A stretch of 64,000 nt of DNA. Origin: Octopus vulgaris. Lineage: Eukaryota. The notes under the pieces are model-generated. The model was given only the letters and a program-made list of their open reading frames with translations. It had not been told where the DNA came from and did no database searches. Positions within the stretch are counted from its first letter, which is position 1, and every line of letters begins with the position of its first letter. The stretch spans positions 79,856,001 to 79,920,000 of the forward strand of contig OX597821.1 of the NCBI GenBank assembly GCA_951406725.2. The letters are read 5' to 3'. Of this stretch, positions 1-64,000 are shown piece by piece. Position numbers and translations under genes: made by a program.

Positions 1-2
1 AC

Positions 3-542
3 AATGGGTGCTCACCAAAGGATACTAGGGATGAGGAGGGAAAGGCGAACCTTCCGGCCACGGAGGAGACGCACCCTCCCTCAGTTGAAAAGATAAAAAA
101 GAGGAAGAGGAAGAGAAACGGGACATTGCCGGCAGTCGGTGACATAGTACCGGAATGTCCCGGAACTACGCCGGTTGGGGTTGTACCACCGACAGGAGAA
201 GAAACACCGTTGGCGGGAACTGTGCCGCCAATGAAAGAATTGAATATCCCGCCCCCAGGGAAAGACGATGTATCGATCTTCTTCCATAGTGGCGGAGAGA
301 TTGAAAAGGTGATGGAAAAGCACCATAAGGGAGCACCTTCAGCCTTCACACAGGACCCCGAATGGCCTCCGCAGATAGCTGTGGAGGCCACGACGTTCGA
401 CGATACGTTTGAGCTGAAGGAGCTCAATGAGGAACATCGCTTGTTCCCGGGCAACGCTAACACGGAACTCGATGTGGTTTTGGAAGAGGCGTGGAGGATG
501 GCAGAGGATGCGGGCACAAGTTATTTTGAGGATGAGTCATAA
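3..542 (+). CDS. 5'-truncated ORF (open from window edge), Pro/Glu-rich with basic KIKKRKRKR patch; possibly C-terminus of a retroelement ORF1-like protein
   Basis: Frame of track ORF 126..542 is open back to position 3; GC-richer than flanks and non-repetitive; no domain recognised. Confidence 0.4.
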   Translation, partial: NGCSPKDTRDEEGKANLPATEETHPPSVEKIKKRKRKRNGTLPAVGDIVPECPGTTPVGVVPPTGEETPLAGTVPPMKELNIPPPGKDDVSIFFHSGGEIEKVMEKHHKGAPSAFTQDPEWPPQIAVEATTFDDTFELKELNEEHRLFPGNANTELDVVLEEAWRMAEDAGTSYFEDES

Positions 543-1084
543 ATTGTGGCACTGTGTGACACAAACATTTGATAATAGGCACTTCGCTTTCTTTCTGAAC
601 TCCCCGGCTGTCAACGTGGTCTGCTCTGCAGGCGGCTAGATAGTTGACTGGAGGTCCGGAAAGAGGAGGAAGGGAGAAGTGATAATGTATTTTTTATGTT
701 TGATAGGACATGTTTAGATACGACTTGAGGGGCCCCGACCTATAACTGGCGCATTGCCTAAGGGAAGTGTAAGCCATGTCTGGGAGGAGGGGCTTTGTGT
801 ATTGTATTTATATTATATGTAAATATTGAACTATGTTGTTGTTTGTAATGGACTGTTAAGTCTAAAAATTGAAAAGTCGTAAAAGTTGTAAGAGGTTTAA
901 TACCTCGTTTTGTGTTTGGTTTTAAAGAACAATGTTTTAGAGAAGCAGAAGTCGGCGGGCGCTTTTTGTCTTTTCCCATCCTTATCATCTTTCTTTCATT
1001 ATCATTCATTTCATTAATGTCCTCGTCCAGCCGGCAAAGCTATTTTACTCTATGTACTGCCTTCATAGCAAATGTAATGAAATA

Positions 1085-1350
1085 AAGAAACTTGCTTCCC
1101 AACAACATGGTTCCGGGTTCAGTCCCATTGCATGGCACCTTGGTCTTGTGTCTTCTACTGTAGCTACAGGTCAACCAAAGCCTTGTAAATGAAGTTGGTA
1201 GATGGAAACTGAAAGAAGCCCGTCGTATATATTTATGCGTGTGTTTGTGATTGTCCCGCCCACCACTATCGCTTGACAAATGATGCTAGGGTGTTTACGT
1301 CCTCGTAACTTAGCGGTTCGGCAAAAGAGACTTAGCGGTTCGGCAAAACA
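1085..1350 (+). mobile_element. SINE family A, partial
   Basis: Matches head and body of full copies (e.g. 42388-42795); local duplication of CTTAGCGGTTCGGCAAAA. Confidence 0.8.
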
Positions 1351-1467
1351 AGCCCCCACCCGGTCTAGGAATTGAGCTCATGAGGTTATAACTACCTTAC
1401 CACAAGGCGACGTATCTTCAATACACATGTGATAAGTGTATGTAAGTATGTATGTGTCTGTCTGCCT

Positions 1468-1850
<383 letters not shown>

Positions 1851-2018
1851 AAAGAATATATATAAGCATATATACATACGTATATGTACATACTTACATC
1901 TATACGTATATATCAGGTGGTGCTATTAAGTTAGACATGGCCTGGACCAATCTTTGGTCCAAACATATTTAAGTTTATCTAAGTTTATACTTATATGCAT
2001 ATATTTGTCTGTGTGCTC

Positions 2019-2064
<46 letters not shown>

Positions 2065-4216
2065 CGTTTTGTTTTGAGAAGTCTGCTAACTTCATCCAAA
2101 ATACTTGAAAACTTTCTCCTTCTGTGACCAATGAGTAAATGTAAATCTACAGGCATTGTATGTATATCTCGAACATAGATTCATCGTTTAGAGTATAATC
2201 TACGTGCTATGTTATTGCTTTTATGTTTAAACTAAAAGAATGGCCTTCTTTTACATGAAGTACGACTAACTGTATAATCCGAATAAGTTTCGCTTCTGTT
2301 GAGTGCATCTTTAAGCCAACGTGTGCGGTAAAAGTGGCATGGTGTGACGGATTATGTCAGAAATGACTATAGTTAGATCGATCACAGTAAATAGTGAATG
2401 GTGGTTGCAATGATGAATTAGGCAAGGGGCGAGGTAGAGGAAGAAGGTAAGAGGGAGAAGAGGAGATAGAAAGAAAGAAAGCGAGAAACAGCATGTGTCT
2501 TATGAATAAGAGGGATCTAGGTTGAAAGGTTGAGAACAGCCAATAAAAGAGAGAAGTTCGTATCTGCCGTGTAGACAAAATGAAATAATTTATAAAGGAA
2601 TGTTGCCGCTATGGGACCATTTCGGCAGACAAAAATTTGAAGGGAAGTTTGAGTCAGCATGTGACTCAACAGAGCAGATACACAACTCTTAAGTGCCGTT
2701 TCCCTATCAAAACTACAGCTAGAGCAAGATAAAAGAAAGGCATATACATTATGGCATATCTATACAATTCTAGATAGAAGGTTTTTGCATCTATATACGT
2801 TTAATAATGTAGACTGTCGACAGGGAGATATGTAAATGGCTAGATGTTGTGAATAAGCTATTAGAGCCTTGTTACTGCAGTTTTGTGTAAGCACTCGATT
2901 CCGTTCGTTTCCATACAATTACATTACCGCCCCGTCATCACAACAACCACTCAAACACCACCAGTACCACGACGACCACGATGACCACGGCCACCATCGT
3001 CACCAATACTATTATTACCAATAGAAAAACATTGAATCTCTATGTGGCTGCTGGACTTGCGAAAATTAACAACTAAATCTCCCTCGTATCACACCCTTTT
3101 GTCTTCAATAAAATCTACGACACTTTGGATAATTACGTAGTCTTAATTGGTCATATCTGGAATGCATTTGATCAATGAATATACAGGATTACTGCTGATC
3201 TGGGGGGGGGGGGGTAAATAACAACGGCACAGCTGCAGTTGCACCAGAAATAACAGCAGGAACAGCAGCATTTGCAAAAGCTCAACAACGAGTCAACGAT
3301 GAAACACTACGCGGTCATTCTATCTGCTAGAAACAATAGCCAAATATATACATATACACAAACACATGCAAAACCATACACAAATATATATTCATTAGCA
3401 ACATATACATGTGTGTGTGTATGTGTGTGTACACACATATTCATACACATAAACGCACATATATACACATATATCTATACGTGGAAATAAAAAAATAAAC
3501 ATGCAAGCGTGTATACACACCTGCTTACATATATATATACAGGTTGACAAATTAGGTGTTACAAAAGAGGTAAACCGCAATATAGACGGAAATAAAGGAC
3601 TATATTTATATAAATGATTCACACACTGGACTTCAAGTTTGCGTGTCAGCGATACGATGATCCTCGACACAGAAACTTGAAGTCCTGTGTGTGAGCAGCC
3701 ATAACTTATCATTCAATATATATATTGAACAACCGAATAACCAGTTAGATGATTTGTTTATAGTCATCAAATGTTGTGTACACGTAAGCTCACTCCCTCC
3801 ATCAATTCGACATTACAGGTGCACCGTGCGTCACGTGTCAGATAACGAAATGATCGCAGAACAGCGTGGAATGAAGTGCTTTGCTCAAGAACGCAACGCA
3901 ACACCCGGTCTGGGAATCGAACCTACGATCTCGCAATCATGAGTGCAACACCTTAACCACTAAACCATGCGCCTTCCTATACATACATACATACATACAT
4001 ACATACATAAATGTGTGTGTGTGTGTGTTTTCGGTGTTTACAAATAACATGGCAAAACTAAATAAATAGTTACCAGGGTAGCAAAAATTCCCACAAGTAC
4101 CAAGGATGTAACAGCCTACTTCTAGTGGTAGAAACTCCAGGTTTAGGTGAAATGTTTTTTCAATAATATAGATAAATAAATAAGTGGAGTTAAATGCAGG
4201 TGTTATTTAAATCTTT

Positions 4217-4310
4217 TTACTTTCGACATATGTTTCGAAGAAAACATTGATGTTATTCCAGAAGGAATAAAATAGTGTAAAACAATTCAATCTTCTCATC
4301 AGGAAAAGAA
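4217..4310 (-). ncRNA. Type I hammerhead ribozyme, Penelope-associated type
   Basis: Minus strand reads UUUC-CUGAUGA-GAAGA...UCUUC-GAAA-CAUAU-GUC-GAAA: intact core, 5-bp stem II base, palindromic stem III (ACAUAUGU), GUC triplet, 4-bp stem I. Confidence 0.75.
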
Positions 4311-4566
4311 AGAAACCAAACACATCAATAAGATATTTCAACAGAATGTGATGACTGCGTATATGATGAGAAGAAGGCTAGCAAGTTTTTTAAAAAACCG
4401 TTCGTAGATACTACGTCAAAAGTAGTTTGTAGAAAGGGAAGGAGGAAGAGAAAGAAAGAAAGAAATTGATAGAAAACAAATAGTAGAGAGATATAGAGCG
4501 AAAGGTGAATTAGAATAAAGCTTAAAGACATGGAAGTAGATATATTTAGTGGAAGTTTAACTCCAT

Positions 4567-4636
<70 letters not shown>

Positions 4637-5359
4637 GCCTATCTGTATGCATGTATGTACATGCATAAATATGTGGGGGCATCTACATGCATACATACAA
4701 ATGTTGATGCATATATATGTGCGTACGTGCATGCATGTGTCAATGTATGCAGGTATGTATACAGTTAGCTGCATATTGATATGTGCAGGTACATAAACAT
4801 ACACAGGCGCGCGCATACACACTCATATCGGATCCGTTCATAGTTCACGCCTTCGCTACTCAGTGATCCTCGATCAAATTATACAAGTTGAACTGAACTG
4901 TAAACAAGTGATGTATTTAAAGGATATCTGTTACACAGATTCTTATTTCTCTATACTGGTTAGTTGGTTGTTAGTTTCTCACGTAATATGGCTACTGATA
5001 GCGTTGATTACTTCAGGGTAAGGGAAAGTGCTCATACCTGAGTAGTGGTTATAAAAGAATAGCTGTACTGCAGTATTTAGAACATATCGAATGTCTAAGA
5101 GCAGTAATTATTCAGAAGGAATTGTCTCTTAACATGGTATATAGTACTTACAATCATTTGTCCGGCGGATTTCGAATACCTCTGTGGAGCAAAGCCTGCA
5201 GCTATGGATGAGGTGGCTACGTCCATAATATTTCATTTCAATGGTTTTCAAAAGAATCAGGGCGATGAAGGAATGTTTTCGTTGTCATTTGATATGAATT
5301 GGTGTAAATATTAACATAGGTGTGCATATTTTCAGCACAACCGACCACATAGTGCACAC

Positions 5360-5411
<52 letters not shown>

Positions 5412-6274
5412 TGTGTGTGTGTGTATACGCATTATATATACAAATGTATACAAATTATATATATATATATATAAATTAAATTAGAGATAAAACCACTATT
5501 ACGCAAATCAAACAGTGAAAAACATAAACCAGAACATAAAAATAAAAATATAATATACAAAATATATAAAATATAAAATTTAAAAATTTAAATTATTTAA
5601 ATTTAAAATTAAAATTATTAATTTATATTTATAATTTTTAAAAATATATATATAACTATCAAAAAGTATTAAAAAGTTTTATATACATAAATACAGATAT
5701 ATACACTTTGTATATATACATTATGTATACATATTTATATATAGAACACATACACACACATATATAAATTAACCCAATAAATATGTGATTCATAACATTT
5801 GTTCTCATGATTGAGTGGTGTTGCTGGCGATGATAATTCTCTCTATGAATGCAGACAGACGTAGAGAGAGAGAGTGTGTGTGAAAGCGCTGTCGAAGGCG
5901 GGGAGGGCGGGGAGATATAGGACGCTGTGAAACGACGTTATAAAGACAAAGTGAAGGGAAGGGAGTTAGACGCTGTGAAACGACGTTATATAAAGAAAGT
6001 GAAAGGAAGGGAGGAAAGAGAGTGAGTGATGGAGGAAGACAGATATATAAAAGAATGAGAGTAGACTTGTCAAAGTGCGCTTTTGGCCCTAACAACGACA
6101 CCTTTTAAGATGTGGATTTCTAACCTAGCCCACTCGCAACCTCACCTCATTTTACATGTCCCTGTAAATTTTGGAGTCAATCCGACGGGATCTAGTGGCC
6201 TTTAACCTGTTCTCAATGCCAAAACCAGACAAACAAACAAACTTTTCGCATTTCAGAATTATAATATATATATA

Positions 6275-6486
6275 TTGTAGTAACCCCCCCACAAAAAAAA
6301 GAACAGAAAAAGAACAAACACAAAAAAAAACAACAACGCGAAGACGTGGTACACGTAAAGTATTAGCAGACGCTCAGGGAAGGAAAGATAGTTTAACGTT
6401 TCGACCAACGCTCTTCAGAAACAGAGGAAAGTCCAATAGAAAGGAAGGCGGAAGAAGAAAATCGCCAACGATTCACATGTGGTTAC
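6275..6486 (-). mobile_element. Short Penelope-LTR-like repeat (family E) carrying a minimal hammerhead
   Basis: Similar to 20345-20440, 28943-29146 and 32526-32712; bounded by TA-rich sequence. Confidence 0.65.
6391..6422 (-). ncRNA. Minimal type I hammerhead ribozyme
   Basis: GUUU-CUGAAGA-GCGUUGGUC-GAAA-C-GUU-AAAC: stem I GUUU/AAAC, about 1-bp stem II, palindromic ACGU stem III as in dimer-cleaving PLE hammerheads. Confidence 0.6.
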
Positions 6487-6539
6487 AATATATATGTATA
6501 TTTACATGTATGTGAATATATAAGTATGTATGTATGTGT

Positions 6540-6581
<42 letters not shown>

Positions 6582-6947
6582 AAATGTGCATATCTTACGT
6601 CGATATAAGTAGAAGAAAGATGTAAACCGCAAGAAAACCGTAGGAAAAAAGCATTCTTTAATAAAAAGAAATATCCTAAGCGGCATTTGTACAGCCCGGC
6701 TACAGATTCTCCCTTGTCACTCAGGTAGTGAACAAGTGATTGGTCTACTGGAAACCTGTAACGAATAATGCTAATATTCACTATTTGCACTATAAAAAAA
6801 AAAGACCAAAGATAATGCAGTCACAAAGTTTCAGGTTCAATCTCACCGTGCAGCACCTTGGGCAAGTGACTTCTTGCATATCCCCGGGCTAACCAATGCT
6901 TTATCAATAGATTTGATAGGCGGAAACTGTGTGGAAGTCCGTCGTAT

Positions 6948-6989
<42 letters not shown>

Positions 6990-8020
6990 TATTCATGTAT
7001 TTATTTGTTTGTGTATTTATTTCTTCTTCTTTCAGAAATTAAATAAATTATATAATGTTAACCTCACTCAGTACATCGAGTGTTTCTCTTTCTGGTACAA
7101 ATGTTTGCCATATTTCAACTCGCTGTGTTTTTCATTAAATATTTTTCTTCGTTATTTTCTTAATTAAACATCATGTAATAATTGTGCAGATACGCAAACA
7201 TATGCACTTAGACTTCCCCCCCACACACACACCTACACATGTATATGTATATAGCTATATAATATTACATTACCTATATACAAACATTCGTAAACGGTAC
7301 AATTTTTTAGATACACCCATGTTTATAAACTCCCACAGAAAATGGTACATATTTTAAACTCAGTATAATTATTATGGTATTTAAAAAAACATGCTAAATT
7401 ATATAATGAACTCTAAACTTTATAAGAACGTGGCAAATGAAATATTGTAATATTTATTCCATTCTTAAAAGCACTGGAGATATTCTTTAAGTGGTCTTGA
7501 TAGGGAATCCCGATAGTGAGATGGCGAATTGGCTTGGCTAAAGACGTTATACTTGTACCTCTATCATCCACCCCCGTCATCTTACCCCACCGCTAAATGT
7601 TATAACATATTATCTAACAAAAACTGACAAAATTGTGATAATTGAACGACAACCTCTCACGAGCTGGGCAGAATAAATTATCCCAAGAAAATAAATTAGC
7701 TGGAGAGAATAAATTACTTGGCAGGAATAAATTAGCTGGAGAGAATAAATTAGCCGAAGATAATAATTTAAATAACAATTAGCTGCTGCAGTATCTATGT
7801 CTGTGTGTAGCGTTACGTTCTAATTTATTCTACTTGAATATATCTTCAAGTTCCTTTGCTGAGAAGGCTCTCGTAATTAACCATGAAAAATATTTGCTCC
7901 GTCTACAGTGATGCGTTCGTTATGTAGAACGGATTGATAACTTATTCTTATTCCATTATCAGAAAAATATCCCTTCATAATTTCATTACCAATTACTGGT
8001 ATATTGGTAGAATGCGGTTA

Positions 8021-8475
8021 TGGAGGCGCAATGGCCCAGTGGATAGGGCAGTGGACTAGCGGTCGTAGGATCGCGGTTTCGATTCCCAGACTGGACATTG
8101 TGAGTGTTTATTGAGCGAAAACACCTAAAGCTCCACGAGGCTCCGGCAGGGGTTGGTGGTGAACCCTGCTACACTCTTTCACTACAACTTTCTCTCACTC
8201 TTTCTTTCTGTTTCTGTTGTACCTGTATTTCAGTTAAGGGTACACGTGTCTGTGGAGTGCTTTGCTACTTGCACGTTAATAAATGAGCTGCGACGTCACT
8301 GGTGCCAAGATGTATCGGCCTTTCTCTTTCCCTTGGATAACATCGGTGGTGTGGAGAGGGGAATCTGGTATGCGTGGGCGACTGCTGGTCTTCCATAAAC
8401 AACCTTGCCCAGACTTGTGCCTCGGAGGGTAACTTTCTAGGTACAATCCCATGGTCATTCATGACCGAAGGGGGT
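8021..8475 (+). mobile_element. Chimeric SINE: family B head and body joined to family C tail
   Basis: tRNA-like A box (TGGCCCAGTGG) and B box (GTTTCGATTCC); 8021-8280 matches 28524-28907, 8281-8475 matches 15100-15300. Confidence 0.8.
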
Positions 8476-8715
8476 AGAATACGGTTGTGGGACATGTGTG
8501 ATGGCTGAATGAAAATAGCCCTGCGAAACAGGGCATCGAACATGAGTAAAATAAAAACATTACTGGCGAGCTAATTGAAACAAAAAAAAAAAGACAAATT
8601 TAAAAAATACAATTAACCCTCGTCATAACATATAGTTATCTAGGGAGTGCCGTCATCCTATTGGAGCATCACTGAAAAACTAGACTGAAATAGTGATTCA
8701 ATGGAAAATTGATTT

Positions 8716-8929
8716 CACATCTTGGCACAAGGCCAGTAATTTTAGAGAAAGGATCAAGTCTTCATTGATAAAATATGTGCCAGTTGAGCATTGATCATAT
8801 TTTATCGACCCTGAAAGTATAAAAGTCAAAGTAGACCGCGGTGGAATTTGAATTCAGAACGTAAAGACAGATGAAAAGCCATTAAGTGTTTGGCCCAGTT
8901 TGCTGACAATTCTGCCAGCTCGCCGCCTT
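8716..8929 (-). mobile_element. SINE family D, diverged monomer
   Basis: Reverse-complement similarity to 62720-63332. Confidence 0.7.
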
Positions 8930-9057
8930 GATTCTAGAGAATATTACATTCGAGTAGTGTCCCATTGATACCAATATAATTCCAAGGCCTTGTTAAACTA
9001 TAGTATTCAGTGACATATAAATATGAAATTTGCTGACCTACATACTTTATATAGGCC

Positions 9058-9211
<154 letters not shown>

Positions 9212-9214
9212 ACG

Positions 9215-9610
9215 ATTTCAAATTTTTGCCACAAGGACAGCTTGGGGGAGGGGATTAAGTCGATTACATCGACCCCAGTGCGTAACTGGTACTTATTCAA
9301 TCGATCCCGTAAGGATGGAAAGCAAAGTCGAACGCATGGAAATTTGAACTCGGAACGTAGCGACGAGCGAAATACCCATTTCTTTACTACTCACAAGGGG
9401 CTAAACACAGAGAGGAAAAAACAAGGACAGACAAACAGATTAAGTCGATTATATCGACCCCAGTGCGTAACTGGTACTTATTTAATCGACCCCGAAAGGA
9501 TGAAAGGCAAAGTCGACCTCGGCGGAATTTGAACTCAGAACGTAGCGGCAGACGAAATACCGCTAGGCATTTCGCCCGGCATGCTAAAGGTTCTGCCTGC
9601 TCACTGCTTT
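9215..9610 (-). mobile_element. SINE family D, dimeric
   Basis: Two copies of the GACCCCAGTGCGTAACTGGTACTTA...TTTGAACTC module. Confidence 0.8.
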
Positions 9611-9614
9611 AATA

Positions 9615-9705
<91 letters not shown>

Positions 9706-9724
9706 TAAAAATAACAATAAAAAA

Positions 9725-10046
9725 AAACTGGTGGGAACACAAACCACCCCCAGTGCTTGAAAATGACCACTTTCACTCCTCTAGAATTTCACCATTCAAA
9801 CTGACAGAAATATAGATGCAAATAGGCCAGACATCATATTGAAAAACTTCAAACAAAGAACATGCCTCCTCATTGATATGACTGTCCCAATCGATATAAA
9901 CGTATCTGTCAAGACCTACCAAAAACTGAGCAATTAGAAAGATCTTGAAATAGAAATCAGCAAAATGTGGAACCTGAAGACTAAAACAATACCTGTTGTC
10001 ATAGGTGCCCTGGGAATGATAGCAAAAGGGGCTGATTGCTACTTAA
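9725..10046 (+). mobile_element. R4/Dong-type non-LTR retrotransposon fragment (restriction-like endonuclease), pseudogenised
   Basis: Translates to WWEHKPPPVLEN / IQTDRNIDANRPDIILK...LLIDMTVP...KL..*KDLEIEISKMWNLKTKTIPVVIGALG (PD..D..K motif); frameshift and stop; follows (TAA)n. Confidence 0.8.
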
Positions 10047-10143
10047 AGTCGACCTCAACGGAATTTGAACTCAGAACGTAGAGACAGACGAAATGCCGCT
10101 AAACATTTCGTCCAGCATGCTAACGATTCTGCCAATAACAATA

Positions 10144-10176
<33 letters not shown>

Positions 10177-10492
10177 AAAAAAAAACTTACTCATATATGT
10201 CATATAAGGCATGTATCTATATGATGCCATGAAATATGATTCAATGACTTATAACCTAAGAAATTCAATTATCTATACCTTTATAATTCAATGGCCTATA
10301 CACATGTACAATGCCGATACAATTTTATGATATAATACCCAATACTTATTCAATTTCATAGATAAATATCCCAACAGCATTCATTGAATTGCTAGGCAGA
10401 CCGTAATCAACCCATGGATGGCTCCTAAAGGGAAGAGCATCATTAATTCCCAAACGCAAAATCACCAGACAACATTCATACATATATCTCTA

Positions 10493-10981
10493 ATTCTTTT
10501 CTATTCTAGGCACAAGGCCCGAAATTTTTGGGGAGGGGAGCCAGTTGATTAGATCGATCCCAGTACACAACTGGTACTTAATTTATCAACCCCGAAAGGA
10601 TGAAAGACAAAGTCGATCTCGCCGGAATTTGAACTCAGAACGTAGCGGCAGACGAAATACCGCTGAGCATTTCGCCCGGCGTGCTAACGCTTCTGCCAGC
10701 TCCCGACTTTACTACTACTACTACTACTACCACCACCACCACCACCACTACTACTACTACTACTAGTTTCAAATTTTGGCACAAGGCCAGCAAATTCAGG
10801 AGAAGGTGGGGAGATAGTCGATTGCATCGACCCAAATAGTCAACTGGTACTTATTTTAACGACCCCGAAAAATGAAAGGCAAAGTCAATCTTGGCAGAAT
10901 TTGAACTAACAACGTAAAGCCGGAAGAAATGCCACTAAGCATTTCGTCCGGCGTGCTAACGATTTTGCCAACTCGCCGCCT
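10493..10981 (-). mobile_element. Two SINE family D monomers separated by (CTA)n/(CAC)n
   Basis: 10493-10710 and 10766-10981 each match the family D head and tail. Confidence 0.8.
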
Positions 10982-11349
10982 AAATAATAACAACAAGAAC
11001 AACAACAATAATAATGTCAATTACAACAACAACGACAAGAAGTCATGTTGATTGTGTGTTTGTATAACACATTTTCCAAAATGTGTTTATATAACACATT
11101 TTAAATGTTACATGCCGCTTGTTGACGATGATGTTGTTGTTACTGTCGTTTAACGTGAATTTGTCCTTAATTGAGCAGACCTATGATCACAGATATTCCA
11201 ACCGTGACAGTCATGCCTTATTCTTATGTACAAAGGACACAGGGCCAATTATCCAACGTGTACTTTTTAACACGGTAGTGATTTGAAGGGGATTTGGCTA
11301 CTGTGTATGTATATATGTATGTATGTATCTGTCTGTCTGTCTGTCTGTC

Positions 11350-11409
<60 letters not shown>

Positions 11410-11410
11410 A

Positions 11411-11515
<105 letters not shown>

Positions 11516-11695
11516 GATACACATCCCTAAATTCATATGTATAGCAGTGTAATTCTGAGTGCCATGTGAAACAGACAGATATACAACAACCATTACACAC
11601 AAAACTGATTACAGAGAGCATGAACGTTACAACTTCCCAACGTCTAATGTCTGACGCTATTTTTCATTTTTAGAAAAAATATACTTACATATACA

Positions 11696-12205
11696 TACAT
11701 ATGCTACTGGGAAAGACTCAAGAGATTAAAACTCTATTCCTTAGAGCGTAGGCGAGAAAGATATGCCATAATATACATCTGGAAGATCCTGGAAGGACTT
11801 GTCCCAAACTTTGGCATCGAGAGTTACACAAATGCCAGAACTGGACGCCACTGCGTGGTGCCAAGGACTTCAAATTTGCCATCAAGATGTAGGACAAGAT
11901 ACTGTGATAGCCTGGGCTTCAGAGGCCCACAGCTCTTCAATATCCTCCCGAAGAACCTGAGGGACCTGCATGGGGTGGATGCAGATGTCTTTAAAGTAGG
12001 ACTGGATCTCTTCCTGTCAGGTGTCCCGGATGAACCAACTTCACGGCAGGAGGTGCAGATGAGGGCAGCTGCATCGAACTCTCTCATGCACCAAATGGCA
12101 GTTGCTAAAAAGCATTCGTGAAGTAAAATCATGTAGCAACACCAAATGGCGGTGCCCCAGCATGGCCACAGCTCGTGAGCTGAAACTAGATAAAATAAAA
12201 AAGAA
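11696..12205 (+). mobile_element. 3' end of a CR1-group LINE (family L-b): ORF2 C-terminus and 3' UTR
   Basis: Open frame 11702-12121: CYWERLKRLKLYSLERRRERYAIIYIWKILEGLVPN...GPQLFNILPKNLR...FKVGLDLFLSGVPDEP; short UTR and A-rich tail. Confidence 0.85.
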
Positions 12206-12261
12206 AATAACAATGTGTGTGTTTGTGTGTGTTTGTGTGTGTGTGGTAGGTATGTTTATAT

Positions 12262-12457
12262 ACTCTTTTACTCTTTTAATTGTTTCAATCATTTGACTGT
12301 GGCCATGCTGGAGCACCGCCTTTAGTCGAGCAAATCGACTCCAGGATTTATTCTTTGTAAGCCTAGATCTTATTCTATCGGCCACTTTTGCCGAACCGCT
12401 AAGTCACGGGGACGTAAGCATACCTGCATCGGTTGTGAAGCGATGTTGGGGGGACAA

Positions 12458-12492
<35 letters not shown>

Positions 12493-12669
12493 CATATACA
12501 TATATACGACGGGCTTCTTTTCAGTTTCCGTCTACCAAATCCACTCACAAGGCTTTGGTCGGCCCGAGGCTATAGTAGAGACACTTGCCCAAAGTGCCAC
12601 GCAGTGGGACTGAACCCGGAACCATGTTGTTGATAAGCTAGCTACTTATCACACAGCCACTCCTACGCC
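12262..12669 (-). mobile_element. SINE family A, full length
   Basis: tRNA-like head, internal (TA)n/(TG)n, tail GGCGGTGCTCCAGCATGGCC with (AAAGAGT)-type repeats. Confidence 0.9.
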
Positions 12670-12711
12670 TATAAGTATATTTTTATATGCACATATGACT
12701 GTATGCTGTGA

Positions 12712-13128
12712 TAGACATCTGGAAAATCCTGGAATGAGTTGTACGAAACATTTTTATTGAAAATTACAGAAACAGAGGTGGGTGCCACTGCAGGGTACCA
12801 AAGACCCCAACATTGCAATCAAGATACAGAACCAGACATGCATAACTTGGGTTTCAAGGTCCCATAGCTCCCCAATATCCATCACTAAAAGCCTGACAGG
12901 CCTACATGGAGTGGGTGTAGGTGTCTTGAAAGCAAAATTGGATCTCCTCCTGTCAAGAGTTCTTGATGAACCCACTTCACAGCAGGAAACACAGATGAAG
13001 GCAACAATGTCAAACTTCCTCATTCACCAAATGCTGCATGTCAGAAAAGGTCTCAAGCAGTGAAAGTGTAGCAAGGCTAACGGCATGTCCCAGCACGTTC
13101 ACAGCTCACAAGTTGAAAATAATAAAAG
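12712..13128 (+). mobile_element. Degenerate second 3' fragment of LINE family L-b
   Basis: IWKIL...[39 protein letters not shown] aligns to 11780-12121. Confidence 0.75.
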
Positions 13129-13147
13129 TATATATATACATACATCT

Positions 13148-13491
13148 GTATGTATGTATGTATGTATGTATGTATGTATGTATGTATGTATGTATGCATG
13201 TATGTATGTATGTATGCATGTATGTGTGTATGTATGTATGTATGTATGTATGTATGTATGTATGTATGTATGTATACATGTATGTATGTATGTATGTATG
13301 TATGTGTGTATGCATGTATGTATGTATGTATGTATGTATGTATGTATGTATGTATGTATGTATACATGCATGTATGTATCTATCTGTCTGTCTGTTTGTC
13401 TGTCTGTATCGATCTACCTCTCTATCAATCTATCTACATACATACGTACGTGCTTACCTACCTACTTATCTATCTATCTATAAATCTATCA

Positions 13492-13571
<80 letters not shown>

Positions 13572-13705
13572 GTCTGTCAGTCTGTCTGCCTGTCTGCCTG
13601 CCTGTTTGTCTGTCTGTATGTCTGTATGTATCTATCTATCTACCTCGCTATCAATCTATCTACATACGTACGTACGTGCTTACCTACCTACTTATCTATC
13701 TATAA

Positions 13706-13759
<54 letters not shown>

Positions 13760-13777
13760 ATATATATATATCTATCC

Positions 13778-13819
<42 letters not shown>

Positions 13820-13852
13820 TTGTCTCTGTCTGTCTATCTATCTGTTTATCTG

Positions 13853-13905
<53 letters not shown>

Positions 13906-13935
13906 TTATCTATCTATCTATATATCTATCTTATA
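13148..13935. repeat. Compound microsatellite (TATG)n/(TATC)n with an internal duplicated block
   Basis: Directly visible. Confidence 0.95.
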
Positions 13936-14484
13936 TATGCGTTAAGACATCTGTGTAGATTAAGGATGTCTCCCGTCTCTGTGTAAGCTTGTGTATGAGT
14001 GTACATGCTTGTACAGTAAGTGTGTATGTATACGCAATTCTGGCTATGACCGAATTTGAGTATTTGCATTCATGAATGCGTGCAAATGTTTATGTGCAAG
14101 CGTGCACCTGTGTATATGTATGTGTGTGCATGTGTGTGAAATAGAGGGAGAAAGCAAGGGGAAGAGAAAGGGAGAGCTGGTTTGTGTACATTAGTCTGAG
14201 ATTAGTTGTGTTTATTCACCTGGTGTATTTATTTATTTCCCTAAATCTAAAAGGGATATGTAGTGAAACATCAACAATAAATATTTCTATATGAAATGAT
14301 TAGGAAACAGCAACAGTAGCAGCAGTAGCAACAGTGAAAATAGTAGTAGTAGTAGTAGTAGTTGTTTTTGTTGTGATTGTGGTGTTGGTGGTAGCGGTAG
14401 TGATGGAGGGCGTAGAGAAAATGGCGGAGATTGAAGAGGGGAGTAACTTGAGAAAGGATGGGGAAGGATGTTTATGAAAATATC

Positions 14485-14639
14485 GGTGCATGGTAAAATG
14501 TTTGCTTCTCAGCCACGTGGTTCTGGGTTCAGTCCCACTGCGTGGCACCTTGGTTAGGTGTCTTCTGCTGTAGCCTCAGGCCGACCAAACTCATGGGAGT
14601 AGATTTGGTTGAAATAAACTGAAAGAAATCCGTCGTATG

Positions 14640-14693
<54 letters not shown>

Positions 14694-14890
14694 TCCTCCA
14701 CCACTGCTTGACAATCAGTGTTGGTGTGTTTACGTCCCTATAACTTAGTGGTTCGGCAAACGTGACCGATAGAATAAGTACCAGGCTTAAAAACAAATAA
14801 TATGCTCTAGGATCGATTTGTTCGACTAAAATTCTTCAAGGCGGTATCCCAGCATGGCCGCAGATAATGAATGGAACAAGTAATGGAAAA
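14485..14890 (+). mobile_element. SINE family A, diverged
   Basis: Head, internal (TG)n and tail all recognisable. Confidence 0.8.
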
Positions 14891-14984
14891 AAAGAGATAG
14901 AAGATTTACATACACATACACATGCAAGTACACAGATTCACTCAAGCACACAATGACGCCCATATATACATATATTTACATCGA

Positions 14985-15300
14985 ATGGCTCAGTGGTTTG
15001 AACGTCAGGCTCAAAATCATGAGATAGTGAGTTCGATTCCCAGACCGGGTTGTATGTTGTATTCTTGAGCAACATACATCGTTCCAGTTCACTCAGCTGT
15101 AGAAATGAGTTGTGACGTCACTGGTGCCAAGCTGTATCAGCCTTTGCTTTTCCCTTGGATAACATTGATGGCGTTGTAGAAAGGAGGCTGGTATATATGG
15201 GCGACTGCTGGTCTTCCATAAACAACCTTGCCCGGACTCGTGCCTGGGAGAGTAACTTTCTAGGTGTAATCCCAAGGTCATTCATGACCGGAGTGGGTTT
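14985..15300 (+). mobile_element. SINE family C
   Basis: A box TGGCTCAGTGG, B box GAGTTCGATTCC; homologous to the inverted copy at 15341-15670. Confidence 0.85.
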
Positions 15301-15340
15301 TTAATCTTTTACCCATTTATACGTATATGTTTGGAGGAGG

Positions 15341-15670
15341 AGACCCCCTTCGGTCATGACTGACCATAGGACTGCACATAGAAAGTTACCCTCTGTGGCA
15401 CAAGTCCGGGCAAGGTTGTTTATGGAAGGCCAGCAGTCGCCCAAGCATACCAGCCTCCCCTCTCCACACCACAGATGTTATCCAAGAGAAGAGACAAAGG
15501 CTGAAACAGCTTGGCACCAGTGATGTTGCAACTAATTTCTACAGTTGGGTTAACTGGAGCAACGTGAAATAAACGTCTTGCTCAAGAACACAACACGCAA
15601 CCCGGTCCGGGAATCGAACTCACAATCTCACGATCGTAAGCTAGGCGCTCCAACCACTGAGCCATGCGTC
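15341..15670 (-). mobile_element. SINE family C
   Basis: Reverse complement of 14985-15300. Confidence 0.85.
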
Positions 15671-16079
15671 ATCACTTATATTTCTATATGAAATGATTAG
15701 GAATGTACCATTCAAGCGTAAAGAAATACAAGTCACTTTGAGTGAATTCGGTAAACGAAAACTGTAAAAGCCTGTCGTGTGTGTGTGTTTTTGAGTTTGT
15801 GTATGTTCTTCCCAACTCTTGATAGTCGGCGTTGGTTTGCTTACGTCTTCGTAACTTAACATTTCGACCGAATGTGATCAAGAGAATATGTCCCAGACAT
15901 TGAAAAATTCTGGGGCTGGTTTGTTCGACTAAACATTTCGTTATGATCGTAGTCCAATGGGTGAAGCAAAGTGAAAAGTGAAAGGTAAAGGGTTTGTTTA
16001 CAAAACCATTTATACTTTTCTGAATCCGAATAAAGATATGTGTGTATGTGTATGCGTCTGTGTCTGTAAATGCGCGTAG

Positions 16080-16322
16080 AGACGCGTGGTTTAGTGGCTT
16101 GGCTGTCGGACTCCGGATCGTAAGATTGTAGTTTCGATTCGTGGACCGCTCAACGCGTTGTGTTCTTGAGCAAACGATTTCATTTCATGTTGCTCCAGTT
16201 CACTCAGCTGGGGAAAATGAGTAATCCTGCGACTGACCGGCGTCCCGTCCAGCTGGGGAATTTATGTGCCACGGAAACCAGGAAACCGGCCCTTATGAGT
16301 CAGCATGACTCGAGAAAGTAAC
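16080..16322 (+). mobile_element. SINE with family C-like head and a different tail
   Basis: tRNA boxes and CTTGAGCAA...CCAGTTCACTCAGCTG core; related copy at 31883-32135. Confidence 0.65.
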
Positions 16323-16390
16323 TCTAGTAACTTTTTGTAGATGTGCGTTTGTGTATAGGAATTCTGTCATACAAATATATATTTAAATAA

Positions 16391-16887
16391 AAATGATACA
16401 TTTCTAAATCTCTCAGAGAGATTTATGCAGTAGTGATACGATAAAGTAGTTGTATACTGTCAACTTAATGTGACAGTCCCATGAAAGGAATAATACTACT
16501 GCTATTTAGCCCTAGTTGACAGTATACAACTACTTTATCGTATCACTACTGCATAAATCTCCCTCAGAGATTTAGAAATGTATTATTTCTATTTTTGAAA
16601 TCAGTGAATGTATTTCACTAGAATAATTATATGTTTACAAGGGCTAGATAGGCATCTCCAACTAGCATGCCATGATACTCCAGACTTAAGACGAGCAATG
16701 ACTCAGAAACTAGTCTCTGGTGCTGGCTTAGCTGGGTGGGGTTGCTTATCTCCCCCTTGTAAACATAAGGACTCAGGAAATGTGTCAAGGTTGACAGGAA
16801 GCAGTGCTGTTTCCTAGGGCTAAATAGCAGTAGTATTATTCCCTTCATGGGACTGTCACATTAAGTTGATAGTATACAACTACTTTA
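16391..16887. repeat. Complex inverted-repeat element
   Basis: 16391-16465 is inverted at 16514-16588; 16443-16515 is inverted at 16814-16887. Confidence 0.85.
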
Positions 16888-17404
16888 ATATATATTTATC
16901 TATCCTTTAATCAGATAGGAATGCAGAACTTATGATTATTTACGGGGTTTCCTAGATTGATAGGAAAAAAGGAGCGAGATATCCTCAAATTGGAGACCTG
17001 GTGCAAATGTTTTCAACAAAGAAGATTCTGTTAACGATCCCAAAGGTACCAGTTGGTGGTGCTAAATCGCACCTGTTACGCGATTTGAACTCAGAACATA
17101 AAGAGCTGGAAAAAATATCGCAGGGTATCCCGGCCAAGGACCTTACATTTCAACCAATCCATTGCGTGGAATTGGTTAGTTTTCTTTTTATTGAACCTGG
17201 AAACGATGAACGTCACAGATCATCTTAGCGAGGTTTGATCTAAAGGCGAACATGACAAGACAAAATACAGTGAAGACTTTTGTCCGACACTTAAACAACC
17301 CTCTACTTTGTTGTTTGTGTCTATGTGTGTATGTCAGTGTGTACGCGTGTGTATGTTTACATCACGCGTGTGAATGAGTGTCAATATGTATGTCTGTGTG
17401 TTAA

Positions 17405-17979
17405 GGCGGCGAGTTGGCAGAAACGTTAGCACGTCGGGCGAAATGCTTTGCGGCATTTCGTCTGCTGCTACGTTCTGAGTTCAAATTCCGCGGAAGTCGA
17501 CTCTGCCTTTCATCCTTTCAGGGTCGATAAATTAAGTACTGGTTACGCATTGGGGTCGATATAATCGACTTAATACCTTTGTCTGTTCTTGTTTGTCCCC
17601 TCTGTGTTTAGCTCCTTGTGGGTAATATGGAAATAGGTATTTCATCTGCCGCTACGTTCTGAGTTCAAATTCCGCCAAAGTCGACTTTGCCTTTCATCCT
17701 TTCGGGGTCGATTAAATAAGTACCAGTTACGGACTGGAGTCGATATAATCGACTTAATCCGTTTGTCTGTCCTTGTTTGTCCCCTCTGTGTGTAACCCCT
17801 TGTGGGCAGTAAAGTAATAGGTATTTCGTCTGCTGTTACGTTCTGAGTTCAAATTCCGCCGAGGTCTATTTTGCCTTTCGGAGTCGATAATTTAAGTAAC
17901 AGTTGCGTACTGGGGACGATCTAATCGACTGGCCCCCTCCCCCAAAACGTTGGGACTTGTGCCTAGGGTAGAAAAGAAT
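17405..17979 (+). mobile_element. SINE family D, trimeric
   Basis: Head GGCGGCGAGTTGGCAGAA, units of about 184 bp restarting at 17636 and 17820, tail CTTGTGCCTAGGGTAGAAAAG. Confidence 0.9.
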
Positions 17980-18197
17980 ATGTATGTCAGTGCGTATGCA
18001 TGCGCGCTTGTGTATGTAAGTCTGTGTGATTGTGTGTGTACGTGTGTGTCTGTTTATATGCGTGTGTTGTCTTGAGTGAAAGTCATACCATATAGTGTAC
18101 CTGCGTAGGTATGTCAATATGTACAAATGTATGTAAGTGCTGTTTGTGTGTGTATATATGTATGATTATAGGTATGTTTATATATATATATACACAC

Positions 18198-18231
<34 letters not shown>

Positions 18232-18246
18232 ATATGTATACATACA

Positions 18247-18292
<46 letters not shown>

Positions 18293-18695
18293 TATGTTTG
18301 TGTGCGTATATATATATATAGATATACAAGTATGTGTATCTACGTATGTATATATGTGTGCACGCACACTTGAGTGTATACAGACGTGTGTGTGTCTGAG
18401 TGTATGCGTCCGTTTGAGCGTGAGTGTATGTATGCGTCTGAGTATGCGTGTTTACCAGCACAGCTGTGTACATACAGTACACACGCGCGCTTACACACAT
18501 ACATACACACACACACGCACACTCGCGCACACATACGCATATCCACTTGGTAAGCTGTAGGCGTGGTAAGTGTGCGGATGTGACCAGCGGAAAACTCCGT
18601 GCGTGAGAGCTTGACTGCTATGACGAAGCAGAAACAAAATTCTATTGACAGGGTCTTACCACAACTTCTCACACTGAAGGTGAGAAGAGATGTAG

Positions 18696-18763
<68 letters not shown>

Positions 18764-19592
18764 GATGGTGGCAGTAGCAAGAATAAAATGATGAGGTCGA
18801 CGACGGCAGCGCGGCGATGATGACGAGAGTGGCGGCGGCGCGGTTGGTGACGTTAATAAATTCTTTTTGTGCCTTTTTCTTTGCCACAAGGGTGAGAAAT
18901 AAGGGTAATACAAGGACGGATTAGAAAACGTTGGACAGGGTTGAGTAATGCCCACCCCACCCACCACGCCAACTACATGACGACGAACAAGTCGTTATTT
19001 ATTAGCTGCAAAGAGAAGGCAGCGAGTTGGTCGAGTGGTTAGCACGCCCGACAGAGGGCTATTCAGCAATTCGTTCGTCTTTCCTTACAGAGATCAAATG
19101 CCACCGAGGCTGTCTTTGCCTCTCACCTTTCGGGGTTAGTGAAAGAAGTACCAATCGGGGTCATTGTAGTCGACTCGCTCTCTCCCACCATCTATCCATC
19201 CATCCATCCATCCATCCATCCATCCATACGTACATAGTCAAACAAAAACTGGAATATGGGATAGCATTTTAATTCTGGGTTACACGTGTTTCAGTGCAAT
19301 ATACGAAATACATTTTATGAATATTAATGCTAATATAATTAGAATAAATTCATAATAGTAACATACACAGAATATGCAGATATGCTTCATGAAGACACAG
19401 CTCATATTATACTCCTTTCTATATACTATATATACGTATATACACATGAACACATACATACATATTATACAAGGTGGTACTCCATGCTGGAGATATAGGT
19501 GAAGACACATATCCAAGGTGCCACGCAGGGGGACTGAACCCGGAAACATTTGGTAGGGAAGCTAGCTTCTTTATCACACAGCCACGCCTGCG

Positions 19593-19633
<41 letters not shown>

Positions 19634-19650
19634 ATGAGTATATATATATG

Positions 19651-19684
<34 letters not shown>

Positions 19685-19722
19685 TGCATACATATATATA
19701 TATATACATACATATACATACA

Positions 19723-19835
19723 TAGCCGAAATTGCGAGGATGATCCGGTTCTTGACTGAAGATTAGAGGCTTCGAATCGTCTATTTGAATGTTTTGCGTT
19801 CTTGTCCCTTTTTGTATTTTTGTATATATTTTTTA
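19723..19835 (+). mobile_element. Solo fragment of the terminal repeat of the 852-bp-unit element
   Basis: Reverse-complement similarity to 35725-35860; flanked by microsatellites. Confidence 0.85.
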
Positions 19836-19869
19836 TACATACATATATATATATATATGCATGAGTGTG

Positions 19870-20130
19870 TGTATGTTTGCTTGTCTTTGTTTGTTCCCCC
19901 AACATCACTTGACAACCGATGCTGGTGTGTTTACGTCCCCATAACTTACCGGTTCGGCAAAAGAGAGCGATAGAATAAGTACTAGGCTTACAAAGAATAA
20001 GTCTACCAAATCCGCCACACAAGGCTTTGGTCAAGCCGCGCCATTTGTAAAAGAAACTTATCCAAGGCGCATCGGGACTCAACATGGATACACGTAGTTT
20101 GGAAGCAAACTTGTTACCACATAGTCACAC
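19870..20130. mobile_element. Rearranged SINE family A: plus-strand tail half fused to minus-strand head half
   Basis: Orientation switches at 20001-20003 (AAGAATAA-GTC-TACCAAATCC). Confidence 0.75.
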
Positions 20131-20155
20131 CTATACACAGGTATATACATACACA

Positions 20156-20223
<68 letters not shown>

Positions 20224-20344
20224 CATGTATATATGTATATGTGTATATATATACATATATATATACACATAAGTATACACATACATACATATACATACAC
20301 ACATACACACACACACACACACATACACACACACATATATGTAT

Positions 20345-20440
20345 GCAAAGAGTGTAGGCTCGAAACGTAAAAGACTTTCTCAATTTCACGAGCGACACCT
20401 ACTTGTTGTTCAAACGCCTGTATTCATCTTTTTTTTTCTG
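20345..20440 (+). mobile_element. Family E fragment, hammerhead core degenerate
   Basis: AGAGTGTAGGCTCGAAACGTAAAAGAC matches the other copies. Confidence 0.6.
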
Positions 20441-20522
20441 TATACGTATGTATGTATGTATGTATGTATGTATGTATGTATGTATGCATGTATATATATA
20501 AACATATATATATATATTTATA

Positions 20523-20579
<57 letters not shown>

Positions 20580-20596
20580 ATATATATACAGGTATA

Positions 20597-21884
20597 CATG
20601 TGTCAGACGAAATAATGGAAACGCCTAGCATCATAGCATCATAATTTTGAAATATCTATAAAACTGTCAAAAGCTTGTTTATTTATATCTTTTTTATTTA
20701 TTATTAGTGTTGCTTAATATGTTTTGCTAGAATTGTTGATTCTTTTCAGATATCATCAGAAAAAAGTAATTAAAATTCATTAAAATGACAAATCTATCGG
20801 ATTTTCAAAGACGTCAAATTGTTGGTGCTCGTATAGCAGGCTGTAGCAGAATGAAAACAGCCGAAATGTTTGGCGTATCAAGAAGTACTGTCTTGAAAGC
20901 CTTTGAGAAAGAGGGAAACCTCCTCGTCGAAACAAAACGCCGGAAAGAAACCAAACTTTCAGACAGGGACCGTCGGACTCTTACGCGAATTGTTAGAAAT
21001 GATTACAAAAGTACAGCTCCCAAAATTACTATAGAGCTTAATGACCACCTCGAGAACCCAATTACCAAAAAAAAAAGAAAAAAAATCTGTTCACTGGGAG
21101 CTGCAGAAAGCCAGATTTCACGGGAGGGCTGCAATCAGAAAACCACTACTTTCAAAAACAAACGTTGCAAAGCGTTTAGATGGAGTAAAAACCTACGGGA
21201 TTGGTCCCTAGATCAGTGGAAGAATGTTATTTTCCCGGACGAGTCATCTTTTACCTTATTTCCGACCATCGGCCAGTATACATGTGGAGACAGCCAAAAG
21301 AAGCATTTGACCCAGACTGTCTCCTTCCAACTGTCAAACATAGAGGAGGATCTGTGATGAGCTGGTGGTGGTGGTGGTGGTGGGGTCTATATCTTGGAAA
21401 TCTGTTGGTCCAATGGATTCTCTTCATGTTAGAATTAATAGTCAAGACTATTTAAGCATTTTATCTGATCAAATTCATACTATGGTTGCGGAACTGTTTC
21501 CGGAGGGAAACGCAATCTTTCAGTATAATAATGTACCAATTCACACAGCTAAAGTTGTTACTGAATGGCACGAGAAACATTCTAGTGGAGTTGAACATCT
21601 TATCTGGCCACCACAGTCCCCAGAGCTCAATATTATTGAACATTTATGGTGCATTTTAGAAAAACGAGTAAGGAGTCGATAACCTCCACCATCATTCTTA
21701 CAAGAACTGGAGACTGTTTTAGCTGAAGAATTGACAAATATTCCTTTGGAAACAATTCAAACTTTGTACGAGTTCATACCTCGTAGAATTCAAGCTGTAA
21801 TTACTGCCTAAGGCGGTCCTACCCGATATCAAAATAAATTTCTTTGAAATTTTAAGGTGTTTCCATTATTTTGTCCACCTGCTG
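20597..21884 (+). mobile_element. Tc1-family DNA transposon, full length, decayed
   Basis: Imperfect TIRs of about 30 bp (CA..GAC.AAATAATGGAAAC.CCT) flanked by TA; transposase inside. Confidence 0.92.
20785..21831 (+). pseudogene. Tc1 transposase pseudogene
   Basis: HTH N-terminus, WKNVIFPDESSF, PTVKHRGGSVM, IFQYNNVPIH (normally FQDDNAP.H), WPPQSPELNIIEHLW; several frameshifts and stops. Confidence 0.92.
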
Positions 21885-21914
21885 TATATATATATATATA
21901 CACACATACATACA

Positions 21915-21991
<77 letters not shown>

Positions 21992-22011
21992 ATATATATA
22001 TATACATATAA

Positions 22012-22093
<82 letters not shown>

Positions 22094-22094
22094 G

Positions 22095-22312
22095 CTTGTG
22101 TGTCTGTGTTTGTCCCGCTTGTCCCGCCCCCATCGCTTGACAACCGATGTTGGTGTGTTTACGTTCCTGTAACTTACCGGTTCAGCAAAAAGAGACCGAT
22201 AGAATAAATATTAAGCTTAGAAATAATAAGTCCTGGGATCGATTAGTTTGACTAAAGGCGGTGCCCCGGCATGGCCGCAGTCAAATGAGTGAAAAAATAA
22301 ATGAATAAAAGA
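22095..22312 (+). mobile_element. SINE family A, 3' half
   Basis: Matches the tail half of full copies. Confidence 0.8.
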
Positions 22313-22596
22313 ATATATATATATATATAAGACTTGCTAGTAAATGTCGGGCAGTAGCCATCGCCAGACAGTAACTAAGAAAGAAAAGATAAACCAAAAA
22401 CAATGTCCGGTTTCTTATTGAGGAAACGTCCGTCTCTTCTCTTTCTCAATGCACAGCGTCGTCACTTGGTTCTTGTTCCGGCTTTGTTTCTTACCCGCTT
22501 CTCAGACGTCACTGGATTCACAAACTTCTTGCAATGACGTCATCTTCTTTCGTAATACATTTTAATCTCTTGCAGCCTGATGTACGAGTCTGTGTG

Positions 22597-22650
<54 letters not shown>

Positions 22651-22775
22651 CGTGTGTGTGTGCGTGTGTGTGTGTGTGTGTGTGCGTGTGTATGTGTGTG
22701 TTAGTTAGTTAATTTGGCTCAAAAGCAAATAGCAAGGCCATGTAGGGGGACATGGAGTTAAGTACAGGGTGGTGT

Positions 22776-25664
22776 TCATGTAAAGAGTTCAGGCCACTTG
22801 AGGTCAAGGGAGGCTTTGAACAAAGCGGTCGTCGGCATCTTCACCATCTCGTCTGGCAGCTTGTTCCACGGATCCGCAACCCGGACGGAGAAAGCTCCTC
22901 TCCTTCGATTGAGATGAAATCGTCGCAGGTAGAGCTTTTCGGAATGACCCCGCAGCCGACGCTCTGGAGCAGGAGTGAAGAACAGCTCTTTCGAGAAGTT
23001 ACACTTTCCGCTTATGATGTTGTGGGCGAGAATGAGATCACCACGGCGGCGGCGTTTTTCTAGAGAATAAACGTCGAGCGTCCTTAGCCTTTCTTCATAG
23101 GACAAATTTTGAGACCATGAACCATGCGGGTAGCCAGCTTCTGGTCTCTTTCGAGATGCTGTATGTCTTTGAGGAGATAAGGAGAAGAGGCTTGAATCCC
23201 GTACTCCAATATGGGTCTCACCAGCGTGACATAGAGTGGTAGGAATATGGCTGCTGTGAGCATTCCGAATGACAGTCGAATCAAGAACAGAATTCCGCGT
23301 GCTTTTTTGGCAGCATGGACGCACTGGGCCGAAGGCGAAAAGGAGGAATCCACCAAGACACCCATGTCCTTTACCTGATCGGTCCTCTCCAGCAGCAGAC
23401 GACCCGGCTCAAAATCAAGTTGAGTTGTAGGAGGAGAGCCAACAGGCATATGACAGCACTTTGACACGTTCAGACACAGGTCCCATTCGTTAGACCACCT
23501 CCAAATTTGGTGGAGGCATCGACGAAGATCCTCTATATCACCGCGAGGAGCGACCAGTTTGACATCGTCGGCAAATAGAAGGGTGTGTTGCGTGAGGTCG
23601 TCAGGCAAGTCATTTATGAAGACTAAGAACAATAAGGGCCCAAGCACTGAACCTTGAGGCACGCCACTGCTCGCACTGGAGACGTCGGACCGCGAGCCAT
23701 TAACTTGGACTTGGAAGGAGCGATCTGAGAGGAAGGCACCAACCCATCGTACAATATCCGGATGGAAACTATATGCTTGAAGCTTGACAAGTAATAGGCG
23801 GTGGTTTATCGAGTCAAAAGCTTTGGCAAAGTCCAATAAAACGATGTCAACAGCATCACTATCATCGAGGATGCGCGTCACCAATTCTTCCATTACCAGT
23901 AAGATGGTCAAGCATGATCTCTTCGGCACGAAGCCGTGTTGGGATTCAGAGATAGAGGCTGTGTTTTGGAGGTGGAGCATCATACTTTTCTTAAGGATGG
24001 TTTCGAACATCTTGCTGATTATTGATGTAAGGGAAACCGGTCGGTAGTTAAGCGAGTCTTCGCGGCTCCCTTTCTGGAAAATTGGGCAGATTATCGCTGT
24101 TCTCCAGTCCGCAGGTATAACAACCCGTCGCCAATGACATATTGAATAGACGTGTTAAGGGCTCGCAGATGACCGGAGCCAACGCTTTGATAACCCGTGG
24201 GTGTATGCCGTCAGGGCCGTGACCCTTGTTGACATCGAGACCTTGAATAACACGTTTGACTTCGTCCCGCGTGATGACCAATCGAAACATTGGAGGTACC
24301 GATCTATCAAATGGAGTGGGTTCACGACCATCATCTTGTTTGAAAATAGTTGAAAAAGCCTCGGCAAATAATTGACTCTGTTGATAAGGGTCCTCAATCG
24401 ATACGCCTGTTGAGTCTACCAACGTTGCAATCTGGTTGTTCAAGCGGGAATTCCGTTGGACATGGGCAAAGAAGGTTTTTGGATTGCTACTGGCATTTGC
24501 CGCGATTTTGTATTCATAACTGAAGCGTTCTTCCTTTTCAATTTTCACGGCTCGGTCTCGTTGAGTTTTGTACACCTCGAAAGCTGCAGTCGAATCCAGA
24601 TTTTTGAATTCAGCACAAGCAATATCTCTGAGTCAAAGTTCTCGTTTAACCTTCTTCGTCACCCAGGGCTTGTGTTTCTTCTTCTTGGGAAGCCCAACGG
24701 GAACTGCCTGGTCAGTCAACCAGATTACATATGCTTTGAGGGATGACCATAGTTCATCAACTGAGGACAACGTCATCAGGGATCGCCAGTCCAGAAGCGC
24801 GGAAGCCTCGGTTAGAATTTCAAGATTAATTGCAGAGAAGACTCTACGTGGCAGCGAAGTAGTCGTGGGCGTAGAAAAAGTTGTGTGCATGACGAACTTC
24901 AGGACCGCATGATCACTCTTGGCAAGAGGGGCGCACACAGATACGTCTGACACTGATCTTGGATAGCGGGAGAATACCAGATCCAGCATAGATGGCTGCT
25001 GCCCAGACCGATGCCTTGTCGGATATTCAACATGTTGCGATAGAAAACAATCTTCAGCCACGTCAAGAAGGGCCTGGCCGAACCAGGAAGATGATGTACA
25101 AATTGATGCGGGCCAATCGATCGTGGGTGCGTTGAAGTCTCCTAATATCAAACAGTCATGCGAAGCTGAAACGAATCTTATCGCTTCGAGTAAATGAGCA
25201 TCGTCCTGGGGGTCGGCAAGAGGCGGCCTGTAGACAGCTAACACGGGCAGGCAAAACTCGGATAGGCGCAGCTTGCAATAGACGGCATCGAATTTTGTTG
25301 TAGGTTGAGCATTAGTGGGTAGAATACCGCTGGACGGTTTGTGATCAGATTTAACATACACAGCAACACCTCCACCTCGCCTTTTTTCTCTGTCACATCT
25401 GAAGAGGACGTAGCCCTGTAGGTAGGTTTCTGAGTCCTTTACTGCTGGAGTCAGCCAAGTCTCGGTGATAGCTATCACATCAGGGCAGTCACGTATGGCC
25501 AGTGTAAATAGTTCGCTGAACTTTGGAAATAAGGAGCACGAGTTGGTATAGACGATGCTGAGCTGTGAAGTTTGAGGGGCGGGAGTTGGGGAACAAGCAG
25601 AATAAGGGGTATCAGAGATAGCATCGTTGACGGGGGTATCTACTTTACTTCGATTCGCCCTCAA
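22776..25664 (-). pseudogene. LINE ORF2 (APE endonuclease and reverse transcriptase) with three frameshifts near 24640, 24120 and 23105
   Basis: IAITETW, LILGDFN, LDLVF, SDH; GPDGIHP, NYRPVSLTS, LDFAKAFD, GVPQGSVLGP, LFADD; CR1-type C-terminus SYEERL...SLEKRRRRGDLI...RGH...WNKLP. Confidence 0.93.
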
Positions 25665-26830
25665 TTCACTTTCACTGTCAGCACTACAGCATGCGACCAG
25701 AGGTAGGACTTGATTATTTGTCCATCTTGGATGCGTAAACCCTTCTCTCCCATCTGTTTTCTCATCTTTAGTTCGGATATTAGGTTTCTCCGGCGAATTC
25801 TTTCTCTCAGTGAGTATTCCTCGCGGAAACCCATATTGGGGTTCTCCCAGGCATGCGTCTGAGCTCTGTTCAGAAAGGTTGAAGCCTCCTGATCGGAAGA
25901 AAAGATTACCCTTATTGGGCGTGGTCTAGTATCTGAGGTTGAGTTCGCTTGGAATCTTCCTAGCCGAGCGATCTTATGGATACTGACATTTTCGTTGACA
26001 GAGAACAATTCTCCAACTAAAATGGAAACAAAATTAATGTCTTCTTTTAGGCGGTTTATGCCTGTATCACAGGTGGATTCAGCTTTACCATAAATGATTG
26101 CTGATCTTGAGTGGGCAAAATGTTCTCTACTACGGGCTGCGGTATTCGATTCTTCGTTGAATGATTTCGAAAGGGTGGTTTCATAGCCATCAGACTTATG
26201 TCGGCCTGTGGGTTCGATCGGAATGGGTTTAGTGGTCATAACTTTCCCGCCTGGTTTGGAACTGCACTGCCTCTTCTTCGGTTTGGGGGAGCACCACTCC
26301 CCAGATGGACTCACATCGAGATCGTTCAGAATTGGTTGAGAAATGGCATTAATGGGAAGGACAAGTGAGGGAGAATCCAAACAGATTTTATCGTGATCAG
26401 GTTTCATAGCTAAATCTGCCCCACTGGAGTTTTGACTACGTTTCTTCTTTTGGGGAGAACAACGGTCTTCAGGTGGGTTTGAGTCTACGCTCCTCAAATT
26501 AGGTTGGGGAACCTCCGGGACCGAAAAGGCAGATGAGGAAGAATCCGCACAGGAACGATCATGTGCAGAAACGACCGCCGGTTCCTTCGCCTTCTTTGGC
26601 CGCTTCGATTTTGTTCCCTTCGGCTTGGTCGTCTCCAGGGAAGAAATCAAGGGTGGCTCTGCGTCAATAGGAGACTGTTTATTCAGTAAAAGAGCAACAA
26701 CAGACTTTAGGTGCTCTACCTCTTGTTTGAGCAACAGCAACTGCTCGTTGAGCTGACTGTTGGTAGGACCATCATCCTGATGAGAAGCCCTTCTTGCAGA
26801 TCTCAGTTTTGATCTGTAGGTAGCTGACAT
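25661..26830 (-). CDS. LINE ORF1 protein, 389 aa, intact
   Basis: N-terminal coiled coil; C-terminal IIYGKAES...RLGR...RPRPIRVIF...R..RR.LISELK.R signature of CR1/Jockey-group ORF1. Confidence 0.85.
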   Translation of the reverse strand: MSATYRSKLRSARRASHQDDGPTNSQLNEQLLLLKQEVEHLKSVVALLLNKQSPIDAEPPLISSLETTKPKGTKSKRPKKAKEPAVVSAHDRSCADSSSSAFSVPEVPQPNLRSVDSNPPEDRCSPQKKKRSQNSSGADLAMKPDHDKICLDSPSLVLPINAISQPILNDLDVSPSGEWCSPKPKKRQCSSKPGGKVMTTKPIPIEPTGRHKSDGYETTLSKSFNEESNTAARSREHFAHSRSAIIYGKAESTCDTGINRLKEDINFVSILVGELFSVNENVSIHKIARLGRFQANSTSDTRPRPIRVIFSSDQEASTFLNRAQTHAWENPNMGFREEYSLRERIRRRNLISELKMRKQMGEKGLRIQDGQIIKSYLWSHAVVLTVKVN

Positions 26831-26953
26831 GATAGATGGTTGACCAAAAATAATCTTCTATGGGCTCTAGGACAAATCTGAGTGTGTGTGTGTACGTGTG
26901 TGTGCGCGTGCGTGCGAGCGTGTGTATGTGTGCACATATAAATACATACCTAC

Positions 26954-26998
<45 letters not shown>

Positions 26999-27081
26999 TG
27001 TATATATGTATGTAAGTATGTAGGCATGCCTATTTTATATTCGCATCAATGTATGTATGCGTTCATATGTATAAAAAAATG

Positions 27082-27118
<37 letters not shown>

Positions 27119-27279
27119 ATATCTATCTATCTATGTGATTATGTACCGACATGTTTGTACCAGCGAGCGTATATTTATATATACGTATATAAAGATGTAT
27201 CTATTTTTGCATACAGATATATATTTTGTATATATTTAAATCCACGCACATTAATGTAGCATTACTTAACAATATTAAA

Positions 27280-27495
27280 TGTAAGTTCCAGACAACCATC
27301 GAAAAGACAAACAGTTTTATAAACGAAGAATCTAATGCTATCCGAAAAGATATGACTGCAGATATAAGCGTCGTGTGTCCAACTAAACGCGAAGCATTCT
27401 CACCACTGAAAGATGACAAGGCCGTCTTCATAAACAGGCCAAGATATAGGTTAATAATTCCCGCTAGAGCAGAGTCAGTGCAAGCCAGCAAGACA
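27280..27495 (+). pseudogene. Penelope-like element RT fragment, N-terminal part
   Basis: KREAFSPLKDDKAVFINRPRYRLIIPARAESVQASK resembles the PLE motif EAFITLKDHK.NF...P..RLINPAKS.IG..SK (recalled, not searched). Confidence 0.65.
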
Positions 27496-27527
27496 TTCTC
27501 AGAGATATCAATGTTCTTTCTTTCTAT

Positions 27528-28275
27528 GGCGATGAGCTGGCAGAATCCTTAACACGGAGGGTAAAATTCTTCGCAGCATTTCATCCGCCGAGGTCGACTT
27601 TACATTTCCTTTCGTGGCCAATAAAATAGGAACTCACTAAGCCCTAGGAGCAATGAAATCGATTAGTTTTGCCCCACCCCCACTCATTCCCGAAATTGAT
27701 GTCATTGTGCTAATATTCTTTCTTACTAATTTTGGCACTCCGTCGGTTACGATGACGAGGGTTCCAGTTGATCTGATCAACGGAACAGCCTGCTCGTGAA
27801 ATTAACGTGCAAGTGGTTAAGTACTCCACAGACAAGTGTACCCATAACGTAGTTTTCTGGGAGATTCAGCGTGACACAGTGAGACAAAGGCTGGCTCTTT
27901 CAGGGTTGGGGTTATCCGATTACATAGACCCCAGTATTTGTCTGGTACTTATCCTACCAACCGCAAAAGGCAAAGTTGATCATTGGAGAATTCAAACTTT
28001 GAGCATAAAGAGAGGAACATATGTTGTTAAGCATTTTGTCCGACGCTCTAACGACTCTGCTAGCTTACCGACTTTAATAGCTTCAAATTTTGTCACAAGA
28101 CGAGAAATTCTTGGGGAAATGGATAAATCTATTTACATTACCGATCAACTGGTACTTATGCAATTGCCCACGAAAGGCATGTAAAATAAAGATGACATCG
28201 GCAAAATTTTAACTCAGAACGTAAAGAGTTGGAAGAAATACCGCTAAGCATTTTTCCAACGCTCTATCGATTCTG
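27528..28275. mobile_element. Cluster of diverged SINE D fragments and a SINE B tail (27733-27900, minus)
   Basis: Similarity to intact copies in the window. Confidence 0.65.
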
Positions 28276-28523
28276 TCAGATCATCGACCTTACAATAATG
28301 AAATAATAACACCTTACATATATCATAGTTAGCGATTTATTAAAAATAAGTTTCACATCTAATTCGACACCACTAATGTGTATGATCCGTCCATATACAT
28401 TATATGAATATATGCGTGTGTATGCGTGCGTGTAGGTTTGTTGATATACATATGTATGTATTATACATATTAGATATCTATATATCATACATATATATAT
28501 TATACATATTAGCTATATATTCG

Positions 28524-28907
28524 TGGCACTCCGTCGGTTACGACGACGAGGGTTCCAGTTGAACCGAACAACGGAACAGCCTGCTCGTGAAATTAACGTG
28601 CAAGTGGCTGAGCACTCCACAGACACGTGTACCCATAACGTAGTCCTCTGGGAAATTCAGCGTGACACAGAGTGAGACAAGGCTGACTCTTTGAAATATA
28701 GGTACAACAGAAACAGGAGGAAAGAGTGAGAGAAAGTTGTGGTGAAAGACTACAGTAGGGTTCGCCCCCACCACTGCCGGAACCCCGTGGTGCTTTAGGT
28801 GTTTTCACTCAATAAACACCCAAAACGCCCGGTCTGGGAATCAAAACCGCGATCCTACGACTGTGTGTCCGGTGCCCTAACCACTCCAGTGGGCCATTGC
28901 GCCTCCA
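28524..28907 (-). mobile_element. SINE family B, full length, tRNA-derived
   Basis: Head GGAGGCGCAATGGCCC, B box, tail CGTCGTCGTAACCGACGGAGTGCCA. Confidence 0.9.
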
Positions 28908-28942
28908 CGTTAGCTGTGTGTGTGTGTGTGTGTATATATATA

Positions 28943-29146
28943 TAGGGAGAATTCACAAAAAAAAATCAAAAACAAAAGACGAAGACAGGTGGTGGAGACA
29001 ACAAAGAGATGTATTAGTTTAACGCTCGGGGAGTGAAAAAATTTTAAAGTTTCGAGCCTACGCCCTTCCACAGAAAGGAACACAGAAATAAACAGGGAGA
29101 GAAAATAAAGAAAAAATGTAGTGGCTAGCGATCTATCATGGCGAAT
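28943..29146 (-). mobile_element. Family E repeat, hammerhead core mutated
   Basis: Closely similar to 32526-32712; sits in (TA)n. Confidence 0.7.
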
Positions 29147-29193
29147 ATATATATATATATATATTTGAATTGCATAATAGTGTTTTTTCTCTA

Positions 29194-29232
<39 letters not shown>

Positions 29233-29254
29233 ATTTTGCGTTCCTAAAATAGAG

Positions 29255-29597
29255 ATATCCTAAACACAGTATCGGTCTATATCAAAATGATGGTTTAGCA
29301 GTGCCATAACAATGTGATCGTTGTACTTTGCACACTTTCTCATCGAACCTAATCGCAATTTTTTTTTATTGCATAGCACACAAAATAACTGTAGGTATTA
29401 GTTTAACTAATCTAGATATTTTAGTTGGACTGCTAAACCTACGATATATCAATAGACTTTCCAATCATTTCCTATAAGCTTGAAAGACCTGATCACCAAT
29501 ATGAACTGTAGTATCCTTAACCTAGCTCTTTAAAGACATTTTTGATAAGGCGGTCTCCTACGATAACACATCTCTGCTAAATAGTGACTATCACAAT
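29255..29597 (+). pseudogene. Penelope-like element RT fragment, catalytic and thumb region
   Basis: IGLYQNDGLA (cf. IGLYRDDGLA), YINRLSNH, KDIFDKAVSY..TSLLNS.Y; heavily decayed. Confidence 0.65.
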
Positions 29598-29600
29598 ACA

Positions 29601-29972
29601 ACTCTTTTACTCTTTTACTCTTTAACTTGTTTCAGTCATTTGACTGCGGCCATACTGGAGCACCGCCTTTAGTCAAGCAAATGGAACCCAGGACTTATTC
29701 TTTGTAAGCCTAGTACTTATTCTATTGGTCTCTTTTGCCGAACCGCTAAGTTACGGGGACGTAAACACACCAGCATCGGTTGTCAAGCGATGTTGGGGGG
29801 ACAAACACAGACATAGATACAGACACCCCTCCACACACATATATACATATATACGACGGGCTTTTTTTAGTTTCCGTCTACCAAATCTACTCACACAGCT
29901 TTGGTCGGCCCGAGGCTATAGTAGAAGACACTTGCTCAAAATTCCACGCTGTGGATCGAACCTGGAACCAAG
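29601..29972 (-). mobile_element. SINE family A, 5'-truncated
   Basis: Tail and body match the family. Confidence 0.85.
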
Positions 29973-31026
29973 TGGAAATATTTGTTCTAACCTCTGAAAC
30001 ATCTCAGTACATAAAACGTTCGAATGCTTACAGATTTTTTTTATCTCAGAAATCTTCGAAGCAATAAATTTGTAAAATCGGTAGAGTGTTGGACAATTTA
30101 CTTTACAATGCTTACAGCATTTGTTTCGGCTTCTTTCGTTCTGGTTTCGAAATCCTATCTGGGACAACTTTGCTCTTACCATTCATTCTTCCGAGGCCGA
30201 TAAGATAAAATACCAGTTAAGTACAGGTATTTGGCCTTATGTCTATAGAAGAGATCTTATTTGATTTTTGTATAAGATGACGAACAGGCTGAATCGTTAA
30301 CATGCCGGACAAAATACTTAGTGGCATTTCTTCTGCCTTTACGTATTGATGTCAAATTTTGTCTGGCTGGCTTTGCTATTCAACTTTCACAATCACTAAA
30401 ACAAGTACCTGTTAAGTACTGGGGACGATGTAATCAATTAGACCCCTCCCGCAAAATTTAGTCTTTGTGTCTATAGTAGAAAGACAATTATTTAATCATT
30501 ATAATTTTATTTTTATATATTTTATTACTCCCTTACTTTAATCCCACATCAGTCATGCATATACCAAGACCTTTTCCTTTTTAAACCCTTCTCCCAGCAC
30601 ATCCAATTTTGACATCCTTGATTTTAGTTGATTTTTACAGATTTTAGCGATTTTTACAACTTCCATTATTTATATATTACATCATATAAAAAACATTTCT
30701 ATTATAATTTTGTTTTTCCTTTCTTATTATGCTATTGTATCACACCCTAATTTATTTATATAGTTGAATTTCCATTTATATTTACTTCGGTTCTAAGCCA
30801 GTATAGTTGGTTTCCAGGTGAGAGCAGCATTGTCGTTTCGCAGTCCAGTTTCACAGTCGAAAACTGCCATTTATAAATATAACTCAACCAGAAGTTATCA
30901 ATCAAATTTAACATTGAATAACTCTTATTCCACTCAACTTCACAGTATTCACTACTTTTCTTCCGTTTAATTGCACACACAGAAACCTGTGTGAACTCTA
31001 TTCATACATTGTGTGAGTATGTGTGG

Positions 31027-31126
<100 letters not shown>

Positions 31127-31655
31127 ACAGGCAGCTATACTTGTAAATATACCGTGCAACATTACAATTTTTATTTGGGAATATTAAGTTAAGTATCTGT
31201 TAAAAAGTAAAGCTGCTTGGTCAAGTGATTAAAGTGTGTTGGACTCACTGTGTGTTCGATTCCTGAACAGGCCGGTGCACCGCGTCCTTGTACAAGAAAC
31301 TGCATTTCACGTTGCTCCAGTATACAAAGCTGAAATGAATACAAACCGAGTTCGTATCTTCGATGTTCTGCTGAGTAAAAACTCGGAGGGATAAGACGGT
31401 GTCGAAGCCAGTTCGTGAATTTATAAACCGCTAGAATAGTTATCGAAAGCTAAGTACGTTCATACTTTGCCTGTTGTTATTGCTATTATTGTTTAGCTCA
31501 GAGTCAAACCTAATCGACCAGTCTCCTGATCAAAAGTATTCTAGCCGTGACCACCCACTTTATTTAGAGGTATCTAAGACTAAGTTATCTAATATAATCC
31601 TCTCCCTTTTAAAAGTTAATCGAATGTAATTTGAAGATTTGTCTACTATTTGTCA

Positions 31656-31744
31656 GCAGGTAGAGCGATCCAGTTAGAACGATCCAGGTAGAGCGATCCA
31701 GGTAGAGCGATCCAGGTAGAGCGATCCAGGTAGAGCGATCCAGT
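31656..31744. repeat. 14-bp minisatellite (CAGGTAGAGCGATC), about 6 units
   Basis: Direct tandem units with no spacers. Confidence 0.9.
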
Positions 31745-32525
31745 TCCGCAAAAACATTTTCGTTAGCTGTTGGATCGGAAACTTTTTCGACGAAGTGCAA
31801 TCATCTTTCTTGATTTCGAACGAACAACAAAGTTTTGATATTTGTTTCGAGGTCTTCGTAATTTTATCATTGCCGAATGAATGCGCATGGTATAGTGGTT
31901 AGGGTGTTGCTCTTACGATCGCAACATCGTGGTTTCGATTCCTAAACGGAGCGGTACATTATGTTCTTGAGAAAAACATTTGATTTTACGTCGGTCCAGT
32001 CCATTTAGCTGTAAATGAGAAACCCTGCCACGGACTGGTGTCCCGTTCAGAGGGGAAAGTTGTGAACTTGGTCACTTATACGTCATGGAAACTGGGTAAC
32101 CGGCCCTTTGAGGCCAAGGATTCGAGACGGTGCTTACTCTTACTTAATTTATCATTGCCAAGAACATAAGCTACGAAATGCATATTAATGTTGCTACCCA
32201 GCCTATGAATCGAAAGCGAAACACATCAACACGTCGGATAAAAAGAATATAAATATATATATATATACAAAGTATGGGTGTTTAGTTCATTGGTGAACTA
32301 AACGACTAGGTACGCTAGGTAAGTGCTATAACGGATTACCAGGGCTCCAAGGTTATAATCGAGACAGCAGTTATGGAGCCCTTGTAGACTTCCGATATAG
32401 CGGATATATAATTGTTAAAGAGGACAACAAACATCAAGGCAAGACATCTCAATAGAAATAATAGCATATTTGGCTTAACGTTTGTTGTTCTCTTTAACAA
32501 TTATATATATATATATATATATTTA

Positions 32526-32712
32526 GGGAGAGTTTACGAAAAAAAAAACAAAAGACGAAGACAGGTGGTGTACAAAACAAACAGATCTATTAGTATAACG
32601 CTCAGGAATAGAAAAAGTCTTTTACGCTTCGAGCCTACGCTCTTCTACAGAAAGAGACACAGAAAAAACAAGGAGAGAAAAAATGTGTGTAGTGGCTAAC
32701 GATCTATCATGA
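32526..32712 (-). mobile_element. Family E repeat, hammerhead core mutated
   Basis: Similar to 28943-29146 and 6275-6486. Confidence 0.7.
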
Positions 32713-32718
32713 TGATCT

Positions 32719-32766
<48 letters not shown>

Positions 32767-32767
<1 letters not shown>

Positions 32768-33038
32768 CACTCCGTCGGTTATGATGACGAGGGTCCGAGC
32801 TGATACGATCAGCGGAACAGCTTGCTCGTGAAATTAACGTATACCCTTAACGTAGTTCTCGGGGAGATTCAGCGTGGCACAGAGTGTGACAACCTGCTCC
32901 TTTGAAGTACAAGTACTAATCATATTTGCCACCTGAGTGGACTGGAGCAACGTGAAATTAAGTGTCTTGCTCAAGGACATAAAGCGTCGCCGGGAACGGA
33001 ACTCATAATCGGGAGCCGAATGCCCTAACCACTAAGCC

Positions 33039-33040
<2 letters not shown>
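32767..33040 (-). mobile_element. SINE with C-like head and B-type tail
   Basis: Tail matches 28524-28700; head matches 15545-15665. Confidence 0.7.
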
Positions 33041-33073
<33 letters not shown>

Positions 33074-34148
33074 ATTCTGTGTGTGTGTGCGTGTGTATAT
33101 CTGTATATATATATCACCTCGCCGCCCACAATTTGGTACCCGCCCTTTTAATCAGTGAGGTAGCTAAATTTGAAACAGAGCCTATATATTAGCCGACATA
33201 TAAAATTAATTGACTATGGTTGCTATTCGAACTTGTTTATCTAGGGTACATCTGGAAACGAATGAAAGAAGAAAAGTTGTTTATATATGGCAATGTTGTT
33301 TTACGTCACGTTAATTAGTCACGTGTTAGAGTTGTGAAGCTGCGCAAACAGACATGTTATTTCTTCTTAATTTTTCATCTGATTAACAGGAATGCGGTCC
33401 ATAAGATTTAGCGGATGTTTTTAGTTCTCAGAGAGGCCAGCTGGACAATCAGCTGGTACACACACACAAATACACACACGCACACACATGCACATGCTCA
33501 CCCGCACAAACATTCACACACATCCACAAATACCCTCACATATTCATTCGAAAACAATTTTACTCACATATATACACATAGATATACCAAACACATAAAA
33601 ACACCCACTTACATACATTTAACCTAACACACACACACACAGACAAAAACTCGCTCTTCCTATGCTTCTCTCTTTCTCTCTTATTCTCTCTATATATGCA
33701 TAAAAATATAAACATACGTGTACATATTATGCACACCTACGTATATATAAATATATATTACGTGTGAATACATATCTCTGTGTATGTATAAATGTGCGTA
33801 TACATATATGTCTGTCTATAGGTATGTTCGTATCAATGTATATATATATGTATATGTATTCGTATGTACATACATACATACACTCACACGCATATACACA
33901 CACATACGCACAAACACGCATACAAAAGTTTGTGGGGTGATCCATAGTTTTCTCCGACATTTTGCCATTTCCTCAGACAAAATAAACATAAAATTTATCC
34001 CGAACTAGAAAATGGCTAGACATTTGTCGAAATTCACATTAGCAGATAACTGGATAACTTGGCAATATGAATTATATAATTAATTTGTTTTTATACATAC
34101 ATGTATGTATGTATGTATATATGTATGTGTATACATATATATATATCG

Positions 34149-34685
34149 GTGGAGGCGCATGGCCTAGTGGTTAGAGCAGCGGACTCAGAGCAGGCGATGT
34201 GTGTGTTTATGAGCGAAACACCTAAGCTGCACGCGGCTCAGGCAGAAGGTAATGGTGAACTTCTGCTCACTCTTTCGCCACAACTTTCTCTCACTCTTTC
34301 CTCCTGCATCTAGCTGCTCACCTTCGACGGACCGGCGTCGGCCATGCTGGAGCACCGCCTTTAGTCGAGCAAATCGACCCCAGGACTTATTCTTTGTAAG
34401 CCTAGTACATATTCTATCGGTTTCCCTTGCCGAACCACTAATGATGGGGACGTAAATACACCAGCATCGGTTGCCAAGCGACGTTGGGGGGGGGGGCAAA
34501 TACAGACATACAAATATATACATATATATATACGACGGGTTTCTTTCAGTTTCCGTCTACCAAATCTACTCACAAGTCTTTGGTCCGTCCGAGGCTATTG
34601 TAGAAGACACTTGCCCAAGGTGACATGCAGTGGGACTGAACCCGGAACCATGTAGTTTGAAAGCAAACTTCTTACCACAGTCACG

Positions 34686-34688
<3 letters not shown>
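34149..34688. mobile_element. SINE B-like head (plus) abutting SINE A (minus)
   Basis: Orientation switch near 34340. Confidence 0.75.
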
Positions 34689-34729
<41 letters not shown>

Positions 34730-34817
34730 ATACAAACACACATATGCTCTACAGACACACAACTTGTAACAGTGTTAATAAAACAACAACATGCTTAAAA
34801 ATATTTCACACACACAC

Positions 34818-34910
<93 letters not shown>

Positions 34911-35637
34911 TGAGAATGACTTGAACTTGAGTAAGTGGTTTCACATGAATGGGAATAAATTAAAAATAAAATTAGCGTGCAGAAATGGAATAGTCCAGAT
35001 GGACTATTATACATAAAGGACTATATCTAACCAGAGGCGATAAATTCACCACAATAGAAGCAAGGTTCGAGTCAACGGAGCGTGCAAGGGAGTACTTGAC
35101 TCGAACCTTGCAAAGTGGAAGTATTTTATTTTCACCCCTTTATATCTGGGGCGTAGGACGTCTCGGATAAAAATTATAAATGTCCCCCCAGAAGTAGAGG
35201 TAGGCTGGATTGTAGCCACACTTCTATACAAGAGGGAGGACAAGATACAATTGATCGAAATTGCAAGAGACGGGCCTACAATTCCAGTCTGTTATATATT
35301 TTGAGTATTGTTATTACTAGCGATATCAAGATATAACTTTGTATTTTGTATTTTATGTGTAGGTGTATATATATATATGTACATGTAATATGTACACATA
35401 TATATATACACATATATACATGCACTAGCACTATGACCCGGAAACGACGGGTCATAATGGTAGAATATATACATAGGCGCAGGAGTGGGTGTGTGGTAAG
35501 TAGGTTGCTTACCAACCACATGGTTCTGGGTTCAGTTTCATTGCGTGGTACATTGGGCAAATGTCTTCTACTATAGCCTAGGGCCGACCAAAGCCTTGTG
35601 AGGGAATTTTGTAGACAGAAACTGGAAGAAACCCGTC

Positions 35638-35715
<78 letters not shown>

Positions 35716-35724
35716 GTATGTATG

Positions 35725-36714
35725 TATATATTATATGTAGAAAAATACAAACTGGGACAAGAACGTAAAACATTTAGAAGACGATACAAAAAACGCGGAC
35801 GGGACATTCGAAGCCTTCAATCTTCAGTCAAGAACCGGATCATCCTAGCAATTTCGGCTGATTAATCTTGAGATCGCTCCGATCCGGCCAGCCCCAAGGA
35901 AAAACTAAGCTACGAGCATTAGATTTCTTGGAAAAAGGATCGAATGTATACGAAACAGGGACAGAAAAACGGACGATGCCACACGAATATAAAATGCAAA
36001 AAACAATAATGGTAAAAACAGGACAAAAACAGCGGGTGTCTTACGACTAATAGATAGTACAACTTAGTTTAGCTGGCGTATTTGGAAAAAAATGCCTTCT
36101 TCGGCAGACGAAGACAACGATCTTCTCATGGCGCTGGTTAGAAGCCGAAAGGCTGGTTGACCAGCGGTCATGTGAGAGGAGAAGAGAGAGAAAAAAAGGG
36201 GGCAAAGGAATCAAAGAGAGAGAGAAAAAGAGGGACGAAGGCAACAAAGGGGGGAGAAGTGAGAGAAAGAAGGAATTAAAGAGGGGAGAAGAAAGAGAGC
36301 GTGCCAAGGATTGGCTTGGCGACAGAATCAGTGAGTGCAAAGTGAAAAAGACAGAGAAATGTGAGAGAGTGGGGGAAGAGTAGACCAAAGAATCAGAGGC
36401 AAGAAAGGAGAAAAGGAGGAGAAGTAGAGAGAGTGAGAGAGAAAGAGACAGATCAAAGTAGAGTGCAAAGTGTGAAAGGCAGAGAAATGTATGAGAGAGA
36501 GACAGTGTTATAGAGTCGTACCAAATTTAAAGGAATATGTACTTACATAAGGCCAAAGAGGGTACGGACGTCGCTATATATATTATATGTAGAAAAATAC
36601 AAAATGGGACAAGAACGTAAAACATTTAGAAGACGATACAAAAAACACGGACGGGACATTCGAAGCCTTCAATCTTCAGTCAAGAACCGGATCATCCTAG
36701 CAATTTCGGCTGAT
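35725..36714 (-). mobile_element. Non-coding retrozyme/PLE-like element, 852-bp unit with 138-bp direct terminal repeats
   Basis: 35725-35862 and 36577-36714 are nearly identical (2 mismatches seen); no credible ORF; ribozyme-like motif spans the repeat boundary. Confidence 0.85.
35812..35888 (-). ncRNA. Candidate non-circularly permuted hammerhead ribozyme
   Basis: Minus strand has AGCGAU-C-UCAAGA, then AGCC-GAAA-UUGCU, then UCUUGA-CUGAAGA..GGCU; stems I, II and III can all form. Confidence 0.6.
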
Positions 36715-36729
36715 ATATATATATATATA

Positions 36730-36808
<79 letters not shown>

Positions 36809-37384
36809 TTGTGTCTGTGTTTGTTCCCCAAGCATTGCTTGACAACCGATGCTGGTGTGTTTACGTCCCCGTAACTTAGCGGTTCGGCAATAGAGACCGA
36901 TAGAATAAGCAATAGGCTTACAAAGAATAAGTCCTGGGGGTCGATTTGCTCGACTAAAGGCGGTGCTCCAGCATGGCCGCAGTTAAATGACTGAAACAAG
37001 TAAAAGAGTAAAGAGTATATATGTAAGCACACACAACGCATATATCTATAAGTGTTTATGTATATTTCTGTATATGTATATATTTAATGTACAAACATAT
37101 TTTTTCTGACAAACACTCGCACACACACTCACAAACACACATACACACACACACACACATATTTCTGACTTTTTACGTGAACTTGTTTATTCTTCTTGTT
37201 ATGATATAACTTTACACCTGTTCCTAACATAATTACCTTGATTTGTTCATTGAAAATCTCGAGAAAGTGTAATAGGAGCCTGTCTGTCGTTAATGAAACG
37301 AATTGATTCAGTGAAGTCACTTGCTAAGCTTTCGGAATGTTTATATTTCATCTAACACGCACTAACATGCACACAGAAACGCAG

Positions 37385-37469
<85 letters not shown>

Positions 37470-37683
37470 CGCACGCAAACACACACTCGCATACACATAT
37501 AAAACGAAAGGAATATACATATACATACGTATACATCTATCTATCTATCTATCTATCTGTACACATGTACACACACATATAAATATATACTTATATATAC
37601 ACACATATACATAATATATACCTATATATATACATATATATACATGATATATACATACATACGTATATATATACATACATACG

Positions 37684-37714
<31 letters not shown>

Positions 37715-38304
37715 TATTCATATATGTATATACACATATATATAAGGTATACATAATATATATACACACACAAATATACATAATATATATATATATATAT
37801 ATATACGCACACACAAACATACATACACACATATACACATACACATACATATACACATATACACATACACATACATACACACATATACACATACACATAC
37901 ATGTACATGAATATATATTAATGTCGTTCGCTCATATGCAGAAGACATGGACGTTCCTCTCACGTTCTGTCTTGCTAACCGTTGTGCTGACAGGAGAACT
38001 ACTTGGTCTACTTCCCCAAGCTTATCACTGACTATAACGAAGCAGTTTTTTTTTTTTTTCAGTTAATTGACGCGGGGGTCGACCTCTGAACGCACGGCCC
38101 CAAACTAGAAACCACAAGCCACCTTGTCCGACGCCCTATCATGGGCCAGTTTGCCGTATTCACTTACTATTAGCTATTTCATCGAAAGCGAAATGATGAG
38201 AGACAAAGTTTGCCTTGACGGGATTTGAACAAATGCACCACTGTAGAGTGAAACAAGTTGGCTAAAATTGAGGCTATTTAATTAGGCAGAGATTCTTTTA
38301 TTTC

Positions 38305-38524
38305 ACTCTTTTACTTGTTTCAGTCATTTGACTGCGGCCATGCTGGAGCACCACCTTTAGTCGAGCAAATCGACTGCAGGACTTATTCTTTGTAAGCTAG
38401 TATCTATTCTATCGGTCCCTTTTGCCGAACCGCTAAGTTACGGGGACATAAACACACTGGCGTCGGTTGTTAAGCGATGTTGGGAGGGACAAACACAGAC
38501 ACACAAACATATACACACGCACAT

Positions 38525-38597
<73 letters not shown>

Positions 38598-38763
38598 TAC
38601 GACGGGCTTCTTTCAGTTTCCGTCTATCAAATCCACTCACAAGGCTTTGGTCGGCCCGAGGCTATAGTAGAAGACACTTGCACAAGATGCAGCGCCGCGG
38701 GACTGAACCAGGAACTATGTGGTTCGTAAGCTAGCTACTTACCACACAGCCACTTCTACGCCT
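38305..38763 (-). mobile_element. SINE family A, full length
   Basis: Complete head-microsatellite-tail structure. Confidence 0.9.
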
Positions 38764-38884
38764 GAGAATTAGGCAAGAACTATTCATGCAAATTCGTAGA
38801 GTAGATGAGACTGATAAAATGCAATACACAGAAGTGAAAAGTTGAATTAGGAAAGAGAACTTCTGAACAGTCAGACTAATATCA

Positions 38885-39106
38885 GTTTCCAATTTTGGCC
38901 CAAGGCCAAAAGTTTCGGTGGATGTGGCAAATCGATTATATAGAACCCCCCTCCCCAGTATTAAACTGGTGCTTATTTTATCGACCCCGAAAGGATGAAA
39001 GGCAAAATCGGTCGCGGCGGAATTTGAATTCAGAGCGTAAAGTCGAATGAAATGCCGCTCAGCATTTTGCCCGGAGTGTTTAACGATTCAGTTCGGTCAG
39101 CGCCTT
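38885..39106 (-). mobile_element. SINE family D monomer
   Basis: Family match. Confidence 0.75.
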
Positions 39107-39461
39107 GAGTGAGAACCGAAACCGGAATTCAACGCTGTAAACAAAAGGAGTAGGTATAGACACAGAAGGCATCCAAGTCATAAATTACAGCTTCAATACC
39201 TGTAAACAGGTAACATGTGGCGGGATGGGGGGGGACCCCAAAACTGATCTTTCTGTAAATAGAGATTAAGAAAACGTTTAGGAACAGGCCAGGAACTAGA
39301 GTAAAGTAAAGAGTTAGATAAGATAAAATAATAACAGAAAATATAGAATAACAACGATGAAAGAGAAAATAGAAAGGGAATTTCACAATATCTAGAAGAC
39401 AAACTGGAAGAGAAAAATCACTGTGTGGCCAGTAAATAGCAAGACCCGATAAAAAGGAAGA

Positions 39462-39697
39462 CGGCGAACTGGCAGAAAAGTTAACGCACCGGGCGAAATG
39501 TTTAGCGATATTTCGTCTGATGCTACGTTCTGAGTTCAAATTCCGCCGAGGTCGACTTTGCCTTTCACCCTTTCGGGGTCGATTAAATAAATATCAGTTA
39601 CGCACTGGGGTCGATATAATTGACTTAATCCGTCTGTCTGTCCTTGTTTGTCCTCTCTGTGTGTAAGCCTTTGTGGGTAGTAAAGAAATAAGAAAGG
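39462..39697 (+). mobile_element. SINE family D, first unit
   Basis: Family match. Confidence 0.85.
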
Positions 39698-40149
39698 AAG
39701 TGAGTCAAAGTTATATCTAACGATGGTTCGAAAGTTCTGGACTAAAAACAGAAAGTGAAAGTCTGGACCAATGTTTAGTCATAAACCACTTCAATACTTT
39801 TTATTCCTTACCGTTTATTTGTTTCAGTCATTGGACTACGACCATTCTGGTACTTATTCTATCGGCAACTTTAACCGAAGTATTAAGCTACAGGGATGTA
39901 AACGAACCAACATAAGTTTTCAAGCGATGTGTAGGTGACAGGCACGTAACATAGACACACATAGACGCATATACCCTCTCTCTCTCACACACACGCACGT
40001 ACACACCCACCCACACACGCACACACACACTATATATATATATATATATCTTTGTTTTATCCTAGGTGCCGTATAGTTTTATTGAACCCAAGACCACGTG
40101 GTTGCAAAGCGAGCTTCTTGATAACGCACCCATGTTTGAATCTGTGAAA

Positions 40150-40345
40150 GAAAGTACTGAGATCAAGTGCAGGCTATGTAACCTGTACACTGAGACGGTT
40201 GACTCCTTTACTTCCGGTTACCCAGTCTCTTCTGTGTTCTGATACAGTCACAGCAACGACCGAGCCGGTTAATATGCCGCCTGAACAATATACCGACACT
40301 TCTTCATGGGGACGTTAAAGAAGCAGTGTAAACATGTCACTGACA
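40150..40345 (+). pseudogene. Decayed R4/Dong-type zinc-knuckle fragment
   Basis: KCRLCNLYTETVDSFTSGYPV resembles CRLC...ETVDH..SGC of RLE retrotransposons. Confidence 0.5.
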
Positions 40346-40425
40346 CGTGGCATAACATAACACTCAACCAAAATCAATTGAGATATGCCTTTCTAAAGCG
40401 GAAGGAATATCAAAGAAAATTGTCT

Positions 40426-40582
40426 GGAGTGGCTGTGTGGTAAGTAGCTTGTTTACGAATCACATGGTTCTGGGCTCAGTCCCACTGCGTGGTACCTTAG
40501 GGAAGCGTCTTCTACTATAGCCTCGGGCCGACCAAAGCCTTGTGAGTGGATTTGGTAGACGGAAACTGAAAGACGGGCTTCT

Positions 40583-40634
<52 letters not shown>

Positions 40635-40807
40635 AGATAAGAAAATGGAGAAATACATCTAAACCTTTGCCCATATAATACAGTAAATGAATTGATTGCA
40701 TCGCAATCATTAACATTTATGTATTAACTTTGTTGGGTACTTCACTAGCAGTATATTGGATATATGTTATCCCATGGAGGGTTGCATTTACAACCCCTAT
40801 CTCAATT

Positions 40808-40864
<57 letters not shown>

Positions 40865-41098
40865 ATATATATATATGTATGTGCGTGTGTATATGTTTGT
40901 TCCCCCAACATCGCTTTACAACCGATGCTGGTGTGTTTACGTCCCCGTAACTTAGCAGTTCGGCAAAAGAGACCGATAGAATAAGTACTCGGCTTACGAA
41001 GAATAAGTCCTGGGGTCGAATTGCTCGATCGACTAAAGGCGGTGCTCCAGCATGGTCACAGTCAACTGAATGAAACAAGTAAAAGAGTAAAAAGAGTA
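40426..41098 (+). mobile_element. SINE family A with a 180-bp insert (40632-40810) in its (TA)n
   Basis: Collinear head and tail halves. Confidence 0.85.
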
Positions 41099-42161
41099 AC
41101 TTGACAAACATCTCGACCCACTTGGATTACAACATTTTCCAAAACACAAGGATATCAACAATGAGATAAAAAGAATAGAGGGATTATGAAAAGGAAAACG
41201 GTGCCAGAGATAACTAGAGGACTAAATGTAGCAAAATATGAGCAAAAACATACAAACCTTGCTAGCGCCCTCAAACGAAATTTAGCCCCGCAATGCACAA
41301 CCCGCATCCTACGTTAAATACTTTCGATTAAAACCAGAAGGCTTTATGCACACGACATATATTCTATGCAATCACCACTGAATATAATAACACAACTTAC
41401 ATAACGATCAACACCCAATAAAATAACATCCACTCCAACATAACTGATACTCGACACTATATCACCAACCGACACCTCGCACAGCTTATATTCTACCCAG
41501 CTGCATCTCATTAATGCTTATGTAAACCACACACCACACATTTATACACTTATCTTAGCTAGACATTAAAACGCATGCAATTCCGATCACACGGCACATA
41601 CCGAACACGAACACAGTTTTACTATCCCAGAATGCAATGCTGCACACACCTCAAAAACACGGAAGTGCGTCTGGGGTGTAGTAGAAACTGAGGAAAAAAA
41701 ACTGTTGGAAACAACAACAGCAACAACAACAACAACAACAACGATAAGAACAATAATAATGGTATCTAATAATGGCACAGGACCAGAAACTTTTAGGTGA
41801 GACGTTAGATGACTACATGATCAGTTGTTTTACCTTTCATCCCCAGAGGAGATGAAAGGCAAAATTTAGTCTCAGAACGGAACTCAGAGCGGAAAGAGTC
41901 GGAATAAATACGCAAGACATTTTGCCCGACGATCTCGCGATTCTACCAGTTCACCAGTATTAATTCTTTCTGATATAGGCACAATACCTGAAATTTTGAA
42001 GGAGGGGAATAATCGATTACAGTGGCCCTCGCGTACCACAGGTACTTATTTTATTGTCCCCGAAAGGAGGAAAGGCAAAGTCGAACTCAGCGGAATTTGA
42101 ACTCAGAACGTTAAGCGGGAAGAAATGTCACAGAACATGTTGTTCGACGCGCAAACCATTC

Positions 42162-42162
42162 T

Positions 42163-42256
<94 letters not shown>

Positions 42257-42297
42257 CGGCGGCGACGACGACGACAACAACAACAGCAACAACAATA
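42162..42297. repeat. (CAA)n microsatellite next to SINE D fragments (41765-42160, minus)
   Basis: Directly visible. Confidence 0.95.
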
Positions 42298-42387
42298 AGT
42301 GCACTGCAGGAACGCAAACTTCCGCCAAAGCAACACTAGCGTTCTTTCAACGATTAGCCGGAGATTATTTTTAAAATGAGAATATTT

Positions 42388-42795
42388 GGTGCAGGAGTGG
42401 CTGTGTGGTAAGTAGCTTGCTTACCAACCACATGGTTCCGGGTTCAGTCCCACTGCGTGGCACCTTGGGTAAATTTCTTCTACTATAGCCTCGTGCCGAC
42501 CAAAGTCGTACGAGTGGATTTGGTTGACGGAAACTGAAAAAAGCCCGTCGTATATATGTATATGTATATATATATATATGTGAGTGTGTGTTTGTGTGTC
42601 TGTGTTTGTCCCACCAACATCGCTTGACAACCGATGCTGGTGTATTTATGTCCCCATAACTTACCGGCAAAAGAGACCGATAGAATAAGTATTAGGCGTA
42701 CAAAGAATATGTCCTGGGGTCGATTTGCTCGATTAAAGGCGGTGCTCCAGCATGGCCACAGTCAAATGACTGAAACAAGTAAAAGAGTAAAGAGA
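42388..42795 (+). mobile_element. SINE family A, full length
   Basis: A box TGGCTGTGTGG, B-like GGTTCAGTCCC, internal microsatellite, LINE-like tail. Confidence 0.9.
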
Positions 42796-42978
42796 GAAGT
42801 TCACTAATAATCTATTTCCTGTTGTTACTTGTCAACAATATGCATTCGTTAGCAGTTAATGCCACTCTTCATTCCTCTTTAATCTTCTGCATATCCACAT
42901 GCAACATTATGAACAGAGAACTCAAAACCATCGTCCATTGGTGACATAATCTCTCTCAGCAACAAATGCACAGGCAAA

Positions 42979-43597
42979 GGCGGTGAGCTGGCAGAAACGT
43001 TAGTACGCCGGGCGAAATGCTTAGCGTTATTTCGTCTGCCGTTACGTCTTGTGTTCAAATTCCGCCGAGGTCGACTTTGCCTTTCATCCTTTCGGGGGTC
43101 GATAAATTAAGTACCAGTTACGCACTGGGGTCGATATAATCGACTTAATCTGTTTGTCTGTCCTTGTTTGTCCCCTCTGTGTGTAGCCCCATGTGGGCAG
43201 TAAAGAAATAAGAAATGTTAGTACGCCGGGCGAAATGCTTAGCGGTATTTCGTCTGCCGTTACATTTTGAGTTCAAATTTCGCTGAGGTCGACTTTGCCT
43301 TTCATCCTTTCGGCGTCGATAAATTAAGTACCAGTTACGCACTGGGGTCGATGTAATCGACTTAATCTGTTTGTCTGTCCTTGTTTGTCCTCTCTGTGTT
43401 TAGCCCCTTGTGGGTAGTAAAGTAATAGGTATTTCGTCTGCTGTTACGTTCTGAGTTAAAATTCTGCCGAGGTCGACTTTGCCTTTCATCCTTTTGGGGG
43501 CGATAAATTAAGTACCAGTTGAGAACTTGGTTCGATCTAATCGACTGGCCTCTTCCTCCTCCAAAATTTCGGGCCTTGTGTCTAGAGAAGAAAAGCA
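42979..43597 (+). mobile_element. SINE family D, trimeric
   Basis: Units restart at 43211 and 43428. Confidence 0.9.
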
Positions 43598-43604
43598 TAT
43601 ATGC

Positions 43605-44010
43605 ACAGGCATGGTTGTATGGTTAAGAAGCTCCTTTGAAACCTCGTATTTTCGAGCTCAGTCCCACTGCTCGGTACCTTGGGCAAGTGTCTTCTACAAT
43701 AGCCCTGGCCCAACCAACGCCTTATGTGAGAATTGTAAACGGAAACAGTGTGGAAGCCAGATCTGTGCGTGTGTGTTCGCATGCACGGGAATTTTCGTTT
43801 CTTTGATTTACACCGCTACCGCTTGACAATTGGTGTTGTTTTCTTTACGTGTCCGTTACTAAGCAGTTTGACAAAAGAGACCAATAAAATAAGTAGCAGA
43901 CTTTAAAAAAAAAACAGAAAAAAACGTACTGAGGTCGATTTGTTCAACTAAATTCCTTCAAGATGGCGTTCCAACATGGCTGCAGTTCAATGACTTAAAA
44001 GATAAAAGAG
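43605..44010 (+). mobile_element. SINE family A, old diverged copy
   Basis: Family match. Confidence 0.7.
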
Positions 44011-44526
44011 AATAGCAGGCACAACTGTTATGTGTGTGTGTGTGTGTGTGCGTGTGTGTGTGTATGTGTGTGCGTGTGTGTGTGTATGTATGTGTGTGCG
44101 TGTGTGTGTGTGTATTGGTTCGTGGTATAATTCAATAAAGAGACCACTCCATCTCTCTCCCTCTCCCTCTCCCTCTCTCCGTCCCTCTCTCTCTCCCTCT
44201 CCCCCTCTCTCTCCCTATATATATATATAAAAACAGAGTTAAGGAAGTTAATAATTGCTTATTATTAATAACAAATTCTTCTTCGCAAAGATGACCAATT
44301 TGTTGTTAATAATAGACAACCATTAACTTCCTTATCTCCATTTTCTTTTCTACTTTAAAATGGATATAAACTAAATGCTTAATATATACCTATTGTAAAA
44401 TTCCGCCGAGGTCGACTTTGCCTTTTATCCTTTCGGGGTTGATAAATTAAGTACCAGTTGCGTACTGGAGCCGAGCTAATCGATTGGCCCCCTCCCCGAA
44501 AAATTTCGGGCCTTGTGCCTAGAGTA

Positions 44527-45270
44527 GATCACCACGGCGTCGTCGTTTTTCTAGAGAATAAAGGTCGAGCGTCTTCAGCCTTTCTTCATAAGACAAATGC
44601 TTGAGACCAAGAACCATGCGGGTAGCCAGCTTATGGACTCTTTCGAGATGATGTATGTCTTTGAGGAGATAAGGAGAAGAGGCTTGAATCCCGTACTCCA
44701 ATATAGGTCTCACCAGCGTGACATAGAGCGGTAGGAATATGGCTGCTGTGAGCATTCCGAATGACCATTGAATCAAGAACAGAATTCCGCGTGCTTTGTT
44801 GGCAGCATGGACGCACTGGACCGAAGGCGAAAAGGAGGAATCCACCAAGATACCCATGTCCTTTACCTGATCGGTCCTCTCCAGCAGCAGACGACCCGGC
44901 TCAAAATCAAGTTGAGTTGCAGGAGGAGAGCCAACAGGCAAATGACAGCACTTTGACACGTTCAGACACAGGTCCCATTCGTTAGACCATCTCCAAACTT
45001 GGTGGAGGCATCGACGAAGATCATCTATATCACCGCGAGGAGCGACCAGTTTGACATCATCGGCAAATAGAAGGATGTGTTGCGTGAGGTCCTCGGGCAA
45101 GTCATTTATGAAGATTAAAGACAATAAGGGCCCAAGCACTGAACCTTGAGGCACGCCACTGCTCGTATTGGAGACGTCAGACAGCGAACCATTAACTTGG
45201 ACTTTGAAGGAGCGATCTGAGAGGAAGGCACCAACCCATCGTGCAATATCCGGATGGAAACTATATGCTT
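44527..45270 (-). mobile_element. Internal RT fragment of LINE family L-a, abutting a SINE D tail (44398-44528)
   Basis: Highly similar to 23036-23778; PQGSVLGP, LFADD, SYEERL; in frame where the long copy is frameshifted. Confidence 0.93.
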
Positions 45271-46526
45271 GGAAACATAGAACGTATGATAATGAAGTTT
45301 AATTTGTGCAAAGTGTTTCAAGCTGGACTTACGGATTAAGTACCGGCTTTTGAAACTGCCCTCATAGTTTACACACGTAACCTAAGGAATTGTAAATCTC
45401 ATGGGTCTGAGAGGCAACTTGTCCTAAATTATCGAAAGGACATAAATCAGTATTTTGATAGTTTCCGTTATCTTACTTGCTATTTAGGTTAAAGGATTTC
45501 GGATGACTGGCAGAAGATTTTCAAGGTCTTACGCATGTTAGGGTAGTCTTGAGCGCCCACTATTTGTGATGATATCCTCTGCCTAAATAGTAACGTAGCA
45601 CTAGCTGGTACTTAGATTTTACCAGTTAAATCGTTGGGAGTAATTGTGTTATGTGCGTAAATGCTCCCAGATTTAGAAAGTGCATGGCTATATTTATTTT
45701 CACATTGTCTCTCAATGGAGGATTGAACGAAACCATACACACTTCCACACATAAATACACACACACATACATACTGACAGACACAAACACGAATGCACAC
45801 ACACACACGCGCGCGCGCATAGGTACATACACATATCTGGAAAAACAATGAGTCATTATATTATAATCAAGGCAATGTTGTAGAAAAACTAGTTTAAAAA
45901 TTTGGCTAACATTTCTGGAAAAGATGACAGAAACATCATTAAATTACAATGAAACTAGTGTAAAAAGTAAAACTTAAAAAATTGAACTAGTTGTTATTGT
46001 TGTTTATTAACCACCAAATTCGTGCTGATTGAGGAAACATATGAACAAAGATATTCAAGCCATGATTATCATGTCTTACTTTCTGACTGCATATGTACAG
46101 TGATATTACCCAATATCTTTTTAAGACGGGATTTAGCTGCTATATATATAGAAAGTACGGTTGTTACCTTGGATTTATATCGTTAGTTGTTGTTGTCTTG
46201 TTTAGCCCCATGTCTGGCCCCATATAATAGACAAAGGAGTTCTATCAGTGAATTTCCAGTTATTTTCTTTAACTATAAATCCACTTTCCATTCAACAAAG
46301 TAAGATGTTATCTATGGGAGATTTGGCTGCTACTTCTAGCAGCCTGAGCATTGCATATAGGGTTCCCCGTTTGGATTGTGCTAGGTAGCATTCGAGCTAG
46401 TGGTAAATGACTCTCAAAGTAATTAGAAGCTATAAACCAGTAAATGCAAAATAATTACATATATATATTAGAAAAAAGCATTAAAATAAAAAATAATAAA
46501 AACAATAATATCGACTAAAAAGTCAT

Positions 46527-46568
<42 letters not shown>

Positions 46569-46945
46569 TAATATAAGGGAGACAAAGTTTTATTAGTTAC
46601 AGAGTTGAAACAAGTACAATAAGTTAACATGACGTAAAAAAATTAATAAAATCTAACACGTTCATAAATTTTAAATCTGTTATTATTATTATTATTATGT
46701 TTTTATTTTACAAAAAGCACAACCAATTAAAGTGCATTTGGTAAGAAGAGGAATAACAAAAGAAAGATAATAGATAATACATACAACCCTACCAAAATGA
46801 TACTCTTTAAATGTCTCTAATTCAGGGATACTTCGTTCTAAGGAATTTAAAGGGATGGGTAAAAGTGAAGTGTTCTAAGCAATTGGAACTAGGGGGAAAT
46901 ATATATGTATATATACATATACATATACATACAAGTATGTATGTA

Positions 46946-46992
<47 letters not shown>

Positions 46993-47078
46993 TATATTAT
47001 ATATATATATATATATATATACATACGTATATACATATATACATATAAATATATATTATATTATACATATGTATATAT

Positions 47079-47149
<71 letters not shown>

Positions 47150-48304
47150 TACATATACATACATATGTATATCTTTAAAAAATGTTATTACTCAAAAATA
47201 CTGCGATTAATAAATGCCCTGTATTTTAGAAAGTGAATCAATCACGAAAAAAAAAAAACATGGTCTTTGCTTGATCCCAGATGACCGCTGTGTAATCCTA
47301 AATAACCGTTGTCTGATCCGAAATGACCACCGTTTAGTCTAGAACGGCCATTGTTTATACAATACGCAAGAGTGTTGCTGTTTGATTCATTCAATATGGC
47401 CGACGTTTGCAGTATTCAAGATCGCCATTTTGTTTTCTTCCCAGATTAGGCGTTTCTCATTTAATGGAAAGACAGAAGAAACATCGTAATATATGGTGCA
47501 TCATGGGATTGCTAAATATGTTGTTCAGTGAGGACAGGGTAGGATAAAACATTCTACATAAGAAGTGAAACACGAAATAGCAGCCATTACGTTCGCTGCC
47601 AGTATTTAATAAAGGTTGTGCATTCGATGTGTATATTCACAGACGCTGGGAATATTTTTGCCTGGGTGCTTAAAATAAGGAGCAGAAGTTTCTCATCATA
47701 ATTATAGTCATAAATTTAATTACTAAATCGACATAAGTTTGATTCTTCTTTCCTTTCGTTTTTTTATCATATTTATTTTTTGCTTTAATTTGTTTTTTGT
47801 TTCATTTTCTTATAGTGACCGTTGTTTGTTGTTGCTAAAGTTGTTGCTTGATGTCGTTTATTGTTGATCTTTGTTAATGTGTCTGTTTCTGTTTTGTTTT
47901 TCTTCAAGTTATCAGTCTTCGATTTATGATTTAATTGATTTTCAAATCCATGAATTCACAAGTGAAAAATTTACGGTCGAACAAAACATATTCAATTTTT
48001 TTTGTCCTTTTTTAAAATTTTTAGATATGTATCCTTTCAAGATATGTTCATTTGGGATATGGCAGATATATTGTACTTAGGGAGAATGGAGAAGTATTCC
48101 TGACATTGTTGTGTCGCCAATGATTTCGAAGATTAAAAAAAATTTCACTGTAGTCAAAACGTAAGTACAATATCTTATTAATCTCGTCTTATTGCAAACA
48201 TCAGCTTTCGACATATTCACACATGCAGAACATACACATACAAATATATATACATACATACAAGCATATGTATGTAAGCGTGGATATATACATACATACA
48301 TACA

Positions 48305-48339
<35 letters not shown>

Positions 48340-48381
48340 GTTTATATACATATATATATATATATTTATATATATATACAT

Positions 48382-48512
<131 letters not shown>

Positions 48513-48529
48513 GTTTATATATATATACA

Positions 48530-48563
<34 letters not shown>

Positions 48564-49972
48564 ACGTATTCAATTTTGTTGAACAAATGAGAGATGAGTG
48601 ATCAGTACAAATTGTAGGGTATATGGTTTATTGAAGCTGAACGTTTATCTCTAAACACAACTTTTCCGAACATTCTCGCATGAAGATCGCAGTGGCATGA
48701 AACTAAAGTCGGGAGGTGAACATTCAGATTCAGTAAACTACATGTCTATAGAAAAGAGAACCGCTGTTCAGAAACAACTCAGCGTGTGCTTCAGTAACGA
48801 AATAACGCCTCAAAGTGCAACACCATGTATGTATGTGTGTGCGTATGAACGAGGGTGTTTCCATGCATGCATGTTCAAGGTCTGTGTGTGTGCATTTCTG
48901 CGTACATATGTGTGTGGATACGTATATTCTCGCGAATATTTTATGTATATGTAAACATTTGTGTGTATGTGTGTGTGCGTGCGTGTGTGTGTTTATCAGA
49001 TACATAAGACCGTATAAATATTTATATATAAATGTTTATATATTATGCATTTGCGCTAGGTGCGTTGGCTAGTAATTGCGCGTGTATGTGTGAATGCATA
49101 TATAAATATGTTTATATATATATATATCTTAATCAGTAACAGCGCCAAGCAAACTTTAGGTTAGTTAAAATATGTTGTTACTTATTTCAACATCTAATAG
49201 CAAATTCACTGCAGTTACCCTGGAGGAAAAAAAATTTCTCTCTTATGGTAAAGGATGTAAAAATACAGTATTTGATCAGTGCTGCCCAGATTAAAGAGCC
49301 AGAAACGTAGCATCCTGGAAACCGACAGTAGACAGCACTGGACAGATATGGTATTTTTACACTTTCTACCATAAGTGAGATTTTTATTTCTAAGCAGTAA
49401 ATGCATATATACGTATATCTATTTTATGTATTGTCAGTTGGTACGTTGAAGAGGGTATGGCTCAGCCATTGTAAGATTTAATTCAGTTGTAGTCCATCTG
49501 GGATTTTCGAGTAGCAAAATCCCTTAAGCAAGTATGCAATGCTAGATAGAGTTGTAGACTGTTCGTTCAGAAAATTTGAGATACAAATAATAGAAAGAAA
49601 AACAACGGAATAAATATTTTAAAAAAAACCCCTGAAGAATCAGTAAATATATGATTTGTAGTATCCAAAAAATAAATATATAAATAAATAAAGAGAAAAT
49701 GCCGATTTATACCGGCGCTTAGTAATATATAGATTAACATTGTTTGTAGCCATATTGCATTGAAGGGACATTTCCACTCCAAAGTTGGATTAGTATAATG
49801 AGCTGTCGAAATTGTTAATTTCGTTTATATGATTTCAAATGCATTTTCCAAAGATTATATTTGTACTTATATGTATGTGTATGTATACGTATGTATATGT
49901 ATGTGGATATGTATGCCTGTTGGTGTGAATTAATTATGTATGTATGTATATATACATACATACATACATGCA

Positions 49973-50008
<36 letters not shown>

Positions 50009-50011
<3 letters not shown>

Positions 50012-50222
50012 CAAAAAAGAGTGAAAAAACTAGAGAAGGCTTGTGTTATATTGTTAAAGAATATATTTAAATTGTTATGTTAGAAAAATTTTTATAAAAT
50101 TTTGCGTTAAAAACAATGTCACTATACGCAAAATTTTATAACATTTTTCTTACATAACGATTTAAATATATTCTTTAACAATATAACACAAGCCTTCTGT
50201 AGTGTTTCACTCTTTTTTGTCT
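50009..50222. repeat. Long inverted repeat, arms of about 98 bp with an 18-nt loop
   Basis: 50009-50107 is an imperfect reverse complement of 50126-50222. Confidence 0.9.
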
Positions 50223-50970
50223 TTTATACATCCAACCACGTGCTTTCACATACCAACTCTTTCATCTATATATATATATATACACACATGCATACATCTA
50301 TGTATGTAAATATGTATGTATACACACATACACATATATATATATAAGAACATTTTTATGTTTCTGGTCTCGGCAGCAGTTGAATATTATTGTGCTTGCT
50401 TCCTTATTTAATTGTTTTCTCTCATTCTTGTACATCTTTGTTTTACTGTTTTCTTCTTTTTGAGGTCGAAACTACACATACGCAAACCTATAAAAAGATC
50501 CAATGCTTTTTCTTTAATAATTGCATTGTTTCTGCTTCTAAAACTCTATTGAACTTCACTGCTGCAATGCTTTTACCTCAAAAATCATTCTGATATCGTA
50601 ATATATATCGAGCCATATGAAATAGAAGCATAATAGCTTACGTCTAACTTCTCTGTTGGAAAAATTGTTATAAAACCAGCTTTTCTTGCGTAGCCTGTGA
50701 ATGATAGCAAAACAGTTGTAGCTACCGTCATGAGTTAACAAAAGAAAGACGGATATAGAATGTCTCAATGCCTGATCGATGTCGATATTTATACACTATT
50801 TGTCATTAAGACTTTTGAATTCCATATCGATGGACATTAGTTGATATATTAGGGTCACTTTCATAATCTATTCTTTTCTTTTTCCCTTTATAAGTTAAAC
50901 AGAAATTTTGTCCAAGTGACCCATCGTAAATTTTCATAAGCGTGGAAATTCATAACAAAAAATATTTAAG

Positions 50971-51023
<53 letters not shown>

Positions 51024-51399
51024 CTATGTATGTATGTAGGTATGTAGATATGCATATATGCATTGTGCACATAGTTATGAAACGAACTTTTAAGTAAATT
51101 GAAATTTCTAAAAGTTTAATTAAATTTTAATGAATAACTATATTGGAAGGTTAAAAATAATGCGTGTGTAAATGTATGTATTGTAAACAATTTTATGTAA
51201 TAACAAATAAACAGTGTACTAAGATATATGAATGTTTAAATATATATTTATGTTCATGGAACACCAGACCTGGACCTGTATAAAGGGATGTGTTTGCATA
51301 CATAGACGTACACATACACAAACGAATTCACAAACATAATACGTATAAATATATGAATATATGCATACATATGTACATATCTATCTATCTATCTATCTA

Positions 51400-51455
<56 letters not shown>

Positions 51456-51955
51456 ATATGTGTGTATATATATATATATGTATATATGTGTGCATGTGTG
51501 TGTATATACATGTACATACATATATACACAAACAAACGTTTGTCGCCCTATCATCCACTTATTATCTACGTGTTTTAGTCTTTCTCTCAATCGGGTAGGT
51601 TTTTTAGAATGGCCACCCTTTTCGTGTTTGCAACCGGATACATATATATGTATGTATATATATATATATTTATATATATATATATATATACATCACTGCA
51701 TCCTTGTATGGGGAGGCATTATTTTCAGTATTTAAATATTATCGGCATCCTTTGAAGTATTTAAATCTCAATTATTGTAAGGATTATCTTGTGGATTAGT
51801 TCATTAATCGTCATTTAATGACATGGTTTAAACTGGTTTTATTATCTTTTATTGTTTAAACATATACTTATGTTGATTTATGACCCAGTCTCCTCACACA
51901 TATACAAATCACACATATATGTTTTATATATGTATATGTATATGTATATTTATGA

Positions 51956-51995
<40 letters not shown>

Positions 51996-52153
51996 CATAT
52001 ATGTATGTATATATGTATGTATGTGTGTATATATGTATGTATATATAAAAGTATATTTATGTCTATGTACATATTTATATGTACATATATATACATATAC
52101 GTATATCTATCTCTATATCTCTGTATCTCTCTATCTTTCTTTCTTTCTTTCTG

Positions 52154-52200
<47 letters not shown>

Positions 52201-52671
52201 GTCTGTCTGTCTGACTATCTATCTATCTATCTATATATTTATTTACATTGTATACATATATATGTGTATATTTACAGACGCACGTCATTTACAGGCTAAA
52301 ACAATGCAAACGCATTGTGACTAGCGATGTGTAGCAACATCTGATGGTCTGGTCGGTCACGTGATCACGTGATATATATATATATACAGAGGGGGAAAGA
52401 GCGAGAAAAGGAGAGAGAGGGGGAGAGAGAGACGTACGCGCACACACTGACCTATACGCACGAGCATACATGCATGCACACAAACTCGGGCATGTGTTCG
52501 CATCTGAACACACGCATACACACACACATACATACACCCCCCCCCAAACACACAAAGATATGTTTACATACATACATACATGCATACATATATATGCATA
52601 TATATGTATGTGTATGTATGTACACACACAAAAACATAAATACATTTATATAAATATATATGAATATATAT

Positions 52672-52725
<54 letters not shown>

Positions 52726-53267
52726 CGGGAAGCTTTATGAAAATAAACAAAAGACGATAATATATATACATATACATACATATACGTATACATATATATT
52801 TTATATATGTATACAACACACATACATGCTCACATATATACATGTATATACTAGTCTATTCTTGCCCACGTAAACACAACACACACCTGTCTGTATGTAT
52901 AAACATGCATATTAATATGTAAGTATGCATGTGTTTGCGTGCGTGCGTGCGTGCGTGTGTCCGTGAGTGTGTGTGTGTGTATTATATTTCTGCGGTATGT
53001 ATATGTGTGTTTATCCACTGAGATTTCAGAATAATATATGTTCATGTACTTATTGTACGCCTAAACATGTGCACAAATATATTTATGTAAACACACATGC
53101 ACACACATTCTTATTTATGCATATGCATATGTTGCAATATGCATATAAAAAAATCATATATGTGGACGACTGTGAATGGATTAAGTCTTACATGCATAGA
53201 TATATATATTGCTTTGTACATATTTGTGTGTGTTTGTGCGTGCGAGTGAGTGTGCATTTGTGTGTTT

Positions 53268-53320
<53 letters not shown>

Positions 53321-53505
53321 AGACATAAAATACATGCATGTTAAATAAACAATACGTAGGCGTATGTTTGTTAACTGTTTGTACATTTGTATGTGTAACT
53401 ACTTATGCATGAATATACTTACATACATATATACATATACATACATACATACATGCATACATACATACATACGTACATACATGCATACATACATATATGT
53501 ACATA

Positions 53506-53570
<65 letters not shown>

Positions 53571-53661
53571 TTCCTCTCTTTCAGTATTGTTTATAGTTCT
53601 GCACTTAGGGCCACTTTTGCACGCGCGCACTCACCCACATCTGTATGTATATATATCTTTA

Positions 53662-53705
<44 letters not shown>

Positions 53706-54408
53706 CATAAATATGTGTATGTATAATCACATATATTTATACATATTTATACATATATGTATGAGTGTATGTCTATATAAACATGTATATACATATGAAA
53801 GCTTGTATGCATATGTACATGCTTGTTTATGTTCATGTGTGTGTGTGTGTGTGAGTATGAAAACAAAGAAACGCACAGATAAACAACCTGGCTCTTCACC
53901 ATCACCCAACATACCGAGACACACACTCACACACCGCATTTCACACCCTATCAACGAAACCCCTTTGCTTTTTAAACAGACGTATGGAATCACATATGTC
54001 TATACACATTTCCTTTTTGCACCCCATTTTATAACCTAGACACCTCATATCGTATGAATCCTTTTAATTTCACATCACTATTATAATCGTAATCATCCTG
54101 TAATTATAACTAAAAGTTTGAGTGAGACGGCTCGAGGATTTCATCGCCCCTAATTCTCAACTGGTACTTGTTTCATCGACCCCGAAAGGATGAAAGGTAA
54201 AGTCAACCGCGGCGGAATTTGATCTCAGAGCATAAGGACGGACGAAATGCCGGACAAAATGCTTAACGACATTTCTTCCGCCTCTTTACATTCTAATTGC
54301 AATGTCACCGAGGTCAACTTTGCTATTCATCTCTTCACAATCGACGAAATAGGTAATAGCTGAGCACCAGTTGAGCCTAACATTTCAGGCCTTGTGCCTC
54401 TTTTAGAA

Positions 54409-54447
<39 letters not shown>

Positions 54448-54450
<3 letters not shown>

Positions 54451-54746
54451 TAGTTTTATTTTTATAGCGTGCTTTCACTTCACTACCGAGCGCAGCTCTG
54501 TGTGCCTTGGGTATGTGCTGTGATTTGTTGTGATGCTCTGATGGTTATTGTATGGAAAGTGTTCTGCGTAGGATGTGTGCAGTGCCTAGTAGTGCAATTT
54601 TCTGTATGTTATATGTGTTTGTAAGTCCTGGTGTTTTTGTTATGTATTTGTCTGAACATTTTTTTTTATCATGCCTAATGCACCTACTATAATAGGAATT
54701 GTTTCTGTTTTTAGATTCCACATTCTGGTTACCTCTATTTCCAGGT
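54448..54746 (-). mobile_element. 3' end of an R4/Dong-type retrotransposon inserted in (TAA)n
   Basis: LEIEVTRMWNLKTETIPIIVGALGMIKK / IQKIALLGTAHILRRTLSIQ*, short UTR, (TAA)n on both flanks. Confidence 0.85.
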
Positions 54747-54750
54747 TATT

Positions 54751-54830
<80 letters not shown>

Positions 54831-55610
54831 GTTCGGGTGAGGGTATGTGTACATATGTAAGTGTATGCAAGGGTATGCGGGTATGCGTGTACACGTGTAC
54901 ATGCATATGTGTGCATTAGCTTGTATTCATTATACTTTACATTGTCACGTTACTTTCTACCTAAAGTATTTCATGATTTGTTTTGTATTAATCATATATT
55001 TGTATTGTTCTGAAGTATCATTCAGCTTTATCACTCTTTTTCTTAGCCAAACCCATCCCCACAAATAATGATTTCAGTTTTGAATATCAGCATATTTTAC
55101 CGCAAGCAATCTTGTATCAGCTACATAGATGTGTTGTTTTCCTATGTCTGCAAAAATACTTTCCCGTCTCTTTTATATACCCGACTAACTTATCCAGATA
55201 ACAGTTCTATAACATAAAATTCGATCTCGATCAAGGTGTACAAATAAATAATAAATGTGAGGGTGAGTATTAAACACATTTTGCATATAATCTGTAAAGT
55301 CGATCCATATCATACTAGTTTACATCTCTTGCCCATATAGAATTTGTTATCGTTGTCGGTATGTTTGTTGTTAATATTATTATGTGTTGTATTTTCAGGT
55401 ATTTAGGTATTTATTGTTTTTGTATTGTAGTTATTGTACTATTGTAGTAGTTGTTGTTGCTATTATTTATCATATACATATGTGTACGGTGTATATGTAA
55501 ATGTATGCGTGACGTTGTTATATATCGTTATAGCGGCGTCATTGCGTGTATGCATGTATGTATATCTGCATACATGTACGTTTACATATATAAACATATG
55601 TGTGTGTGTG

Positions 55611-55689
<79 letters not shown>

Positions 55690-55835
55690 TATTATATACA
55701 TATATATATACATATACATACATGAATATATATATATACGTATATATATAAATATATATATATATACATATATATATTATGTTTATACATGCATATATGT
55801 GTATATATATATCTGTGTATATAGGAATATATATG

Positions 55836-55892
<57 letters not shown>

Positions 55893-56021
55893 GTATATAT
55901 AGTCTTGCACTCTCCAGTCTTTATTCTATATATTTATATTATTATATTTACTGCCATGATCGTGTATGTATGTATGTATGTATGTATGTATGTATATATA
56001 TATATATGTATAAATATATAC

Positions 56022-56066
<45 letters not shown>

Positions 56067-56122
56067 TATATTTATACATACATACAAACATACATACATG
56101 CATACATACATCATCTCTCAAG

Positions 56123-56442
56123 TTAACATTTCCTTCTATTGTCATATTTAATAAACTTGCGAATTCTTCTGTGCCATCTTTTCTTCCAGCGCAGAATGAT
56201 GCTACGGGAGTTAATGATGTAGCCATTCTCATTGCCTCCAGCCGAATTCCCCAGTAGAATGTGTCGTCTACCGATGCGTATCTTCGGACACTTGCAGCCT
56301 AAATCTCTTCTGGAGATCCACATCACCGAACGCCCTCTATGGATATTCGTTTTTGTCCGCTTCATCACAGATAAAACGCTGATAGCGAATTTCACCCAGT
56401 TGTCACCTTCTTTCTCGCGGGACAGAATTTGTATGATCACCG
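56123..56442 (-). CDS. netrin: Netrin terminal coding exon, NTR/C345C domain
   Basis: [29 protein letters not shown]...RG...[13 protein letters not shown]....ILLG...W...W.RRIRKF......KC* aligns with the netrin-1/UNC-6 C-terminus; strong acceptor TTCTTTTACTTCCTTTATTTTCAG at 56443; no upstream exon recognised in the window. Confidence 0.93.
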
Positions 56443-56694
56443 CTGAAAATAAAGGAAGTAAAAGAAAATAATTAATAATTAAAATTTAATGGGAGAAAAT
56501 ATTCTGTTCTCGTTATCTGCCAAAGGGGCAAAAACGTTATAAGCAAAACATTGAAGAAAGTATGTGAAAATAAAGAGCCAAAACAACAGTGGTTCTAACT
56601 ATGTTACCCGCTTGCAAGTCCTATATTGGACTCCAGACCCTACAGTGAAAAATTAAGAAAAATATTTCTCACGGCTAACCAGTTCTGTTATTAT

Positions 56695-57373
56695 GTTATT
56701 TGTTTCAGTTATTTGATTGCGGCTCTGCTGGAGCACCACCTTAATGGGATTTTAGTCGCAGAAATCATTATTCTATTGGACTCTTTGCCGAACCGTTAAT
56801 TTGCGGGGACTTAAACAAACCAATATCGGTTGCCAAGCGATGGTTAGGGTACAAAGACACACACACGCACTCGTGTGCGCACGCACACACACATACACAC
56901 ACGCACACACGCACACGCTCACGCACATACGCACACACGAACACACGCACGCACACACATGCTCACAATTTCCGTCTGCCAGATCCACTCACAAGGCTTT
57001 GGTCGGCCCAAGGCTATAGTAAAAGACACTTGCCCAAGGTACCACGCAGTGGGACTGAACCCAGAACCCTGTAGCTGGGAAGCAAACTTCTTACCATACA
57101 GCCACACCTAAACGTTTCTTTTAAGTTTTACTTGTTTCGGTCATTGGACTGCGGCCATGCTAGGGCACCGCCTTGAAGGATTTGGTCGAACAAATCGAGC
57201 GCACTATGTATTTTCTTAGGTTAGTACTTATTGTATCGGTATCTTTTGCTGAACTACTTAGTTACAGGGCGTAAATAAACCAAAACCTGCTGTTAAGCTT
57301 TGATGGAGAACAAATATAACCACGAAGACTCAAATACTCAGACACACACATGAAGATCACGCACATACAGAAA

Positions 57374-57440
<67 letters not shown>

Positions 57441-57650
57441 TCATACACACGTACACACATATAAATATATATATATATATATACATGGATTCTCTTGTCG
57501 TAGACGACAATTGAGTGTTCTGCAATTTCTTACTAACAAGATGATTTGTTTCTCTCTGCCAATTTCGCTCACAAGGTCGGCCCGGGGCTATAATAAAAGA
57601 GACATGCTCAAAGTTTCGCGCAGTGGAGATGAACCCCAAAACATGCACGA
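56695..57650 (-). mobile_element. Two diverged SINE family A copies in the netrin last intron
   Basis: 56695-57108 and 57125-57650 match the family. Confidence 0.75.
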
Positions 57651-59454
57651 GCACGTAAGTGGCTTTTGAATCTCGAGAGCTGTCTGAAATTTGCATTACA
57701 AACCGTACAAATATGTCTCACCTCAAACGATGCAGTGTTGTTTGTCTTGTCTAATTTATGGATATTAAAATGTTATTTTAGATCAGCGCGGGACTTACAT
57801 ACATATGCATAAATATAAGTAGATATGAGTGCATGAGGTATGCGCCTATGTTTATATGTATTGTAACTGAATTACATAAGTCAACTAGGAGACAAAGAAG
57901 ACAATCTAGAAGAAAAGTTGAATATTTACTTTATAACATGCACAACACACTGTAATAAGTGGTTAGCATTAGGTTTTATGTAAGAAGTGAAACCTATTTA
58001 AGGTATGTATGCATCACACTGCGATTGGACATACTGGCATAAAGTTTTCTGAGAGTCATTTGATAATCTTTTTCACATTTGGTTCCCATTTCTAATAATT
58101 TTTATACTTTAGGTCTAATTATTCCTTTGTATAATACTGCTCACTTTCTTAGTAAATGTTGTTTACATTATTTTATCACAGTCATAAGCTCTCTTTTTTT
58201 AAACAAACATCAAGGTAGCCCAACTACGCAGGGGAACTTTGTTAAGCTTTACCTTCCCCTCAAAGCAATATAGAGGTTTCAATTCAGCAGCCCGTCTGTA
58301 AGCTTTGCAGTGTGTGTGTGAGAGAGAAAACAAACAATGAATGAAATAAACATGAAATGAAAACAACCGTATAAATAAAAGGACATAACTACAGATATAT
58401 ACACCCCCGACTTTGTTGCCTCATAACATCCTCAAAAATGAATACTTTTTAACGAATGTTTTTTTTACAAATACCACTTAGATGCTGTGGCTTTAGAGTT
58501 TGTAGGGATATATGGAAAATAATTTTTCCGAGGTGTGGAGGAGTTTGGGAAAATTCACGCGATCCGACTTTTCCCCCTCATAACATCCAGCAATGGATAT
58601 ATTTTAATGAAAGTTTATACAAATATCTTTAAAAGAGCATAGATCACGATTATAAAGAAATGTGTGGGGAAAATTTTTTTCCGAGGGCGTGGGGAGAGGA
58701 GTTTCGTATCAGGAAGACCAAATATGTTAGAACTACTCTGATTTTTTTTTAAATCACAGTCTTTTTTTTTAAATCACAAATGATGGGGTAGGGATGAGAG
58801 CATCTTTGTTTGAGAAAAAGTTTTTAAAATCTCCCCCTCCCCCATCAACCCACTCCGGACCTATTTTGACCAATTTTTGTTGTACTTCAAAACCATGTGA
58901 GGAGCCATTTCGGTAAAAAGACCCCCCCCCCAGAAATTGTAAATATTTTGAGAGGGAAAAGTGAGTGATTTAAGGGAGATTTGGCTGTTATTTCTAGCAC
59001 ATCACAACACAACCCTCTATGTTTCTTTATCACTCTCGTATGTATTGATGTTTTTGACTATTTTCCTCCCCGTAAGTACATTTATATGCTAAAGAAAAGA
59101 AAATTTGAAAAATCATGAATTTTTTGCAATCCCACTCCCTGCCCCTGATTGTTTCTCTTTATAAATTAAAATACTGGAAAGCCTGAAAAGGTCATTGCTA
59201 ACATTTATCCACAGTGATTTAGAGAAACGGTTATGTAAACGATAACTCATTTTAATAGCATACTTTTCTGTTAGAAAACGTTTTTTCTTACACACACACG
59301 GCTTCGCTTGATTGAAGTGGGGGTAAAAATTTGGATTACACTTTTTTGTTGTTGCTTATATTCCACCAATGGACCACGCGTGTGTTATTTCGGTATCATA
59401 ATTCAATAAATTTGTATTTAATGGGAGAAAAATATTGAAAAAACATCCATCAAT

Positions 59455-59878
59455 AGGCACAGGAGTGACTGTATGGTAAGTAGCTTGCTTACTAATAACG
59501 TGGTTGCGGGTTCAGTCCCACTGCGTGATACCTTGGGCAAGTGCCTTCTACTATAGCCTTAGGCCGACCAAAGCCTTGTGAGTGGATTTGATAGACGGAA
59601 ACTGTAAGAAGTCCGTCGTATATATGTATGTATGGATGTATATATATATATATAAATGTGTGTGTGTGTGTGTTTGTGTGTGTGTATGCTTATGTGTCTG
59701 TATTTGTCCCCTCGACATCACTTGACAACCGATGCTAGTGTGTTTACGTCCCCGTAACTTAGCGGTTCGGCAAAAGAGACCGATAGAATAAGTACTAGGC
59801 TTTCAAAGAATAGGTCCTGAGGTCGATTTGCGCGCGACTAAAGGCGGTACACCAGCATGGCCGCAGTCAAATGATTGT
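59455..59878 (+). mobile_element. SINE family A, full length
   Basis: Family match. Confidence 0.9.
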
Positions 59879-59879
59879 A

Positions 59880-59919
<40 letters not shown>

Positions 59920-60153
59920 TGTGTGTGTTTGCGTGTGTGTGTGTGTGTGTGCACGGGCGTGCGTGTATGTGCAGTAAAATGGTTCGCTTGATTTGATAAA
60001 CGTATTGACTCTTTTGCGTAACTGATTTAGTCTGATTGAGAAATGTACGATTTGTCTCCTCTCTCTGTCTACATCTACGTCTGTCTGGTTGCTTGTCTCG
60101 CTTTCTTCCCTTGTCTATATATAGATCTAAAAATTTAACGCACACATTTACAT

Positions 60154-60199
<46 letters not shown>

Positions 60200-60219
60200 T
60201 TATATATATATATACATAT

Positions 60220-60250
<31 letters not shown>

Positions 60251-60552
60251 CATACATATATATATGTATTTATATATCTATATATGTATATATGCATATA
60301 TATATGTATAAATATATAAATGTGTGTATGTACGTGTATATCAATGTATGTATGTTCGGATGTATTTATATATATAAGCAGATAAACAACTACTATATAT
60401 ATATATATATATATACATGCACACACACATATATATACATATACATGAATACATATAAATATACCTATACACACATATATGCCTATAAATATACCTACAT
60501 ATATGCATACATGTAATATACATACACACACAAATATATTTGTGTATATGCG

Positions 60553-60588
<36 letters not shown>

Positions 60589-61124
60589 TGTATGTTTGTA
60601 TGTATGTATGTCTGGATGTATGTGTGTACGTATGTATGCACAGTGATTGTCTATCCGTCTATCTTCTCCGCGTCTTATATGACAGTCTCGTAATAAATCA
60701 GTCACTCATAAGGCTACGGTTTGTTTATCAACTTTCAAAATCTGCCGACACTCACATCTTTTATCTCAATGAATAGCAATTGTATTCCGCATCGGTGAAC
60801 ATCCAAATGAACATTTCATTGCAGTCTCACCTTTCACTGACCTCCCTATTTCACTGCTGAGTCAGATGAGAGGTCAGTGACTCAGCACATTATTCTAGTC
60901 CACACTAAAACAGCACTTCCTCGTTAACACCATTTAGAATGGCACGAGAGTGTATATAGATACGAATTCATAAGTTCTTACATCCAGCCATCCATCCATC
61001 CATCCATGCATACATACATACATACATACATACATACATACATACATACATACATACATACATACATGCCTGCATAGACATATGCATGCATACATGCATA
61101 TACACATGCATACATACATACATG

Positions 61125-61187
<63 letters not shown>

Positions 61188-62719
61188 ACATACACATATA
61201 TAAGCGTAAGAGTGGCTGTGTGTTAAGTAGCTTGCTTACGAACTCCAGGGTTCCGTGGAGAAGGCGGTTTCAGTTGATTTAAACCAACTGATGCAACTCA
61301 GCCTGAAGAAATAACGCGTTTTCTCGGTTGATCTTCTGCCCTTCATCAAATTCAATAAATGGAAATAAATCTTATTCCCATTTATAATTAAGCTTGAATC
61401 TGGAATTATTTTAAAGCTTTTATTTCAGAGAAAAAAATATCATTTTGTTTTTCTCTTTTTTGTAAATACAATTGGCGATAACAAGCAGCTTCATTATCTA
61501 AACCTGGGAAAGTGAGCCTCATTCTATAAACGTTCAATCCATACCCTTTAATCGTTGTCTGACAGACACTGTATTCTCTTTAAATTCATCTAGTTCTGTC
61601 CTTATTATTTCTTTTGCGATATTTTCCTTTCTTTCTTTCCTTCTTCATTTCTTTCCTTCTTTCCTTCATTTCTTTCGCTGTGATCCTCGTTACTCAACTC
61701 GCTCAACGCAAAGCTAATAAATTACCCGATTCAACATCGAAGAGAAGCTCTTTCCTAACCGTAGCAATCTCATCAAAGGCTTTGCCTACTAGATTTTTAA
61801 AAAATCTCATGCAGCTAGTTGTCTTTCTTCTGGCGGCTCATAAATATATTAGATTGCTTGTTTGAAGGAATTTCTTTCTCTAAAATTCTTTAAGAGTAAT
61901 AACATATGTCGTAGCTTTAATTGCCTGTGAGAAAGTTCTTCACAGATATTAAGTCTTACACAAATCTATTGTTCTTTTGTTCAAGGTTGTGACAGCCATA
62001 TTGGACGCTAAAACTGTGACGTGTTCATTAGTTTCAAAAATCATTGAGTTAAGATGACCAACAGTATTGTTACGAATGAAGAGGAAATTTGAAAATTAAA
62101 TTATTTTTCCTGCAAAAAGCTTTAAATTCCAGACAAAATGCAGCGTTGCAATTTTCAAACAAGATTTTTGAGACACGTATCTTTTTTTTTTATTTGATCG
62201 CCGAGTGACAGAAAGAGGTCGCTTGCTTCACCCTTTTAAAACTTTTAGGTTCATTCAATAAATAAATATCAACCCTAATTTGCAGTCTTCTTTGGAAGAA
62301 TCATTAAATAAATTAGTTTTCCCTCCGATCCCAGACTTAGCTCGTGTCCCCCCACCTCAAGTACTTGCTCGTGGATATGAACAACTGCCTTACGCTTTCA
62401 CTCGACTTGCAAGAAATAACAATTAAACCTTCATTTAATGACCCTGGATCATATAAGATACGCTATGAACTAGGTATATTAGGTAACATAGCTTATGATA
62501 AACTATGACTGGAAAGGCGAGATGGTCTTGGTTGGAATGCCTTTAATCTGGAATGGCTTTAATCTGCTCATTACAACAATGATATCAGCAATAAAAAAAT
62601 TATGTACTACGACATGTCCTATAAAATGCCTCCATATAGTAGCTCCGTGTTCTAGAGAACTAAACCACTCTTAAGAGTACATCATTTCCTTAAAGTGATT
62701 ATAACTTTCATCATTTAAA

Positions 62720-63332
62720 GGCGGCGAGCTGGCAGAAACGTTAGCACGCCAGGCGAAATGCTTAGCGGTATTTCGTCTGCCGTTACGTTCTGAGTTCAAA
62801 TTCCACCGAGGTCGACTTTGTCTTTCATCATTACGGGGTCGATTAAATAAGTACCAGTTACGCACTGGGATCGATATAATCGACTTAATCCGTTTGTCTG
62901 TCCTTGTTTGCCCTCTCTGTGCTTAGCTCCTTGTGGGTAATAAAGAAATAGGTATTTCGTCTGCTGTTACGTTCTGAGTTCAAATCCCGCCGAGGTCGAC
63001 TTTGTCTTTCATCTTTTCGAGGTTGATTAAATAAGTACCAGTTACACACTGGAGTCGATGTAATCGACTTAATCTCTTCGTTGGTCCTTGTTTGTCCCTT
63101 CTATGTTTAGCCCCATGTGGGCAGTAAAGAAATAAGAAACGTTAGAACACGGGCGAAATGCTAAGCAGTATTTCGTTTGTCTTTACGTTCTGAGTTCAAA
63201 TTCGCAGAGGTCGACTTTGCCTTTCATCCTTTCAGGGTCGATAAATTAAGTACCAGTTGCGTACTGGGGTCGATCTAATCGACTGGTTCCCTCCCACAAA
63301 ATTTCGGGCCTTGTGCCTAGAGTAAAAAAGTA
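62720..63332 (+). mobile_element. SINE family D, trimeric
   Basis: Units restart at 62951 and 63136. Confidence 0.9.
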
Positions 63333-63576
63333 CTTTCATCATTTATTCGGTAGACACGTTTCATTCTTTTATTCAATTTCACTTTCTTCGATCATTTAAC
63401 TGCAGTCATGCTGAGGTATCGTCTTGAAGAGTTGAGTCGAATTTATTCTTTTAAGTTTGGTTTTTATCCAATCGGTCTCTATTACAGAACCGCTAAGTTA
63501 CGGGTGCGTAAACAAACCAACACCAGTTGTTAAGTGGTGAGAGAACAAACGTAAAGATAAAGAATAATACATGCAC

Positions 63577-63640
<64 letters not shown>

Positions 63641-64000
63641 GACGACAGACAAACAGGCGTGTGTGTATGTGTGTATGTGTGTGTGTGTGTGTGTACATAT
63701 AGAGAAGTAAATGTAAAGATAAGCAAGTTAAACTTGAACTTCTTTCCTTTAACACCTCAAATGTAAAGATCTCTTCCCTGAAGACGGAAGCTCGTCTCAT
63801 CCTACGATGAAATCAATCTACAAACATTATTTGGGACCACCAAATATATATTATTTCCATAGCCCCTCCAGAAACAGCTGTTGGATTTGTAATACTTTGC
63901 TCCAACTCTTTTAATTCTCTAGATCATTGGTGCTCTGTGTAAGTCGAACCTTTTCGTATGTAAACATATATACATTTTTTGTATTTCATGTATTTAATAT

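Follow-up and report, generated by a model that had tools for sequence, protein, structure and literature searches.

The insertion at positions 35725 to 36714 (minus strand) of the 64-kb window, the whole stretch of octopus DNA analysed here, raises the question of how a retroelement without a protein of its own comes to begin a few nucleotides after the position at which a predicted ribozyme would cut, and whether it was copied from a linear or from a circular RNA. Microsatellites abound in the window, which is animal DNA, and the insertion, flanked on both sides by a (TA)n-type microsatellite, is a partial tandem of the pseudo-LTR type, formed on the minus strand by an upstream repeat of 138 bp (36577 to 36714), a body of 714 bp and a downstream repeat of 138 bp (35725 to 35862). 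The direct repeats are offset by 852 bp and are identical at 136 of 138 positions (98.6%), the two mismatches being 35752/36604 and 35795/36647, and the insertion amounts to 1.16 units (990/852), in agreement with the first-pass annotation. The downstream repeat is the 3' end of the element, its TA-rich terminus merging into the (TA)n flank, and the upstream repeat, or pseudo-LTR, carries the GAAA and CUGAAGA blocks only, without the cleavage site. The 5' end of the insertion, 36714, lies at +10 after the predicted cut, with 9 nt missing relative to the cut-equivalent position (36724|36723), which is the distance claimed before. Since two bases (AT) are common to the element and the (TA)n flank, the true start may be anywhere from +10 to +12. 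A solo 3' copy on the plus strand (19724 to 19837) contains the 3' repeat only and shows 76% identity to it overall and 94% across the first 54 nt; both copies in the window sit in a (TA)n-type microsatellite. The earlier statement that this solo copy starts near the same place holds, at +13, with the position corrected from 19723 to 19724.

The absence of an ORF was also correctly noted: no ATG-started ORF longer than 40 aa is found in the element on either strand, and two frames running from stop to stop (159 and 109 aa), which derive from its low-complexity tract, matched no family in a Pfam search. The RT and GIY-YIG ORF of an autonomous Penelope-like element (PLE) is absent from the 35725-36714 insertion. 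A remnant of an endonuclease C-terminus was suspected at 36060-36167 and was dropped after a protein search with 0 matches. The 5' part of the body (36175 to 36546, minus strand) opens with GTAAGT, which resembles a splice donor and lies at 36546, some 30 nt from the start of the body, and continues with a tract of 331 nt that is 85% pyrimidine and holds one AG. Retention of a 5' intron is known in PLEs, and the segment 36546-36175 may be such a retained intron; no matching joint was present among the contig joints listed.

The complete predicted hammerhead occupies 35821 to 35893 on the minus strand and consists of four blocks, in the order stem II 5' strand, cleavage block, GAAA block and CUGAnGA block. 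The stem II 5' strand (position 10.1 onward, 35888 to 35893) is located upstream of the cleavage block and forms 6 bp with 35861-35856, the first pair being G10.1-C11.1. Next comes the 5' strand of a helix X (35881 to 35887), which forms 7 bp with 35841-35835 and joins stems I and II at their distal ends. The cleavage block (35866 to 35878) comprises the stem III 3' strand (35878-35873), C35872 as H17 and the stem I 5' strand (35871-35866), with the predicted cut after AUC at 35872|35871. After a short linker, the GAAA block (35847 to 35861) contains the stem II 3' strand (35861-35856), GAAA (35855-35852) and the stem III 5' strand (35852-35847), and the 3' strand of helix X then leads to the CUGAnGA block (35821 to 35833), made of the stem I 3' strand (35833-35828) and CUGAAGA (35827-35821). 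Each of the stems I, II and III is thus 6 bp long, the A15.1-U16.1 pair is present, and CUGAnGA, GAAA and NUH are all found with the three stems placed around them. A purpose-built descriptor with stems of 4/4/4 bp passes this site and no other on both strands of the window, and shuffles in which the core motifs were kept fixed reached 4/4/4 in 202 of 20,000 cases and 6/6/6 in 2 of 20,000, counting the three stems. The Rfam hammerhead models gave no match on the element, neither at the gathering score nor at E values up to 10, as expected of a rearranged hammerhead. A minimal type I reading that uses the bases after CUGAAGA was rejected, there being no cleavage block downstream; the locus holds one complete ribozyme, and its hammerhead is not type I. 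The permuted ribozyme of the first-pass annotation is kept in the form of a predicted rearranged hammerhead, to which the upstream stem II strand and a link to Naiad elements are added here.

Six block orders of hammerheads are described in PMC10085705 (Eckert et al. 2023), the available text of which assumes that CUGAnGA is joined to its stem II strand. In that text type SGC is validated, with examples from metatranscriptomes, type CSG comes from just two metagenome sequences, and no non-circularly permuted order is reported from the genome of a known organism except for one bacterial GCS candidate. The window ribozyme resembles type SGC of that paper in the S-G-C order of its blocks, the short linker between stems I and II, the helix linking both stems and the presence of multiple pseudoknots. 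It differs in that its stem II strand stands 5' of the cleavage block, while in the type SGC described there it comes after CUGAnGA, and in that it belongs to an animal retroelement and not to a metatranscriptome. In our model the block order is outside the six described, with the stem II strand upstream and not after CUGAAGA, and the topology is that of a type SGC reopened between A9 and N10.1.

The same predicted wiring was found in an unrelated sequence family. A scan of metagenome contigs with a loose pattern covered 12 of 64 parts and gave 119 loci out of an estimated total of about 690 stretches, and 50 of the 119 belong to one family without BLAST similarity to the window element. When the window was compared with this related family (copies L088 for stems I and II, L107 for stem III and L044 for helix X), all 25 compared pairs were standard in both and 14 of them had changed on both sides, four bases of the stem II 3' strand being fixed by the scan pattern. 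Inside the related family, in the 20 of 50 copies reaching furthest upstream, 91% of the cells are paired, with one double change, and the covariation is not above that of shuffles; such a lack of excess is expected of decaying copies, but lends no support. Compensatory changes are therefore found between the two families and not in excess within the second one. The descriptor passes 6 of the 50 family loci, none of the 69 other metagenome loci and none of 50 viral loci that match this pattern, and no viral locus among these folds as a hammerhead. The exact motif of the window had no match in the metagenomes scanned, and three viral matches were discarded as chance. By eye, the metagenome family closely resembles Naiad_Amil, and the sequence past the 3' end of two of its copies (L050 and L120) resembles the 5' start of Amil.

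Naiads are described in PMC8557442 (Craig et al. 2021) as forming partial tandems, being truncated at the 5' end and targeting (TA)n, and the portion of that paper available to us states that they are without canonical hammerheads, some being left as 'HHR_core' or 'HHR_half_core'. We inspected by eye the last 300 nt or so of 53 of the 54 consensus sequences in its supplement. Eight of these 53 3' ends (Obim, Ovul, Esco, Amil, Anas, Aacu, 2_Movir and Bfor) show the wiring of the window with different stems, the matches being imperfect in Esco (one stem II mismatch), Aacu (decayed) and Bfor (a stem I of 2 bp). Six nematode ends (1, 2, 3_Nbra, Hcon, Hpol and Asuum; File S5) read by eye as clean type CSG hammerheads with a helix that connects stem I to stem II, and the remaining 39 hold other motifs, partial cores or nothing in the stretch inspected. 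The window element is like the Naiads of PMC8557442 in its partial tandem with a pseudo-LTR, its 5' truncation and its (TA)n target, and unlike them in having no ORF and a unit of 852 nt as against 3.4-4.4 kb. Its stem sequences are unlike those of any Naiad end inspected in that supplement, so that the wiring is common to them and the sequence is not. The open-access literature searched held no account of this wiring or of Naiads with permuted hammerheads.

The 5' ends of copies provide a record of where the RNA may have been cut. In the related family 49 ends were counted, L090 having been left out because it nearly duplicates L055, and L116 because it scored below the family score. Twenty-four of the 49 start at +1 to +7 and two at -1/-2, three start at -3 to -30 (one of them cut by the contig end) and 20 beyond (four of them cut). 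The 30 nt preceding -2 contain 2 ends over 629 nt at risk, which gives P ~1e-10 against the upstream end rate. These statistics refer to the related family and not to that of the window, and the pattern forces the copies to reach +7, which leaves ends further downstream unseen. Two related copies that were found in flanks, free of the pattern bias, start at +14 and +15, similarly to the two ends read directly in the window family (+10 and +13), and in L050, itself a short partial tandem, the upstream repeat begins at +6. Short 3' pieces make up the majority of the related copies. Since an RT moving 3' to 5' would open every helix before it reached +10, ends at +1 to +7 would need an RNA end and not a stall. 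It is thus likely, on the basis of these ends, that the predicted ribozyme sets the start of new copies.

The window family itself is widespread in sequencing runs, the element being wholly or partly present in 20 of the 24 runs listed (nine studies, four organism labels, none of them listed as RNA), with 1,938 to 10,389 contigs per run matching the 852-bp unit in the four runs examined. No contig spanning the whole unit was present among those listed for these four runs, which all consist of contigs and for which no pile-ups of contig beginnings or ends were listed either. Contigs of divergent sequence in X1 (record 8) and X9 (record 32) run across the tandem junction at 36577, so that the duplication occurs beyond this locus as well, which settles in favour of the first-pass annotation a point on which it could have failed. 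(TA)n loose ends occur at 36584 and 36048 among the 24 of 1297 loose ends listed. One contig of X9, possibly an RNA run, apparently begins at the cut and is one base off the uncut sequence, and is therefore ambiguous. Joints that appeared to go back by 852 merely reflect a reference opened inside the repeat and were rejected. Summed contig depth drops 1.6-2.3-fold across the bin of the cut and by a factor of about 150 as far as the start of the body in X1, figures which were excluded as evidence because contig depth cannot rank the parts of the element. Variants of the window family at 35875 and 35881 preserve the model pairs. Two other common variants, one at the terminal position of stem III (35847, 53-89% of depth) and one in helix X (35885, 41-78% of depth), break one model pair each, and compensating partner changes for them are absent from the 40 of 88 entries listed. 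In X9, two variant pieces that rest on one and two contigs share the same changed linker and have gained a U on one strand of stem III and an A on the other, which counts in favour of the model.

With its partial tandem and pseudo-LTR, a predicted ribozyme near the 3' end and its insertion in (TA)n, this high-copy, protein-free element is likely to be a non-autonomous Naiad-type Penelope-like retroelement; the earlier view of a non-autonomous, Penelope-like and (TA)n-targeting family, with a rearranged hammerhead and 5' ends just after the predicted cut, is supported. We further consider it fairly probable that it was copied from a linear RNA and owes its 5' end to the predicted self-cleavage. 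From the repeats, the pairings and the copy ends, which are read in the sequence, we infer the following steps. The GIY-YIG/RT protein of a Naiad would nick (TA)n and prime on the TA-rich 3' end of the RNA. The predicted four-block hammerhead would cut the element RNA, and the borrowed RT would run off the cut end, with the loss of a few bases at the 5' junction, assisted by the TA-like linker. Cut 3' fragments would give short solo copies such as that at 19724, and uncut RNAs would give longer, variably truncated ones. The 1.16-mer could arise either from a tandem linear precursor cleaved at the upstream ribozyme only, or through template switching, the RT leaving the 5' end of an uncut RNA and continuing on a cut 3' fragment. 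As to the autonomous partner, four motifs of the element had no match among the Naiad sequences in the supplement of PMC8557442, and a protein search had none.

A circular template, as put forward in the first-pass annotation, is the alternative that survives best, and we regard it as unlikely. In this scheme two cuts in a tandem parent would release the 852-nt monomer, and a Penelope-like RT would travel round the ligated molecule for more than one unit, which would account for a partial tandem with its 5' end near the cut; such a route is proposed for PLE tandems in PMC4209133, as far as the part available goes, and the available part of a preprint (Li et al. 2026, 10.64898/2026.07.22.740005) argues that animal retrozymes are PLE derivatives. 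The two differences per 138 bp are likewise compatible with repeats that were identical at insertion. Animal non-LTR retrozymes, in the accessible portions of PMC7229834 (Cervera and de la Pena 2020) and of Li et al. (10.64898/2026.07.22.740005), carry type I hammerheads in tandem and give self-paired circles, mostly of 170-400 nt. The window element is like them in being non-coding, hammerhead-bearing, repeated and probably mobilised by a PLE. Retrozymes have at least two consecutive complete units of type I, however, whereas a single complete ribozyme, not of type I, is present here. Furthermore, the circles described in PMC7229834 are highly self-paired, unlike the window unit, which folds poorly: its MFE as a circle is -127.7 kcal/mol as compared with -129.1 +/- 6.0 kcal/mol for 40 dinucleotide shuffles, and 41% of it is U. 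The many short 3' copies are another difference from these retrozymes, and the predominance of such pieces in the related family speaks against a circle. A ligated circle already copied into a hybrid would offer no reason for the second pass to stop at the junction. Moreover, at site 36604, where the repeats differ, both alleles are common in all four runs (37-42% of depth), and repeats carrying two common family alleles fit two templates better than one circle; being a single site, it is a weak hint. The single complete ribozyme, the shuffle-level fold and the allele difference together lead us to favour a linear template over a circle of about 852 nt. Reads across 35872/35871, which had been suggested as a signature of the circle, cannot separate both cases, since the sequence is the same in the circle and in the genome.

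A second alternative, which we judge to be distinctly improbable, is that of an ordinary type SGC ribozyme in which stem II is formed with 35815-35812, on the minus strand, the upstream pairing being incidental or an alternative state. This rival partner can form 4 bp, which are preserved in the solo copy, and a wobble-rich equivalent is seen by eye in Naiad_Obim/Ovul. It begins 5 nt past CUGAAGA, while the stem II strand of type SGC lies within 1-2 nt of that motif, so that an insertion of 5 nt has to be admitted; an extra base between positions 9 and 10.1 is frequent in PLE hammerheads according to the part of PMC4209133 available. The upstream helix is longer and stronger than the downstream rival (-10.0 vs -6.2 kcal/mol). 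In the related family the roughly 33 nt inspected downstream of CUGAnGA offer at most 1 bp, and by eye no downstream partner is found in Amil, Bfor, 2_Movir or Esco, whereas the upstream one is present in all of them. Finally, a fold that does not cleave, with ends due to RT stalling or to microhomology of the TA linker and with the 1.16-mer made by two insertions in one (TA)n run, seems to us very improbable, because, even though the ends pile up at +4..+7 and later near the TA-like linker and not exactly at +1, and the TA-rich 3' end of the element could itself serve as a target, the ends break off sharply at the predicted cut and hardly any fall immediately upstream of it, unrelated families preserve the core bases, NUH and G10.1-C11.1, and the tandem junction seen here recurs in divergent contigs from two runs.

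We incline, with some reserve, to a broader model built on these predicted folds and copy ends, in which a seventh way of wiring a hammerhead, where the chain is interrupted inside the core between A9 and N10.1 and stem II comes from upstream, would be an active ribozyme in Naiads from ctenophores to cephalopods, its cut setting the 5' ends of copies and pseudo-LTRs without a circle. If this is true, CUGAnGA and stem II are no longer inseparable, and non-circularly permuted hammerheads are placed in animal genomes. Together with the nematode CSG forms, it would mean that Naiads do carry hammerheads, in non-circularly permuted forms that standard descriptors missed, which would explain why they were scored as lacking them. 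The role of hammerheads in Penelope-like elements and the origin of pseudo-LTRs would become testable questions, as the copy ends would be a fossil record of cleavage and the linear and circular models predict different repeat alleles and multimers.

Several observations were made on the way. Naiad_Ptep, from the supplement of PMC8557442, has an S-G-C order with stems I and III of 7 bp and a hairpin just before GAAA in place of the stem II partner, and is possibly another variant of wiring. The Chlamys consensus preceding Chlamys-8_cSch in the same material matches the window at 17 of 18 nt around CUGAAGA, this stretch lying about as far from the 3' end in both, which may be chance. Naiad-1_Movir, Mgal, Bpla, Mphi, Scon, Mmer and several bivalve and hemichordate ends carry other conserved 3' motifs. 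Some of these we take to resemble twister ribozymes, and the ends inspected suggest that Naiads swap ribozyme types. In the window, a motif with canonical order, CUGAAGA...CGAAAC, lies at 6418 (minus strand), and a similar partial one at about 20345-20375 (plus strand), both like minimal PLE hammerheads; the Rfam hammerhead search of 6330-6500 gave no match. A frame of 119 aa at 27193-27552 (plus strand) resembles by eye a decayed piece of a Hydra-type PLE RT and has no Pfam match, and frameshifted LINE-like endonuclease/RT frames together with a Tc1/mariner-like transposase remnant are seen by eye at 22776-26857 and 44519-45298 (minus strand) and at 11648-12121 and 20770-21682 (plus strand). 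An abundant SINE-like repeat has copies at 1306, 19942, 29753, 36872, 38440 and 59755; its core presumably resembles a twister ribozyme, the Rfam twister search of 59700-59860 giving no match, and the microsatellites that hold both ribozyme copies adjoin this repeat.
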